A DNA stretch of 60,352 bases, from positions 1 through 60,352 of the forward strand of contig JAQUPG010000009.1 of assembly GCA_028716725.1 (NCBI GenBank). Reading direction: 5' to 3'. Positions 1-60,352 of the stretch are shown here, one piece after another (position 1 is the stretch's first letter; every line of letters starts with the position of its first letter). This DNA is from Patescibacteria group bacterium. Its GTDB lineage: Bacteria; Patescibacteriota; Patescibacteriia; Patescibacteriales; JAQTRU01. Below the pieces are notes generated by a model. It had not been told where the DNA came from, searched no databases, and worked only from the letters and a program-made list of their open reading frames with translations. The translations under genes were made by a program, and so were the position numbers.

Positions 1-923
1 ATATGATCAGCAATAATGCGCATTTCTTTATCCCGATTTATATATCCGCTATTCTCAACATTCGGCAAAAAAGATTCTATTTTAGAGCCTGCTCTCGTAT
101 ATTTTTCCGTCGTATGATAACTATACTGTTTTTGCGATAATTGTTCGATCTTTCGTATTATGTTAATAAATAAATCAGTTTGATAATTGTCATCTAAACC
201 ATTCAAAACTGCCAAAGTCCGCTCCAATCCCATCCCAGTATCCACGTTTTTTTGTTTCAAATCAGTTAAACGACCATCTGGTTTATGTGGAGTAGGTACT
301 TTATTGTACATCATAAAAACATCATTCCAAATTTCTACCCATCTTTCATTTCTAACATCAAAATCTTTTGGGGCTTTCCCTGGACCGGTCCAATAAAACA
401 TTTCCGTATCCGGACCACATGGACCAAACTTTAGCCCCCACCAGTTGTCTTTTGTACCTAATTCTGCAATACGAGACTGTGGTACCCCCAATGCCATCCA
501 TATTTTTTTTGATTCTTCATCTTTTGGAATTTGATCTTTGCCACGAAAAACCGAAACGGCGATTTTATTTTTATCAAGCCCTAGGCAGTCCGGCGAAGTT
601 AAAAACTCCCAGCTTAATTTTATGGCTTCTTCCTTAAAATAATCGCCCAAAGACCAGTTGCCAAGCATTTCAAAAAAAGTATGGTGGGTAGCGTCACCCA
701 CGTCGTCAATATCGTCCGTCCGCACGCATTTTTGCGCATCAACCAAGCGCTGGCCTTCCGGATGCTTTTCTCCCATTAAATAAGGGACTAATGGATGCAT
801 GCCCGCGGTCGTAAAAAGAGCGGTCGGGTCGTTTTCCGGAATTAAAGAAGCGCTCGGGATAATCGCGTGCCCCCGGGCTTTGAAAAACTCCAAATATTTC
901 TGTCGTAGTTCTCTGGAAGTCAT
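1..923 (-). CDS. alaS: Alanyl-tRNA synthetase, N-terminal part (3' end runs off the window)
   Basis: Absent from the ORF track because it is truncated. The reverse-complement translation from the ATG at 923 reads MTSRELRQKYLEFFKARGHAIIPSASLIPENDPTALFTTAGMHPLVPYLMGEKHPEG...HHTFFEMLGNWSLGDYFK, the typical AlaRS catalytic-core N-terminus. Confidence 0.9.
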   Translation of the reverse strand, partial: MTSRELRQKYLEFFKARGHAIIPSASLIPENDPTALFTTAGMHPLVPYLMGEKHPEGQRLVDAQKCVRTDDIDDVGDATHHTFFEMLGNWSLGDYFKEEAIKLSWEFLTSPDCLGLDKNKIAVSVFRGKDQIPKDEESKKIWMALGVPQSRIAELGTKDNWWGLKFGPCGPDTEMFYWTGPGKAPKDFDVRNERWVEIWNDVFMMYNKVPTPHKPDGRLTDLKQKNVDTGMGLERTLAVLNGLDDNYQTDLFINIIRKIEQLSQKQYSYHTTEKYTRAGSKIESFLPNVENSGYINRDKEMRIIADH

Positions 924-1014
924 AAATTAATAATTAAATAAGCCAAAATGAATTTGCGAATTTTCTATTCATCCTGCCTCGCCGAAGTCCCGACGTCTCG
1001 GGATGAAGGCGGGT
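924..1014. repeat. Insertion carrying a GC-rich hairpin (GTCCCGA-N4-TCGGGAyGAAGGCGG family), flanked by 20-bp direct repeats
   Basis: The hairpin is tcccgacgtctcggga followed by tgaaggcgggt. The direct repeats at 904-923 and 1015-1034 match at 16 of 20 positions. Confidence 0.7.
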
Positions 1015-1092
1015 CGCAGCTCTTTAGAAGTCATGGTTTTAGTTTAAAATAAAAAAAAGTTTTAAGCAACTAGAGTCCCAGCGAAGCGTCCT

Positions 1093-1353
1093 TTAAAAAT
1101 TTTCTTTTATTATCCTCATCAACTCTTCTTTGTTTTGCAGCCCCTCTAATCTAAGAATCTCATTTCCGTCTTTATCTAAAAAAATAAAAATCGGGACATC
1201 TTTAAGGCCGTATTTTTCTTTCATTTCCGGATTTTCATCAATGTCAAAATATTCGGTTTCCAATTCCCGAATTTCCGCTTCAATTTCCTCCCAGACCGGC
1301 CGCATAACCAGACACTGCATGCACCACACGGCCCCAAATTTTAATACTTTCAT
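1093..1353 (-). CDS. Thioredoxin-fold protein with a WCMQC redox motif
   Basis: 86 aa. It has a CxxC motif at KFGAVWCMQC and thioredoxin-like length and layout. Confidence 0.75.
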   Translation of the reverse strand: MKVLKFGAVWCMQCLVMRPVWEEIEAEIRELETEYFDIDENPEMKEKYGLKDVPIFIFLDKDGNEILRLEGLQNKEELMRIIKENF

Positions 1354-1500
1354 ATGTTCAACAAGTTCGTTTATTTTTAAATCTTTTAGTAAATCTTTAA
1401 TTCAAATGCTTTAATAATTTTAAAAATTTACGGCAATCATTCAAATGCTGCAAACACTAATTTGAAGCATTTGAATTATATCTACAGTATTCGAATTATA

Positions 1501-2625
1501 TTACTTAAATTCGTCCAAAACCACGACCTTCACAAAAATATCATTCCCTCTCTGAATTTTTAAGCCGATTTTATCTCCCGGCTTATATTTTTGCAGGATT
1601 GAAAGCAGAGTATTGTTGCCGTCAACTTTTATAGCGTTAACTTCAAAAATTATATCTCCGGCTGCGAGTTCGGCCTTGGCCGCCGGTGAATCAGGCAAAA
1701 CCGCCGGACTGCCGTCTTCGCCCTTCATTAGTAAAGCGCCGGAATCCCTGGGTAATTTTTCCGCTTCCTTTATTTCCGGGGTTATCATCTGATAAAGAAC
1801 GCCCAGCCGCGGCCGGACAATCCGGCCGATTTCCCGGACGCTCTTTATTACCGGCTTGGCATCATTTACCGGAATGGCAAAACCGATGGAAGAGCCGCTT
1901 AAATCAATAGCAACATTAATGCCAATGACTTTTCCGTTTAAATCAACCAAGGGCCCGCCGGAATTGCCTAGGTTAATTTCCGCATCAGTCTGAATGACGT
2001 TATCCAAAGCTTCGGCATTGCCGGCCTGGTCGCTTGCAACCAAACTCCTGCCCAAAGCAGAGACAATACCTTTAGTAACGCTGTTTTGATAAAGGCCTAG
2101 AGCGTTGCCAATGGCAATAACTGAGGCTCCAACCTGCAGGCTGTCGCTGTCGCCCAATTCTATGTAAGGCAAATCTTTGTCAAAAATTTTTAAAACCGCC
2201 AAATCCTTTAGCGGGTCCTTGCCGATCAGCTGGGCATAATATTTTTTCCCATTAGAAAGAATAATCCTAAATTCGGCTTCATCGCCGCCGGCGTTGACTA
2301 CGTGCTTATTGGTTAAAATCAAACCGTCGGAAGAAATTAAAAAACCCGTGCCAGAACCAAGCTCGGCTTTTTGCTTAGTAATATTTTTCTCGCCCGTGGA
2401 GAGGTTAATTGAAACTGATTGTTTTTCTCCGGAGACGATAATGCTCACCACTGCCGGCATGACTTTTTTTATAGCCAGAATTGTCGCTTCCTGGTCGTCC
2501 AAACGCAAATTATCCGCCCCGGCTAAATTAAAACTGGGCAGGGAAAAGGAAAGGTTAATTCCGATCCCCAATAATAGGAGTAAAAAGAAACATATTATCA
2601 GTTTCCTTGCTTTTAATGACTTCAT
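1501..2625 (-). CDS. HtrA/DegP-family serine protease with a C-terminal PDZ domain
   Basis: 374 aa with an N-terminal membrane anchor. It has trypsin-like motifs TNKHVV and GNSGGPL, and a PDZ-like tail (GDIIFEVNAIKV). Confidence 0.9.
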   Translation of the reverse strand: MKSLKARKLIICFFLLLLLGIGINLSFSLPSFNLAGADNLRLDDQEATILAIKKVMPAVVSIIVSGEKQSVSINLSTGEKNITKQKAELGSGTGFLISSDGLILTNKHVVNAGGDEAEFRIILSNGKKYYAQLIGKDPLKDLAVLKIFDKDLPYIELGDSDSLQVGASVIAIGNALGLYQNSVTKGIVSALGRSLVASDQAGNAEALDNVIQTDAEINLGNSGGPLVDLNGKVIGINVAIDLSGSSIGFAIPVNDAKPVIKSVREIGRIVRPRLGVLYQMITPEIKEAEKLPRDSGALLMKGEDGSPAVLPDSPAAKAELAAGDIIFEVNAIKVDGNNTLLSILQKYKPGDKIGLKIQRGNDIFVKVVVLDEFK

Positions 2626-2721
2626 AATATTTAGCTATAATACCCACTATAAGCGGGATTTTAATTAAAAATTTAAAATTTAAAATTTAAAATTTCTGCT
2701 ACTATATTATAGCATTATAAG

Positions 2722-2763
2722 AAAAAAATCAAAAAAAATCCGCCCGTTGTATCAAGGCGGATT
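2722..2763 (-). terminator. Intrinsic terminator
   Basis: 8-bp stem aatccgcc/ggcggatt, followed on the minus strand by a long T-run. Confidence 0.7.
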
Positions 2764-2780
2764 AAGGGGTTGTTGGGCGT

Positions 2781-3090
2781 TCACCAAAACAGACTGAGTT
2801 GCGCTGCTCTCTGGTCGGGAGGAATAGGCTTCGGCGGCCATCTTTTGCTAACAATGGTAGCCGCCCTTATGTTTAAAGCTTTCATCCTGAATGCTTCTTT
2901 CGCGCCTTTTACCGGCCTGCTTTTTCTGCCATTCCCCTTGCAAAAACCGTGCTCAATGACTTTCCAATACCCTTCTTTGTCCGGATCTCTTAAAGAGTTA
3001 TCGTCGGTTAAAAACCATCTCAACCTTACGGGTTCGGCACAATGAGGACAATACCCGTGATGAATTCTAATAGTATCAACTTCTCCCATG
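2781..3090 (-). CDS. Hypothetical small Cys/His-containing protein (GC-rich orphan)
   Basis: The start is placed at MGEVD because GGGGGTG lies about 7 nt upstream. A consensus promoter is at 3161-3189 and a hairpin terminator at 2722-2763. The protein contains HHGYCPHC. I recognise no family. Confidence 0.5.
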
Positions 3091-3160
3091 GCTACACCCC
3101 CATGTAGCAAAGAGTTTATTTTTAAAAAGCATTATTATCTAGAAACTACCAGATACTAAT

Positions 3161-3189
3161 ATTATATCATATTCTAAAAATTTTGTCAA
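3161..3189 (-). promoter_or_regulatory. Consensus sigma-70 promoter, TTGACA-N17-TATAAT
   Basis: The minus strand reads TTGACAaaatttttagaatatgaTATAAT, upstream of the 2781-3090 orphan. Confidence 0.7.
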
Positions 3190-3269
3190 ATAAAATTCAA
3201 AAATATTACTAACATTAAACAAAAAACTTTAAATCTAACACCTAAAAGCTAAAACCTACTAGCTAACAC

Positions 3270-4361
3270 CTATATCCCCAATTCTTCCAGCGCCTTCCTC
3301 TGCTTTCGCGAAAGATTAGTCGGAGTTTTAATAATAACTTTAATTAAATGGTCGCCCCTGCCCCGGCCGTTAAGCTTTATTACGCCCCGATCGCGCAGCT
3401 TAAAGACCGTGCCCGATTGCGTGCCTTCGGGAATTTTTAATTTTATTGGCCCGTCAACCGTTTCCACTTCAATTTTATCGCTCAGAGCAGCTTGAGAAAA
3501 TTTTATCTCGCTTGTAGATTTAATATCATACCCGTCGCGCTCAAAGCGTTTATCCGGCTTAACTCTTATTTTTAAATATAAATCGCCGGCTGAAGCGCCG
3601 CGAGCTCCGGCTTCGCCCTCACCCGAAAGGCGGATGGATTCGCCTTCGTCAATCCCGGCCGGGATCCTAACTTTTAAGTTTGTCAATTCGCGGACTATGC
3701 CGTTGCCTCCGCACTTTTTACATTTTTCGCTGAAGGTTTTGCCTTCGCCATTGCAGTCCGGGCAGGGAACCTGGGTCTGCACCTGGCCGAAAATCGTTCT
3801 CTGGATTCTCGTCTGCCTGCCTGACCCCTTGCAGGCTTTGCAAGTTTCAATTTTCGCGCCCGGCTCGGCTCCGTTGCCGCCGCATTTGTCGCATTTAACG
3901 GTTTTCTGCAAGCTGATTTCTTTTTCCGCGCCGAAAACCGCTTCGGAAAAATCAATGGTTAAAATTACTTCAATGTCATTCCCCCTTCTCGCCCTTCCCT
4001 TTCTCTGACCGCCACTACCAAATCCGAAAATATCGCCTAAGCCCCCGAAGACGTCGCCTAAATCTTCAAAGTTAACGTTGAAGCCGTTGGCAAAACCGGA
4101 AAAATCCCGGAAGCCGTCAAATCCGGAAAAACCGCCGCCGGCCTGGCCATGGGAAAAATCAGAGCCGAACTGATCGTATTGGGCCCGTTTTTTCTGGTCG
4201 CCTAAAACCTGGTAAGCTTCGTTTATTTCCTTAAACTTGGCTTCGTCTCCGCCCGCCTTGTCCGGATGATACTGATGCGCTTTTTGCCTAAAAGCTTTTT
4301 TAATTTCATCCTGGCTGGCGTTCTTACCAACTCCTAATATATTGTAATAATCTTTTCCCAT
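3270..4361 (-). CDS. dnaJ: Chaperone DnaJ
   Basis: J domain (MGKDYYNILGV...HPD), a G/F-rich linker, and four CxxCxGxG zinc-finger repeats. The start is trimmed to the MGKDYY methionine. Confidence 0.95.
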   Translation of the reverse strand: MGKDYYNILGVGKNASQDEIKKAFRQKAHQYHPDKAGGDEAKFKEINEAYQVLGDQKKRAQYDQFGSDFSHGQAGGGFSGFDGFRDFSGFANGFNVNFEDLGDVFGGLGDIFGFGSGGQRKGRARRGNDIEVILTIDFSEAVFGAEKEISLQKTVKCDKCGGNGAEPGAKIETCKACKGSGRQTRIQRTIFGQVQTQVPCPDCNGEGKTFSEKCKKCGGNGIVRELTNLKVRIPAGIDEGESIRLSGEGEAGARGASAGDLYLKIRVKPDKRFERDGYDIKSTSEIKFSQAALSDKIEVETVDGPIKLKIPEGTQSGTVFKLRDRGVIKLNGRGRGDHLIKVIIKTPTNLSRKQRKALEELGI

Positions 4362-4425
4362 ATATAAACTAATTGTTTGAAAATGAGAGAGGCCCGGCCT
4401 TAAGGCAAGACCTCTCAAAAAGAAT

Positions 4426-5943
4426 TTAATTCAACTCTTTAAGATACTCTTTTCTCTCGATTTGCACGGGGTAATCGCCGGTAAAGCAGGCCGAACACCA
4501 CTTTTCCCGCCCATGCCCGGTCAGACTTTCTGCCGTCTCGAATAATCCGGCAATAGTCAAATAGCGCAGATCGTCCGCCTTGATTGCTTTTCTGACATTT
4601 TCAACACTGCCGCCAAATTTATTCCAGGCCAGTTCTTTTTTTGTCGACGTGTTTATGCCTAAAAAGCAAGGAAATTTAACCGGTGGAGACATTATGGCGA
4701 TAATAATCTTTAGATTCCTCTTCGCCTTCTTCACCTGGGATTTTATAAAGCCGATTACCTTCCTTGTCGTTTCCCCCCGGACAAGAGAATCGTCGCAAAT
4801 GATGGCAACTGAAGCTTGCAAAAACTTTTTAATCAAAGTGGCAAATTTCCTTAATACAAGGGTGCCTCTTGAAGCCTTCTTCGCACCCGTTCCTTCTTTA
4901 CCCTCCGGTGAAATAAAAGTTCTGCCAACTGCGTGGCGGCGCAGGATAGCTATATCAGGTAAGATGCGGATTTGGTGCGAAAAGCCCAGCGCATGAAGAT
5001 TGGAAGAGTCTGGAATGCCTTCAACAAAATCAGCTTGCAAATCCGAATTTTCTATCGCTAACCGCCGGCCCAAAGCTTGCTGAATTTCCCAGACATAGAC
5101 GGGATTTTCCCGGAAATCAGCGGTTTCTACCAAACTGGACGGATGTGAAAAATAAATAAGTTCAAAAATACATCGAGCCAGCTTTTGTCCGCGCCAGGCC
5201 TTTGGCTTAAACGACTTCACTCCGTCTTCGTTTATAACCACAATCTCTCCTGGCTTAACCGGCCGCCAAACTCTTGCCCCTTCAATCATGTCAAAAGCGC
5301 AGGTTTCAGAAGCGGCCAAATAACCGGTTCTAACCGTTCCTCCGGCTTTGAATTTATATTTTGCCAGCCATAATGGCCAGAACCCCTGCGGGTCGCGAAC
5401 GCAAATCAGACTGTTTTTCCCATTCTTGTCTTGAAATAAAAAAACCAGGGAAAAAGCGCCTTTTACGTTCTTCAATGCCTGAAAAATTCGGCGGTGAATT
5501 TCTCGCCCGCCATTCACGGCGCCAAAGTTGTGGATTATACACCAAGTATCGCTTGTACCCGGACGAATTCCTTTTAATTCGTTGGTTAAATTCCCGTTAT
5601 GGCCGACAAAAACGGCTTCCGCATTCTCGCCATCGTCCATAATCCCGGAAAGGGGCTGAATATTAGTGATTGACGTCCCGCCCGTGGTTGAATAACGGTT
5701 ATGCGTAATTCCGCAATGGCCGTTCAACCGTTCAATTACGTCAGGCGTAAAAACATCATACACCAAGCCAAGACCTTTATGCTCAAAAAATTTGCCTTTC
5801 TCCCCATGGCGGGCCGTAACTGCGCCGGCGCCCTCATGCCCGCGGTGCTGCTGCCCAGCCGTCATTTTTACTACTACATCGGTCGGATCAATTTCCGTAT
5901 TTTCCACTTCCTTCGGAAACCATACTCCAGCTATACCACACAT
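4426..5943 (-). CDS. purF: Glutamine amidophosphoribosyltransferase-like (PurF family)
   Basis: MCGI Ntn-amidotransferase N-terminus, a PRPP-binding loop (IICDDSLVRGETT), and a C-terminal CSACFTGDYP motif. Confidence 0.8.
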   Translation of the reverse strand: MCGIAGVWFPKEVENTEIDPTDVVVKMTAGQQHRGHEGAGAVTARHGEKGKFFEHKGLGLVYDVFTPDVIERLNGHCGITHNRYSTTGGTSITNIQPLSGIMDDGENAEAVFVGHNGNLTNELKGIRPGTSDTWCIIHNFGAVNGGREIHRRIFQALKNVKGAFSLVFLFQDKNGKNSLICVRDPQGFWPLWLAKYKFKAGGTVRTGYLAASETCAFDMIEGARVWRPVKPGEIVVINEDGVKSFKPKAWRGQKLARCIFELIYFSHPSSLVETADFRENPVYVWEIQQALGRRLAIENSDLQADFVEGIPDSSNLHALGFSHQIRILPDIAILRRHAVGRTFISPEGKEGTGAKKASRGTLVLRKFATLIKKFLQASVAIICDDSLVRGETTRKVIGFIKSQVKKAKRNLKIIIAIMSPPVKFPCFLGINTSTKKELAWNKFGGSVENVRKAIKADDLRYLTIAGLFETAESLTGHGREKWCSACFTGDYPVQIERKEYLKELN

Positions 5944-5974
5944 AAGTTCTCTCCTTTGTTGGAAATGAACAGAT

Positions 5975-6010
5975 TTATATCAATTATCAATTACGAATTA
6001 TCAATTATCA
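5975..6010. repeat. AT-rich word repeat (caattatcaattacgaatta...), left arm flanking the four-helix-bundle gene
   Basis: It is an imperfect inverted partner of 6366-6408. Its 23-nt stretch 5978-6000 recurs exactly (as the reverse complement) inside pilD at 54530-54552. Confidence 0.75.
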
Positions 6011-6363
6011 ATTTTATTCTTAACAGTGGACTGGATTTTACCAATTATTTTACAAAGCTCCTCACAGTCATTTAATATGGAATCAGCAAATTTTTCTTCC
6101 AGAAACTTTCCGTCTTTCAGTAAACTTATCCAATATTTTGTCTCCCGCGCTTCTTTATATGCCACAGTTATTTTAGAAAAAAAATCCTTCCGGCTTTGCC
6201 CGCCTATCGCCTCTTCAATATTTGCGCCAATAGACGTCCCGCTCCTTAATACCTGCTTAGACAAAATAAATTCTTTTTTATCAGAAATAAGATATTTATA
6301 CAATTTTATAATTCTCAAAGCGAAACTATAACTTTTAGTTTTTACGATATTTTCCCCCTTCAT
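6001..6363 (-). CDS. Four-helix-bundle protein (23S rRNA intervening-sequence protein family)
   Basis: 120 aa. It matches the characteristic pattern SFALRIIKLYKYL...LSKQVLRSGTSIGANIEEA...SRKDF..K...A.KEARET.YW. Confidence 0.8.
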   Translation of the reverse strand: MKGENIVKTKSYSFALRIIKLYKYLISDKKEFILSKQVLRSGTSIGANIEEAIGGQSRKDFFSKITVAYKEARETKYWISLLKDGKFLEEKFADSILNDCEELCKIIGKIQSTVKNKIDN

Positions 6364-6365
6364 TT

Positions 6366-6408
6366 AATTCAAAATTCGTAATTGCTAATTGTTAATTCGT
6401 AATTGATT
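6366..6408. repeat. AT-rich word repeat, right arm flanking the four-helix-bundle gene
   Basis: aattcaaaattcgtaattgctaattgttaattcgtaattgatt is an imperfect reverse complement of the left arm. Confidence 0.7.
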
Positions 6409-6709
6409 AGCCTTTAAATCCTATCTCTTTCTCGGGGCCGGCCGCTTTTTCCACTTCTCCGAATTTCTCTTCGTATTTCTTCAGATCATCCGCCATGGCC
6501 GCAATCATCCTTTTAAAATGCCCCGGGCTGGTTATAATCTTTCCCGTTACCCGGCCGGAAGCGCCCATAATATTAAAAAACACCAGCTGAAATTCATCTT
6601 TATTATGAATAATCTGCATAGCGTTGGCGTATTCGGCTCCCGGAATATTATCCGCCACTTTTATTTCCTGCGCGCCCGCGGGCGGATTATTCGGTTTTTG
6701 ATTTTCCAT
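6407..6709 (-). CDS. DUF3467-like protein
   Basis: 100 aa. AEYANAMQIIHNKDEFQLVFF...ITSPGHFKRMIAAMADDLKKYEEKFG resembles the DUF3467 core as I recall it. Confidence 0.6.
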   Translation of the reverse strand: MENQKPNNPPAGAQEIKVADNIPGAEYANAMQIIHNKDEFQLVFFNIMGASGRVTGKIITSPGHFKRMIAAMADDLKKYEEKFGEVEKAAGPEKEIGFKG

Positions 6710-6749
6710 ATTTTTAAATTATAAATAAAATATATAAACTAAATATTTA

Positions 6750-6778
6750 GCAATAAAGGGGCATAAGAATCATGCCCC
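6750..6778 (-). terminator. Intrinsic terminator
   Basis: Stem ggggcat/atgcccc followed by tttatt on the minus strand. Confidence 0.6.
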
Positions 6779-6798
6779 GAATTTTTCTCAACCGAAGG

Positions 6799-6954
6799 TT
6801 AAAACAGTTTCTGGCCGGTGGAAAAAGTAATAAGCCAAGAAATAATCTCCCTGAAAATAACGTTTTGGGATAAAACAAGAATGACTATAACCCAAAACGC
6901 AATAATGCCTGCTCCTATACCCAAGATAGGCCAGTTCCACTCTTGAATTTTCAT
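6799..6954 (-). CDS. Small (51 aa) membrane protein, not in the ORF track
   Basis: The reverse complement reads GAAGGGGGGGGAGCT-ATG MKIQEWNWPILGIGAGIIAFWVIVILVLSQNVIFREIISWLITFSTGQKLF*. It has a strong purine-rich ribosome-binding site and is followed by a hairpin terminator at 6750-6778. Confidence 0.4.
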   Translation of the reverse strand: MKIQEWNWPILGIGAGIIAFWVIVILVLSQNVIFREIISWLITFSTGQKLF

Positions 6955-7058
6955 AGCTCCCCCCCCCTTCTACGAGTAGATATGTCTTGTTCAAAATGTG
7001 CTTAACCAGTTGCCCCTTTAAAAAACCCAAGAGGCAACCTATAAACACATTTTAGAAA

Positions 7059-7129
7059 CCTCACCCCATCGTCCCGAGGCTTCGGGACTCTTTCCCCTCT
7101 CCTAATTAGGAGAGGGGTTAGGGGTGAGG
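7059..7129. repeat. Nested-palindrome element, copy A (3' of dnaK)
   Basis: cctcacccc...gtcccgaggcttcgggac...cccctctcctaattaggagagggg...ggggtgagg. The 24-nt core is a perfect palindrome. Confidence 0.8.
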
Positions 7130-7140
7130 TATGGATTGTA

Positions 7141-9048
7141 TTATTTTTTATCTTTCTCGTTAACCACTTCCCCTTCCACAGGTTCATCACCCTTCTTTTC
7201 TTCTTTGCCCGCCTCCGCGCCGCCAGCTTGGGCGCCTGGCGCGCCTTGGGTAGATTGATACATAGAAGCGCCGATCTTTTGCGCCACCTGATTCATCTCT
7301 TCCATTTTCTTTTTCATCTCGTCGTAATTATCCGAATCTTTCACTTTCTTTAAAGCTTCCAGTTTTTCTTCAAGCTCTTTTTTATCTTCCGGCTTTATTT
7401 TATCCCCGGACTCTTTAAGCATTCTTTCTGTAGAAAAGACAACCGCGTCCGCCTGATTTTTTATGTCAATCTGCTCTTTTTTCTTTTTATCTTCCTCGGC
7501 GTGCATTTCCGCTTCCTTTTTCATCTTTTCCACTTCTTCTTTGGAAAGCCCGGAAGAGGCCGTAATCGTAATATGCTGCTGCTTGCCGCTGGCTTTGTCC
7601 GTGGCTTTAACGTTCAAGATGCCGTTGGCGTCTATGTCAAAGCTTACTTCCACCTGCGGTACGCCCCGGGGCGCGGGTGGAAGGCCGTCTAAAATAAACC
7701 GGCCCAAGGTTTTATTATCCTGCGCCATCGGCCGTTCCCCCTGCAGGACATGGATTTCTACGCTCGTCTGGCCGTCAGCCGCGGTTGAAAAAATCTGGGA
7801 CTTTGAGGTCGGAATGGTTGTATTTTTTTCAATCAAAGGCGTCGCCACTCCGCCTAAAGTTTCAATGCCGAGCGTTAAGGGTGTTACGTCTAATAATAGC
7901 ACATCTTTTACGTCGCCTTGCAAGACTCCGGCCTGAACCGCGGCTCCGGCGGCCACGACTTCATCCGGATTTACCCCTAAATTCGGCTCTTTGCCGAAAA
8001 ATTCCTTAACTTTTTTCTGGACCATCGGCATGCGGGTCATGCCACCGACCATTATTACTTCTTCTAAATCTTTTACGCCTAGTTTGGCGTCAGCCAAAGC
8101 CGCCTTGCACGGCCCTAAAGTTTTTTCAACCAAATCGCCAACCAAGTCTTCAAGTTTTGCCCGGCTCATTTTCATAACCAAGTGCTTCGGCCCGTCCGAA
8201 CCGGTCGTAATAAACGGCTGGTTGATTTCGGTTTCATTGGTCGTGGACAATTCAATTTTAGCTTTTTCCGCCGCTTCCTTAATTCTCTGCAAGGCCAACG
8301 GGTCTTTGCCTAAGTCAATCCCCTGGTCTTTTTTAAATTCATTAATTATCCAGTCAATAATTCTCTGGTCAAAATCTTCCCCGCCTAAGTGGGTATCGCC
8401 GTTGGTAGATTTTACTTCAACCGTATCCTCGGAAACGTCCAAAACGGAAATATCAAAAGTGCCGCCGCCTAAATCATAAACCGCGATTTGCTGCCCCTTT
8501 TTCTTTTCAAAGCCGTAAGCCAAAGCGGCCGCGGTCGGCTCGTTAATAATGCGTTTTACGTCAAAGCCCGCGATTTTCCCCGCGTCTTTGGTCGCCTGCC
8601 TTTGCGAATCATTAAAATAAGCCGGCACCGTAATAATCGCTTCCGTAATTTTTTCGCCCAGCTTGGCCTCGGCATCGGCTTTTAACTTAGATAAAATCAT
8701 GGCCGAAACTTCCTGCGGCGTATATTCTTTGCCGCTCATTTCCACCTTTACGCCTTCGCCGGCCTGGATGATTTTATAAGAGGCGGTTTTTTTGTCCCTT
8801 TGCACTTCTTCATCGTTAAAATGCCGGCCGATTAAGCGCTTAACCGCGTAAACCGTGTTGCCCGGATTGGTTACGGCCTGCCGTTTGGCGGTCTGGCCGA
8901 CTAAGCGTTCCCCGTTTTTGGAGATTGCCACAATAGACGGAGTGGTCCGGTTCCCTTCCGCATTTTCTAAAATTTTCGGCTTTTCGCCTTCCATAATGGC
9001 CATGGCACTGTTGGTTGTGCCCAAATCAATACCTAATATTTTTCCCAT
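7141..9048 (-). CDS. dnaK: Chaperone DnaK (Hsp70)
   Basis: [17 protein letters not shown] and the full Hsp70 architecture are present. The start is trimmed to [10 protein letters not shown]. Confidence 0.97.
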
Positions 9049-9067
9049 AAATTTTATTCTTATTGCC

Positions 9068-9182
9068 ATCTCTCCGTCATTCCCGCGAAAGCGGGAATCC
9101 AGAATTAATTTCGCTAAACCCTGGATTCCGGCTCGGAGGCCCGCTTCGCCATAGCTTTAGCGAGGCGAGCCGGAATGACAAA
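9068..9182. repeat. Composite GC-rich palindromic repeat (left flank of the HNH gene)
   Basis: It contains gtcattcccgcgaaagcgggaatccag (9076-9102), ctggattccggc, catagctttagcga and ggaatgaca modules. Confidence 0.75.
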
Positions 9183-9209
9183 AAAGAATGACGAATTAAT
9201 TATTTTAAT

Positions 9210-9965
9210 TTATTTAAAAATTTCATCGCCAATAGATTTATTTATTAACATTTTTGCCTGTTCTTCCGTCATATGTATGATTCTCATTTTATTCTCTTCA
9301 TTTAAAATGGCCTCGGATATCCAAGAAAGTTGAGTCAATTTCGAAACAAAATAAAAATAATGAACCCCGCCTATCAAAAATGAATATCTTGTACCTAAAT
9401 TATCTTTAATTCTTAGGGGTTGTCCAATTAAATCTGATGGGTACTTATTTTTATGATTTAAATATGTGCTTATCACGCAAGGATAATCTTTTGGGTCTTT
9501 TGGATCTTCATTTAAAATCATCTCCCTTATTGCTTCTTCATAAACACCCAACTTGACATCCTTGAAAAAATCTCTGCTAGATATACTTGATTTCCAAAGT
9601 ATTGATAACAAGAATAATTTAAATTTCTTGTAATCAACACCCTTACAAAAAGTATATCCGACATTATTTTGATTCTTTTGGTTTTCTCTATATAGTCTCC
9701 CCCTTTTTACTTCTTCATCGCTATATAGAATATCGCACGCGTAAGATTCTAATTTACCAATTTTATTTTCACAATCTTCACATAATAAATTTGGTTCATA
9801 TTCGCCTGATGGTAGTTTTTCTTCCTTACTTAAATCACTTGTAGGAACTTTATACAATATATGGCCAACATCATATAATCCTTTATACATAAAATCAGGA
9901 ATTATATGAGAAGTTTTACATAATGGTTTTATCTGTAAACACAGTTTACATTGCCCAGTTTCCAT
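9210..9965 (-). CDS. HNH-type nuclease-fold protein with a C-terminal domain of unknown function
   Basis: 251 aa. CKLC-x9-SHIIP ... LLCEDCENKIG fits the CxxC...H...CxxC (HNH_5-like) pattern. The gene is markedly more AT-rich than its neighbours. Confidence 0.55.
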   Translation of the reverse strand: METGQCKLCLQIKPLCKTSHIIPDFMYKGLYDVGHILYKVPTSDLSKEEKLPSGEYEPNLLCEDCENKIGKLESYACDILYSDEEVKRGRLYRENQKNQNNVGYTFCKGVDYKKFKLFLLSILWKSSISSRDFFKDVKLGVYEEAIREMILNEDPKDPKDYPCVISTYLNHKNKYPSDLIGQPLRIKDNLGTRYSFLIGGVHYFYFVSKLTQLSWISEAILNEENKMRIIHMTEEQAKMLINKSIGDEIFK

Positions 9966-9991
9966 ATTTTTAATTTTGAATTGTCATTTTT

Positions 9992-10160
9992 CCTGCCTAC
10001 CGGCAGGCAGGCTGGATTCCCGCTTTCGCGGGAATGACGGAACGGGGCTTTTTGTCATTCCGACGACCAGCGGGAGGAGGAATCCCTTAAACTCGGAAAT
10101 TGGCACGTCCAAGCCGCTTATAATCTCTAAGGGATTTCTCGCCTACGGCTCGAAATGACA
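9992..10160. repeat. Composite GC-rich palindromic repeat (right flank of the HNH gene)
   Basis: It contains ctggattcccgctttcgcgggaatgac (10012-10038), the exact reverse complement of 9076-9102. It also has cctgcctaccggcagg, tgtcattcc and gaaatgaca modules. Confidence 0.75.
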
Positions 10161-10194
10161 AAAGTGTTTCGTGTTCCACGTTATGCGTTGCGCG

Positions 10195-10635
10195 TTATGC
10201 GTTGCGCGTCTTTATCTTAATCGTTTTCGGCTTCCCCCCAGCCGCTTTCGGAATAGAAATCTTTAAAACTCCGTCAATCGCTTCGGCGCTCGCCTTTTCG
10301 CCATTAACGTGAGCGGGCAAAGCCACGCTTCTGTAAAAACTGCCGCGCCTTATTTCTTTGCGGTAATAATTCTTGTCTTCCACTTCAGACTTTTTTTCGC
10401 CTTCGCCCTTAATGCATAAAACGTCATTCTCAATGGAAATCTTAACATTTTCCAAGTCTACGCCGGCTAACTGGGTTTCCACGATGACGTTATTTTTATC
10501 CTCGTAAATATCAACCGCCGGGGTAAAGCCGTTCCTGCCGGCCCAAAGAGCCGGAGTAAGTTCCGAGAACATTTTGTCCATATCCTCAAATCCCGAAGCT
10601 TCGGGAAAAAACGGGGTCCACTTTATAAGCGCCAT
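10195..10635 (-). CDS. Small heat-shock protein (Hsp20/alpha-crystallin)
   Basis: 146 aa with an alpha-crystallin core (PAVDIYEDKNNVIVETQLAGV...ALPAHV...A...DGVLKISIPK). Confidence 0.9.
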   Translation of the reverse strand: MALIKWTPFFPEASGFEDMDKMFSELTPALWAGRNGFTPAVDIYEDKNNVIVETQLAGVDLENVKISIENDVLCIKGEGEKKSEVEDKNYYRKEIRRGSFYRSVALPAHVNGEKASAEAIDGVLKISIPKAAGGKPKTIKIKTRNA

Positions 10636-10710
10636 ATGTTTCTAACGGCGTAACCACGGCAGTCGCTATTTTGCGAACCCACCGTGATATACGCTTTAAT
10701 TTTAATTAAA

Positions 10711-10779
10711 AATTAAATTGTTAAATTGTTAAATTGCTCACGCTCCCCAACAATTCAGCAATTTAGCAATTTAACAATT
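10711..10779. repeat. AT-rich word hairpin between grpE and hsp20
   Basis: aattaaattgttaaattgttaaattgct ... caattcagcaatttagcaatttaacaatt form imperfect inverted arms. Confidence 0.7.
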
Positions 10780-11632
10780 AACCAACAACCACTTTCGCTG
10801 CCACGATAACTTTCCCGTTCAACTTATATCCCGGCCTTAATTCCTTTACCACCTTTTCGCCCCCCTGCCCTGAGCCTGCCGAAGGGCCTTCAATCGCTTC
10901 CATCGTATTATGGTCAAATTTTTCTCCAACCGTTTTTATTTCTTCCACTCCGGCTGATTCTAAAATATCTTTAAACTGCCGGATAACATGCTTTATGCCT
11001 TCCAGCCAGCCGTTTTTTTCCACGGTTTCGTCAACGTGCGCCAAAGACATCTTTAAATTATCGTAGACCGGAATTATGGAGAGAATTAAATCCTCGTTAG
11101 CGTATTTTACGAACTCCACCTTTTCCTGCGCCGTCCGCTTTAATAAATTCTGGTAATCGGCTAAGGCGAGCAGATATTTATGTTTAAAATCTTCATCTGA
11201 TTTATCGCCCGAAAAATATTTAAGAATTAATTGATAGGTGGTTTCAGCTATTTCATCTTTTTTCTTCAGCCATTCCTTAATAGTCAGCCATTTATACCCG
11301 CTATTTTCTTCGTTTAAAATTACCTTCTGCTCTCCGGACGCTTTTACCTTATAAAGGAAGGACACTAAATGATTAACCTCGCCGGTAAACTTACCCCCCA
11401 AATCGGGCATATTATTAAATCCCAAAAATTCTATATCCCTTATGTCCAGGTTAGTTTCTTCTTTAACTTCCCGTTTTACAGTTTCTTCAAATTTTTCCCC
11501 GATTTCAACATGACCGCCGGTAATATTAAACTTATTCTGCCAATATCTGTGCGATGCCAAAAGCAACTCTGACTTATCATTAAAGATAAACACACCGACG
11601 ACAACTCTCGGATATTTTTTATCTTCACTCAT
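10778..11632 (-). CDS. grpE: Nudix hydrolase domain fused to nucleotide-exchange factor GrpE
   Basis: The N-terminal ~140 aa carry a Nudix box, GHVEIGEKFEETVKREVKEETNL. The C-terminal ~140 aa are GrpE (ADYQNLLKRTAQEK...IIPVYDNL...GVEEIKTVGEKFDHNTMEAI...GYKLNGKVIVAAKVVV). Confidence 0.8.
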   Translation of the reverse strand: MSEDKKYPRVVVGVFIFNDKSELLLASHRYWQNKFNITGGHVEIGEKFEETVKREVKEETNLDIRDIEFLGFNNMPDLGGKFTGEVNHLVSFLYKVKASGEQKVILNEENSGYKWLTIKEWLKKKDEIAETTYQLILKYFSGDKSDEDFKHKYLLALADYQNLLKRTAQEKVEFVKYANEDLILSIIPVYDNLKMSLAHVDETVEKNGWLEGIKHVIRQFKDILESAGVEEIKTVGEKFDHNTMEAIEGPSAGSGQGGEKVVKELRPGYKLNGKVIVAAKVVVG

Positions 11633-11635
11633 AAA

Positions 11636-12316
11636 TTATCTATGTATTAAACTATTAACATACTTAATCACGGCCAGATTCTTTTCATAATCCATCCGCA
11701 TCGGGCCTAAAATTCCGAATAAGCCGGTTTTGCCGCTCCGCCTGTATTTAGAAAAAATCGTGGAGCAGGAATCGCCGAAAGGATTGGCCGAACCGAGTAA
11801 AATTTCCGTTTCTTTCACTTCGTTAAAAATATCGTCAATAATTTCGTCCATCCTATCAATAATCGCCGAAATATCGTAAATTAAATTCGGGTTGGAAAAC
11901 TCCGGCTGGGAAAATAAATTGGAAATGCCGGTGTAATAAAGATTGTTTTTATGGAAAGCCCAGAAAATCGCCTGACCGGAAATTTTTGCCATTTCTTTGG
12001 CCGCCTGCTTAAAGCTCGCTTCGTCATTTCCTTTTAAAGCTTTCTTTAAAATTTCCGCTTCTTTATCGGCCAATTGTTTTTCTTTTAAACTAGCCAGATA
12101 CAAGTTATAGGCCTTTTCCGTAGGCACCCGGCCGGCCGAAGTATGGGGCTGAACTATAAAATCGTCTTCTTCCAAAGCCGCCATTTCGTTTCGGACCGTG
12201 GCCGGAGAAATATCCAGGCGGTATTTATCAACCAAAACGCCTGACCCTACCGGAGCGCCAGTTTTAATATGCTCTTTTATGATCGTATTTAGAATTATGA
12301 GCTTTCTCTCATCCAT
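11636..12316 (-). CDS. hrcA: Heat-inducible repressor HrcA (short form)
   Basis: N-terminal winged HTH (ILNTIIKEHIKTGAPVGSGVL...ISPATVRNEMAALEE). A perfect CIRCE lies immediately upstream. At 226 aa it is shorter than the ~340 aa typical of HrcA. Confidence 0.8.
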   Translation of the reverse strand: MDERKLIILNTIIKEHIKTGAPVGSGVLVDKYRLDISPATVRNEMAALEEDDFIVQPHTSAGRVPTEKAYNLYLASLKEKQLADKEAEILKKALKGNDEASFKQAAKEMAKISGQAIFWAFHKNNLYYTGISNLFSQPEFSNPNLIYDISAIIDRMDEIIDDIFNEVKETEILLGSANPFGDSCSTIFSKYRRSGKTGLFGILGPMRMDYEKNLAVIKYVNSLIHR

Positions 12317-12322
12317 ATTCCC

Positions 12323-12350
12323 ATTATAACATCATTAGCACTCTTGTCAA
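12323..12350 (-). promoter_or_regulatory. hrcA promoter, TTGACA-N16-TATAAT; probably produces a leaderless mRNA
   Basis: On the minus strand the sequence is TTGACAagagtgctaatgatgtTATAATgggaatATG. Only 6 nt separate the -10 box from the start codon. Confidence 0.75.
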
Positions 12351-12361
12351 GAGAGTGCTAA
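12335..12361. promoter_or_regulatory. CIRCE operator (HrcA binding site), perfect consensus
   Basis: TTAGCACTC-ttgtcaaga-GAGTGCTAA. It lies 19 bp upstream of the hrcA ATG and overlaps the -35 box. Confidence 0.95.
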
Positions 12362-12363
12362 AA

Positions 12364-12422
12364 CATTGTTTTCCCCTGCTTGTCCCGCCGTAGTCCCGAG
12401 CTTGTCGAGGGACGAAGGCGGA
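12364..12422. repeat. 59-bp GC-rich hairpin element of the same family, flanked by perfect 17-bp direct repeats
   Basis: ...ccgtagtcccgagcttgtcgagggacgaaggcgga. The direct repeat tcaagagagtgctaaaa occurs at 12347-12363 and 12423-12439. Confidence 0.75.
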
Positions 12423-12456
12423 TCAAGAGAGTGCTAAAAGATAGGCTTGCCTCGCA

Positions 12457-12531
12457 CCTCACCCCGTCGTCCCGCCAGCTGGCGGGACTCCTTCCCCTCT
12501 CCTAATTAGGAGAGGGGGTTAGGGGGTGAGG
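12457..12531. repeat. Nested-palindrome element, copy B (3' of the IMPDH-like gene)
   Basis: It has the same architecture and the same cccctctcctaattaggagagggg core as copy A. The inner hairpin differs (cccgccagctggcggg). Confidence 0.8.
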
Positions 12532-12584
12532 TATAAAAAAGGGATCACGCTTTAACGCAATCCCTTGTTTGATTGTTTTTATTC

Positions 12585-14078
12585 TTAATCGAGTCTTGTC
12601 CCGATCTGCTGCTGTCCGGCCTGGGTGAATCTGACAAAAGCTATCGGCCGATTGCCGAATTCGTGCAAAGCCGCAAGATTAGCGGCTCCGGCATGGGCAA
12701 ACCCTCCCTGGATTAATTCTATATCCCCTCCTATCCAGGTTCTTAAGGGCCCGCGGTGCCTTACCCTGCCTTCCACTCCTTCTGGCGCGGTTTTGCCTTG
12801 ATACCGGCTTCGGGACATCCTGGCTTTTATTGCTTTGGAAGAAGCCATACCCCAGTATTGGACAAAACCCTCATTATCTACACCGTACGTCCGGCAAGAA
12901 AATGATTCGCTGGCCGCGACCAGCCATTTCCCGGCCATACAAACGTCGCCACCCGCGGCTAAAGCAATAACCATATCGCCCGGGCCCTCAATACTACCGT
13001 CGGGAATAATGGCTGGAGCATTTGCCCCCATCTTCTGGCGGATAAAATCAAGTTCCCGGATTAAAGTAAACATGGGGACCCCGGCACCGGTTACCTGCGA
13101 AGTTGTGCAGATTGAACCCGGGCCGATACCAGGTTTGACTCCGTGAGCTCCAGCCTGAGCCAGACGATAATAGCCATCAATATCTGCCACATTACCACCA
13201 ATAACCGCGGCTCGGCCGTTAGCCCTTTCTACCACTGCCTTTACCGCTTCCTCAGTCTGCCTAATTACATCTGGACAATTACCGTGGCTGCTGTCAACGA
13301 CGATTATCCCCGCTCCCATTTCCAGAGCCTGATATGCTCGCTCTAAGTCGGACTTTTCTGTCCCGATGGCTATACCTACCAACGGCTTGTCATTATAGAA
13401 AGTCGGATCGGCAACGAAAAAATCCTTCATAAAATAAATACCCTGAAACCTGTTCTTCCCGTCTAAAATGGGAAGGACTGAACATTCCTGTTCGTTGAGC
13501 AGTCTGTTCTTTATCGTTTCAAACGGGGTATCAACTTTTTCAACTTTGAGTTGCGACCGCGGTTTCATCCATTTCTTTATCGGGTCAGAGAGATGTTTCT
13601 TAAAAGAAATTTCGCTAGTAAATATTACGCCGACCAGCACTCTGTTCCTGCCGATTATCGGAATGGTGCTGAAACCAAACTTTTCCAAAATATCCTGGAC
13701 ATTGGCCAAGGTCTGGTCTTGATGCAGGGATTTCGGTTCTGAAACCAAGCACGGCTTATGAGTTAAGGCCTCTTCAAGCCAGTCCAACTGCACCTTAGCT
13801 TCCGGATCACGGTAAAGAACCCCACAACCGCCGACCTCGAAAAGGGCCTTGGCCATATCCGGTCCGGAAACCGCATCCATAGCCGCGGATAGGAGGGGAA
13901 AATTGAGCTTCACCGGACCGATTTGGCTCGATAAGTCCGCTCCCAAAGGATGGACTTCGGAAAATACGGGACGAATCCTTACTTCCCGAAGCGTATATCC
14001 TTCGATCGGATTAACTAGCCCCCCGCTCCTGAAAAGCTGCGGATACATTTCCGCATAAACGTCTTCTACAAAACCCAT
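12585..14078 (-). CDS. IMP dehydrogenase/GMP reductase-family protein with a CBS pair
   Basis: It has the GIGPGSICTT catalytic loop, SAAMD, a CBS-like insert and EGVEG. Other loops are divergent (IPDGSIEGPGD instead of IADGGI...). It is visibly GC-richer than its neighbours. Confidence 0.75.
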   Translation of the reverse strand: MGFVEDVYAEMYPQLFRSGGLVNPIEGYTLREVRIRPVFSEVHPLGADLSSQIGPVKLNFPLLSAAMDAVSGPDMAKALFEVGGCGVLYRDPEAKVQLDWLEEALTHKPCLVSEPKSLHQDQTLANVQDILEKFGFSTIPIIGRNRVLVGVIFTSEISFKKHLSDPIKKWMKPRSQLKVEKVDTPFETIKNRLLNEQECSVLPILDGKNRFQGIYFMKDFFVADPTFYNDKPLVGIAIGTEKSDLERAYQALEMGAGIIVVDSSHGNCPDVIRQTEEAVKAVVERANGRAAVIGGNVADIDGYYRLAQAGAHGVKPGIGPGSICTTSQVTGAGVPMFTLIRELDFIRQKMGANAPAIIPDGSIEGPGDMVIALAAGGDVCMAGKWLVAASESFSCRTYGVDNEGFVQYWGMASSKAIKARMSRSRYQGKTAPEGVEGRVRHRGPLRTWIGGDIELIQGGFAHAGAANLAALHEFGNRPIAFVRFTQAGQQQIGTRLD

Positions 14079-14218
14079 GACTTCCCTCCAGTTTGTTTAT
14101 TTTTCAGTTAAAGTTTGTTGTCAAAAGAACGTTTAAATATTTAGATTCTAACCTAACACATTTTTTAAAAAAAATCAAGGATAAGCCATATATCCTTAAT
14201 TTTAACCACTAAAATAAA

Positions 14219-16201
14219 CTATCTGCTAAAATACCACTGCATTACTTCCCGGGCAATTTTCACGGCCACGTCACTGCCTTCTCCGCCCTGCTCCACTAAA
14301 ATCGTAATCACGATTTCCGGCTTGTCATAGGGAGCAAAACCCGTAAACCAGGCATGGGTTTTTTCTTTGCTTGACCATTGGGCGCTGCCGGTTTTGCCGG
14401 CTACGGCCACGGGCAAAGACCCTAAGCTGGCGGCGCTTCCGGAAGTCACGGTCTGACGCATGCCTTGGCGCACAACTTCAATATTGTAAGGGTCAATAAA
14501 ATTGCTCCTCACGGGCGCGTTTTCAACTTCCCTGACTAATTTATCGTCGCTGGTAAGTATCTCTTTTACCAGGTGCGGGCGGTAAAGGCGGCCGCCATTG
14601 GCAAAAACCGAAGTGTAGTTGGCAACCTGCAAAGGCGTAACCAAAAGATCGCCCTGCCCGATGGCTAAATGGTAAGTGTCGCCGATATACCATTGTTCGC
14701 CTTTGGTTTTTTCTTTCCATTCCTCTGTCGGCAAAAACCCGGCCGCTTCCCCGGCCAAATCCACGCCGGTCTGGGCGCCTAAGCCGAAAAGTTTGGCGTA
14801 ATTTACTATTCTTTCAACGCCCAAACCGATAAAATCTTCAAACCCGCCGCCGATATAATAGAAAAAAGTATTAACTGACTGAGCCAGAGCTTTGCGCACA
14901 TCGGTTAAGCCGTGCCCGCCGGCTTTCCAGTCCGGGAAAAACCACTGGCCAATGCTTATGCCGCCGACGCTTAAAAAACTTGTGTATTCGCTGATAATTT
15001 TTTCCTCTAAAGCCGCGGCGGCAATTACCGGCTTTATGGTTGAGCCGGAGGGGTATTCGCCGCTGATAACCCGGTTAAATAAAGGGTTATCGGAAGAATT
15101 AAGAAGGGCGGCGTATTCGTCGGGGGAAATCCCTTTGGCGAATTTATTGCTGTCATAAGCGGGGAAACTGGACATAGCCAAAATCTCTCCGTTATTCGGA
15201 TCCATAATTACGGCCGCCGCCTTATTAAGGTTTAATTTTTTTAAATAAGCCGCCACAACCTCTTCCAATTTTTTCTGCAAATCCGAGTCCAAAGATAAAA
15301 CTAGATTATGCCCGTCATTCGTTTTTGTTTGGCTGATAATTTTCTTCTCTTTGCCTAAGGCGTCAACCTCAATATATTTTTTCCCGCTTTCGCCCTTTAG
15401 TTCATTTTCCCAAAAATATTCAATTCCGGTCTTCCCGATATAATCGATTGGAAGATATTCATCCCCGGACTTCTCCAGTTCTTTCTCATTAATCTTGCCG
15501 GTATAACCCAAAACGTGAGCTAAAGAAGGGGCGGACAAGCCATATTCCCGCCTGGTTTTATTGGCCAAAAAAACGCCGGGCATATTGGCGGATTTTAAAT
15601 AGAGAAGCATGGCTTTTTCATAGGGGATATTGTCGGCTATAAAAAGCGGCTGATAAGAATCAAGCGTGCCGATTTTAATTTTCGCCAGCTTATTCTTTAT
15701 TTCCTCGGCCGGCAGGTCTGATAAAATCCCGCTCATCTCCCCGATAATTTCATTCCTGGCTTCTTCGTCCCGGGGCAGGTCAATCGGTATAAGATAAAGC
15801 AAAGAGTTGGCCACGTTCCTTACCAAGGGATTTAGGTCTTTATCATAAATTATGCCTCGTTTCGGCTCAAGCCTTTCGATGCGGATGCGGTTGCCTTCGG
15901 CCAAAGAATAATAATAATTGCCTTTGACAATCTGCAGCCAGGCTGACCGGCCGAGTAAAATCGCCAAAGCCAAAATTATAAAAATGCTTATCGGCCTTAA
16001 TTTGGAAAAGTTAAAAGTCCGGCCGACCGCTTCCCTTTCTTCACCGCCCGGCGTAAAAGAATCCTCGGTCCAGCCCAGCCGGTAGGAAAAACCTCTCACC
16101 TGCCCGAACCGACCGGATCTTATCACGAACGGATCGTCTTTATTCTCTTTTTTTCCCCCTAATTTCACCCCGTTAGAAATCTTGTTATTTTTTTTCTCCA
16201 T
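14219..16201 (-). CDS. Penicillin-binding protein 2 / FtsI-type transpeptidase
   Basis: It has a single TM helix, a PBP dimerisation domain, and the SGSTIKP (SxxK), SVN and KTGS (KTG) motifs. The annotated start lies inside the repeat cassette at 16164-16324. Confidence 0.9.
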   Translation of the reverse strand: MEKKNNKISNGVKLGGKKENKDDPFVIRSGRFGQVRGFSYRLGWTEDSFTPGGEEREAVGRTFNFSKLRPISIFIILALAILLGRSAWLQIVKGNYYYSLAEGNRIRIERLEPKRGIIYDKDLNPLVRNVANSLLYLIPIDLPRDEEARNEIIGEMSGILSDLPAEEIKNKLAKIKIGTLDSYQPLFIADNIPYEKAMLLYLKSANMPGVFLANKTRREYGLSAPSLAHVLGYTGKINEKELEKSGDEYLPIDYIGKTGIEYFWENELKGESGKKYIEVDALGKEKKIISQTKTNDGHNLVLSLDSDLQKKLEEVVAAYLKKLNLNKAAAVIMDPNNGEILAMSSFPAYDSNKFAKGISPDEYAALLNSSDNPLFNRVISGEYPSGSTIKPVIAAAALEEKIISEYTSFLSVGGISIGQWFFPDWKAGGHGLTDVRKALAQSVNTFFYYIGGGFEDFIGLGVERIVNYAKLFGLGAQTGVDLAGEAAGFLPTEEWKEKTKGEQWYIGDTYHLAIGQGDLLVTPLQVANYTSVFANGGRLYRPHLVKEILTSDDKLVREVENAPVRSNFIDPYNIEVVRQGMRQTVTSGSAASLGSLPVAVAGKTGSAQWSSKEKTHAWFTGFAPYDKPEIVITILVEQGGEGSDVAVKIAREVMQWYFSR

Positions 16202-16324
16202 AATATTTTATCTACTCTTAGATATCTTTCCCCCGCTGAGAATTTTGTTATTTTTTGGTTAACCAAATTATAGCCCCGCTAGAAATATTATTACTATTTT
16301 TAGCCAAATTTCTAACGGGGTTCA
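16164..16324 (-). repeat. Inverted-repeat-bounded cassette, copy E2 (contains the PBP2 start codon)
   Basis: In the gene orientation it reads TGAACCCCGTTAGAAATTTGG ... AAATATT-ATG-GAGAAA ... ATTTCTAACGGGGTGAA. Two degenerate internal copies of the CCCCGYTRGAAAT word are also present. Confidence 0.8.
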
Positions 16325-16414
16325 TATTTAAAAATTATCACTTTTGGGAGTAAAAAGCAAATAAAAAAAGCGCCACCTCTCGAAGGTAGCGCCTTGCATT
16401 GTGTGTGATATTTT

Positions 16415-17566
16415 TTAAAGGTACGAAAGAACTTTTTCTCCCATGGCCCGAGTGCCGATAATTTTATCCGAGCACTCGGTGCCGGAAGAAAGGTCGGCTG
16501 TACGCCAGCCATCCCGTAAAACCAGCATGACTGCTTTCTCGATGGCTTCGGCTCCGACCGGAGCACCGATATGCCGAAGCATCAAGGCCGCCGACAGGAT
16601 GCGTCCGAGCGGATTGGCTTTATCCTGACCGGCCAAGCTTGGAGCTGTGCCGGCTCCGCTTTCAAACATAGCCGCTCCGGTATCCGGGTTGATGGCCGAT
16701 GAGCACATCATCCCCATGCTGCCGAGAGCCGCGGCCGCACCGTCGGAAAGAATATCGCCATGTTCATTGCCGCAGGCAATAACGCCATGAAGCTTTTCCG
16801 GAACGAAAAGAAGGGCGTTAGCCGAATCAACAAACTGGTGGCGGAGCGGCACATCCGGAAATTCCCCTCCTATTTTCGTGGCGATTTTTCTCCAGAACTC
16901 ATACCTGGACATAACGTTTGCCTTATCCACGGAAATGAGGGGCAAACCCAATTGCTGGGCATGAATGAAAGCCGCCCTCATATACTTCTCGACGGTTTCC
17001 CGAAAGAAATAAGCAAGGTCGGTTATCATATCCTCGTCGCCAATTACGTCTTTCTTGAGCTTGATGCCGAGCGAAACTCTTATCTCAATGGGGAAAAGAT
17101 CCATCAAATCCAGGTTGCCGAAATAGGTATCCTGGAGAAGAAAACGAATGAAAATCTGCTTTACGACCCAGTCGGGAATGAGTTCCGGCCGCAAAGGCGA
17201 GAGATGCCTGAGCTCGGGATAGAAAATCATGGGCCGGAAATTAAGCAGAAGCGCCATTCTTTTACGAAGGGCAAGCAGGCATCTTGCCTCCGGCTTCATT
17301 TCCGGCTTTTCCCCTCCGATGGTATTGTCGAATGCTGGATCGCCCACGGCCCCGAAAAATATGGTGCCGATCTCAACCGCCCTTTTAAAGGATTGCGGAG
17401 GAAGGGTATCGCCATACTCTTTATAGGCACACCAGCCCATGGGCGTTTCTTCAAAAACGATTTCTACGCCGTCTTTCTTGGCGGCCTCTACGGCAACCGC
17501 GCAGGCAACCGCCATCATTTCCGGGCCGGAACCGTCGCCTCTTACTAAAGCAATAATTTTTTTCAT
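16415..17566 (-). CDS. Isopropylmalate/isocitrate/homoisocitrate dehydrogenase-family protein (LeuB-like)
   Basis: 383 aa. IALVRGDGSGPE N-terminus and a GNEHGDILSD-type loop. An AAGGAG ribosome-binding site precedes the ATG. The gene is GC-rich. Confidence 0.8.
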   Translation of the reverse strand: MKKIIALVRGDGSGPEMMAVACAVAVEAAKKDGVEIVFEETPMGWCAYKEYGDTLPPQSFKRAVEIGTIFFGAVGDPAFDNTIGGEKPEMKPEARCLLALRKRMALLLNFRPMIFYPELRHLSPLRPELIPDWVVKQIFIRFLLQDTYFGNLDLMDLFPIEIRVSLGIKLKKDVIGDEDMITDLAYFFRETVEKYMRAAFIHAQQLGLPLISVDKANVMSRYEFWRKIATKIGGEFPDVPLRHQFVDSANALLFVPEKLHGVIACGNEHGDILSDGAAAALGSMGMMCSSAINPDTGAAMFESGAGTAPSLAGQDKANPLGRILSAALMLRHIGAPVGAEAIEKAVMLVLRDGWRTADLSSGTECSDKIIGTRAMGEKVLSYL

Positions 17567-17588
17567 AACCCTTATTTCTCCTTTTCTG

Positions 17589-19550
17589 TTATATTATTCC
17601 TGCCTCTTCCATCTGCAGCCGGGCGGCGAGTTTGAGCATAACGCCGACACTGCCGCCGTTTCTGATAAGACTTTTTTGGAAATCGGAAACTTCAAAAACA
17701 GCAGATCGATCATTGCCCCACCTTACAACCCCCTCTTCCCAGTCAACCGAAATCTCTTCCGGCAATTCCAGAAAGAGAAGTTCAATTGTTTCCGGCGGGA
17801 GGATGATGCAAAGGAGTCCATTGGCGAACATATTGTTTTCAAAGATCCGCGCAAAGCTAGAAGCAATAACGCACCTTATGCCCGCGGCTTCCAAAGCCCA
17901 CGGCGCATGTTCCCTTGAAGAACCGCAGCCGAAATTTTCGCCAGCCACGATTATCCGGGAAGAGAAAAGTTTCGGCCTATCTTCTGGAGGAATTGGAGCG
18001 TCCTCCATACAATGTTTGCCGAAACTACTTTTTGCCGTTTCCGTCAGATACTTGGCCGGAATAATCTGATCGGTATCAATGTTGGGAACCGGAAAATAAA
18101 AAACCTTACCTGAAAAATCTTTTCCCTTTCCTCCTCCGGCCCGGTTTGAAAGTTTCACATAATCCGGCCTTACTGATTCTCCCTTCTTCCAACCGGTCGG
18201 CTGAACCTCCGTGGTTCCAGCAAGGATTTCTTCCTCTTTGCAATCGCCGAGAACAATCCCGCATATTTCATCGCCCGGCTCAGTAATCCTGCCTTTGATG
18301 GCGGTTAAAGCCGCTGTGGCCGGTGAAGCCAGATGCACTATACCGTCCTTACCCATGCGACCGGGAAAATTGCGGTTTGTGGTGGAAACGCAAACCTCTC
18401 CCGGAGCGATAACGCCGCAACTCATACCCAGGCAGGCGCCGCAAGTCGGCCCGCTTACGAAGCATCCGGCTTTTACGAATGTCTCAATCAGGCCTTCCTG
18501 AACCGCTCTCTTAAAAATATGCTGGGTGGCCGGAACGATAATACAGCGGGTGCCGGCTGCGACTTTTGCGCCCGTCTGGCGGAAGATACCGGCTGCAATC
18601 CGCAAATCTTCAATCCGACCGTTGGTGCAGGAGCCGATATAGACTTGGTCAACCGGCTTGCCGGTAAGACTGGCAACCGCTACAACTTCCCCCGGCGAAT
18701 AGTTGTCAGTCATGACCGGAACCATATCGGAAACGTCGATTTCAATCACCTGGTTATACTCGGCATAAGAATCGCTGTTCCAGGCGCGTAATTCCTGGCA
18801 CGCCTCTGCCTCCTTGGCGTATTCCCCTTTAAGGGCCGGCCAGAGGTAAGAAACGGTCGTGCCGTCAACCAGCATCATGCCTGACGTGGCTCCAGCTTCA
18901 ACCGCCATATTGGTTATTGTCATCCGGCCTTCCATGCTCATTGCGGAAATAACCGGACCGCCGAATTCCAAAACCGCGTTGGTCGCGCCTTTGACGCCGA
19001 TCTTGTTTATAAGCGCCAAAATAAGATCCTTGGCAAAAACATTTGCCGGCAAGTCGCCGGCGAAAATCACGCGGATGACTTTCTGCGGCGGACAGACCCA
19101 GAGACCGGTAATAATTCCTGTTTCCAGTTCTGTCGTGCCGACGCCGGCCGTGAAAGCGCAAAAAGCACTGTGCGTACAGGTGTGGCTGTCACCCATAATT
19201 CCGATCTGACCGGGAAGTATCCATCCCTTTTCCGGAATGACCGCATGGCAGATGCCATTGCGCCCGACATCAAGGAATTCAATGCCATGCGCCTGGCTCC
19301 AGATGCGGACGATCTTTCCCTGAATAGCCGAAGCCGTGTCCTTGGCCGGATTGACGTGGTCAATCATTGTTTTGACTTTGTTCGTATCAAATACCACGTC
19401 ACATTCCCGACTGCGCATGTCAATAATTGCATTCGGAGTGGTAATCTCGTGACCCCACACCCAGTCCAGATTTAATACGTAGCTTCCGTCAGGAAGCGTT
19501 GTCGCCAAATGGGCGTCAACGATTTTCCGAAAAGCTGTTTTTCCTGCCAT
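17589..19550 (-). CDS. Fused aconitase-family dehydratase, large plus small subunit (LeuC-LeuD-like)
   Basis: 653 aa. The LeuC-like part has GDSHT and the Fe-S cysteines ([16 protein letters not shown]). The C-terminal ~180 aa are LeuD-like ([17 protein letters not shown]). An AAGGAGG ribosome-binding site is present. Confidence 0.85.
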
Positions 19551-19714
19551 TTTCTTGCCTCCTTTTCTGTGAGTTAACTGAATTTTTTGTTACCTTAATT
19601 ATTATTTTTTTGTTAAAGTTCAATATACTATAAAAGCATAAATATTCCGTCTAGTCAACAAGAAAAAAGACGAAACCGAAAAGTCCCGCCTTTCTTCTCT
19701 TTGCTTAGAAAATT

Positions 19715-21925
19715 TCAGGGCGATAGAAATTGGCTTATTTTTGTAGAAGTAATGTCGCCGAAATTCTCAAAATTTTTCAGCCGTACGTGCGAACCGATAA
19801 CTTTCCCGTATACCTGCATATATAATTCGTCAATGAAAATATCCGGGTTAGAAGAAATTATTTTAACCACGGCGTTGGAAAAATCGTCAGCCAGCCAAGA
19901 TTTCTGCTGCGTATCATAACCGATGGCGAAAGACTGTTCATTTTTAGCCGCGCCGGTTAGATAAACAACGCCCGGCGTCTTAAGATTTAAAGCCATGCTT
20001 TCCCCGAAGCAAACTTCCACCATAACGAACAATTGCCGGTATTTATTCTCTTCATACATTTTATTCACCACGTTTAAAAAAGATTCTTCCATAAACTTTT
20101 CATCGTTGATAAAAGGAATGTAGCCGCGCGCCCCATGGTCAACGATATACAAAAAGACATCCGTATTCTCGTCCGCTTCCAGCACGGTCGGTGTTTCCTC
20201 GGTCTTTTGGCCCAGCATGACATTAATAAAATTTTTAATAGTTACCTGGTTACCGGCATAGTCAATAACCGCATCCTTCCTAATGTTCTGACCGCGAGGA
20301 ACATGCCTTACTACTCCTGGCAAAGGATTTCCTTTATTATAGGGAATATCATCGGCGGAAAAGAATATGATATCATCATCACTTAAACCATTCTTCTTAA
20401 GCATCTGATACATAGTCAGGGCATCCGCCTGATGGCGGTAATTATCCCAGCCGTTGCTGGTGGCGATTATCACGGCTTTTAGCCCCTTTCTTTCCTTGGG
20501 AAAATATTTTATGTCTCCCGCCGTTATATCTTCCCGATTACTGACGGCCGCTTTAGTATTATAAGCGGAAGCTTCTTCTTCCAAATAGCCGACCTCGCTT
20601 GATTTGTCCGAACTGACCGTGTCAATTGTCCAAAAATCCCTTAAGCCGCCACGGCTTTCAATCCGGTTAAAAGAATAATAAGTTTCCACCGGATCTACTC
20701 CCATGCTTTTGTCAAATTCCAGGGGTCCGGAAGCGCCAGTAATATCCGGCAAGTTTCCGGCTAGAATCTCGGCTATGGCGCGGGAAGGATCCTGCCAGCT
20801 TATTTTTTCTCCCCGGCCGCCGACGACCCTGGCCAGGGCCTCTCCTGAATTCTCCCTTTTCCAAAACGTTAAACCTTGCTGGGTGTATTCCTGGCGAGCT
20901 AAAGTATACGCCGTCAATAGAAAAGCGTCGTAAGTGCTGGCGGAAAAATCCCAGGGAGTATAACCGAAATTTTTCTCATATTCCTCGGTAAAACCAGTTG
21001 TCGGGTCTGCCGCCGGGGAAACAAGTTCAATGCCCTCCGCTTTCTGGCCCAGTTCATCAATAATATAATTGCTTTCAGCCGCATCGGTTAAAAAAAGTTT
21101 GGTTTTCGGGCTCTGCTTGTCCAATTCTCTTTTAATTTCAACCGCATCCTCGGCAAAAGCCACGCCGATAACATATTCGGGGTCATCGGCTAAAGTGTAG
21201 TGCACGGCCTCGGCCAAATCCATCTGTTGATTGCTTTTAAAACTAACCGTATTTAAAAGTTCCACCCCTTCTTCAATGGCGAAAAAGCCGGCCCAGTCAA
21301 GAAAAGTCTTGCCGTAAGGCCCGTCATCATAAAGCAAAGCGATTTTTTTCACTTTCCTTTGGGCTAACTCATGAATAATCATCCTGATTTGCGCTACATC
21401 TCCCTGGCAGGTTCGCCAAAAAAATTCCTTATTGCCAAAAGCGCGGTAGAGGTCACCGGCCGTAGCCGTGGGAGAAATTAGAAGTTTTTTGTTTTCTATA
21501 AAAAGGGGGGCGATATCATATACTTCCAAGCTTGTTTCCGGCCCGATGACCGCTTTTATTGATTTATCCTTAATAAATTCCTGCGCCAAATTTTTTATAT
21601 CCTGACCGTTTTGTTCAGCTTTATAAATATCTTTAAAAACTAACTCTATTTTATGGCCATTTATCCCGCCATTCTTATTAATGCGATCGGCGGCCCAGGA
21701 AAGAACGTCATCCGAATTAATTGCATCCGGACCGGTTAGAGAAAGTAAAACGCCCACTCGATAAGGTTGATTTTTGCCGCTAGCTAAAAAAAACCAAACA
21801 ATAACAGCAAAAACCACTATTACTACCACTATAATCATTAAAGCCTTCTTTAAATCGATTTTTTTAAAAATTGTCTTTTTTATAATTCTTTTTCTCATGA
21901 CTAAAAATTGATTATAAATAAACAA
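19715..21925 (-). CDS. Membrane-anchored fusion of a type-1 periplasmic solute-binding domain (LivK/ANF-receptor-like) and a legumain-type C13 cysteine peptidase
   Basis: The N-terminal half resembles Leu/Ile/Val-binding proteins (YRVGVLLSLTGP...INGHKIELVFKD...). The C-terminal half aligns to legumain: SNGWDNYRHQAD, catalytic His in IVDHGARG, and catalytic Cys in VMVEVCFGESM. An alternative start is at 21898 (MRKRII). Confidence 0.75.
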   Translation of the reverse strand: MFIYNQFLVMRKRIIKKTIFKKIDLKKALMIIVVVIVVFAVIVWFFLASGKNQPYRVGVLLSLTGPDAINSDDVLSWAADRINKNGGINGHKIELVFKDIYKAEQNGQDIKNLAQEFIKDKSIKAVIGPETSLEVYDIAPLFIENKKLLISPTATAGDLYRAFGNKEFFWRTCQGDVAQIRMIIHELAQRKVKKIALLYDDGPYGKTFLDWAGFFAIEEGVELLNTVSFKSNQQMDLAEAVHYTLADDPEYVIGVAFAEDAVEIKRELDKQSPKTKLFLTDAAESNYIIDELGQKAEGIELVSPAADPTTGFTEEYEKNFGYTPWDFSASTYDAFLLTAYTLARQEYTQQGLTFWKRENSGEALARVVGGRGEKISWQDPSRAIAEILAGNLPDITGASGPLEFDKSMGVDPVETYYSFNRIESRGGLRDFWTIDTVSSDKSSEVGYLEEEASAYNTKAAVSNREDITAGDIKYFPKERKGLKAVIIATSNGWDNYRHQADALTMYQMLKKNGLSDDDIIFFSADDIPYNKGNPLPGVVRHVPRGQNIRKDAVIDYAGNQVTIKNFINVMLGQKTEETPTVLEADENTDVFLYIVDHGARGYIPFINDEKFMEESFLNVVNKMYEENKYRQLFVMVEVCFGESMALNLKTPGVVYLTGAAKNEQSFAIGYDTQQKSWLADDFSNAVVKIISSNPDIFIDELYMQVYGKVIGSHVRLKNFENFGDITSTKISQFLSP

Positions 21926-21951
21926 CCGCCCGCCCGCTAAGGGGCGGGCGG
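21915..21951 (-). terminator. Intrinsic terminator after the Cys-rich peptide gene
   Basis: 10-bp GC stem ccgcccgccc/gggcgggcgg followed by ttgtttattt on the minus strand. Confidence 0.75.
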
Positions 21952-22006
21952 AAGCCCTAATTGTATTCTTTAAAGATTACAAAAGCCGTTTTTACTTTAA
22001 AAACTA

Positions 22007-22171
22007 CTAGGCATCGCAACTGCAACCGCTCCAATCGCAACTGCAATGGATATTACCCGGAGCCTGCAATGATTTGACCATGTTTGACTGTTTTGTGTAC
22101 CAATAGATGTTTAAAATAACGGAAATTACCAAAACTATAATCAAAACAATCATGGTATTTTTACTCTTCAT
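22007..22171 (-). CDS. Small (54 aa) membrane-anchored Cys-rich peptide, not in the ORF track
   Basis: GGAGGTGAGGC-ATG precedes MKSKNTMIVLIIVLVISVILNIYWYTKQSNMVKSLQAPGNIHCSCDWSGCSCDA*. A 10-bp GC hairpin terminator follows at 21915-21951. Confidence 0.45.
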   Translation of the reverse strand: MKSKNTMIVLIIVLVISVILNIYWYTKQSNMVKSLQAPGNIHCSCDWSGCSCDA

Positions 22172-22335
22172 GCCTCACCTCCTTTCTTTAGTTTTTTTAA
22201 TTAATATATATTTCTACTTATCCACCCTATTTATATCATACCATAAATTCTCCGTTATGCCTATGGCTTATGTCAAAAAACAAAAAAAGAGGACTCAAGC
22301 AGCAGACTACGGCTGGAATACTTCAATTATTTCCC

Positions 22336-22363
22336 CTTGACATTATTCTCCCTTATGGTAAGA
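22336..22363 (+). promoter_or_regulatory. Promoter, TTGACA-N16-TAAGAT
   Basis: TTGACAttattctcccttatggTAAGAT, upstream of the cassette and AbrB-like gene. Confidence 0.55.
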
Positions 22364-22401
22364 TGAGTAAGAAATATCTTAATTTATAATTATAAAAAAT
22401 A

Positions 22402-22553
22402 TTCACCCCGTTAGAAATTTGGTCGGATAGGAAGAGTAATAAAATTTTAATGGGGGAAGAGATATTCAAGGGCAAAAATATTATGGAGAAAGAAAGAAAA
22501 AAAATTTCTAACCCCGTTAGAAATAAATTTCTAAGCGGGGCTAACGGGGTGAA
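22402..22553 (+). repeat. Inverted-repeat-bounded cassette, copy E1 (in the leader / N-terminal extension of the AbrB-like gene)
   Basis: TTCACCCCGTTAGAAATTTGG ... AAATATT-ATG-GAGAAA ... ATTTCTAAC-CCC-GTTAGAAAT ... CTAACGGGGTGAA. It shares exact 16-17-nt stretches with E2. Confidence 0.8.
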
Positions 22554-22590
22554 AAAAGGAATTTGTAAAAGAAAAACTAAATATTTCGGA

Positions 22591-22764
22591 ATGATAACGG
22601 TTACGGACAAAGGCCAAATCGCTATTCCCGCCGAACTAAGGAAGGAATACGCCATCGAAAAGGGAGATAAATTAATTATTGTCAGAAGAAACGATAATAA
22701 GGGCTTTAACCTTTTAAAGAGCGAGGTTATTAAGGATTTCATAGAAAAAATCTCTAGGGATTAA
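22591..22764 (+). CDS. AbrB/SpoVT-family DNA-binding protein (start uncertain; the ORF is open from 22450)
   Basis: MITVTDKGQIAIPAELRKEYAIEKGDKLIIV is a swapped-hairpin AbrB/MazE-type motif. The upstream in-frame methionines at 22450 and 22483 lie inside the repeat cassette. Confidence 0.6.
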   Translation: MITVTDKGQIAIPAELRKEYAIEKGDKLIIVRRNDNKGFNLLKSEVIKDFIEKISRD

Positions 22765-22782
22765 TAATTAAAACATAAAACT

Positions 22783-22971
22783 ATGTCCGATGATGTTCAA
22801 TACCGGGCCAGCTGGCCCGAGGAGAAAACGCAATGCCGGAACTGCAAAAGCTATCAGGCGAAAAATAACCAGCACGCCTGCGTGCCAGCCGACAAAACTT
22901 TTGAAGAAGCGATTGCCGAATACGGTGAAGTCAATCCTACCGGCCACTGTAATTATTTCCAGGCCAAATGA
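22783..22971 (+). CDS. Small four-Cys protein, HiPIP-like
   Basis: 62 aa. QCRNCKSYQA...ACVPAD...GEVNPTGHCNYF parallels the HiPIP pattern HCANCQFMQA...GCQLF...VNGWCASW. A terminator hairpin follows. Confidence 0.4.
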   Translation: MSDDVQYRASWPEEKTQCRNCKSYQAKNNQHACVPADKTFEEAIAEYGEVNPTGHCNYFQAK

Positions 22972-23025
22972 CAACGAACAGAAAAAGAGCCGAGAGGCTC
23001 TTTTTTGAACAGATTGGGAAAAATA

Positions 23026-23054
23026 TTGACATTTTTTTGTAAATATAGTATTAA
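23026..23054 (+). promoter_or_regulatory. typA promoter, TTGACA-N17-TATTAA
   Basis: TTGACAtttttttgtaaatatagTATTAA, about 60 nt upstream of the typA ATG. Confidence 0.6.
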
Positions 23055-23111
23055 TATAAGTAAGATATAAAACTTTCAGCCCGCTTTCTGGGAAAGCGGT
23101 TTTAATTTTTT

Positions 23112-24914
23112 ATGGAAATAAGGAATATCGCCATTATCGCCCACGTTGACCACGGCAAAACCGCTTTAACCGACGCCTTGATGCGCCAAACCGGTATGGC
23201 GGAAGAAGGAGTAAGCATGGACAGCAACGATTTGGAAAAAGAACGGGGCATAACAATCTATTCAAAAAACACTTCTGTTTATTTTAAAAATACTAAAATA
23301 AACATCGTGGATACGCCCGGACACGCCGACTTCGGTTCTGAAGTTGAGCGGGTTTTGCGTTCCATTGATTCCGTAATTTTGGTGGTTGACGCCCAGGAAG
23401 GGCCGATGCCCCAGACAAAATTTGTTTTAAAGAAATCTTTGGAGCTTGGCTTAAGGCCGATTGTCGTTTTAAATAAGATAGACAAACCGGCCGCCCGCCC
23501 CGAGGAAGCGCACGAAATGGTTTATGAGCTGTTTCTTGACCTTGGCGCCAATGACCAGCAGCTAAATTTTTCCACTATCTACACTATTGCCCGCGAAGGC
23601 ATTGCCAAGAAAAAATTAGAGGATACTTCAAAGGATTTAACTCCTCTCCTGGAAACCATTCTGGAAAAAGTCCACCCGGCTTCAAGCGAAACCGCGAGTA
23701 AAAAACCTCTGCGCGCCCAGCCCTTTAATCTCGCTTATGATAATTTTCTCGGCCGCTTAGCCATTGCCAGGATTTATGAGGGGAAAATTTCCGCCGCCCA
23801 GAATGTCATTGTAAAAAACGCCAAAGGCGAAGCCAGAAAAGGAAAAATAACTAAATTATTTACCTTTGAGGGTTTAAACAGAAAAGAAGTTCTCCAAGCG
23901 GAAGCCGGAGATATTGTTATGTTTGCCGGCCTGCCTGATATCTTTATCGGGGAAACGGTCTGCGAGAACGAAAGCCAGGAAGCCCTGCCGGCCATAAATA
24001 TAGATGAGCCGACAATTTCCCTTAATTTCCTGGTTAACAATTCCCCTTTTGCCGGCCGGGAAGGAAAATTCGTGACCAACCGCCAGATTAAAGAAAGGCT
24101 GGAAAAAGAGCTTGAGGTTAATGTCGGCCTGAAAATTGATTTCTCTCCTTCCGATTATTGTAAAGTTTACGGCCGGGGAGAGATGCACGTCGCTATTCTT
24201 TTGGAAAATATGCGCCGGGAAGGATACGAGCTGCAAATTTCCCAGCCGCACGTCATTATAAAAGAAGAAGGCGGCGTGAAGATGGAGCCTTTTGAGGAAG
24301 CGACCGTGATTGTTCCGGAGGCCATGTCGGGAACGGTTATAGAAAAAATGTCAAAACGCCGGGGTATTATGGTTGAGATGAAGCCGGAACATGGAAATAT
24401 AAAAATAATTTTTGAGATCCCGACCCGCGGCCTCTTGGGCTATCGCAGCGATTTTGTGGTTGATACGCGCGGCGAAGGCATATTGTACGCCCGCGTTATC
24501 GGCTTCAGGCCTTATGCCGGCAAAATTGAAAAAAGCGAAGTCGGTTCCATGGTTTCCATGGCTACGGGCAAAGCTTTGGGCTTTTCTCTTTATAACTTGC
24601 AAAATCGCGGGACTCTCTACATCAAAGCCAATACTGAAGTTTATGAAGGCATGGTCGTCGGCAATGTCGCCAAAGGCAATGACTTAAACGTCAATCCGAT
24701 AAAAGGAAAGCATTTAACAAATATGCGGGCGTCCGGAGCCGATGAGGCCATCCGCCTGACTCCGCCCCTTGAATTAGATTTGGAAAGAGGTATGAGCATA
24801 ATGAATAATGACGAATACCTGGAAATCACTCCCAAAAGCATCCGCTTAAGGAAAAAACATTTAAAAGAAATAGAAAGAACCAGAGCGACTAGAAAAGAAA
24901 CAAAGGGAAAATGA
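23112..24914 (+). CDS. typA: Translational GTPase TypA/BipA
   Basis: [25 protein letters not shown] and NKID G-motifs, with full BipA length (600 aa). Confidence 0.95.
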
Positions 24915-24917
24915 AAA

Positions 24918-24945
24918 ATACCGGCCTTTACCGGTATTTTTATTT
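24918..24945 (+). terminator. typA terminator
   Basis: Stem ataccgg/ccggtat followed by ttttatttg. Confidence 0.7.
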
Positions 24946-24946
24946 G

Positions 24947-25017
24947 CTCGGGGACAGGGATTCGAACCCCGATTGACTGGACCAAAACCAGCTGTCCTAC
25001 CATTAGACGATCCCCGA
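24947..25017 (-). tRNA. tRNA-Gln (anticodon UUG)
   Basis: The reverse complement folds as a cloverleaf. The acceptor stem is TCGGGGA/TCCCCGA, the anticodon loop is TTTTGGT (anticodon TTG), and the T-loop is the canonical TTCGAAT. Confidence 0.85.
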
Positions 25018-25205
25018 TCGTATCACGCCGTAGCTTTAGCGAAGGCGAAATTTAAAAACCACCTTAACGGCGGTTAATTTTATAATAATACAAAATTACT
25101 TAAAAGTAAAGTTTTGCACAATTAACTCTATGATTTTATTAAAGTAAATTAGTACTAATCCGTACCCGTTTTAAAAATACTGGTTTTAATATATAATTGA
25201 CTTAT

Positions 25206-26276
25206 ATGGATAAAGCATTAATTATCTCTAAAATTAAATCTGAAGCATGGGACAAAAATTGGTCGGGAAACTGGCGCGCGGCTTTCGCTTCGCTATATCA
25301 TCTATATACAACTGATTTAAGGCCATACATAGGGAAAAATCTAAAGGTGAATCTTTTAATTTGTGAAAAAGACGTTAGTTCTAATTTTGTCAGTAAAAAA
25401 GATCTAGATAATTATTGCCAATATTTGGCTAAATCGGTAATTAAAAACAATAACCTCTTATTAAAATGGTCCGAAGATACAATCACTACTGCCGGCGTAA
25501 TATTTAAACTGCTAAAAAAATTAAAAAACAGCAAAAATTTAACCGCTAATAATTTACTGGCGCTCAAATCCGGTTTTTATTTGCATATTCCGCCGCATTT
25601 TTCCATGAAAAAAGTCATTGATTACCTTCCGCCAAAATTACAAAAAAAATTTTCCCCAAAACTTATTGACGCCAGAATAAAAACTGAAAATCTTTTTAAC
25701 GCGATTGATTCCGCTTTAAGAGCGTATTGCAAAAAAATAAGCTGGGAAACCGGATATCCGATAAGTTTAACGGAATTTCTAATTATAGATGAAATTATAA
25801 CTTACTTAACCAATAAAAAAATACCAAATAAGAAAGAATTAACGGACCGATCTAAAGGACTGGCAATTTTCTGCGAAGGCAATAATTTAAATCTTTTAGC
25901 AAATACTGATTATGAAAATTTGCAAAAAAACCTAATCGGCCTAACCGGCGATAAATTAAGGGGAGCAGCAGCTTATAGGGGCTTCGCTAAAGGGGTGGCT
26001 AGAGTTGTATTCGACCCCTTCAAAGTAAAAAGGTTTGAGGAGGGGGACATTCTTATTACGGGCATGACCCGGCCGGAATTTTTGCCTTTAATGAAAAAAG
26101 CGGCCGCTTTTGTGACTGACGCCGGCGGCCTATTGTCTCACGCCGCCATAATCGCCAGAGAATTAAAAAAGCCTTGCCTTTTAGCAACCAAGGTGGCCAG
26201 TGAAATAATAAAGGATGGGGATTTAGTAGAAGTTGATGCCAATAAGGGAATAGTTAAAATTTTAAAAAGAGCCTAA
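25206..26276 (+). CDS. Protein with a C-terminal PEP-utilising-enzyme mobile (phosphohistidine swivel) domain
   Basis: The C-terminus reads GDILITGMTRPEFLPLMKKAAAFVTDAGGLLSHAAIIARELKKPCL. The N-terminal ~250 aa are unassigned. The gene is AT-rich. The ATG at 25206 is preferred over the TTG used by the ORF track. Confidence 0.7.
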   Translation: MDKALIISKIKSEAWDKNWSGNWRAAFASLYHLYTTDLRPYIGKNLKVNLLICEKDVSSNFVSKKDLDNYCQYLAKSVIKNNNLLLKWSEDTITTAGVIFKLLKKLKNSKNLTANNLLALKSGFYLHIPPHFSMKKVIDYLPPKLQKKFSPKLIDARIKTENLFNAIDSALRAYCKKISWETGYPISLTEFLIIDEIITYLTNKKIPNKKELTDRSKGLAIFCEGNNLNLLANTDYENLQKNLIGLTGDKLRGAAAYRGFAKGVARVVFDPFKVKRFEEGDILITGMTRPEFLPLMKKAAAFVTDAGGLLSHAAIIARELKKPCLLATKVASEIIKDGDLVEVDANKGIVKILKRA

Positions 26277-26315
26277 TATAGTTCAAACGCGGTCCCCTGT
26301 CCCCGAGCACAAAAA

Positions 26316-26346
26316 GAAAACGTCCTTTTGGGCGTTTTTCTTTTTG
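26316..26346 (+). terminator. Intrinsic terminator
   Basis: aaaacgtcc-tttt-gggcgttttt followed by ctttttg. Confidence 0.7.
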
Positions 26347-26349
26347 GGT

Positions 26350-26378
26350 TTGCCCCCAATCTAACAAAAAGGTATAAT
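26350..26378 (+). promoter_or_regulatory. Promoter, TTGCCC-N17-TATAAT
   Basis: TTGCCCccaatctaacaaaaaggTATAAT, upstream of the zinc-ribbon gene. Confidence 0.55.
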
Positions 26379-26409
26379 TAAGACTATAATAAATATTAAT
26401 TCTTGGTTT

Positions 26410-26742
26410 ATGGATAATGCTACTAATGTTTGCCCGGTCTGCCATCAGGCCGTTTCGGCAGAATATTATTTCTGCCCGAATTGCGGCAATAATCTGAAAG
26501 AAAAACCGAAAGCGATTTCCGCTCTAATCCAAATCGGCCTCTATGCTTTGGCGATTTTTTTGCCGCCCCTGGGTTTATGGCCGGGCATAAAGTATGTAAT
26601 AAAAAAAAGTCCGCAGGCAAAGCGGGTGGGCCTAATAACCATAGTCCTCACCCTAATCTCAACCGTTCTGACTGTCTGGCTTATTTTTTCGCTTTTCAAC
26701 GATTATCTCAACCAGATGAACGGAGCATTGTATGGATTGTAA
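26410..26742 (+). CDS. Zinc-ribbon membrane protein
   Basis: CPVC-x13-CPNC at the N-terminus, followed by two hydrophobic helices. Confidence 0.6.
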   Translation: MDNATNVCPVCHQAVSAEYYFCPNCGNNLKEKPKAISALIQIGLYALAIFLPPLGLWPGIKYVIKKSPQAKRVGLITIVLTLISTVLTVWLIFSLFNDYLNQMNGALYGL

Positions 26743-26795
26743 AAAAATTTCGGAGCCAAGTTTTGAATTGCGAACTCATTTTATAAATAAAATAT

Positions 26796-28574
26796 ATGAA
26801 AAAACGATTTATTATTTTTTTAGCTATAGTCGCTTTAGTGGCATTTATCCCGGTTTCAGAGTCCCGGGCCGAAACCTTGGCTAGTAAATTAAAGGGTCGC
26901 ATCCTTCTGCAGGTAGAATCGCATGGCGAGGCTTGGTACGTCCGTTCCAAGGATTTGAAACGGTACTATATGAAGGACGGCGCGGCCGCATATTCCATCA
27001 TGCGTTTTTTCAGTCTGGGAATCGCGGACGTTGATCTCGCAAAGATTCCTCAGGTGTCAAATACGACCGAAATGAAAGCGGCTTCCTCCGCCTGCGCCAA
27101 CAGCTCGCTTGGCAACCGGTTCCGTGGGGAAATTCTCCTCCAAGTCCAACAACACGGGGAAGCCTGGTACGTGGACCCTGTGAAATGCCGCGCGATTTAC
27201 ATGAAAGACGGATCTGTGGCGTACGAAGTGATGCGTTTCTTGGGATCAGGCGTCTTCACGCGCGACCTTGAAACGATCCAAGACGGCGGGACGGTTGCCG
27301 GGAGCGGCTCAATCGTGGCAAGCTCTCCGACATCCTCCCCATCTACATCCGACATTTCCTGCACCAGCCCTACTGATACGGCGCATATGGATATTTTCGA
27401 TTCCCATGTCCACATCACGTCCAAAGTTAGCGCGTCTCAAATAATTACGGAGATGGATAAGGCGGGCGTGAGCGTGGCAAACCTGTATTCAGGTACTCTG
27501 GATACCGCATCTCAATACCCCGGTAGATTTATAATATTTGCAGATACTCCGGGTGACTGGTTAGAGCGAGACCAAGCATTCATCATTTCTGCTGAGGCAC
27601 TGCTGAACACGGGGAAATATTATGGCATAGGCGAAGCCAACCTTAGATACTACACCGGCAACGGCGGGGCCATTATTCCGCCCCCGACTATTTATGTTTC
27701 GGCAGACACTCCGGCTTGGCTTCAATTGGTGGACTTGTCCGCCGAGCATCATATCCCCATCTCGTTTCACTTCGTGCCTGACGACGCTGTCGCGAACGCC
27801 GCCTTTGAAAAAATGCTGAGCCACAACAGAGACGCTGTCCTTATTTGGGCTCATCTCGGATTTAATAACATGACGATGAGCAGCGCCACGCTCAATGACT
27901 TCCTCCTGCGCTATCCTAATTTGTATTTTGACACGGCCGGGATTCAGAATATGCAAAACCCTCTACCGCAACCCAACTCTAACTGGGCACTGCTCGCAGA
28001 CCAATCTAATAACGGCAAATTGAACGAGGAGTGGAAGCAGTTCTTTGAAACCTGGAACTCCCGTATCTTGTTCGGTTCAGATGCAGGAGGAGGCACAAAC
28101 GGTTTGGAGAGATGGCTCAACTATACGGGCAATATAAGTGATCTTGCCACAGCTGACGCTGTCGGACACTGGAAATCTCTCTTTTCTTACCTGGACAGTA
28201 ACTCTGCTCGCAACATCCTAAGCAGTAACTCCAAAACTCTTTTTTTGAAAGAACAGAAACCTACTTATAATTATTCGGTTGCATCCAATGGCCAGTGTTA
28301 TTCCATTTCCGTAAGTTCCGATTCTTCTGTTTCGGCTCTAACGTTCAATTCAAGCACGCGCGTAGTTACCTTCAAAGTGGCCGATTCCAACGGGACGACG
28401 GGCAAGGCAGTGATAACTATACCGACAGCGCTGGCCGGTGGAACCTTCACGGCTGCCGTGGATGGCCAAAGCGTGAACTCTCAATCAACCTCAAACTCCA
28501 CCAACACTACCATAAGCTTGGAATATGCCGGCGGCATAAGAACAATTACTCTCAGCGCGTCAGGCACGCCTTAA
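26796..28574 (+). CDS. Secreted protein with two ~50-aa N-terminal repeats and a metal-dependent amidohydrolase (TIM-barrel) domain
   Basis: It has a signal peptide. The repeats are GRILLQVESHGEAWYV...YMKDGAAAYSIMRF and GEILLQVQQHGEAWYV...YMKDGSVAYEVMRF. Amidohydrolase-like motifs are FDSHVHI, WAHLG and FGSDAG. The gene is GC-richer than its neighbours. Confidence 0.6.
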   Translation: MKKRFIIFLAIVALVAFIPVSESRAETLASKLKGRILLQVESHGEAWYVRSKDLKRYYMKDGAAAYSIMRFFSLGIADVDLAKIPQVSNTTEMKAASSACANSSLGNRFRGEILLQVQQHGEAWYVDPVKCRAIYMKDGSVAYEVMRFLGSGVFTRDLETIQDGGTVAGSGSIVASSPTSSPSTSDISCTSPTDTAHMDIFDSHVHITSKVSASQIITEMDKAGVSVANLYSGTLDTASQYPGRFIIFADTPGDWLERDQAFIISAEALLNTGKYYGIGEANLRYYTGNGGAIIPPPTIYVSADTPAWLQLVDLSAEHHIPISFHFVPDDAVANAAFEKMLSHNRDAVLIWAHLGFNNMTMSSATLNDFLLRYPNLYFDTAGIQNMQNPLPQPNSNWALLADQSNNGKLNEEWKQFFETWNSRILFGSDAGGGTNGLERWLNYTGNISDLATADAVGHWKSLFSYLDSNSARNILSSNSKTLFLKEQKPTYNYSVASNGQCYSISVSSDSSVSALTFNSSTRVVTFKVADSNGTTGKAVITIPTALAGGTFTAAVDGQSVNSQSTSNSTNTTISLEYAGGIRTITLSASGTP

Positions 28575-28665
28575 TAGGTAAAAATTAAATTTAAACTTCG
28601 TTAATTAGCCCATCTAACTAAAAACAGCCCCGATTTTTCAGGACTGTTTTTATTATAAAAAAGTA

Positions 28666-28860
28666 TTAAGCTTTTTTAACACCGACGGCAGCGTTTCCTT
28701 TCGGGGTTTTTTCAACCTCGAAAGTAACGGCATCGCCTTCTCTCAATTGATCGAAGCTGACACCGTCCAGGCTGTTGGCGTGAAAAAATAAATCATCACC
28801 GCCATCTTGGCTGATAAAACCGAAGTTTTTGTCAGTCAATTTTTTGATAGTTCCTTGCAT
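28666..28860 (-). CDS. Cold-shock protein (CspA family)
   Basis: 64 aa with the RNP-1-like motif KNFGFI and the RNP-2-like motif DLFFH. Confidence 0.95.
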   Translation of the reverse strand: MQGTIKKLTDKNFGFISQDGGDDLFFHANSLDGVSFDQLREGDAVTFEVEKTPKGNAAVGVKKA

Positions 28861-28980
28861 GTGAATGTAGAAATAAAGTTAATAAAGTTAAATATCAAGA
28901 AGTGGAAATTCGACTCTATCTCTACACTTCTAATATTTCACCCCCGGATAGGGGCGGATAGTAATTAAACTAACTATCTA

Positions 28981-29009
28981 ATGTTAGCACAAAAAAATTT
29001 GTTTGTCAA
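28981..29009 (-). promoter_or_regulatory. csp promoter, TTGACA-N17-TAACAT, giving a ~110-nt 5' UTR
   Basis: The minus strand reads TTGACAaacaaatttttttgtgcTAACAT. A long structured leader is typical of cold-shock genes. Confidence 0.6.
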
Positions 29010-29012
29010 TTA

Positions 29013-30095
29013 TTATTTTAATCTCTTAAATATCTTCCTTAACCTCCTCTTAGGATAGGATAAAAAATGTTTAGCGATTTTTTCCAGTTCGCTTTTTACA
29101 TAATCCGCATTATCATATTTTGAAGGGTAGCCGACTAATTCCATAAAACCAGACCCCTTTACTTTTTTCCCGGAGATTGAACCGCTTGCTTCAATCGGAC
29201 CTTCCCAGTAATTTATGGAGCCGAAAATCATTTCCTGATTTTTTACTAAAGCGGAAACTTTTAAATTTATTTTTCTTTCCGGAATTTCTATTTTCCAGGC
29301 CAGCGGATATTTCGCTTTTGTTTTTCCGCTTTCCCAAACCTTGCGGCCGGGGGTTAATTTCAATCCTTTTGGGTTTTCTTGTTTCCCGCCAGAATCCATA
29401 ATCCCCGCTAAATAATCTTTGCTTTTCCCGTCATCATATTCGCAGGCCATAATCTCAACGTCGTTATCAAGCTGGATAGAAAACCAGCTCCATTTGTCTT
29501 TAGAATAACTTACATTTGCCCATTGGTGGTCCATCCATGATTTTCCCGTAACTTTAATGGTTTTATTCCTGATTTTTATTTCGCCCTTAGTTTTTAAATT
29601 GGTCAGGGAGTAATAATAACTGCTCCGCCCGCAGACTTCTATATAGCCCCGCCCGCTTTCCAGCAATGGCTTTTTGGCTGAGACCATTTTTAAATCCAGG
29701 CTGTCAGCTTTTAAACGATAGGAAAATTTTTTAGTTTCTTCCAGAGACCGGTTCAAATACCCGCCCATCAGTATCGGGCTGGCGTGATTAATAAAAAGAA
29801 GGGGCTTTTTAAAACTATCCCGGGAAACAACGGAAATATAATCAACTATCGAATAGAATTTTTTCTTTTTTATGTCAGACAAAATGGAATGAAAAAAGTA
29901 AATATTTTTAAAAGGCGCCCGGATTAAAAAAGGAATTTTCACCTTTTTTGCGTCGGCCTTAAAAAGGCAACTCATAAAAGCGTATCTATTGCCTCCTCCG
30001 TCTTTAAGATTCCCGTTAAAATACCACCATTCAATTATATTATTATGCGCCAATTCATCTTTTGGAAATTTAATCGGCTTTATCTTTTTTGCCAT
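29013..30095 (-). CDS. AttH/CrtC-like lipocalin-domain protein
   Basis: FPKDELAHNNIIEWWYFNGNL...F resembles the AttH / hydroxyneurosporene-synthase-like N-terminal signature. Confidence 0.6.
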   Translation of the reverse strand: MAKKIKPIKFPKDELAHNNIIEWWYFNGNLKDGGGNRYAFMSCLFKADAKKVKIPFLIRAPFKNIYFFHSILSDIKKKKFYSIVDYISVVSRDSFKKPLLFINHASPILMGGYLNRSLEETKKFSYRLKADSLDLKMVSAKKPLLESGRGYIEVCGRSSYYYSLTNLKTKGEIKIRNKTIKVTGKSWMDHQWANVSYSKDKWSWFSIQLDNDVEIMACEYDDGKSKDYLAGIMDSGGKQENPKGLKLTPGRKVWESGKTKAKYPLAWKIEIPERKINLKVSALVKNQEMIFGSINYWEGPIEASGSISGKKVKGSGFMELVGYPSKYDNADYVKSELEKIAKHFLSYPKRRLRKIFKRLK

Positions 30096-30173
30096 AAAAA
30101 ATTTTTGAAAAAATTAAACCGCCTCCTGGCGGCAAAAATTAGGCGGGATAAATTTCCGGGCAGAGATAACCCC

Positions 30174-31088
30174 CTAGACCTTGGAATACCTCCTTACCGC
30201 CATCCAGCTGGCTAAAGCATTTATTAAAGCTACTGCCAAAAATTCCAAACCAAAAATTTTTATAAAATTGCTGCTAAAATAAGAAATGACATTGATATTA
30301 TAACCGGCAAAAAAATTAGCTAAATAGGGCTGGAGCAAGCTTAAAAAAGGATAAAAAATAAAGACAGCCGCGACTGTGCCAATTAGGGTATAAATTAAGC
30401 TTGAAAGCAGGAAAGGCATATGGACAAAAGAGTTTGAAGCTCCGACTAAACGCATAATGCCAATCTCTTCGCGATGGGTATAGATCTCCACTCGGACGGC
30501 GTTATAAACAACAAGCAGGGTGGAAAAAATAAAAATCAAGCTAATAATCATCCCGATTTCGTTTATCTTGTCGGTCAGGCTGTTAATCTTATCAAGCAGC
30601 AGCTGATTGTCGGAAAAATTTTGCGATTCAATCAAATCGCTTTCAATTTTATTTAACTCTCCAATCAGCTCATTCGCCACTTCCGCGCTTTTCGGGGTTA
30701 TAACTAAACTGGGAGTCAGGGGGTTTTTCCCTAATTCCTGCAAAGCCTGCAGGATCTCCGGATTATCCTTATTTTTCTCCTGGAAAAACTCCAAGGCCTG
30801 CGCTTTGGAAATATAATTTACTTCCTTTACCTGGCTTAAATTGCTTACTTGTCCCTTTAGAGCCATAATTTCCTCGTCGGCCGCATCGGGCTTAAGGTAA
30901 AGGCTCACGTCAATTTTGTCTTTAACCGCGCTAATCGCGGTTTCGCTTATGACCCTTACCGCCAAAAGCAGATTTATGGAAAACAAAGCCAAAATTAAAA
31001 TCGTTATGGTGACAATTGATAACCAAATATTGCGGTAAATATCCTGGAAGCTGAATTTTATGATTCGTAAAAAAGAAAGAAAAACCAT
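30174..31088 (-). CDS. ftsX: Cell-division permease FtsX
   Basis: 304 aa with four TM helices, a large extracytoplasmic loop, and the conserved EIGIMRLVGA motif. It lies downstream of ftsE. Confidence 0.85.
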   Translation of the reverse strand: MVFLSFLRIIKFSFQDIYRNIWLSIVTITILILALFSINLLLAVRVISETAISAVKDKIDVSLYLKPDAADEEIMALKGQVSNLSQVKEVNYISKAQALEFFQEKNKDNPEILQALQELGKNPLTPSLVITPKSAEVANELIGELNKIESDLIESQNFSDNQLLLDKINSLTDKINEIGMIISLIFIFSTLLVVYNAVRVEIYTHREEIGIMRLVGASNSFVHMPFLLSSLIYTLIGTVAAVFIFYPFLSLLQPYLANFFAGYNINVISYFSSNFIKIFGLEFLAVALINALASWMAVRRYSKV

Positions 31089-31096
31089 GGAAAAAT

Positions 31097-31169
31097 GTAA
31101 AAAGGAAAAGCTAAAAACGAAAAAGGATAAAAAAATTTAACTTTTTAGTTTTTCACTTTTAGCTTTTAG
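31097..31169. repeat. AT-rich word hairpin between ftsE and ftsX
   Basis: aaaaggaaaagctaaaaacgaaaaagg ... ctttttagtttttcacttttagcttttag form imperfect inverted arms. Confidence 0.65.
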
Positions 31170-31170
31170 T

Positions 31171-31851
31171 TTATAAAATATACTTCCCTACTTCCTGATC
31201 GCTGACTATCACGCCATTATCCAAAGTAATAACGCGGCGTTTCAGCTTATTAACGACCTCGCGGTTATGGGTAACTAAAACCACGGTCGTGCCAAACCGA
31301 TTTATCCGCAAAAGCAACTCAATAATTTCATTGGCATTAATAGAATCAAGATTGCCGGTCGGCTCATCCGCCAAAAGGATTTTGGGCCGGTGGACCAAGG
31401 CCCGGGCAATCGCCGCCCGCTGCTGCTCTCCGCCGGAAACTTCATGCGGATAGCGGCCTTGCTTATCTTCCAGGCCCACTATTTTCATGACCTGCGGCAC
31501 AATGCTCCCTATCTTAGTCGGCGTGTTGCCGCAGACTTCCAAAGCGAAAGAAACGTTTTCCCGTAAATTCTTTTTCGGCAGCAGTTTAAAGTCCTGAAAA
31601 ATAACGCCGATCTGCCGGCGCAGCCAAGGCACTTCCCTTTGGCCGATATTGGTAATATCCCAGCCGCCAACCAAAACTTTTCCGCTTGAAGCCCTTTCTT
31701 CCCCGGTTAAAATTTTTACCATGGTGGTTTTCCCCGTGCCGGACTGGCCGACAATGGAAATAAATTCCCCCGGCTTGATATGCAGATTAACGTCTTTCAG
31801 GGCGGCGACATCGGGATGGTATATTTTTGATATATTTAAAAGTTTTATCAT
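31171..31851 (-). CDS. ftsE: Cell-division ABC ATPase FtsE
   Basis: Walker A GQSGTGKTT, ABC signature VSGGEQQR, and Walker B ILLADEP. Confidence 0.9.
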   Translation of the reverse strand: MIKLLNISKIYHPDVAALKDVNLHIKPGEFISIVGQSGTGKTTMVKILTGEERASSGKVLVGGWDITNIGQREVPWLRRQIGVIFQDFKLLPKKNLRENVSFALEVCGNTPTKIGSIVPQVMKIVGLEDKQGRYPHEVSGGEQQRAAIARALVHRPKILLADEPTGNLDSINANEIIELLLRINRFGTTVVLVTHNREVVNKLKRRVITLDNGVIVSDQEVGKYIL

Positions 31852-31904
31852 AACTTAAATAATAAAATAAAAAAATAACAAAATAAAACTTTTTAACTTT
31901 TCTA

Positions 31905-33500
31905 TTATTTTATTATTTTTCTAACAACATACTTAATAAGATCCCCGGTTTCAACAAAACTGCCGTCCCTGCTATCGCTGCCCAAAGTAACCGCAATTAA
32001 CTTCTGATCGCCTATTTTGGCTCTGATCATCAGGCAATAGCCGGCCTCGTCCAGATACCCGGTTTTTGACCCGGCAATAGTAAAACCATTATTCACTTGC
32101 AGTAATTTATTGGTATTCACTAAGCGATGGGCTTTTTTCGTATTGATAGTGGAAAATTTATATTCCCTAGTGATACTGGCCTTCTCTATAATCGGATTGG
32201 TAAACACCTTTTTTGTTATTATAGCATAATCCAAGGCAGAACTCACGTTTTCCGGAGCCAATCCGGTAGGTTCAACGAAATGGGTTGAAACCGCTCCCCA
32301 ACCGGCCACGGTCTCGTTCATTTTATTTATAAATTCATCGCGAGGCAGCCCGCTCACTCTAACTAAAGTTTCAATGGCGTTGTTAGCCGAACCCACCAAA
32401 GCGGAGTAAACCAAGTCCTCAACCGTCAGGCTGTCCCCGTCTTTTAAAGTTACTTTGGCCGACTCCCATTTATTGACGTATTGGTAATTAAACTCTTCAT
32501 CCTGAAGCTTATAAGTTACCACTTCATTTAAACTCGGCCGAGTTTCAAGAAATACTTTTATAGCCACCAATTTTGTTAAACTGGCTAAAGGCAAGGTGGA
32601 AGTAGCGTTTTTCTCCAAAAGGATTCCCCCGCTGTCTTCGTCCATAACCACGGCTGATTTCGAGGCAATAGCCAATTCCGGCGTCGCGCCGGTTTCGGTT
32701 ATGCCTAAAGTCCGGCCATAAGCGTCTGGAATAACTTTAAGCGGCTCCACTCTGACGTTGATTACTCCGTCCCGCAAAGAGGCAATTTTAGAAAAAGCAA
32801 CTTTATCTAAATCAACTACCCGGTCGGGGTGCAAATTTCTGTCCGGGCCATAATCATTTATTTCCACGTCTACAAACTTGTCATTCTCCGTATTGTAAAC
32901 CCGCAATTTTGAACCTTTGGGAAAATCCGGGGAAGCGGCAAAATTTCCATTTTTATAAGCGTACCAGCTGGCCCGGCCGATTACCGGGACCTCCGGGCTG
33001 GAAAAAATCGCAATCCTGGCAAAAGGCAAATGGATTAAAGACCGGACAAATTTTTTTGCCGGATAATCCTTGGTCGGCAAGGGCCGCCAGGAATTGAAGT
33101 TTTTATCATAAAAAAAGACCTGCTTATAACCACCCGAGTCTTGGCTGTAAGAAAACTGGATATAAAATGGTTTATTATTGTCATAAGCAGCCTTATTCCT
33201 GAATTCAAACTGATAAATATTACTTATCCGGTCCAGTTGCCAGGGTGTAGGCATATTTTCATTGATTTGGGCAACATCAACGCCGGTGGCTTCGGACAAT
33301 ATACCTGGCACTAAAGATAATTTTAATTCATCATTAAAAGCGCCAACCGTATAACCCTTGGCAATCGTGGCCTTATCAAGATTTATAAAATAATACTGGT
33401 TAGGGTCAACCGGCTTCTCTTCATCAGCAAAAACAAAACTACCAACCAATAATGTTAGTAGTATTGTTATTATTCCTATTTTTCTCAAATAATTTCCCAT
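31905..33500 (-). CDS. Secreted fusion of an RlpA-like double-psi beta-barrel domain and a D-alanyl-D-alanine carboxypeptidase (peptidase S11)
   Basis: The DPBB-like segment is GRASWYAYKNGNFAASPDFPKGSKLRVYN...VEINDYGP. The S11 motifs are LASLTKL (SxxK), GSANNA (SxN) and SKTG (KTG). Confidence 0.75.
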   Translation of the reverse strand: MGNYLRKIGIITILLTLLVGSFVFADEEKPVDPNQYYFINLDKATIAKGYTVGAFNDELKLSLVPGILSEATGVDVAQINENMPTPWQLDRISNIYQFEFRNKAAYDNNKPFYIQFSYSQDSGGYKQVFFYDKNFNSWRPLPTKDYPAKKFVRSLIHLPFARIAIFSSPEVPVIGRASWYAYKNGNFAASPDFPKGSKLRVYNTENDKFVDVEINDYGPDRNLHPDRVVDLDKVAFSKIASLRDGVINVRVEPLKVIPDAYGRTLGITETGATPELAIASKSAVVMDEDSGGILLEKNATSTLPLASLTKLVAIKVFLETRPSLNEVVTYKLQDEEFNYQYVNKWESAKVTLKDGDSLTVEDLVYSALVGSANNAIETLVRVSGLPRDEFINKMNETVAGWGAVSTHFVEPTGLAPENVSSALDYAIITKKVFTNPIIEKASITREYKFSTINTKKAHRLVNTNKLLQVNNGFTIAGSKTGYLDEAGYCLMIRAKIGDQKLIAVTLGSDSRDGSFVETGDLIKYVVRKIIK

Positions 33501-33523
33501 TATCAGCTAAAAAATTAATCTAT

Positions 33524-33552
33524 TTGACTAGTTTGGATTATAACAATATAAT
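33524..33552 (+). promoter_or_regulatory. tRNA operon promoter, TTGACT-N17-TATAAT
   Basis: TTGACTagtttggattataacaaTATAAT, about 180 nt upstream of tRNA-Gly. Confidence 0.65.
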
Positions 33553-33663
33553 TATAGCATAAAAAATCAACAGGCAAAAATCAATCAATAATTAAGCATT
33601 TGTCATCAATAAATCCAAAATCGGCAATCTAAAATCTAATATTTCTCGTCTACGCGAATCACT

Positions 33664-33741
33664 GCGGGCATTGCCCGCGTGCCGTCGCTAAAGCTATGGC
33701 GACGTGCGACCGTAGTCCCGAAGGCTCGGGACGAAGGCGGG
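33664..33741. repeat. Cluster of three GC-rich hairpins abutting the 5' end of tRNA-Gly
   Basis: The hairpins are gcgggcattgcccgc, gtcgctaaagctatggcgac, and gtcccgaaggctcgggac followed by gaaggcggg. The last element overlaps tRNA positions 1-5. Confidence 0.7.
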
Positions 33742-33810
33742 TATAGTATAATGGTAGTATGCGACCTTCCCAAGGTTGAGGCACGGGTCCGATTCCCGTT
33801 ACCCGCTCCA
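33737..33810 (+). tRNA. tRNA-Gly (anticodon CCC), CCA encoded
   Basis: The acceptor stem is GCGGGTA/TACCCGC and the anticodon loop is TTCCCAA. The T-arm is ACGGG-TCCGATT-CCCGT, which gives a non-canonical C at position 55. Confidence 0.85.
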
Positions 33811-33890
33811 TTCAATTTCTGATTTCAGAATGAATGCTAATCGCGATGTATGAATTAAAAAATCTAAAATCCGCGATCTAAATTTAATCT

Positions 33891-33963
33891 GCCGATGTAG
33901 CTCAGCTGGTAGAGCAATGCTTTCGTAAAGCAGAGGTCGCCGGTCCGATCCCGGCCATCGGCT
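33891..33963 (+). tRNA. tRNA-Thr (anticodon CGU)
   Basis: The acceptor stem is GCCGATG/CATCGGC and the anticodon loop is TTCGTAA. The T-arm is GCCGG-TCCGATC-CCGGC, again with C at position 55. Confidence 0.85.
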
Positions 33964-33973
33964 CAAAAAAATA

Positions 33974-34005
33974 AAAAGAAGGCGAGAGATATTCCGCCTT
34001 CTTTT
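33974..34005. terminator. Bidirectional terminator between tRNA-Thr and the MFS-like gene
   Basis: Stem aagaaggcg/cgccttctt, flanked by an A-run and a T-run. Confidence 0.7.
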
Positions 34006-34018
34006 TATTTTTTAAAAA

Positions 34019-34570
34019 CTATAATAATTTCCGTGGCTGGATCATTAATAAAATAAAAGCTGCGAAAGCTAACGAGCTCATGGCATAAAACAAAACATTA
34101 AAACCGAAATATTGCGCGATAAAAGCTCCGGCCAAAGTAGCTATGCCGACGGTAATGCTGAAAAGAGACTCCCAGACACCCCATTGAGTAGAAGACTTAT
34201 TACTATCGAGATGCAAAGAATAGATTGACTTAAAAGCCGGATTGGCAATCGCCTCGCCGATTCCCAAAAAAAACTGAAGGATTAATAATTGCCCGGGGCT
34301 GGCTATAAGGGTATAAGAGAAAAATCCTATAGCCCGGATAAAATAACCGGCCGCTACAAGATATTCCGATTCTTTTATTTTATCCCCCAGCCTTCCGCCT
34401 ATATAAGCCATTACGCCGATCGTTATCATATAAACCGAGAAGGTCCAGCCTATGTCTAAAATATTACCGCCAATGTTCTTTACAAAAATGGCGTACAAAG
34501 GGCCCAGTAAAGCGGCTCCGAAAACAAATACAAGATTAATTGATACTAATATTTTTAAACTTCTGTTCAT
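34019..34570 (-). CDS. Six-TM MFS-like membrane protein (half-size; possibly truncated)
   Basis: 183 aa. It has an MFS loop-2/3-like GGRLGDKIKE motif and six hydrophobic helices. It ends next to the tRNA terminator. Confidence 0.5.
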   Translation of the reverse strand: MNRSLKILVSINLVFVFGAALLGPLYAIFVKNIGGNILDIGWTFSVYMITIGVMAYIGGRLGDKIKESEYLVAAGYFIRAIGFFSYTLIASPGQLLILQFFLGIGEAIANPAFKSIYSLHLDSNKSSTQWGVWESLFSITVGIATLAGAFIAQYFGFNVLFYAMSSLAFAAFILLMIQPRKLL

Positions 34571-34597
34571 TTGGGCGGTTGCTTTAGATCTTAAAAA

Positions 34598-36130
34598 TTA
34601 TCTGACCAACACCAAAACTTTTAACTCGCTTAATATTTTATCCAAATATTCTTCCAGGGTCGCGGGCTTTACAAAAATATATTTTAATCTATCGTTTTCA
34701 TTTTTCACAATATAATATCCCCTGTCTGTGATTATGGCATCGCTTATCTGCCCAGGCTCCAGTTGCCCTACCTCCTCCTCAAGTTGCACAAACTCATTAT
34801 CTCCTTCAACATACCCCTGCGCATCGCCGTACTTTTCTCCTATCTTTTCAAAACTTTCACCGGCCGGGGATGCTTCGGCGAGCTCCTTTATTTTATTTAT
34901 CCGGCTAAGAGAAACCTGGTTTGCTTTTTTATCCACAGCCAGCCGGGCGTCTAGTTCTTTCTCTATTTCCTCCGTCTCCCGACCGTAAAGACTGATGCCG
35001 TATTTTCTTGCCAGTTTAGCTAAGGAAATTCTTTCTATAAATAAAGCCCTAGCGGCCTGGTCAAGCTCAGAGGGGTTATCCAGTTCTTTTTTTAATTCCT
35101 CTATTGTTTTTTGGTAATCATAATATTCGATAAAACCGATTTTCGTAACAACCGCCGGCACCGGAATATAACCGGCTATCTGGCGGGTTATTTTATTATC
35201 TAAATTGAATTTTAACAAAAGAAGGGCGAAGATAAGATAAAATAAAATCGCTGAAACAACCAAGAATAAAGTGGCTAAAGCTATAATTTTTCCGGCTAAC
35301 CGGAATCCTTTCCCGAAACCGCCGAAAGCCCCCGATAATTTCTTTCTGGTTTCAAAAAACCATATCTTCCTGGCCCGCTTTCTTCGTTTCTTTCTCTCCC
35401 GCCTGATTTTTTCCTCCCGCTCTTTTATTTTAATTTTTTCTTTCTCTTTCTCCACCCTGGCTTTCGCCTCGGCTTCCTTTCGGGCAATGTCTTCTCCCTC
35501 CCGCTCTTCCGGCCTCTCTTTTTTTATTTCTTCTTTTATTTTTCTGTCTTCCGACCAGCTCTTCAGCTTATCGCTTAAAACGCGTGTCGGTCCGCCAGGC
35601 AGGGACCAGCTCTTGGTTTTTTTATTTCTTCCTGTTCGCAGCGCCTGTATATTCATAGTAGGCAGGCGTTTGCCAGTCCCGGCTTCCTCCCTGGCCGCTT
35701 TTTCTATCCGGGCAATCCCGCTCGCCAGTGATCTTTTAAAAGCAACTGGCCGGGAAGGAACAAAAATAACCGGTTTTGATTTTTCTTCTTTTTTATCTTC
35801 TGCACCTAAATCCTGGGCCAGATTTTCTTTCCCTTTTAGCACCTCGTTTTTGGTGATAACAATTTTTTTGCCGGCCGGCTTGACTGAACCGGAAGAAATT
35901 CCATCAAGCATTTTCCGGACAGGTGAAGAAAAATTTTTCTCCTCACCCCGATCCCTCGGCTTGGGCTCGGGCCGAATGGCTTGCCTGTCCCGGACTAAGT
36001 TGGGAGGTTGAAAGGTTTTTCTTTTTTCCCGTTTATCTGTCTCGCCAATAGAATCAAGAACGATTTTTCTCGCTCTGGCTAATTCTTCTCCGCTTAATTT
36101 TTTTATGCCATCAAGGCTTTTGTTGGGCAT
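34598..36130 (-). CDS. Membrane protein with a Lys/Glu/Arg-rich N-terminal region and a C-terminal SurA/parvulin-like PPIase domain
   Basis: It has a charged low-complexity N-terminal half and one TM helix. The C-terminal FEKIGEKYGD...GQISDAIITDRGYYIVK resembles parvulin. Confidence 0.45.
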   Translation of the reverse strand: MPNKSLDGIKKLSGEELARARKIVLDSIGETDKREKRKTFQPPNLVRDRQAIRPEPKPRDRGEEKNFSSPVRKMLDGISSGSVKPAGKKIVITKNEVLKGKENLAQDLGAEDKKEEKSKPVIFVPSRPVAFKRSLASGIARIEKAAREEAGTGKRLPTMNIQALRTGRNKKTKSWSLPGGPTRVLSDKLKSWSEDRKIKEEIKKERPEEREGEDIARKEAEAKARVEKEKEKIKIKEREEKIRRERKKRRKRARKIWFFETRKKLSGAFGGFGKGFRLAGKIIALATLFLVVSAILFYLIFALLLLKFNLDNKITRQIAGYIPVPAVVTKIGFIEYYDYQKTIEELKKELDNPSELDQAARALFIERISLAKLARKYGISLYGRETEEIEKELDARLAVDKKANQVSLSRINKIKELAEASPAGESFEKIGEKYGDAQGYVEGDNEFVQLEEEVGQLEPGQISDAIITDRGYYIVKNENDRLKYIFVKPATLEEYLDKILSELKVLVLVR

Positions 36131-36158
36131 ATCTTAAAAGATTATAAAACAATTCGGC

Positions 36159-36572
36159 TTACGGCAACTTTTTATTAAAAAAATAATTCCACCATCGGCG
36201 CAGATTAAAAATAATTCCCGGATTGCTCTGGCTCCCGGCCGGAAGACTGGCGGTAGTGGTGGCGAAAACATCGTCTTTTATCTCCACTACTTTCTCCCCC
36301 TCCTTTTTTAACCCCAAATTTAGACGGGCTTTTTCCTCAACGAATTGTTCTGATTCCAAATAAGTAATAAGCCCCTTTAAGTCTTTATTTTTTGATTCAA
36401 ACTCCGTAATTTCCTTATCCAATTCTCTTATTTCCTTATTTAAATGATAGCGCTTGCTAACATTCTTCGCCAAAGGAAAACTTATAAAGACCACCAAGCC
36501 AAAACCAATTAGGGCCAGAAACTTCTGGCTATATATGATTTTAGTAAAAAAACTTTCTCTTTTATTTATCAT
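36159..36572 (-). CDS. Septum-formation initiator (FtsB/DivIC family)
   Basis: 137 aa with an N-terminal TM helix, a coiled coil (LNKEIRELDKEITEFESKNKDLKGLI), and EEKARLNLGLKKEGE. Confidence 0.65.
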   Translation of the reverse strand: MINKRESFFTKIIYSQKFLALIGFGLVVFISFPLAKNVSKRYHLNKEIRELDKEITEFESKNKDLKGLITYLESEQFVEEKARLNLGLKKEGEKVVEIKDDVFATTTASLPAGSQSNPGIIFNLRRWWNYFFNKKLP

Positions 36573-36596
36573 AACACAATTTCGGGAAAAAAAATA

Positions 36597-39290
36597 TTAA
36601 AATTGGGCCGGACTCTTTTGTTTGGCCGTCTTGCCGACAAAATAATGTTTTATCATTTCAATCATAAGAATAGTTAAAAATCCGGTAGAAGCAACCAATA
36701 ACCAGCTATTTAAGCCCAGGGGAACGGTGGATAAAATCGTCTGCAAGGGCGGCCAATAAATCGCGGCTAAAAGTAAAACCAGGCTGAAAAAAACCGCCCC
36801 GACCAAATAAAAATTAGAAAAAGGATTTAACCGCCAAATCGGCCTCTTAAGGCTCCGCAGGCTAAAAACATACATCAAGGAATCAACCCCGATGGCGGCA
36901 AAAATAACAGTCCTGACATAATCAATGTCAAAGCTATGCTTTAGTAGGTAATAAAAAATTCCCAGAACAAAAAAATCACGAATCAAGCCGGCGGCAAAAA
37001 TTATTATTTTCATCTCCTTGTTTACAATATTTTCCTCTTTTTTTATCGGCTTCTCTGATAAAATTCCATCATCGCCTTTTTCAAAAGCTAAAGAAAAATC
37101 CGGCAAACCGTCATTGACGATATTAATCCATAAAATCTGGGCGGGCAAAACCGCTAAAGGCGCGCCGGCGATTATCGAACCCGCGATTAAAATCACTTCG
37201 GAAAAGCTGTCGGAAATCAAATAAGTTATCACTTTGCGGATATTAGAAAATATAATTCTTCCTTCCAGCACCGCCGAGACGATAGTTTTAAAATTATTAT
37301 CCAAAAGCACTATATCCGAAGTTTCTTTAGCAATGTCCGTACCGGTGCCGAGAGCCACGCCGATATCCGCCGCTTTTAAGGCCGGGGAATCATTAATCCC
37401 GTCTCCGGTCATGGCGACCACTTCGCCCCGGGCCTGCAAGGCCTTAATAATCCTTAACTTATGGTGCGGGCTTACCCGGGCGTAAATATCAATTTTCTTA
37501 ACTAACTCCTCAAGCTTTTTATCGTCCATCTTTTCTAAAACTTCGCCCGTGATAATATCTTCAGATTTTACTTTTATACCAATCTCTTCCGCGATTGCCC
37601 GGGCCGTTAATCCGTGGTCGCCGGTAATTATAACCGGCCTGATGCCGGCCTGGCGGCAGACTTTTATGGTTTCCTTGGCTTCCGGACGCAAGGGATCTTT
37701 TAAAGCAATGAAGCCGACAAAAGTCAAATTCTGATCGATCAAATTCCAGTCTTTTTCTGCACTTTCTTTCTCCCAGTCTAAATTTTTTAACTGGCGCATA
37801 GCCACGCCCAGCACCCGCAAGCCGGAAGAAGTAAGTTTTTCATAAACCCGCGTTAATTTTTCCTTCTCCTCCTTTGTCAGCTTGCGCCGCTCTCCGCGGT
37901 TATAAAACCCTTCCGATTTTTCTAATAATTTTTCCGGCGCACCCTTTTCACAAAGAATATAATTTCCGTCTTTGCCTTTATGCAAGGTAATCATAAATTT
38001 TTTTTCACTGTCAAAAGGCAATTCGTCAATCTTCGGTTCAATCTTTAAAAGCTTATCCCGGTCAAGCCCTGATTGCCTGGCGGCTGAGAGCAAAGCAACT
38101 TCGGTCGGCGCGCCGATAATTTTCTCTTCGCCCAATTTTTCCGACGGACTTTCCACAAAGGCATTGTTGCACATCATGCCTATTTGCAGGGCCAAGCTGA
38201 CAATTTTAGCCTCCCGGCTGTCCTGCTCTGAACCCAAAGTCTTTAGCTCAAATTCCCTCTCGCCGATAACAATATTAGATACCTGCATTATGCCTTCGGT
38301 TAAAGTGCCGGTTTTATCCGTGCAAATTACGGTCGTGGAGCCCAGGGTTTCCGCCGCCACTAATTTTCTGGTTAAAGCTTTTTGCTTTAAAATTCTCTGC
38401 ATGCCCAGAACTAAAATCACGGTTACGGCTACGGCCAAACCTTCCGGAATGGCGGCCACGGCGATGGCCACGGCCACTATAAACATCTCAAAAAAATCCC
38501 GGCCCTGCCAAACGCCCAGGCCGATAACCAGCAAACAGATAAAAACAACCGCTAAGCCTAAAAATTTAGATAAGCGCAGTAAACGGAGCTGCAAAGGAGT
38601 TTTTTCTTCCGGCGTAGCTTTAACCAGGCTGGCAATCTTACCTATCTCGCTTTTAGCGCCAATAGCCGTTACTACGGCTCGACCGCTGCCCCGGACGACG
38701 ATTGTACTCCCGAAAGTCATATTCTCCTGGTCAGCCAAGGCCGCGCCTTTTGGCAATTTATCTACGGATTTCGAAGAAGGGATTGATTCGCCGGTTAAAT
38801 TAGCTTCATTGATTTGTAAATTACTGGCCTCAATTATCCGCCCGTCAGCCGATACTCGATTGCCAGCCTGTAAAATTATAATGTCCCCAACCGTTAGCTG
38901 GCTACTGTCAACGGTGATTTCTTTTCCGCCCCGCAGGACCAGGGCCCTGTGTTCTATCATTTTTCTTAATTTGCTTAAAGCCCGGTTGGCTTTATTTTCC
39001 TGGAAAAAGCCGATGATAGTGTTAAGGATTACGGCTCCGGCAATTACCCCGGCGTCAACATATTCAGAAAGGAAAAAAGAAATGATTGCCGCGGCTAATA
39101 AAACATAAATCAAAGGGCTTTTAAATTGAGACCATAAAATAGTTAACCATCCCAAAGGTTTCTCCTCTTCTAACTTATTTGGCCCATATTTCTTAAGCCG
39201 TTTTTCCGCTTCTTCGCTCTCTAAACCGTTGGCTGAAGTATTTAATTCTTTCAGGCAGGATTCAATTGTCAGACTGTGAAAATCAGGCAT
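36597..39290 (-). CDS. P-type cation-transporting ATPase (type II, Ca/Mg-like)
   Basis: ICTDKTGTLTEG phosphorylation site, MTGDGINDSPALKAADIGVA, TGES, and ten predicted TM segments. Confidence 0.95.
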   Translation of the reverse strand: MPDFHSLTIESCLKELNTSANGLESEEAEKRLKKYGPNKLEEEKPLGWLTILWSQFKSPLIYVLLAAAIISFFLSEYVDAGVIAGAVILNTIIGFFQENKANRALSKLRKMIEHRALVLRGGKEITVDSSQLTVGDIIILQAGNRVSADGRIIEASNLQINEANLTGESIPSSKSVDKLPKGAALADQENMTFGSTIVVRGSGRAVVTAIGAKSEIGKIASLVKATPEEKTPLQLRLLRLSKFLGLAVVFICLLVIGLGVWQGRDFFEMFIVAVAIAVAAIPEGLAVAVTVILVLGMQRILKQKALTRKLVAAETLGSTTVICTDKTGTLTEGIMQVSNIVIGEREFELKTLGSEQDSREAKIVSLALQIGMMCNNAFVESPSEKLGEEKIIGAPTEVALLSAARQSGLDRDKLLKIEPKIDELPFDSEKKFMITLHKGKDGNYILCEKGAPEKLLEKSEGFYNRGERRKLTKEEKEKLTRVYEKLTSSGLRVLGVAMRQLKNLDWEKESAEKDWNLIDQNLTFVGFIALKDPLRPEAKETIKVCRQAGIRPVIITGDHGLTARAIAEEIGIKVKSEDIITGEVLEKMDDKKLEELVKKIDIYARVSPHHKLRIIKALQARGEVVAMTGDGINDSPALKAADIGVALGTGTDIAKETSDIVLLDNNFKTIVSAVLEGRIIFSNIRKVITYLISDSFSEVILIAGSIIAGAPLAVLPAQILWINIVNDGLPDFSLAFEKGDDGILSEKPIKKEENIVNKEMKIIIFAAGLIRDFFVLGIFYYLLKHSFDIDYVRTVIFAAIGVDSLMYVFSLRSLKRPIWRLNPFSNFYLVGAVFFSLVLLLAAIYWPPLQTILSTVPLGLNSWLLVASTGFLTILMIEMIKHYFVGKTAKQKSPAQF

Positions 39291-39354
39291 GATCTTGGAT
39301 ATTAGATATTAGGTGTTAGATATAAGTTATTATAACATAATAGCTTACTTAGCA

Positions 39355-39393
39355 AAATAAAAAACCCACTCCTCAATTTCTTGAAGAATGGGT
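39355..39393 (-). terminator. Intrinsic terminator after the 445-aa orphan
   Basis: 13-bp stem. Its two mismatches become G-U pairs only in the minus-strand transcript. A T-run follows on the minus strand. Confidence 0.75.
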
Positions 39394-39537
39394 TTGTTCG
39401 GCGCAGTCGCATATGACCGTTATCTTTGTTTAAAAGTCATCGCATTGTCTGGTCCCTCCATTTTTCCATTATCGACCATGGGGGTTACGCCGTTTTCCCC
39501 GTTTTTCGGTTTTACCTAAAAAAGGGGGGCCGAAATT

Positions 39538-40875
39538 TCAGGCCGGAACAGCTTCGCCATTTTTGGCGGCTCTTTTCTCCGCCGTGGTGGCTTTCCGGCA
39601 GGAACCGACCTGCGAAAAACCGCCGATTCCTCCCTGGAAAAGATCCACGGGGTCGCCGTTCGGAGAAATTCTGACGAAGTGATGACCAAACAGCGAAATC
39701 TGGTCAACCCTCGCCGGATCCGGGATGACCAAAACTTTCATGGTCTTCCCCTTGAATACGACCCAGACGATTTCCGAACTGGTCGTTTCTTTTGTCTCCG
39801 ACTTACCCACTCCGGCCGGTTTGCTGGAAAGCAATGTCGCTCCGGGCATCTCGACGGAATAAAATTTGCCGCCGGGCTTTTTCCTTATCTTTATAACTCT
39901 GGTTTCTCCGGCATTAGAACCGTCCAGCCGAAGGGCAACCACGGTGTTATCCGGAAAAAGAGGAATCTCATCCTCACAAACGAGAACCGGTACCTCGGCC
40001 GTACTGCTGTTCAAAAAGCGAATGGCCAATTTTCCCCTGGCGTTGATCGCTGCCAGTTTCTCCAGCCTCGCCGCTTCTTTCTGCCGACGCTTTTCCTCTT
40101 CGGCCTGACGGCGGAGGTCGGCGAGTTTTTCCCTCGCCTCTCCACGGAAAATGACCTTGAGAATGCCCGACCAGTTGCCGATCTGGTCCCTGACAATTTC
40201 TTCATCGTTGGGACGAAGATCAGCTACTGTCAGATTTTCGATCTTCTTGGCGATGACTTTCTTCGCCTTCTCAAGAAGAGCGTCCTGAGTTATTATCCAG
40301 TAGGAGTGCATATCGCTTTCGGAAAACGATATACCCAGCTGGCCAATCTCACCCTTAACTTCGGAAAACTTCTCGCCATACCGGTGGAAAAGGAAAGACA
40401 GAAGCGCCTCTTTGAAAGCGGCAATCTTCCGTTCCCTGCTCGCAATGAAAACCACGGCATTGGCGAGATATTCAGAATAGCCTTCGCTCAGGAGAATTTC
40501 GACAACCGCTTCGGACTTCGCTCCTTCCGCCAGAATGTCCTTGGCCCTTTTTACTAAAACGACCTGGGCTTCGGCGGGCAGAATCGTTGTCTTGCCCAAG
40601 CGGATACCACCGACAATGGACACGACGGTGGCAGCTACCTGGAAGTGCTGCGCCCGAAGAGCCTGATTGCAGTCCGAACAGACCTGATGATGAAAATCTT
40701 TCGGGTGCGAAGGAAAAACCTCTTCCCCAATGGAAACCACCGGACATTTCTCCCTCTCGTTACTCTCAAGAAGGAAAAAATCGAGAACGATTTTCAGCTC
40801 CTTTGAGCCACTAAAAAAGGTCACGACAATTTTCCCGTCTTCCGGAATGAAATCAACTCCTCTCGGCAGAAACAT
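39538..40875 (-). CDS. Hypothetical 445-aa protein (GC-rich orphan with a central coiled coil)
   Basis: A GGAGGTGAGCT ribosome-binding site precedes the ATG. A near-consensus promoter is at 41077-41105 and a terminator at 39355-39393. I recognise no domain. The central segment REKLADLRRQAEEEKRRQKEAARLEKL looks like a coiled coil. Confidence 0.6.
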   Translation of the reverse strand: MFLPRGVDFIPEDGKIVVTFFSGSKELKIVLDFFLLESNEREKCPVVSIGEEVFPSHPKDFHHQVCSDCNQALRAQHFQVAATVVSIVGGIRLGKTTILPAEAQVVLVKRAKDILAEGAKSEAVVEILLSEGYSEYLANAVVFIASRERKIAAFKEALLSFLFHRYGEKFSEVKGEIGQLGISFSESDMHSYWIITQDALLEKAKKVIAKKIENLTVADLRPNDEEIVRDQIGNWSGILKVIFRGEAREKLADLRRQAEEEKRRQKEAARLEKLAAINARGKLAIRFLNSSTAEVPVLVCEDEIPLFPDNTVVALRLDGSNAGETRVIKIRKKPGGKFYSVEMPGATLLSSKPAGVGKSETKETTSSEIVWVVFKGKTMKVLVIPDPARVDQISLFGHHFVRISPNGDPVDLFQGGIGGFSQVGSCRKATTAEKRAAKNGEAVPA

Positions 40876-41076
40876 AGCTCACCTCCATAACTTAAAGTTG
40901 GACTGCGTTGTAATAATCAATTTTAATTTTACTTACATTTATATCCCGCCGCTTTTGGCATAAGCCAGGAGCGGCGAAGATAAATATAAACTTTAAAGAG
41001 GGTATGCCTCCTTAATAAATATCTCTACAACTATTAAAGGTAAAACCTTCTTTAGCGCAAAAATATTTAACTTAGT

Positions 41077-41105
41077 ATCATAACATACTTTAAAAAACTT
41101 GTCAA
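41077..41105 (-). promoter_or_regulatory. Promoter, TTGACA-N17-TATGAT
   Basis: The minus strand reads TTGACAagttttttaaagtatgtTATGAT. It implies a ~195-nt leader before the 445-aa orphan. Confidence 0.65.
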
Positions 41106-41197
41106 GTATTTTAGTAAAAATAACTATATTTTGCTAAAATTAAACAAAAAATACGTGTTTTACACGTATTCTAAAACTAAAAGCTAATAGCTAGCAC

Positions 41198-42808
41198 CTA
41201 ATCCCCTCGGCTCTTGGGCGTAACAAAAAAACCCATATATTTTCCCAACATCAGCCGGGTCTGCGCCTCTAACCCCGGAATGGCGCCAAAAATTATAATA
41301 CTAAAAGGCAAAACCAGCCATTGTAAAACCATTATAATGTTTTTATACCAGCCGTATTTAGGAGGCCGCGGCGGCAGGAGCGAAGTGGAAATAATGGCAG
41401 ACACCACTAAGCCGACCATGGCGAAAGTCATCAAAGTCCGGGTAATAAACGGCAGATTGGAAGAAAGGACCGTAGCATTAAAACGGTCTCCGCCCAAAAC
41501 CATTGGCATCCAGCCGATTACCCCGATAATCAAGGCGTTAGTGGCCCAGGAATGGAAACCGTAAATCTGGATAAAAATCCGGCTGGCCATTTTTCTTTTG
41601 GGCAGCTCTTTCCGTTTTTTTATGGTATTAAAAACCAGATAAGGGATATTTTCCACCCCCCAGCCCCAGCGCCGCTGCTGTTTATAAAGGCTCCTGGCTG
41701 TCTGGCTGACGGTTTCATCCATAGTCACGTCCATAGATACCGGAAAATGAAGCGGCTCAACCCGATAATCACCCTTATAATAAAGAAGGCAATGCCAAAA
41801 AATCCGGGAATCTTCGCTGACCATAGTGGTTGACCAAAAGTCTATATCAACGAGGGCGCGCCAGGTCATAGAATGGGAAGAATAGGTGGCTAATTTTTCC
41901 TGGCGCATCTGTTGCATCATCTGCCAAAAAGTATTGGAGGAAGCCGCCACCCGGGCGAAAAACGAGGACTGCCAGATATTATTATGGTAAACCGGGACCG
42001 GCTGATAACTGGCCCGGTACGGAGAAGAAACTGTTAAAAATTTATAAGTTAAGCAGAAGAAGTATCCGGGTTTAACGACGGTGTCAATATCAAAAACGCT
42101 CACCAATATTTTATCATGGTCAAATTTCTCCTTATCAATAATTTCCTCTTTTACCCGCTGGGCGGCCCAGGCCTGGTTGGCACCCTTGCCCTTTAATTCC
42201 CCGGCAATATCCGGATGGACCGTAATCAAAAAATTCTTGAATTTAGGCCCGAACTCCCGCCTTATCACTTCCGCCCTTTCTTTAGCCGCAACGCCCGCCC
42301 GGCCCTCAATCGCTAAAACCACTACCATTTTTTCCGGCGGATAACCATCGCGGATTAAACCTTCAAAACTCGGTCTGATAACCTCCAAACTCTCATTATA
42401 GGTCGGAAAAATTATTAGTTGGATTATGTCCGGCCAGGCCATCCCCCTTTTGGCCAAGCAGCCGTTCTCCGATTTTTTTCTTTCAGCGCGCGGAATATCG
42501 GGGTCAAGATAGCAAGAAGGAGAAGCCGCCAGTTCCTCGCATTTTTTCCGCCAATCTATTTTTATATTCTCTCTTAATCTCCGAAAGGAAATCAGTAAAT
42601 ACAAGCCAAGATATAAAACTAAAAGAAGCCAATAAACGTCAAAGGCAATTAAAAAATAAGCTACCCAAATCGGCTGGAAATATGATCCGGCCAAAAGAAT
42701 AAATAAAGTCCCCCAGGATAAAAACCCGGGTAAAATTTCCAAAAGCCGGTACAATTTTCTGTCTGAACCGGACAATTCAATGGCTTTACCTGCTTTTAAA
42801 TAATCCAT
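41198..42808 (-). CDS. Processive family-2 glycosyltransferase, multi-TM (cellulose/chitin-synthase-like)
   Basis: FPTYNES, a DxD-type region and the QQRRWGWG (QxxRW) motif, flanked by TM helices. The ATG at 42808 is preferred; the ORF track uses a TTG at 42844. Confidence 0.8.
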   Translation of the reverse strand: MDYLKAGKAIELSGSDRKLYRLLEILPGFLSWGTLFILLAGSYFQPIWVAYFLIAFDVYWLLLVLYLGLYLLISFRRLRENIKIDWRKKCEELAASPSCYLDPDIPRAERKKSENGCLAKRGMAWPDIIQLIIFPTYNESLEVIRPSFEGLIRDGYPPEKMVVVLAIEGRAGVAAKERAEVIRREFGPKFKNFLITVHPDIAGELKGKGANQAWAAQRVKEEIIDKEKFDHDKILVSVFDIDTVVKPGYFFCLTYKFLTVSSPYRASYQPVPVYHNNIWQSSFFARVAASSNTFWQMMQQMRQEKLATYSSHSMTWRALVDIDFWSTTMVSEDSRIFWHCLLYYKGDYRVEPLHFPVSMDVTMDETVSQTARSLYKQQRRWGWGVENIPYLVFNTIKKRKELPKRKMASRIFIQIYGFHSWATNALIIGVIGWMPMVLGGDRFNATVLSSNLPFITRTLMTFAMVGLVVSAIISTSLLPPRPPKYGWYKNIIMVLQWLVLPFSIIIFGAIPGLEAQTRLMLGKYMGFFVTPKSRGD

Positions 42809-42851
42809 GGAAATAATTAGTTGTTCTGCGGTTAAAGACCGCAAAGTTAAA

Positions 42852-42948
42852 AATAATCAATAACCAATTACCAAATACCCCAACAACCAAATTTTTATTA
42901 TTGATTATTGAGGTTTGTTTGATTATTGGTTATTGGAGTTTGGTTATT
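42852..42948. repeat. AT-rich word hairpin between the TraD-like and GT2 genes
   Basis: aataatcaataaccaattaccaaatacc ... ttgattattggttattggagtttggttatt form imperfect inverted arms. Confidence 0.65.
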
Positions 42949-42958
42949 TATAAGAAAA

Positions 42959-44761
42959 TTATCCAATTTCTATCTCCTCCCCTTCCTTGATGTTCCTCTC
43001 ATTATTCCCACCGCTAAAATTATTTTTAAATTCATTTTTCTTTCTATCCTTAAAGTCAACCGGCTGGATTTTTTTTATCTCTTCCAGGGTTAATTCCGGC
43101 CCCGACTCTCCCCTTAAATCTTCCTCTTCTATCCTTTTTAGCTCCTCCTGCTTGCTTTTTTTTCTCAACTCCACTTCCTGCCGTTTTTCCTCGCGCAGAG
43201 CCGATAAGCATTCCTTGCAGTAGACCGGGCGGATGCCGTCCGGCTTAAAAGAAATTGTTGTTTTCTTTCCGCAGCGGGAACAGATAACGTCAAACTCATT
43301 ATCCCTATTATCTTCTTTTTTGCCCGCCCCGCCAAGGCGGTAATTTTCCTCTCTTTTCGCTCCGCCGGAATTTCTAACGGGGTTTGCCCTCGTATCCGCC
43401 GCTAATCTCTCCACTGGTCTTTTGGCCGGGGCCGGCCTGTCAATCCTGCCCGGGGCGCTCTTTTCTTTTTCATCCTCTCCCCCGTCGTTTTCGTGCCAGC
43501 GCATAATTTTATCTTCAACAATTTTTCTTTCCTTGGCATACCTTTCCCGCGTAACCCTTATAACTTTTTCCACATTGTTGGTTTTTTCTCCTTCAGGCAG
43601 AGGCGTCAAACCCCGGGCGGAGAACGGGTCGGAAGCAATACCGTCAATCATCAGCTTTAGGTACATCTCATACTTCGGCAGACTGACCAAATCCTCTTCG
43701 GTAAAAGTCGGGGTAAATTCCTTTACTAGCTCCTCGGCGTCAGTCGCCCCGACGCGAAAAACTATCAAGGTGCCGATATTGCCGAAAACCGCCGCCTTAA
43801 CAACATCTCCCAGCTGTTCAATATACTGGTTAGCCATAATTAAATCAAGGCGGTATTTTCTCGCTTCTGATAAAATATTAGCAAAACTATCAGTGGTAAA
43901 ATTTTGGAATTCATCAATATAGAGATAGCAATCCCTTCTTTGGTTTTCCGGAATATTAACCCGGCTCATGGCCGCCAGCTGGATTTTAGTAATCATCATT
44001 GAGCCAAGCAAAGAGGAATTATCCTCCCCGATCCGGCCTTTGCTTAAATTCATTATTAAAATTTTCCCCTCGTCCATAATCTCGCGCATGTCAATTGAAG
44101 ACTTAACCTGGCCGACAATATTGCGGATCAAGGAACTAGATAAAAATTGCCCGACTTTATTCTGGATAGGCGAAACCGCCTCGGCCGCGAATTTATCCGC
44201 ATAACCGGCAAACTCGTTAACCCAAAAAGCTTTGACGACCGGGTCCTGAATTTTGGCAATTACTTTTCTCCGAAAAACCTTGTCGGAAAGCATCCTGGTA
44301 ACTCCCAATAAGGTTGAACCCGGATAATCCAAAATCGCTAAAATGGAATTGCGCAGAATATATTCCAGCCGCGGCCCCCAGGAATCAGCCCAAAGTTTCT
44401 GAAAAACCCCGATCAGGCCGGAAGCAACCAGGTGCCGCAAATGCGGAGCCACCTGCTCCACCACATTAAAAGCAATCGGATACTCCATGTCTGCCGGATT
44501 AAAATAAATAGTGTCGTTAATCCGGTTGGTAGGAATATACTCAATTATCTTCTCCGCTAAATCGCCGTGCGGATCCACTACAGCCACGCCCCGGCCGGCC
44601 CGGATATCTTCAACAATCATATTTTCCAGAACTGTTGATTTGCCCATGCCGGTTTTGCCAATCAAATACATGTGGCGGCGGCGGTCGTCTTCTTTTATGC
44701 CAAATTTTCTTCTTTCATTGCGGAAAGTTGTTTCGGCAAAAACCGTAATTAACTTATCCAT
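42959..44761 (-). CDS. TraD/VirD4-like P-loop NTPase with a C-terminal CxxC...CxxC zinc ribbon
   Basis: Walker A GKTGMGKST, DPHGD, and Walker B-like LYIDEFQNF. The tail contains CSRCGKKTTISFKPDGIRPVYCKEC. The start is trimmed to MDKLITV to avoid overlap with the upstream gene. Confidence 0.6.
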   Translation of the reverse strand: MDKLITVFAETTFRNERRKFGIKEDDRRRHMYLIGKTGMGKSTVLENMIVEDIRAGRGVAVVDPHGDLAEKIIEYIPTNRINDTIYFNPADMEYPIAFNVVEQVAPHLRHLVASGLIGVFQKLWADSWGPRLEYILRNSILAILDYPGSTLLGVTRMLSDKVFRRKVIAKIQDPVVKAFWVNEFAGYADKFAAEAVSPIQNKVGQFLSSSLIRNIVGQVKSSIDMREIMDEGKILIMNLSKGRIGEDNSSLLGSMMITKIQLAAMSRVNIPENQRRDCYLYIDEFQNFTTDSFANILSEARKYRLDLIMANQYIEQLGDVVKAAVFGNIGTLIVFRVGATDAEELVKEFTPTFTEEDLVSLPKYEMYLKLMIDGIASDPFSARGLTPLPEGEKTNNVEKVIRVTRERYAKERKIVEDKIMRWHENDGGEDEKEKSAPGRIDRPAPAKRPVERLAADTRANPVRNSGGAKREENYRLGGAGKKEDNRDNEFDVICSRCGKKTTISFKPDGIRPVYCKECLSALREEKRQEVELRKKSKQEELKRIEEEDLRGESGPELTLEEIKKIQPVDFKDRKKNEFKNNFSGGNNERNIKEGEEIEIG

Positions 44762-44795
44762 ATCCTGCGGAAAATAAAAAATTAAAGATAAAAAA

Positions 44796-45104
44796 CTAAA
44801 AATGGTAAAATAATTTCTGAAAATCAAATATCCTTCCATCTCTTACTTTTATGCCTTCGCTGGCTAACATTTTTACTTTAGCTTTTATGCCTTTATTAAA
44901 TCCTCCTATTTTTCCATTACTTTTTACCACTCGATGGCAAGGCACAATTGGGGAATAAGGATTTTTGTTTAAAGCATTGCCCACTGCCCGGCTTGCCCTT
45001 CTCCGGCCAATAATTCTGGAAATTTCCCCATAAGTCGTTACCCGGCCAAACGGAATTTTTCTGGTTGCTTCCAAGACCGCTTTCTCAAATATTGATAACC
45101 TCAT
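44796..45104 (-). CDS. Methylated-DNA-protein-cysteine methyltransferase DNA-binding-domain protein (MGMT/Ogt C-terminal domain only)
   Basis: 102 aa with the PCHRVV active-site motif (IVPCHRVVKSNGKIGGF). Confidence 0.8.
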   Translation of the reverse strand: MRLSIFEKAVLEATRKIPFGRVTTYGEISRIIGRRRASRAVGNALNKNPYSPIVPCHRVVKSNGKIGGFNKGIKAKVKMLASEGIKVRDGRIFDFQKLFYHF

Positions 45105-45135
45105 ATTTTAAGATAAGCCCAACAAAAAGCCGGGG

Positions 45136-45489
45136 TTAACGGGGTAAATATTTTTCTAGATCCGCGGGAATTTTTGTTCCTCCGTTCCCATTTATCAGGT
45201 TCCCCAAGAGATCACTGCCGCCAAGATTCTCTAAATTCAGACCTACCCCTCCGCCTAATAAACTTTTATACTGCTGGAAAACGCCCTTTAGCAAAGGCGG
45301 CAGATAAATAATACCTAAAATAATCGGCACCACCACAATTAAAACCTTTAAAAAACTCCAGACATTCTGCCAGAACATATAGCTTTTTATTTTCTTTACC
45401 ATTTTATGAGTTTCCGCCGTCAGCTTTAAATTTTCTTCCAAAAGTTTTTTTATTTCGTCTTCCATATTAAATAAATTTTCAATTTTCAA
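45136..45489 (-). CDS. Hypothetical single-TM protein
   Basis: 117 aa with one hydrophobic helix (FLKVLIVVVPIILGIIYLPPLL) and a Gly-rich tail. No family recognised. Confidence 0.5.
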   Translation of the reverse strand: MKIENLFNMEDEIKKLLEENLKLTAETHKMVKKIKSYMFWQNVWSFLKVLIVVVPIILGIIYLPPLLKGVFQQYKSLLGGGVGLNLENLGGSDLLGNLINGNGGTKIPADLEKYLPR

Positions 45490-45565
45490 TTAATAAATAA
45501 CTAATTTTTAATTGAAAATTTAATCATTGAAAATTCATTGAAAATTGTAAATTGAAAATTGATAA
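45474..45565. repeat. Degenerate tandem and inverted attgaaaatt words
   Basis: aattttcaat occurs twice, followed by (c)attgaaaatt four times, between nrdG and the upstream gene. Confidence 0.7.
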
Positions 45566-45576
45566 TTTTTTCTATG

Positions 45577-46347
45577 TCATCTCGCTTCGCATCTCTCCGC
45601 GTATTTCCTCCCTGTCTTAACCATCTCCCCCATCTCTTTATCCTTGAACGGCGACAAACCTTGAAAACTTTCATCAACCAAATCCGTTCCGCCCTTAAAC
45701 TTCTGCAGAAACCAATTATCAGCCCCCTTTATGAGCCGGCCGATTTTTTCTATATCTTCTTTCCCCAGAAGGCCGGGCACCATTGTTGTCCTAAATTCAT
45801 GGGGCAATCCGCTTTCTCTTATTATTCTAACACTTTTTTCAATTTTTTTGAAATCAACCCGGGCATTGACCACTTTTTGGTACTTGTCTTCCGGTGCCTT
45901 TATGTCCATAGCCAGATAATCGACCAACTTTTCTTTAATCAATTTTTCTAACATTTCCGGCTTAGTGCCGTTAGTGTCAAGCTTTACCAAATACCCTAAT
46001 TTTTTTATTTTCTTTATAAAGCCGGGCAAATCCTTATGAAGGGTGGGCTCTCCGCCGGTAATTACGACTCCCTCAAGCTTATTTCTTCTCTTTGTTAAAA
46101 AATCAAAAAGACCATCCTCCCTTATAAGAGCATGATCCTTTTGGCTTGCCTCGTTAGATACCGATACGGATTTAACGGGGCTTATTGACGAAATATTTTT
46201 TAACCTGCCGGCCTTTTTCTCGGGCCAGACAAGCATAGGGTTATAGCAAAAATGGCAGCGGAAATTGCACCCTTTGGTAAAAATAATGGCCGCAATCCTG
46301 CCGGGATAATCAAGTAAGCTAAATTTTTGCAAACCGCCTATTAACAT
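45577..46347 (-). CDS. nrdG: Anaerobic ribonucleotide reductase activating protein (radical SAM)
   Basis: CNFRCHFCYNP (CxxxCxxC) plus GGEPTL. It lies downstream of nrdD. Confidence 0.9.
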   Translation of the reverse strand: MLIGGLQKFSLLDYPGRIAAIIFTKGCNFRCHFCYNPMLVWPEKKAGRLKNISSISPVKSVSVSNEASQKDHALIREDGLFDFLTKRRNKLEGVVITGGEPTLHKDLPGFIKKIKKLGYLVKLDTNGTKPEMLEKLIKEKLVDYLAMDIKAPEDKYQKVVNARVDFKKIEKSVRIIRESGLPHEFRTTMVPGLLGKEDIEKIGRLIKGADNWFLQKFKGGTDLVDESFQGLSPFKDKEMGEMVKTGRKYAERCEAR

Positions 46348-46401
46348 AGGGATAATTTTAAAATGATCGGGATTATTTTAGACAATTGGGATAAAAGAGC
46401 T

Positions 46402-46442
46402 CCCAAAAATCTTAAAACATCCCAAAAATCTTAAAACATCCC
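46402..46442. repeat. Tandem 19-nt repeat, two copies plus the start of a third
   Basis: cccaaaaatcttaaaacat occurs twice exactly, followed by ccc. It lies between the nrdD tail fragment and nrdG. Confidence 0.85.
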
Positions 46443-46449
46443 GGAATAA

Positions 46450-46587
46450 TTATGCTTTTATCTTAAATGTTTTCCGGGTTAAAAATTCTTCCTGCTTGCC
46501 GTCATTCCATTGTTTGACCGGCCGCAAGTAACCGCAAACCCGGCTGTAAATTTCGCACTCTTGTCTTTTTATTTTTATCGGAGACAT
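46450..46587 (-). CDS. nrdD: Detached C-terminal glycyl-radical segment of NrdD (45 aa, not in the ORF track)
   Basis: The reverse complement reads MSPIKIKRQECEIYSRVCGYLRPVKQWNDGKQEEFLTRKTFKIKA*. It carries the RVCGY glycyl-radical motif that is missing from the 708-aa ORF upstream. It is in a different frame, and I saw no obvious ribosome-binding site. Confidence 0.6.
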   Translation of the reverse strand: MSPIKIKRQECEIYSRVCGYLRPVKQWNDGKQEEFLTRKTFKIKA

Positions 46588-46691
46588 ATGGGGAAATGTC
46601 AGAAACCAGGAACTAGAAATCAGAAAATATTTTTCTAATCACTAGGCCAATTTCTTTATTTTTATTTTATTTAATTATTAAATTATTTCGT

Positions 46692-48818
46692 CTAAGATAT
46701 GGCGCCGATAATATCCATATCAAGCCTGGAGGAATCTTCTTCATCTCTTGGGGCGGCGACATAAATTTCTTCTCTCTTTCCCCCGTCTCCCTCGGTGTAG
46801 CCGATTTCCTCATCGCACTTGGGACAAAACTGGTGCTCTCCGGCAATATAGCCATGCTTGGGGCAGATAGAAAAAGTCGGGGTAATTGTAAAATAAGGCA
46901 GATGATAATTTTGGGCGATAGTCTTAACTAATTTTTTAACCGCCTCAGCTGAAGGCAGGGCTTCTCCGATGAAAGAATGGAAAACTGTCCCGCCCGTATA
47001 TTTAATCTGGATATCATCCTGCAAATCTAGGGCTTCAAATAAATCATCCGTATGGCTTACCGGCAACTGGGAAGAGTTTGTATAAAAAGGAGAGGCATTT
47101 CTGGCTCGAACCGCTTCTTCATTGGCGACAATAATCTCCGGGTATTTGTCCTTATCAATCCGGGAAAGCCGCCGGGAAGTCCCTTCTGCCGGCGTGGCTT
47201 CTAAGTTATAAAGATGGTTGGTTTTATTTTGATAATCCATCATCTTTTCCCGCATATAATCAAGGATCTCCAAGGCGAATTCTTTCGCGGCCGAAGTGGT
47301 GATGCTGCTCCTTAAGGGGGAAAAATTAAGCAGAGCTTCATTCATGCCGATAATGCCAATCGTGGAAAAATGGTTGTTCCAGTATCCGCCGAACCTTTCT
47401 TTTACGTTCGTTAGATAATGGCGGGCATAGGGATAAAGGCCGTTTTCGGTTAATTTTTCTAAAATATCCCTTTTAGTCTCCAGGCTCTCCTGGGCAATCT
47501 GCATAAGGTTGTCCAGGCGGGAAAAAAATTCTTCTTTGGTTTTTGAAAGATATCCGACCCGGGGCAGGTTGATGGTAACGACGCCGATAGAACCGGTTAA
47601 GGGATTGGCGCCAAATAACCCGCCTCCCCTCTTCCTTAATTCCCGATTATCAAGGCGCAGCCGGCAACACATGCTTCTGGCATCCTCCGGATTCATGTCT
47701 GAATTAATAAAATTAGAAAAATAAGGAATGCCGTATTTAGCGGTCATTTCAAAAATTTTTGTCGCTACGGATGAATCCCAGGGAAAATCATTGGTAATAT
47801 TATAGGTCGGGATCGGGAAAGTGAAAACCCGGCCCTTGGCGTCTCCCGCCATCATTAATTCGGCAAAAGCGATATTAAACATGTCCATCTCTTTCTGGAA
47901 ATCCTTGTATTTTTCCGCCTGCACCTTGCCGCCGATAATGACATTTTCCTCTCCGGTGGTTTTGCCCGGAGTTAAATCAAGGGTAATATTGGTAAAAGGC
48001 GTTTGAAAACCGACCCGCGTCGGGACATTTATATTAAAAAGAAATTCCTGCAAACATTGCTTTACTTCTTCGTAAGTAAGGTTGTCATACCTGATAAAGG
48101 GGGATAAATAAGTGTCAAAGCTGGAAAAAGCTTCCGCCCCGGCCACTTCCCCCTGCAGAGTGTAGAAAAAATTTACGACCTGGCCCAAAGCCGTGCGAAA
48201 ATGCTTGGCCGGCCCGGACTCAACTTTTCCGCTCACGCCTCGGAAACCCTGCAATAATAAATCCTTTAAATCCCAGCCTGCGCAATACGGAGCCAATATC
48301 TGCAGGTCATGAAGATGAAAATCGCCGTTCTTATGGGCCTCCCGGACGCGAGCCGTATAAACCTTGTTCAGCCAATAATGGGAAGAAATCGTTGAAGCCA
48401 GATGATTGTTAAGGCCCTGAAGGCTATAGCCCATGTTTGAATTTTCTTTTACCCGCCAGTCGGCCTGCTCAATATATTCCTCCATTAAGTCATTGGAATT
48501 TACCATGGTTGACTTTAGGTCGCGCAACCTGGCTCGCTGGTCGCGGTAAAGGATATAGGCTTTCGCAATTTTAATGGACCGGTTTCTGATTAACACTTCT
48601 TCCACAATATCCTGAATTTCTTCCACGGCCGGAATGCTGCGGAAATGAAACTTGCTTTTTAGGATTTCCATCACTTCATTACTAAGCCTTTCCGCCAGCT
48701 CTTCATCTAAAATCCCAACTGCCTCGGCCGCCTTGGTTATGGCGCTCTCTATTTTTTTCCGGTCAAAATTAACAATTTCGCCCGACCTTTTTCTAATTTG
48801 AGAAACTGTTTCTTGCAT
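46692..48818 (-). CDS. nrdD: Anaerobic (class III) ribonucleoside-triphosphate reductase, interrupted before the glycyl-radical motif
   Basis: N-terminal ATP cone, the NrdD core, and a C-terminal zinc ribbon (ICPKHG...FCPKCDEE). The ORF then ends in an unrelated tail, VAAPRDEEDSSRLDMDIIGAIS. Confidence 0.9.
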   Translation of the reverse strand: MQETVSQIRKRSGEIVNFDRKKIESAITKAAEAVGILDEELAERLSNEVMEILKSKFHFRSIPAVEEIQDIVEEVLIRNRSIKIAKAYILYRDQRARLRDLKSTMVNSNDLMEEYIEQADWRVKENSNMGYSLQGLNNHLASTISSHYWLNKVYTARVREAHKNGDFHLHDLQILAPYCAGWDLKDLLLQGFRGVSGKVESGPAKHFRTALGQVVNFFYTLQGEVAGAEAFSSFDTYLSPFIRYDNLTYEEVKQCLQEFLFNINVPTRVGFQTPFTNITLDLTPGKTTGEENVIIGGKVQAEKYKDFQKEMDMFNIAFAELMMAGDAKGRVFTFPIPTYNITNDFPWDSSVATKIFEMTAKYGIPYFSNFINSDMNPEDARSMCCRLRLDNRELRKRGGGLFGANPLTGSIGVVTINLPRVGYLSKTKEEFFSRLDNLMQIAQESLETKRDILEKLTENGLYPYARHYLTNVKERFGGYWNNHFSTIGIIGMNEALLNFSPLRSSITTSAAKEFALEILDYMREKMMDYQNKTNHLYNLEATPAEGTSRRLSRIDKDKYPEIIVANEEAVRARNASPFYTNSSQLPVSHTDDLFEALDLQDDIQIKYTGGTVFHSFIGEALPSAEAVKKLVKTIAQNYHLPYFTITPTFSICPKHGYIAGEHQFCPKCDEEIGYTEGDGGKREEIYVAAPRDEEDSSRLDMDIIGAIS

Positions 48819-48839
48819 GGGATTGATTATAAGTTTAAA

Positions 48840-49319
48840 TTATTTTTTATTCACCTTTTTCTTGCCGTCGGTTTTTAATAACTTATTAAGCTCTTTCCGG
48901 AAAGTCTGGGCGTCTTTAAAGGATTCATAAACGGAAGCAAAACGGATATAAGCGACCTGGTCTACTTTTTTTAAATGCTTCATTATAATCTGGCCGACCT
49001 GGGAAGAAGTTATTTCGCTTTTTCTTAAAACCTGAATATCGCGCTCAATGGAATGGATAAGCTTTTTAAACTTATCGTCCGTAACCGACCTCTTTTCCAA
49101 AGCCTTCTTCAGCCCCTTAACCACTTTTTCCCGGTCATAAGTTTCTTTCCGGCCATCCCGCTTAACAATCATTAAGTCCAAAATCTCCATTTCCTCATAA
49201 GTGGAGAAGCGAAAGCCGCATTTTAAGCATTCCCGTCGGCGCCGGATGGATAAACCGTCGGTCGCCACCCGGGAGTCAATTACTTTTGTGTCTAGATAAT
49301 AGCAGACCGGGCATTTCAT
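48840..49319 (-). CDS. nrdR: Transcriptional repressor NrdR
   Basis: MKCPVC...CLKCGFRFSTYE zinc ribbon plus an ATP-cone domain. NrdR boxes lie upstream. Confidence 0.95.
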   Translation of the reverse strand: MKCPVCYYLDTKVIDSRVATDGLSIRRRRECLKCGFRFSTYEEMEILDLMIVKRDGRKETYDREKVVKGLKKALEKRSVTDDKFKKLIHSIERDIQVLRKSEITSSQVGQIIMKHLKKVDQVAYIRFASVYESFKDAQTFRKELNKLLKTDGKKKVNKK

Positions 49320-49460
49320 ATGATATTATTAAGATAATAAGGCCCTTGCCTTATAATTTTTGAGCAAACAAAAAACACCTATCTTTAGTCAATTCTTTGG
49401 TGCCTATCTCCCTTTTAAGGTTCGCTAGGTGTTTTGAAAGAAAACTGGGGAAAAGCTTTA

Positions 49461-49476
49461 TATCTATATCTAGTGT
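49461..49476. promoter_or_regulatory. NrdR box (distal from the promoter)
   Basis: tatCTATATcTAGTGT matches the acaCwAtATaTwGtgt consensus at 12 of 16 positions. It lies just downstream of the predicted transcription start. Confidence 0.6.
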
Positions 49477-49493
49477 CCACGATATCTACTCCA

Positions 49494-49509
49494 CCACTAC
49501 ATATTGTAT
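49494..49509. promoter_or_regulatory. NrdR box (proximal to the promoter)
   Basis: cCACTAcATATTGTaT matches the consensus at 13 of 16 positions. The centre-to-centre distance to the other box is 33 bp. Confidence 0.6.
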
Positions 49510-49518
49510 CTACTTAAT

Positions 49519-49547
49519 ATTATATACCCGTTGAAATTTCTTGTCAA
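49519..49547 (-). promoter_or_regulatory. nrdR-nrdD-nrdG promoter, perfect TTGACA-N17-TATAAT
   Basis: The minus strand reads TTGACAagaaatttcaacgggtaTATAAT. Confidence 0.8.
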
Positions 49548-49779
49548 GGTGGAAAAACTTATCTAATTTTAGCCCGATTTTTAAAAAATATTAATGCATC
49601 CTTTATCAAGGCAGGGCTTTTTTGAAAAATGGGCTGTGGATAAGTGGAAAAATATAATCTCTCCATCCCGGAATAAGACCGCCGGATATTTTTAACTGCA
49701 GAAATCGTCTTGACAAATCCAGAAAAAAAAGATAAAACATAGTCAAAAGTTAGAATTCTTTCCTAATTAAGGAGGGGGT

Positions 49780-49911
49780 ATGAAAAAAATAAGCTGGAAA
49801 TGGCTGGCAGGAATAATCTCGGCCATAACTTTAACCGCTTTCATCGTCCGCTGGGCCATGAAATTCTATGACCGGGGAGAAACCAACGAAGATGTAACCT
49901 GGGTTGGATAA
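49780..49911 (+). CDS. Small (43 aa) single-TM protein, not in the ORF track
   Basis: AAGGAGGGGGT-ATG precedes MKKISWKWLAGIISAITLTAFIVRWAMKFYDRGETNEDVTWVG*. Confidence 0.5.
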   Translation: MKKISWKWLAGIISAITLTAFIVRWAMKFYDRGETNEDVTWVG

Positions 49912-49931
49912 AGCTTTAGGAGGTAAACAAA

Positions 49932-50108
49932 ATGAGTAATTCAGACGGAAGAGTTATGATTGACCCGGAGAAGGGGGCAAACAAAGGAGTAATAATCTTC
50001 TTAATAGCCGTTGCCGTTATTATTATTATTTTCTACATTGCAGTCAACGGAACACAGGAAGAAAATCCGGTTGAACCAACTCCGGTCGAACAGACGGTTC
50101 CCCAATAA
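49932..50108 (+). CDS. Small (58 aa) single-TM protein, not in the ORF track
   Basis: AGGAGGTAAACAAA-ATG precedes MSNSDGRVMIDPEKGANKGVIIFLIAVAVIIIIFYIAVNGTQEENPVEPTPVEQTVPQ*. A perfect hairpin terminator follows. Confidence 0.5.
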   Translation: MSNSDGRVMIDPEKGANKGVIIFLIAVAVIIIIFYIAVNGTQEENPVEPTPVEQTVPQ

Positions 50109-50130
50109 ACCGGGATGCCAATCAATACCT

Positions 50131-50160
50131 AAAAGCTACGCCTGCGCGTAGCTTTTTAAA
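50131..50160 (+). terminator. Intrinsic terminator after the two small TM genes
   Basis: Perfect stem aaagctacgc/gcgtagcttt followed by ttaaaa. Confidence 0.7.
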
Positions 50161-50164
50161 ATAT

Positions 50165-50205
50165 TAAAAAAGGAGAGGACGAATAAATTCGTCTCTCCCC
50201 TGCTT
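50165..50205 (-). terminator. Intrinsic terminator after the 329-aa orphan
   Basis: Stem ggagagacgaa/ttcgtcctctcc followed by ttttttaat on the minus strand. Confidence 0.7.
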
Positions 50206-50212
50206 TTTTACC

Positions 50213-51202
50213 TCATTTCAAAAGTCCATAATCCAGAATCGCTTTAGCAACATGGCCACCATGCTTATCTTTAAAGAATTCATCCAGTTCTTCTCTGGCC
50301 GCCTGCGCCTCTTCCGTCTTTCCCATCTTTTCCATGGCCGAGATTCGGACCAGAATAGCGAAGCTACCCCAGTCGGGGTCTGCCGCCGGCGAAATCTGAC
50401 TGGTGATTTCCACTGCCCTTCCCGGATAGCGGGAAAGTTCGCAAAGAGCGCGGAGCGCTACCTCCGCATCAGCAAAAGCGGGCTCAAGGGCTTCGGGCAG
50501 TTCATACAGGAAGCTAACATCCGGTCTGCCCAGATATCTCCCCTCCACTACCCAACCGTAGAAAGCCAAGTGGCGAAGAACATTAGCTCGCCAGCGAACA
50601 TCGTTGTCGGAGGGAGCCCCCTCAAGAATAAGAGCTGCCAGATAATCCAGAAATTCGCAAGCGGATTTTGTAAACTCTCCGTAACGCTCACCAATCCCCT
50701 TATTGAGTAGGATCGCTTCGTTTAGCCATTCGTAAGCGGCATTATAAAGAGACAGAGATTCTTCCCGCTTTTCTCCAGATGCTTCAGCTCTTTCAACTGC
50801 AGTTTCGTGACACTCTGCCGCTTTGGCAAATTCTCCGGTCGGATGATAAATCCCCCAGGCGCTGTGATAGAGCCATAGCCCGAACAAACGACCTTTCCGC
50901 GGATGGTCATCCGGCAAACGGTCAATACGCCGTTTTATTTCATCCAAGGCCTCAAAAGCCACCTGCATATCCCACTTCCCAATCTGCCTCCGCCACCCAT
51001 TAACATGCTCAAGTAAAAACCAAATCTTGAGGACCGGGTTGTCGGTCTTGTTAAAAGCGGCAATACAAATATTAGACCAAACTCGTGGCTGATTCAATTC
51101 ATAGAGAATCTTCTTCGCCCATAGCCAGTCGCGGGAATCGGTATCTTCCGGAAACTTTACCAATTCTTCGGCAACGGCCTCCTGACCAATCGTCTCCGCC
51201 AT
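50213..51202 (-). CDS. Hypothetical 329-aa alpha-helical (TPR-like?) protein (GC-rich orphan)
   Basis: An AAAGGGGAG ribosome-binding site is present. Its own promoter is at 51278-51306 and its terminator at 50165-50205. No family recognised. Confidence 0.6.
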   Translation of the reverse strand: MAETIGQEAVAEELVKFPEDTDSRDWLWAKKILYELNQPRVWSNICIAAFNKTDNPVLKIWFLLEHVNGWRRQIGKWDMQVAFEALDEIKRRIDRLPDDHPRKGRLFGLWLYHSAWGIYHPTGEFAKAAECHETAVERAEASGEKREESLSLYNAAYEWLNEAILLNKGIGERYGEFTKSACEFLDYLAALILEGAPSDNDVRWRANVLRHLAFYGWVVEGRYLGRPDVSFLYELPEALEPAFADAEVALRALCELSRYPGRAVEITSQISPAADPDWGSFAILVRISAMEKMGKTEEAQAAREELDEFFKDKHGGHVAKAILDYGLLK

Positions 51203-51277
51203 TTCAATGCTCCCCTTTCAGGAATTTAGAAACAATGGATTTGTTAAATGAACATTTATATTTTTATTTTATATTCC

Positions 51278-51306
51278 ATGCTATCACGAAAATATCGTTT
51301 TGTCAA
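51278..51306 (-). promoter_or_regulatory. Promoter, TTGACA-N17-TAGCAT
   Basis: The minus strand reads TTGACAaaacgatattttcgtgaTAGCAT, upstream of the 329-aa orphan. Confidence 0.6.
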
Positions 51307-51372
51307 TCATAAAAAAGAAACGGCTGTAAACCATTTCTTTTTATATTTTTAAATTTATAAATTTATTCAAAG

Positions 51373-52545
51373 CTACATCATCTTCCTTCGGATAAATGCC
51401 GGGATGCCTAATTCATCGTCCTCTTCCGGTTCTTCTTGGGCTTTTTTGCTGGCTGGTTCGGCCTGGGCCGCGCGCAAAGGGGAAATCTTGCTTTTCTTTT
51501 TCTCTTTCTTCTCCTGCTCTTTTTCCTCTTCCTCAATAAAAGGATTGGGGGTATAAGGCCTTTCGTTGCCTGTTTTTATAAGGCCCGGACCCCGGCCGTT
51601 AAAACCGGTCGCCACGACCGTTATCTTTATTTCATCTTTCAGCTTATCATTGATCACGGCGCCAAAAATAATCTTCGCGTCTTCATCGGCTGAAGCTGTT
51701 ATAACTTTGGCCGCTTCATTAACTTCAGTCATGCCCAAGGTCGGACCGCCGGTAATAGTGAAGACTATGCCCCGCGCTCCCTCAATCGACATATCAAGGA
51801 GGGGCGAACTGATGGCGGCCTTAGCCGCTTCAATCGCTTTATTCTCGCCCGAAGCCTGGCCGATTCCCATGAGGGCCGAACCGGCGTTGGACATAACGGC
51901 TTTAACATCGGCAAAATCAGCGTTAATAATCCCGGGCACAGTTATTATTTCGGCAATGCCGGCTACGCCCTGGCGCAAGACGTCATCCGCCACCATAAAA
52001 GCTTCCAGGAGCGAAGTTTTCTTATCTATAACCTGCAATAATTTATCATTGCAAATTGTAATAATCGTATCGACTTTATCGGCCAGTTCGGTCAATCCTC
52101 TTTCAGCAATATTTTTTCTCTGCCCGCCCTCGAACTGGAACGGCTTAGTCACAACCGCCACGGTCAACGCCCCCAGGTCCCTGGCAATTTCAGCCACAAT
52201 CGGCGAAGCGCCGGTGCCGGTCCCGCCGCCCAAACCGCAGGTAACAAAAACCATGTCTGAATCTTTTAAAATATCCCTGATTTCGTTCTGCGATTCTTCC
52301 GCGGCCTGCTTGCCCAGTTCCGGGTTCATCCCCGCTCCTAAGCCCCGGGTAACCGATTTCCCAATATGAAGCTTCTGGCTGGCTTTATTATAATGGAGAG
52401 CCTGGACATCAGTGTTGATGGCGACAAAATCAACTCCCTTTATTCCTCCCTCTACCATCCGATTGATGGCGCTGCCGCCGCCGCCGCCGACTCCGATTAC
52501 TTTTATTTTGGCGAACGTTTCTGCGGCTGGTTTTACTTCTGCCAT
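51373..52545 (-). CDS. ftsZ: Cell-division GTPase FtsZ
   Basis: [13 protein letters not shown], the GGGTGTG tubulin signature, and a charged C-terminal tail ending in IPAFIRRK. Confidence 0.97.
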
Positions 52546-52732
52546 ATATTTAGTTAAAAGTTATAAAGTTAAAAGTTATAAAGAAACTTTTTAAGCTTTA
52601 CCAACTTTCTATGAGGTTTTAACTATTTATTATTGTATACCATCACAAAAAAAATGGCAAGACCCCTCCGCCTTTGCCACTTTTTAAGCTGAACAAATTT
52701 TTTATACACCCCGTACAACTATTTAAAACACC

Positions 52733-53989
52733 CTACGGAATAAGGGAAGAAAACCATTTCTTCATTTTCTCGACCGTCTTATCAATCGTTTCCCCGCCCG
52801 GCCATTTGCTTCTTTTCCCTCCGACCAAATGGTCGCCCCAAACAACTAAACCCAGGGCGGTTAAGAATTCCATATCATTAACTTTATCAATCACCGTATC
52901 AATGTTTTTTGTACTGCCCAGGCAGACCGGCAGCCGTAATTTTTTCTTTCCGGTTTCAACTAAATCCGCGAGCTTAGCCCCGCCGCCGACCAAAAAGACT
53001 CCGGCCGGAAGCATCCCGGACCGGTCTATCTTTTTAAGCTCCTCATCGATTTTCTCAAAAATTTCTTCTACCCTGGCTTCAATAATCTCGGAAATATATT
53101 TCCTTGAAACCACGCTTATTTCATCGTCAACTTCTTCTTCCTTCGCCAGTTCCGAAATATCAATCTCGTCTTTTTTGGAAAACTGGTCCGATTTGGCGCT
53201 GCCGTATTCTATCTTTATCCGTTCCGCCAAGTTTATCGGGCAGCGCAGGCCAATAGCGACGTCGGAGGTTATGTGCTCGGAGCCGATGGGTAAAACCGCC
53301 GTATGTAGAAGTTCCCCCTCTTCATAAACCGCTAAACCGGTAGTGGAGGAACCGATATTAACCAGGGCCACCCCCAGCTCTTTTTGCTTATTATTAACAA
53401 CGGCCTCGGCCGCCGCCAAAGGCGACAAAACCAAATCTTCAATGTCAAAGCCGGTGCGGTAAATAGCCTTGGTTAAATTCTTTATCTGGCTGGAAAGGCC
53501 CTGAATAATTAAAGTTTCCACCTCGAGGCGAACGCCGCTCATGCCAATCGGGTCTTTTATATCTTCCTGGTTGTCAACGGTAAACTTAACCGGAATAACA
53601 TGCAAAATTTCATAGTTGGGAGGAACGGACATCGCCCGAGCCGCTTCAATCGCCCTTTCCACGTCGTCTTCGCTGATTTCGCCGTCGCTTTTCCCCACCG
53701 CCACCACGCCCCGGCTCTTGGTCGCCTTAATATGCGGGTCATTAATGCTCACCCAAACGCTGTTTAAGGGCGCGCCAATCAAACGCTCGGCCTTTTCCAG
53801 ACAGGCGGAAATAGAAGAAGTGGCATCCTCTATGCTGTTGACCATTCCCCGGTTAATGCCTTCGGCCGGAACCGAAACCGCTCCGATTATCTGTAATTTC
53901 TCCCCTTCCCCCTGGTTTACTCTTTGGCCGACCACCAATCTCACGGCGGTTGAACCTATATCCAAGCCGGCGATTATGTCCTCTTTCAT
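52733..53989 (-). CDS. ftsA: Cell-division protein FtsA
   Basis: Actin-like ATPase motifs GLDIGSTAVRLVVG, VNIGSSTT and LVGGGAKL. It lies directly upstream of ftsZ. Confidence 0.95.
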   Translation of the reverse strand: MKEDIIAGLDIGSTAVRLVVGQRVNQGEGEKLQIIGAVSVPAEGINRGMVNSIEDATSSISACLEKAERLIGAPLNSVWVSINDPHIKATKSRGVVAVGKSDGEISEDDVERAIEAARAMSVPPNYEILHVIPVKFTVDNQEDIKDPIGMSGVRLEVETLIIQGLSSQIKNLTKAIYRTGFDIEDLVLSPLAAAEAVVNNKQKELGVALVNIGSSTTGLAVYEEGELLHTAVLPIGSEHITSDVAIGLRCPINLAERIKIEYGSAKSDQFSKKDEIDISELAKEEEVDDEISVVSRKYISEIIEARVEEIFEKIDEELKKIDRSGMLPAGVFLVGGGAKLADLVETGKKKLRLPVCLGSTKNIDTVIDKVNDMEFLTALGLVVWGDHLVGGKRSKWPGGETIDKTVEKMKKWFSSLIP

Positions 53990-54046
53990 ATGTTTATTAA
54001 TAGTTAATTATATTATTATTATACTAAATTATTCTTTTTTTGCCAA

Positions 54047-54841
54047 CTAAAACAAACCTAAATACCAATTAATTGCTTTATCTCCCCAAAAAATTGTAAA
54101 AATCGTAGCGCTCGCCAAAAAGACGCCAAGAGGAATTTCCGAGCTCCATTTCTTCTTATTGGAAATTATAAGAGCCAGGCCGATAATTGAACCGATAAAA
54201 TAAGCCGCCAGAATAGCCAAAATCAAATGGCCCGTGCTCCCCAAAGAAAAACCCATCAAAAGCCCCAGCCTGATGTCGCCGCCGCCAATCCATTTCCCCC
54301 GGGAAATAAGAAACTGAAAAAGAAAAAAGCTTCCCCCGATTGCCCCGGCAACTATTAAGCTCAGCCAGCCCGTTCCCAATACCAGATTCAAAATAAAAAC
54401 CGCCAAACAGGCAGGCAGGGTAACCTTGTCCAAAATTAAATTCCAGCGCAGATCATAGATAAAAACTACAATCATCACCGCGATTACAAACCAATCACGC
54501 AAAGTTAAAGTTAAAAAGTTAAAAGTAAAAGGAAATTCGTAATTCGTAATTGATAATTGATAATTAAAATAAAAGGACAAAACAAATAAAACTCCGGTCA
54601 AAAATTCCACAATCGGGTATTGTATAGAAATTCTTTTTCGGCAGTGCCGACATTTCCCACCCAATAAGACAAAACTCAAAATAGGAATATTGTCATACCA
54701 AGCGATCTGTTTTCGGCAGAGGGGGCAATAAGAACGGTTCCACATTCCTTCCTTTTCATGCAAGCGCCAAACCAGACAGTTTAAAAAGGAGCCGATAATT
54801 AAGCCGAAAAGAAAAATAAAGCTTAATATGATATAAGTCAT
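54047..54841 (-). CDS. pilD: Prepilin peptidase (A24 family)
   Basis: CPLC...CRHC zinc motif, the catalytic Asp context FIYDLRW, and GGGDIRL. A ~22-codon in-frame segment of repeat words lies between TM2 and TM3. Confidence 0.85.
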   Translation of the reverse strand: MTYIILSFIFLFGLIIGSFLNCLVWRLHEKEGMWNRSYCPLCRKQIAWYDNIPILSFVLLGGKCRHCRKRISIQYPIVEFLTGVLFVLSFYFNYQLSITNYEFPFTFNFLTLTLRDWFVIAVMIVVFIYDLRWNLILDKVTLPACLAVFILNLVLGTGWLSLIVAGAIGGSFFLFQFLISRGKWIGGGDIRLGLLMGFSLGSTGHLILAILAAYFIGSIIGLALIISNKKKWSSEIPLGVFLASATIFTIFWGDKAINWYLGLF

Positions 54842-54845
54842 AATA

Positions 54846-55634
54846 TTATTTAGTTAAAATTATCAATTTATAGGGCCAGCGCATAATTTTCAAGAGAATC
54901 CATTTTAATTTTCCGTAATGCTTCCTAAAAAAATAACCCTGGGAATCATAATACATCTTTTTTCGGTCAACGGAAATTTTAACGCTTTTTCCTCCTAAAT
55001 GAATAAGGCGCGCCGAAGAAAGAACAACGGTTTTAAAACCAAAATTTTTAGCGCGCTTGCAGAGATCAATATCTTCGAAATACATAAAAAAATTTTCATC
55101 AAACCCGCCGATTTTTCCCCAGACATTTTTTCTAATTGCCAGAGCGGCCCCGCTCACCCAGTCAACTGTAAAACTTGATTTATTTCCCTCCGGCTCCTGG
55201 CCGGAATTCCTCACCAGCAAGCCGACTAAGCCCGGGAAACGGCCATAAGCGTATTTCTGGCTTGTTCCGTCCGGTAAAATCAGCCCCGGGCCGATAATCC
55301 CGACTTCCGGATTTAAAAGAAAAAATTCTTTTATGGGAGTTAAAATATCCTCTTTAATTATTGTATCGCTGTTTAAGAAAAAAAGATACTCTCCGCTGGC
55401 AATTTTCGCGCCCTGATTATTGGCGGGCCCGAAGCCGATATTCTTTTTGTTGGCAATAAGCTTAATCCTCTGGCCAAAATCGGCATTTAACATCTCCGCG
55501 CTGCCGTCGGAAGAATTATTATCAACCACGATTATCTCAAAGTCTTTCCGGCCGCAACTTGAAAAAATTGAAACCAGGCAATTTTTCAATATCTCGCGAG
55601 TATTAAAGCTGGTAATAATTATTGAAAAAAACAT
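54846..55634 (-). CDS. Family-2 glycosyltransferase
   Basis: FSIIITSFN...VVDNNSSDGS...NSDT: a GT-A fold with a DxD-type motif. Confidence 0.85.
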   Translation of the reverse strand: MFFSIIITSFNTREILKNCLVSIFSSCGRKDFEIIVVDNNSSDGSAEMLNADFGQRIKLIANKKNIGFGPANNQGAKIASGEYLFFLNSDTIIKEDILTPIKEFFLLNPEVGIIGPGLILPDGTSQKYAYGRFPGLVGLLVRNSGQEPEGNKSSFTVDWVSGAALAIRKNVWGKIGGFDENFFMYFEDIDLCKRAKNFGFKTVVLSSARLIHLGGKSVKISVDRKKMYYDSQGYFFRKHYGKLKWILLKIMRWPYKLIILTK

Positions 55635-55640
55635 ATCGCT

Positions 55641-56627
55641 TTATTCCCTCTCAAAATAAAAATGGAACGCCTCCTCATTCAGGGCCTTATTTAAATTTAA
55701 TAATTCACCCACGCTTATGTCGGAATAGCAAAACTCATATACGCCGTTGATCTTCTTCCCCAAATAATAATATATTTTCCTTAATAATCTGCTTTTATTT
55801 AACATTAACGAAGACCGGTCCCTAAAAAAATACTTAATTTTAAAATTATTTTTTTCCAGCTCCCGAAGCAGTCCCAGCCCCGCGTCTTCCAAAAAGCAGC
55901 AATGCAATTCCATAAATATCTTTAACGGCTTGGCGCCGGATAAAATATTTTTCATCCCTTTTATAATCTCGGTTTCATAGCCCTCGACATCCATCCTGAT
56001 AATGTCGGGATAAATATTGCCCTGGCTGAAAGAATCCAAGGTTAAAACTTTCACCGGGATCTTCTTGGAAGAGTTATTGCCGCCACGGCGTTCCATTGAA
56101 CACCAATTGCTTTTCTTTGATAAATATATATAATCATCTCTGTCCTGCCCGCCGATAGCGAGATTGTGGACAGAAATATTTTTATAATTATTCAAGCCGA
56201 TATTCTTTTTAAGTAATTTTACATTATCGGGCACCGGTTCAATAGCATATACCCGCCCTTTATCACCGACTATTCTCGCTTCCAGCAAAGCGTAATAGCC
56301 AATATTGGATCCGATATCATAAACAACGTCCCCGGGTTTTAGAAGCCGCTTAACCAATTCGGTGTGAAAAGGCTCGCGGTTGCGCGCCAGGAGGAGATCT
56401 TTGGCTATGCCGGGGTCATCTAAATCCAGTCTCATCTTGCTGCCATGGATCTTTCTAATTATATACCTGTCCCTAAAAACAAGCCTTGTTTTTACCGAGT
56501 AAGATATAGAATCAAATAATTCTATGAGATGGCGGAATATAAAAAATATTATTCTGAAGCCGAAGGTGCTTAAATCATCGGCAGCAAACCTCTTTTTCGC
56601 TTTTTTTATAAATTTCGATAAATTCAT
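55641..56627 (-). CDS. FkbM-family methyltransferase
   Basis: VVYDIGSNIGYYAL SAM-binding motif, IIRMDVEGYE and ELH. Confidence 0.75.
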   Translation of the reverse strand: MNLSKFIKKAKKRFAADDLSTFGFRIIFFIFRHLIELFDSISYSVKTRLVFRDRYIIRKIHGSKMRLDLDDPGIAKDLLLARNREPFHTELVKRLLKPGDVVYDIGSNIGYYALLEARIVGDKGRVYAIEPVPDNVKLLKKNIGLNNYKNISVHNLAIGGQDRDDYIYLSKKSNWCSMERRGGNNSSKKIPVKVLTLDSFSQGNIYPDIIRMDVEGYETEIIKGMKNILSGAKPLKIFMELHCCFLEDAGLGLLRELEKNNFKIKYFFRDRSSLMLNKSRLLRKIYYYLGKKINGVYEFCYSDISVGELLNLNKALNEEAFHFYFERE

Positions 56628-56633
56628 CGTCTT

Positions 56634-59006
56634 TTATTTTAATTGGCTAATAAACGATTTTATATCGCTGTTGTCCGGAGATAATTTAAGGGCCTTCTCC
56701 GCATATTCCAGCGCTCTGGCCTTATCTCCCCCTTCCCGGTAAAGCAGGGCAATGGCCTGCGGCCAAGCAACGTCTTCCGGGTTTAACATATATCCCCTCT
56801 TGTTGTAAAAAATGGCCTTATCTAAATCTCCCTTTTTATAATAAACATCCGCTATTTCTTTGTAAAGGCGCAAATAACTCGGATTAAATTCCAGCGCCTG
56901 CCGATAATAATCCAGGGCCTTGTCCCAGTCTTCCTGATAGCCCGCGGCCAAACCCATCATCTCAAATAAATGCACTTCTTCCGACTTTATCTCTTCCTTG
57001 TGCTCATTATTAAGAAAGGGGTTATCCAGAGCCGGAAAAATGGCGGCCGCCTTATTAAAATCAGCCATGGCCGCTTCATAGTCTCTCTGCCAAAGCTTCA
57101 TTCTGCCCAAATCTTCATAAGTCGTAGTGATAAAGGGGCTTATTTCTATTAAATTCTTATAATCTCCCTCAGCCCCCTCATAATAAGCCGGATCAATATA
57201 ATACCCGAACAAGGACTTGGCATGGGCGATATGGGTTAAGGCGTAAAATCCATATTCGCGGGGACCGATAGAATTGGCCATGCTAAGAATATTATTATAT
57301 AAATCAAGCCGGCTTTCTTTTGAGGCTACGGCCTCAAAACAATTTAAATTGTGGTAAATATAGCGTTCCTTGTAAAAAGTGCTTATCGGGTTTAAGGCAA
57401 CGGTTTTTTCCATATTATCCAAAATTTGGCGGCAATCTTTCCTTACCTCCGCTTTCCTGGTTTTCATATAATAATAATCAGCCCGCCAGGCATTAAGGTT
57501 ATAATAACAGATTAAAACTGCGCTTAAAAAAAGCAGGGCCAGCCAGATTAAAATTAAAGAAACCGGCTGAAAAAAATTTTTTTCTCTTCCGCCGGAGCGG
57601 CCGAAGGAAGAGGCGGGAAAAATAATAACCGCCAGCATGGCCAGCATGAGATAAAAACAAACATAACCGACCGTCAAAGAAAAACTTAATAAGTTATTAG
57701 AAAAATAACCGGCCAGCGCGGCCAAAAGAAAAATAACCAGCCAGGACTCTCTGGTGGGGGCCGATGTCTTTAAATACCGAAACGCCACCATAAAAATATA
57801 ACCCAGAAATAAAGTGAAAAAAATCAGCCCGGCTAAGCCGAATTGTAAAATTATATCAAATAAAGCGTTATGGGAACGGTCCGGAAAAGTATTTATTTCT
57901 TCATATATGCCCCACTCCGGCTGGTAATCTTTAACAAAAATATCAGCCAGCGTTTCCGGCCCGTAACCGATTAACTTTCTCTCCCAACTAGCCTGCCTGA
58001 ATTCCCGCCAAGCCGCCTGCCAATAATAAAGCCTTATCCTGTTAGAACCGCTCTTTAAATAAAAAATGCTTTCCAGCCTGTTGGAAAAATTTAATTTCCC
58101 GGGTATTTGCGAAAAATCCTTCTTTAAATAAAAAATATTAAAAGAAACCGCAATAACAATTCCGGCCAACCCCATTCCGATCAGGCCCAAAGCCATTTTT
58201 TTCTTTTTCTTTATAAACAGAAATAAAACCGCTAAAAGGAAGAGAAAAGTAAAAAGGCCCAACCAGGCCGCCCGGCTATAAGTAAAAATCAGGCAGGCGG
58301 TTTGGGCTAGTATTAGAACAGCGGCCAGGAAACGGCTGAACCAACGTTTATATAAAAAGATAAAGCCGAAAATACTTAAAGGAATAACCAGAATCAAATA
58401 TTGCCCAAAAAAATTAGGCTGGCCTAAAGTAGAAAAAATTCTGCCGGTATAAGTAATCTTCTCTTCCCAATCCAGGGGGTCAAGATTAAAATATTGAAGT
58501 AAACCGTAAAGACAGACAGGAATTGAAGAAAATATCAAAGCTTCTACGGCCCTTTTTACCCTTGGCCAGTCTCTCAAAGTTAAAGCCAGAAGAATAAAAA
58601 ACATCCAATAATGGAGAAAGTTATAAAAACCCTGCTGCCGGCCATAACTGCCCCAAAAACTCAAATCAGGATGAATTGAAAAATAGGTAGAAATAAAGAC
58701 TGACAAGCCGAACAGAACCAATAATATAAACGGTTTCCGGAAAGAGCGCCAGGGGCCAATCCCGCCAATAAATCCCGCACCTTTCAGCGGTGCCTGATAC
58801 ACCGCCGAAAGGTGCGGGATAAAAACTTTGGCGGTAAAGGCCAAGAAAGCTATCGTTAAAAGAACCCTGAAGATAACCGCCTTATTAAGTTCAAAAACAT
58901 TATAATTCTCCTGGGTAAAGGCAAAATAAACGGGAACAAGAAAAATTATACCCAGTAAAATTGTTTCCTGCAGATAATCGCAAATTTTCGCAATTTTATT
59001 GACCAT
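56634..59006 (-). CDS. O-antigen-ligase (Wzy_C)-domain polytopic membrane protein with C-terminal TPR repeats
   Basis: Multi-TM N-terminal part with YSRAAWLGL and SHNALFDIILQFGLAG (Wzy_C-like). The C-terminal ~250 aa are TPR-like (ALDYYRQALEFNP, KARALEYAEKALKLSP). Confidence 0.75.
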   Translation of the reverse strand: MVNKIAKICDYLQETILLGIIFLVPVYFAFTQENYNVFELNKAVIFRVLLTIAFLAFTAKVFIPHLSAVYQAPLKGAGFIGGIGPWRSFRKPFILLVLFGLSVFISTYFSIHPDLSFWGSYGRQQGFYNFLHYWMFFILLALTLRDWPRVKRAVEALIFSSIPVCLYGLLQYFNLDPLDWEEKITYTGRIFSTLGQPNFFGQYLILVIPLSIFGFIFLYKRWFSRFLAAVLILAQTACLIFTYSRAAWLGLFTFLFLLAVLFLFIKKKKKMALGLIGMGLAGIVIAVSFNIFYLKKDFSQIPGKLNFSNRLESIFYLKSGSNRIRLYYWQAAWREFRQASWERKLIGYGPETLADIFVKDYQPEWGIYEEINTFPDRSHNALFDIILQFGLAGLIFFTLFLGYIFMVAFRYLKTSAPTRESWLVIFLLAALAGYFSNNLLSFSLTVGYVCFYLMLAMLAVIIFPASSFGRSGGREKNFFQPVSLILIWLALLFLSAVLICYYNLNAWRADYYYMKTRKAEVRKDCRQILDNMEKTVALNPISTFYKERYIYHNLNCFEAVASKESRLDLYNNILSMANSIGPREYGFYALTHIAHAKSLFGYYIDPAYYEGAEGDYKNLIEISPFITTTYEDLGRMKLWQRDYEAAMADFNKAAAIFPALDNPFLNNEHKEEIKSEEVHLFEMMGLAAGYQEDWDKALDYYRQALEFNPSYLRLYKEIADVYYKKGDLDKAIFYNKRGYMLNPEDVAWPQAIALLYREGGDKARALEYAEKALKLSPDNSDIKSFISQLK

Positions 59007-59049
59007 AAATTTAATCCCTCAGTAACCAGTATAACATTATTTCCTCCAA

Positions 59050-59084
59050 CAAAAAACTCTCATCTTTGGGGATGAGAGTTTTTA
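59050..59084 (-). terminator. Terminator after the pilin gene
   Basis: Stem actctcatc/gatgagagt flanked by A- and T-runs. Confidence 0.7.
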
Positions 59085-59123
59085 TCTAAATCCTAAAAAT
59101 AGGATTCAATTCAAAAATTCACC

Positions 59124-59543
59124 TTAATCATCAATTCCGGCCGGGGTGGCAATGTGCGTGCCAGCGCCTAAACCGCCAGTTGTCCCACCTAGACAATAGG
59201 AAATACTGTAAGTAGCAGTGCTGGTTTGGGAATAGCCATAATTGGAGTTCGGACAATCGCCATCGTTTCTCGGAGCCGGGTTGTCAGGTATTATCGACAT
59301 ATAGGTCGTGCCGCTGTAAGCGATAGAACCAGTGCCGAAAGATAAGGCTGTAGGATAAGCATTGGCGTCATTGTAATAAAGCTCTAAAGCTGTCTGAATC
59401 TGTTTTATGTCAGACACCCGCTTGGCATCCCTTGATTTCTGTCTGGCGTTATTTAAGGCTACTACGGCCAAAGTTGACAATAAGCCGATGATGGCAATAA
59501 CGACTAATAACTCAATTAAAGTAAAACCTCTTTGTTTTCTCAT
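59124..59543 (-). CDS. Type IV pilin-like protein
   Basis: MRKQRG|FTLIELLVVIAIIGLL is a class III signal peptide with Glu5. Confidence 0.85.
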   Translation of the reverse strand: MRKQRGFTLIELLVVIAIIGLLSTLAVVALNNARQKSRDAKRVSDIKQIQTALELYYNDANAYPTALSFGTGSIAYSGTTYMSIIPDNPAPRNDGDCPNSNYGYSQTSTATYSISYCLGGTTGGLGAGTHIATPAGIDD

Positions 59544-59747
59544 ATTTCACCTCCCCTCTTACTTCCCTTGAGTCATTAACTTAATCCCAGGAATTAAGCC
59601 AGTGACCGGGAGAATAATTTAATTTTAAAATTATATTTAAACTTACCTAACCTAAATTGCCCGGAGAAATTTAAAAACGACTTATCCACATTATACCATA
59701 AAATGAAGCAACCCGCAAAAATAATAACAAATTCCCACCTTTTTACC

Positions 59748-60272
59748 CTACCAACCCCTGATAATCTGGACTTCAGCACTTTCTTCAACGTTATAGGCTA
59801 AAACAAACTCGCTTCCGTTAGCGCTGGAAACATAGCGGTAAGTATAAATTCCTTCATTTTTTGGATCAATGGGCAATTCGGCCATATAGGGCTTAACGCG
59901 TTCAGTCAGGCTGATATTTAAAGTTCCATTATAACATTCGGCCGTAGCGCCAAAATCGTCTGCCTCATCGTCCCAGGTGCCGCATTGGGGATATTCTAAA
60001 TTATCATCATAATAAAGGTAAAGGGCGATTCTCATCTGCACCATATCGGCCTTTCTTTTGGCATCACGCGCTTTAATTCTGGCGCCGTTTAGAGAAACTA
60101 CGGAAAAAGAAGCTAAAATGCCTATTATACTGATAACTACCAGAAGTTCAATTAAAGTAAACCCCATCAAATTGCCCTTGGCAGTATTTGATGGGGTAAA
60201 CCCCAATAAATTTGTTTTTTTCACCCCGTTAGAAATCACTTTATCCACATTTGATGTTGTTTGTTGAGACAT
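59748..60272 (-). CDS. Type IV pilin-like protein with a long leader
   Basis: ...KGNLMG|FTLIELLVVISIIGIL. The 37-aa leader contains the cassette-encoded ISNGVKK and a second degenerate LLGFTPS motif. Confidence 0.8.
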   Translation of the reverse strand: MSQQTTSNVDKVISNGVKKTNLLGFTPSNTAKGNLMGFTLIELLVVISIIGILASFSVVSLNGARIKARDAKRKADMVQMRIALYLYYDDNLEYPQCGTWDDEADDFGATAECYNGTLNISLTERVKPYMAELPIDPKNEGIYTYRYVSSANGSEFVLAYNVEESAEVQIIRGW

Positions 60273-60331
60273 AATATTTTTTTGAATGTCCCCGTCTTTG
60301 TCTTCCCTGCATAAGACTTCTAACGGGGTTC
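60220..60331 (-). repeat. Inverted-repeat-bounded cassette, copy E3 (contains the pilin start codon)
   Basis: In the gene orientation it reads ATATGAACCCCGTTAGAAGTC ... AAATATT-ATG ... ATTTCTAACGGGGTGAA. It shares ATATGAACCCCGTTAGAA with E2. Confidence 0.75.
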
Positions 60332-60352
60332 ATATGAATATTTTTAAATATA

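What the first reader, a model, noticed from the sequence alone, without database searches (positions are those of the whole stretch)
12316..12439. The hrcA control region has a perfect CIRCE over the -35 box and a probably leaderless start, and a hairpin element has inserted into it with a 17-bp target duplication
On the minus strand, TTGACA-N16-TATAAT is embedded in a consensus CIRCE (TTAGCACTC-N9-GAGTGCTAA). The hrcA ATG begins 6 nt after the -10 box, which implies a leaderless transcript.

Immediately upstream, the 17-mer tcaagagagtgctaaaa, which is one CIRCE half-site plus part of the spacer, is repeated exactly at 12347-12363 and 12423-12439. The two copies flank a 59-bp GC-rich hairpin element (...gtcccgagcttgtcgagggacgaaggcgga). 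That arrangement is the signature of an insertion with a 17-bp target-site duplication. It leaves an extra CIRCE half-site 76 bp upstream of the operator. Together with the alaS case, this argues that the hairpin family is, or was, mobile by a mechanism that makes long staggered duplications.
Basis: seen in the sequence. Interest (0 to 1): 0.65.

Follow-up and report, generated by a model that had tools for sequence, protein, structure and literature searches.

The report
Hairpin-split spare copy of hrcA operator
Upstream of the heat-shock repressor gene hrcA in an uncultured Patescibacteria bacterium sits a leftover second copy of half its operator; it arose when a small GC-rich hairpin repeat landed in the operator and the hit sequence was copied, which this repeat family also does at tRNA genes and a start codon, so it shows an unusual insertion mode and not a new regulatory switch.

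Summary
These are a perfect CIRCE, a 12/12 sigma-70 promoter with its -35 in the CIRCE spacer, an ATG 6 nt after the -10 box, and an exact 17-mer repeated 76 bp apart around a GC-rich hairpin.

The "59-bp element with a 17-bp target duplication" reading is only partly right.
- The insert is composite. It has an outer hairpin repeat ("X", about 25-40 copies in the genome), a nested GTAG-tagged 18-21-nt hairpin ("H") and a 15-bp remnant.
- The arrangement is not recent. All four species of the genus have it, as do at least 7 genera in 6 families of the order. It was found nowhere else in the phylum.
- In most relatives X sits at TTGA^C inside an upstream second copy of the whole promoter-operator. 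That copy keeps its right CIRCE arm and is followed by a U-run, so it looks like a terminator.
- The family does insert with long duplications. alaS and tRNA-Asn have empty sites in sister species.

Leaderless translation is supported only indirectly, by a genome-wide -10/N6/ATG spike. The mechanism of the duplication is unresolved.

The parts
11636..12316 (-). hrcA, short 226-aa form
   Evidence: ORF. Pfam HrcA PF01628, E = 1.3e-17. The same ~226-aa form is found in 59 of 61 relatives.
12323..12328 (-). -10 box TATAAT, 6 nt upstream of the ATG at 12316-12314
   Evidence: Genome-wide, 33 long ORFs start exactly 6 nt after TAnAAT, against a background of about 8.
12345..12350 (-). -35 box TTGACA, inside the CIRCE spacer
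   Evidence: 12 of 12 consensus positions, 16-nt spacer.
12335..12361 (.). CIRCE, the HrcA operator (TTAGCACTC-N9-GAGTGCTAA), perfect
   Evidence: It is one of three CIRCEs in the genome; the other two precede groES and clpB.
12347..12363 (.). Proximal 17-mer: left CIRCE arm plus spacer up to TTGA of the working operator (read on the minus strand)
12364..12378 (-). 15-bp remnant (caggggaaaacaatg) between X and the working operator. It occupies the place where relatives have the right CIRCE arm, a U-run and a -10-like box.
   Evidence: Comparison of upstream regions.
12379..12422 (-). X hairpin repeat, tCCGCC...GGCGGGACAAG: outer stem CCGCC/GGCGG plus a 3' G-rich tail
   Evidence: Family catalogue. 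Fold -18.2 kcal/mol. Metagenome depth is 8-10x over 12378-12434, and foreign contigs end at 12386-88 and 12420-23.
12393..12413 (.). Nested H hairpin (GTCCCGA..TCGGGAC type, here with a 2-nt bulge), preceded by GTAG on the + strand
   Evidence: about 16-18 H copies, in several different outer contexts. G001 has GCTAAAGC in this loop instead; G003 has a canonical H.
12423..12439 (.). Distal 17-mer: left CIRCE arm plus TCTTGA of the interrupted upstream pseudo-operator. It abuts the 5' end of X.
   Evidence: Homologous copies in relatives.
12444..12455 (-). A further X-type tail motif (GCGAGGCAAGCC) just upstream of the distal 17-mer, conserved in G001 and G003
   Evidence: Direct reading.
12457..12531 (.). 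Unrelated nested double-palindrome repeat, with a second copy at 7059-7129
12539..12566 (-). Intrinsic terminator of the upstream IMPDH-like gene
903..1034 (-). alaS comparison case: S (1034-1014), X (1013-973), unique tail (972-924), S' which is the real start (923-903)
   Evidence: The site is empty in G001-G004.
33707..33740 (+). X+H copy whose GGCGGG arm overlaps the first bases of tRNA-Gly(CCC), which starts at 33737

Best explanation
hrcA is transcribed from a consensus sigma-70 promoter whose -35 box lies in the spacer of a perfect CIRCE. HrcA therefore represses its own operon by occluding the promoter. The message probably starts at or next to the ATG, so it is probably leaderless.

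The second 17-mer is the surviving left part of an upstream partial copy of this promoter-operator. It consists of the left CIRCE arm plus the spacer as far as TTGA. That copy is interrupted at TTGA^C by a member of a dispersed GC-rich hairpin family, X. X reads 5'-CCCGCC-loop-GGCG(A)GGCARG-3', and here it carries a nested GTAG-tagged REP-like hairpin, H.

The layout [S|X|b..][S b..] is a recurring product of how this family inserts. An interrupted copy of the hit sequence sits on the 5' side of X, and an intact copy is regenerated downstream. The same layout occurs at alaS, tRNA-Asn, tRNA-Leu and tRNA-Glu in this genome, and empty sites in sister species show it arises by insertion.

At hrcA the event predates this genome. 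In many relatives the split copy, closed by its two CIRCE arms and followed by a U-run, looks like the intrinsic terminator that insulates the hrcA promoter from the upstream gene. In this genome its 3' arm and U-run have decayed and a separate terminator exists, so the 17-mer is most likely a vestige.

Shown: the anatomy, the family, the empty and filled sites, and the distribution. Inferred: promoter occlusion, leaderless start, terminator role, and the enzymology of the duplication.
For: Anatomy and statistics.

Family:
- H occurs about 16-18 times.
- X ends occur about 25-40 times.
- CGGGGCARGCA is enriched over its reversed control in all 16 relatives tested, for example 16 vs 0 in G042.
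- Metagenome depth over X is 8-10x the flanks.

Layout [S|X|b..][S b..] in G000, with the left copy always abutting the CCCGCC end:
- hrcA, 20 nt, p about 0.001.
- tRNA-Asn, 53 nt, p about 0.0005.
- tRNA-Glu, 15-20 nt, p about 0.002.
- tRNA-Leu, 14 nt, p about 0.014.
- alaS, 21 nt, p about 0.025.
- tRNA identities.
- Three of seven non-CIRCE X copies sampled in relatives show the same layout, at a tRNA 5' end and at two ATG regions, p about 0.02 each.

Empty and filled sites:
- alaS is empty in G001-G004.
- tRNA-Asn is empty in G003 and G004, has one unit in G000 and two tandem 100-bp units in G002.

hrcA arrangement in relatives:
- All four genus members, and 10 of the 30 nearest relatives read directly.
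- 13 of 316 genomes and 7 of 96 genera of the order under a strict pattern, always at hrcA.
- None among 400 other genomes of the phylum.

Upstream units:
- They fold as AGCACTCT-CTTG-A-CCCCG..CGGGG-CAGG-CA-AGAGTGCT, -23 to -37 kcal/mol, z -3.6 to -5.6.
- In 11 of 17 units a run of at least 4 U follows, where the true CIRCE has AA.
- X stems show compensatory changes.

Terminator position:
- The upstream PBP2 gene stops 3-33 nt before the unit in G042, G064 and G065.
- Relatives without the unit have an ordinary hairpin+U terminator at that position.

Leaderless class:
- TAnAAT-N6-ATG opens 33 long ORFs against a background of about 8.
- The 6-7-nt spacing recurs at hrcA in about 13 relatives from several families.
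Against: - No transcript data exist, so the start site and any termination are untested (one search found DNA runs only).
- In this genome the unit has no U-run, and the simple terminator scan does not call such compound hairpins.
- The left arm of the upstream copy is almost invariant, about 98% identical over 16 units. The right arm is degenerate. A pure terminator role does not predict this; selection on the half-site or recombination with the working operator would.
- Most X copies, about 80%, have no detectable flanking duplication.
- No enzyme could be tied to the family. GIY-YIG genes are not significantly close to X or H: 2 of 11 within 300 bp against 6% expected. The one RayT-like gene is flanked by a different palindrome.
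- One ancient event with many losses cannot be separated from repeated events. The HrcA tree needs at least 6-8 changes of state.
Confidence: 0.6

Rival explanations
1. One reading: a discrete 59-bp mobile hairpin inserted recently into the operator by a transposase that makes 17-bp staggered cuts, leaving a classic target-site duplication.
For: - An exact 17-bp direct repeat brackets the hairpin.
- The alaS copy is a lineage-specific insertion flanked by about 21-bp repeats.
- One copy in G042 has a 12-nt repeat directly on both sides.
Against: - The proximal repeat is 15 bp from the end of X, and the 59 bp are composite.
- G001, G002 and G003 all carry the arrangement; G000 and G001 share even the TTGAT junction.
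- Relatives have the right CIRCE arm and a -10-like box after X, which no flanking duplication can create.
- Duplication lengths range from 11 to 53 nt.
- No contig in four metagenomes shows the empty form.
Confidence: 0.08
2. The distal half-site plus -35-like box is kept by selection as an auxiliary or decoy binding site for HrcA or RNA polymerase. It would tune autoregulation, and the hairpin would be incidental.
For: - The upstream left arm is near-invariant in 16 units while neighbouring spacer sequence is unrecognisable even within the genus.
- In G003 both copies share the rare CC variant.
- It is the only extra perfect half-site in the genome.
Against: - From established knowledge, HrcA binds the inverted repeat as a dimer. 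Here the right arm is lost or degenerate.
- The distance from unit to operator varies from 55 to 88 bp with no helical phasing.
- The unit is absent from most of the order and from sister species with near-identical hrcA.
- Unequal recombination between the two copies could also keep the left arm homogeneous. Tandem 2-unit arrays exist in G042 and at tRNA-Asn in G002.
Confidence: 0.15
3. A plain tandem duplication of the promoter region by replication slippage came first. A hairpin repeat later landed by chance in the redundant copy, the only place where it is tolerated.
For: - X lies inside an upstream duplicate, not at its edge.
- Tandem amplification of units occurs.
Against: - Five independent loci in one 1.08-Mb genome, plus three more in relatives, show the same polarity, with the interrupted copy always abutting the 5' end of X.
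- At alaS and tRNA-Asn, relatives have neither the duplication nor X. No case was seen of a duplication without X.
Confidence: 0.12

Closest known systems
CIRCE/HrcA autoregulated hrcA-grpE-dnaK operon (Bacillus subtilis type)
   Same: - Perfect TTAGCACTC-N9-GAGTGCTAA.
- An hrcA gene directly downstream, followed by grpE and further chaperone genes.
- Further CIRCEs at groES and clpB.
   Different: - Here the operator overlaps the -35 box and is not transcribed, and the start is probably leaderless.
- HrcA is a short 226-aa form.
- An interrupted second operator copy lies upstream.
REP elements, especially GTAG-tagged REPs nested in target palindromes (Di Nocera et al. 2013, PMC3733652) and REP/RAYT systems
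   Same: - H is an 18-21-nt GC-rich palindrome preceded by GTAG. It is dispersed and nested in the loop of another palindrome (CCGCC..GGCGG).
- That paper reports GTAG REPs inserted in small CCGSSCC-n3,4-GGSSCGG palindromes.
- A RayT-like Y1 gene exists in the genome.
   Different: - Copy number is low.
- The RayT-like gene is flanked by a different palindrome.
- From established knowledge, IS200/IS605-type single-strand transposition makes no target duplication. Here long duplications accompany a fraction of copies.
MITE-type elements with target-site duplications (e.g. Correia/NEMIS, RPE)
   Same: - Small, non-coding and dispersed, with presence/absence polymorphism between close species.
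- They insert into or next to genes and promoters.
- Direct repeats of the target are present.
   Different: - There are no terminal inverted repeats distinct from the hairpin itself.
- The duplication is long (11-53 nt) and variable.
- The element sits inside the upstream copy, often followed by 8-30 nt of continuing target, and not between two clean repeats.
tRNA-targeting integrative elements that regenerate the tRNA and leave a partial copy
   Same: An intact target is restored and a truncated pseudo-copy is left beside it, repeatedly at tRNA genes.
   Different: - The material between the copies is only 30-110 bp.
- No integrase is present.
- The same thing happens at a promoter-operator and at a start codon.
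Ssn GIY-YIG single-strand nucleases with SRM/NTS hairpin repeats (Chenal et al. 2025, PMC11893778)
   Same: - Short hairpin repeats occur in a genome rich in tiny GIY-YIG genes: 12 hits in 1.08 Mb.
- Two of these genes lie within 250 bp of an X/H copy.
   Different: - H does not fit the published SRM search motif (HGTCWY...; H has GTCCCG).
- Proximity is not significant.
- Ssn is not known to insert repeats.

Membership tests
CIRCE/HrcA operator | Inverted repeat TTAGCACTC-N9-GAGTGCTAA | tested here: met
   Perfect match at 12335-12361, 0 expected by chance.
CIRCE/HrcA operator | HrcA repressor encoded in the genome; sites in front of class I heat-shock genes | tested here: met
   - Pfam HrcA.
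- The three CIRCEs of the genome precede hrcA-grpE, groES and clpB.
CIRCE/HrcA operator | HrcA binding and heat-inducible derepression | not testable with these tools
   Needs EMSA or a footprint, and expression data.
Leaderless mRNA | Transcription start at, or within about 3 nt of, the start codon | not testable with these tools
   No RNA runs hold this sequence.
Leaderless mRNA | -10 box about 6-7 nt upstream of the ATG, with no room for a Shine-Dalgarno sequence | tested here: met
   - TATAAT-gggaat-ATG.
- Genome-wide spike at N6: 33 against about 8.
- The same spacing occurs at hrcA in about 13 relatives.
Transposon/MITE with target-site duplication | Direct repeats of fixed length immediately flanking both element ends | tested here: not met
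   - The right repeat is 12-92 nt from the end of X.
- Lengths are 11-53 nt.
- Continuing target often follows X.
Transposon/MITE with target-site duplication | Empty sites in close relatives | tested here: inconclusive
   - Met for alaS and tRNA-Asn.
- Not met for hrcA within the genus.
- Sister species in other genera differ, but their whole spacer is replaced.
Transposon/MITE with target-site duplication | Terminal inverted repeats and a cognate transposase | tested here: not met
   - There are no TIRs other than the hairpin stem.
- No enzyme is linked.
GTAG-tagged REP / RAYT system | Short GC-rich palindrome with a GTAG tag at one end, dispersed in the genome | tested here: met
   GTAG-TCCCGA..TCGGGAC at 12390-12413 and in at least 6 other copies.
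GTAG-tagged REP / RAYT system | RAYT gene flanked by the same REPs (REPtron) | tested here: not met
   The single RayT-like ORF (C4:51932-52093) is flanked by a different GTAG palindrome.
Intrinsic (Rho-independent) terminator | Stable GC-rich stem immediately followed by a U-tract | tested here: not met
   - In this window the hairpin (-27 kcal/mol) has no U-run.
- The feature is met in 11 of 17 homologous units of relatives.
Ssn-related motif (SRM) repeats | Fit to the published degenerate motif HGTCWYN(0-2)YYVSBRH... | tested here: not met
   H reads GTCCCG, with C where W is required (motif; direct reading).

The most novel reading that the evidence does not exclude
Patescibacteria hairpin repeats of the X/H type may spread by break-and-repair or template-switch insertion. 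This would copy the hit sequence so that an intact target is rebuilt beside the interrupted one.

That would let the repeats colonise otherwise untouchable sites: the -35/CIRCE of hrcA, the 5' ends of tRNA genes, and the first codons of leaderless genes. Most of these are regions opened at transcription starts.

At hrcA the product would have been domesticated in one order as a CIRCE-armed terminator. This insertion mode does not appear in the papers read here.
Probability: 0.3. Interest if true: 0.7.

Novelty: new variant of a known kind. Interest (0 to 1): 0.5.

Why it matters
The operator and promoter are textbook. They show that a minimal HrcA/CIRCE circuit with promoter occlusion and probably leaderless starts operates in ultra-small bacteria.

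The more useful result concerns the repeats. Sister species give clean before-and-after pairs. These show that a small hairpin family can insert into essential sequences while the target is regenerated by a long, variable duplication.

If this is general, it explains the many pseudo-tRNA fragments, decoy start codons and duplicated half-operators seen in Patescibacteria genomes. It also points to a repair- or replication-based insertion mechanism different from classical transposition.

It warns annotators as well that an extra operator half-site in these genomes may be an insertion scar.

Tried and rejected
- **Rfam scan of 11500-13000.** Only sub-threshold noise; no known RNA family covers the unit.
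- **Simple terminator scan.** It cannot see compound hairpins with long loops, so it says nothing about the units.
- **RNA data for the transcription start.** Only DNA metagenomes hold the sequence.
- **Population variants.** No contig with the 76-bp deletion was found.
- **Donor search for the sequences that follow X (the "tails") at alaS, hrcA, tRNA-Asn and tRNA-Glu.** They are unique in the genome apart from short AT-rich words, so no donor locus was identified.
- **Before/after comparison at hrcA in sister species G075 and G059.** The whole PBP2-hrcA spacer differs, so no clean junction is available.
- **Genome-wide census of short-range direct repeats.** It is dominated by coding repeats and tRNA fragments, and was too noisy to give a clean association statistic.
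- **GIY-YIG proximity to X/H.** Not significant.
- **Cruciform extrusion of X restoring a 9-nt CIRCE spacer.** Rejected by reading: it would leave about 14 nt between the arms.
- **RNA-mediated (retro) origin of the duplications.** Rejected for hrcA, because the duplicated segment is promoter DNA upstream of the start.
Full report
**1. What is in the window**

The features below read on the minus strand.
- hrcA runs from 12316 to 11636 and encodes 226 aa. The product matches Pfam HrcA.
- Upstream lie TATAAT (12328-12323), a 16-nt spacer and TTGACA (12350-12345). This is a 12/12 consensus promoter.
- The -35 box sits in the 9-nt spacer of a perfect CIRCE at 12335-12361.
- The ATG follows the -10 box after 6 nt.
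- The 17-mer TCAAGAGAGTGCTAAAA occurs exactly twice, at 12347-12363 and 12423-12439. None is expected by chance. With one mismatch the repeat extends to 20 nt.
- The genome is a 1.08-Mb, 17-contig Patescibacteria assembly. It has three CIRCEs: at hrcA, groES and clpB.
- It has only one additional perfect half-site, and that is the distal 17-mer.
- Contigs from three further samples of the same landfill study reproduce 12261-12485 without a difference. None skips the 76 bp.

**2. The 59 bp are not one element**

The 59 bp have three parts, again read on the minus strand.
- X is an outer hairpin, tCCGCC...GGCGGGACAAG (12422-12379).
- H is a 21-nt hairpin in the loop of X (12413-12393), of the GTCCCGA-N4-TCGGGAC type. 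It is preceded by GTAG on the + strand.
- A 15-bp stretch, caggggaaaacaatg (12378-12364), follows.

H occurs about 16-18 times in the genome, in several different outer contexts.

X-type ends (GGCG(A)GGCARG or CGGGGCARGCA, closing a CCCGCC or CCCCG stem) occur about 25-40 times. Typical loops read TTCGCTnCGCT.

The end motif is strongly enriched over its reversed control in all 16 relatives tested, for example 16 vs 0 in G042.

In the metagenomes, depth over 12378-12434 is 8-10 times the flanks. Foreign contigs break at 12386-88 and 12420-23, which marks the shared core.

In G001 the same X has GCTAAAGC in place of H. G003 has a canonical H. H is therefore a separate module nested in X. GTAG-tagged REPs nested in small CCGSSCC..GGSSCGG palindromes have been described (PMC3733652).

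**3. The arrangement is shared with relatives**

The 226-aa HrcA is found in 59 of 61 relatives. I read the upstream regions of 30 of these loci.
- All four species of the genus have an upstream copy of TTAGCACTC(TC)TTGA(C), followed directly by an X-type hairpin and then the working operator.
- So do G022, G045, G042 (two units), G023, G046 and G047.

A strict pattern (left arm, 44-74 nt, full CIRCE) finds the arrangement in 13 of 316 genomes and 7 of 96 genera of the order. Every hit is at hrcA.

The pattern finds none in 400 evenly sampled genomes from the rest of the phylum. The single extra hit there is a pair of complete CIRCEs.

In most relatives the sequence after X continues with the rest of the operator: CA(A/C)GAG(T/C)G(C/T)T. 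A U-run follows, and in several cases a -10-like box at the right distance, just before the working CIRCE. TATAAT in G042 and ATAAAT in G047 are examples.

So the upstream unit is a copy of the whole promoter-operator with X inserted at TTGA^C. It is not a half-site created as a flanking duplication.

G000 and G001 share even the TTGAT junction and both X arms. The insertion is therefore older than their split. Their right arm, U-run and -10 remnant have decayed.

**4. The family does insert with long duplications**

I aligned the 40 nt to the left of each X copy against the 200 nt to its right, with a null drawn from random genome positions. Five loci in G000 stand out.

| Locus | Repeat | p (approx.) |
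|---|---|---|
| hrcA | 20 nt | 0.001 |
| tRNA-Asn | 53 nt | 0.0005 |
| tRNA-Glu, 3' end | 15-20 nt | 0.002 |
| tRNA-Leu(CAA), 5' end | 14 nt | 0.014 |
| alaS, first 21 nt | 21 nt | 0.025 |

In all five the left copy abuts the CCCGCC end of X. In four, X is followed by 8-13 nt of continuing target before other sequence and the intact copy.

Sister species provide before-and-after pairs.
- The alaS site is empty in G001, G002, G003 and G004. In G000 the upstream copy keeps the ancestral flank, and the 90 bp of X plus a unique tail are new.
- The tRNA-Asn site is empty in G003 and G004. It has one unit in G000 and two tandem 100-bp units in G002. The unit includes a copy of 42 nt of upstream spacer.

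In a small sample of X copies from relatives, three of seven non-CIRCE copies show the same layout. One is at a tRNA 5' end and two are at ATG-containing sequences, p about 0.02 each.

About 80% of copies show no duplication. The geometry, however, is an interrupted upstream copy plus a regenerated intact copy, of variable length. It is not a fixed staggered cut.

**5. One origin or many at hrcA?**

On an HrcA tree the presence of the unit is clustered: 6 of 500 shuffles do as well. It still needs at least 6-8 gains or losses.
- Sister genomes differ in state: G075 against G059, and G047 against G031.
- G023 and G300 have nearly identical HrcA but different X sequences and different CIRCE spacers.
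- Some units carry variants specific to their own operator, which suggests local origin or recombination with the working copy. Examples are CC in G003 and ACG in G047.
- Others do not match their own operator (G075).

The locus turns over fast. I cannot separate one old event with many losses and recombination from repeated insertion at TTGA^C.

Earlier notes of this scan describe hairpin or cassette insertions at the CIRCE -35 of other Patescibacteria, with 17-21-nt duplications. They fit repeated insertion, but they are unchecked leads.

**6. What the unit may do**

In relatives the unit folds into one long interrupted stem: AGCACUCU-CUUG-A-CCCCG...CGGGG-CAGG-CA-AGAGUGCU. Energies are -23 to -37 kcal/mol, with z of -3.6 to -5.6.

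In 11 of 17 units a run of at least four U follows immediately, where a true CIRCE has AA. The X stem shows compensatory changes: CG to UA, and AU to UA or UG.

In G042, G064 and G065 the co-directional PBP2 gene ends 3-33 nt before the unit. Relatives without the unit have an ordinary hairpin+U terminator at the same place.

I therefore think that in those genomes the unit serves as the intrinsic terminator that insulates the hrcA promoter. This is an inference.

In this genome an IMPDH-like gene with its own terminator (12566-12539) lies upstream. The unit has lost its 3' arm and U-run. It still folds (-27 kcal/mol) but is most likely a vestige.

One observation is not explained. The left arm is nearly invariant across units while the right arm is not. 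This keeps open a role as an auxiliary or decoy site. Variable spacing of 55-88 bp and the loss of the right arm argue against that role.

**7. Leaderless start**

No RNA data exist. There are two indirect arguments.
- TAnAAT followed by exactly 6 nt and an ATG that opens a 5'-most ORF of at least 100 aa occurs 33 times in the genome. The background at other spacings is about 8.
- The 6-7-nt spacing recurs at hrcA in about 13 relatives from several families. Other relatives have leaders of 8-100 nt.

The claim is plausible but unproven.

**8. Enzymes**

The genome has 12 GIY-YIG hits, mostly 80-115-aa ORFs. Only 2 of 11 lie within 300 bp of X or H, against 6% expected, which is not significant.

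There is one RayT-like Y1 transposase ORF, and a different GTAG palindrome flanks it.

H does not fit the published Ssn-related motif.

The enzymology of insertion and duplication remains open. Break repair with synthesis from both ends, or template switching at structured DNA, would give the observed products. Nothing here tests either idea.

**9. Verdict**

The operator and promoter are ordinary. The "17-bp target duplication" is the eroded remnant of a hairpin-split second copy of the operator, shared with relatives.

The underlying insertion mode of the hairpin family is real and documented by empty sites. I did not find it described in the papers read here. The finding is of moderate interest.

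Noticed in passing
G000 contig C4:23642-23984 (locus L093 443-785, minus strand): - tRNA-Asn(GTT) is interrupted in its anticodon loop by a group I intron (Rfam RF00028, 81.8 bits).
- The intron carries an HNH-endonuclease ORF whose own promoter has TATAAT-N6-ATG.
- G003 has the intron; G002 and G004 have an uninterrupted tRNA-Asn.
   Followed up: partly
window 11636-12316: - HrcA is only 226 aa, against about 340 aa for typical HrcA.
- The short form is conserved in 59 of 61 relatives of the order.
- The Pfam match covers only profile positions 72-213.
   Followed up: partly
window 10778-11632: GrpE is fused to an N-terminal NUDIX domain. Pfam: PF00293 at residues 8-127 and PF01025 at 145-283.
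   Followed up: partly
whole genome G000: - There is a sharp excess of -10-like boxes exactly 6 nt before start codons: 33 against a background of about 8.
- This suggests that leaderless genes are common in this genome.
- The alaS orthologues of relatives and the intron HNH gene show the same spacing.
   Followed up: partly
window 12444-12455: A further X-type tail motif (GCGAGGCAAGCC on the minus strand), without a matching stem, lies just upstream of the distal 17-mer. It is conserved in G001 and G003 and may be the remnant of a still older unit.
   Followed up: no
window 12457-12531 and 7059-7129: - A second repeat family is present: a nested double palindrome with outer stem CTCACCCC/GGGGTGAG.
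- It holds an inner H-like hairpin and a 24-nt perfect palindrome.
- Both copies lie 3' of minus-strand genes.
   Followed up: no
G002 contig C5, around 56700-56930 (locus L080): Two tandem 100-bp units, each a pseudo-tRNA-Asn 5' end split by X, precede the intact tRNA-Asn. G042 likewise has two X units before hrcA. Units can therefore amplify in tandem.
   Followed up: partly
G000 contig C4:51932-52093: - There is a single RayT/IS200-like Y1 transposase ORF of 193 aa with HUH and Y motifs.
- A 48-nt GTAG-containing palindrome of a different sequence from H or X precedes it.
- G001-G003 have 3-5 such genes each.
   Followed up: partly
G000 contig C11:4718-4744: A perfect CIRCE lies upstream of clpB, so the HrcA regulon here includes ClpB as well as hrcA-grpE and groES.
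   Followed up: partly
locus L011 (G041 contig C14): The hrcA promoter region of this relative is masked with N's directly after TTAGCACTCTCTTGAC, so its state could not be read.
   Followed up: no
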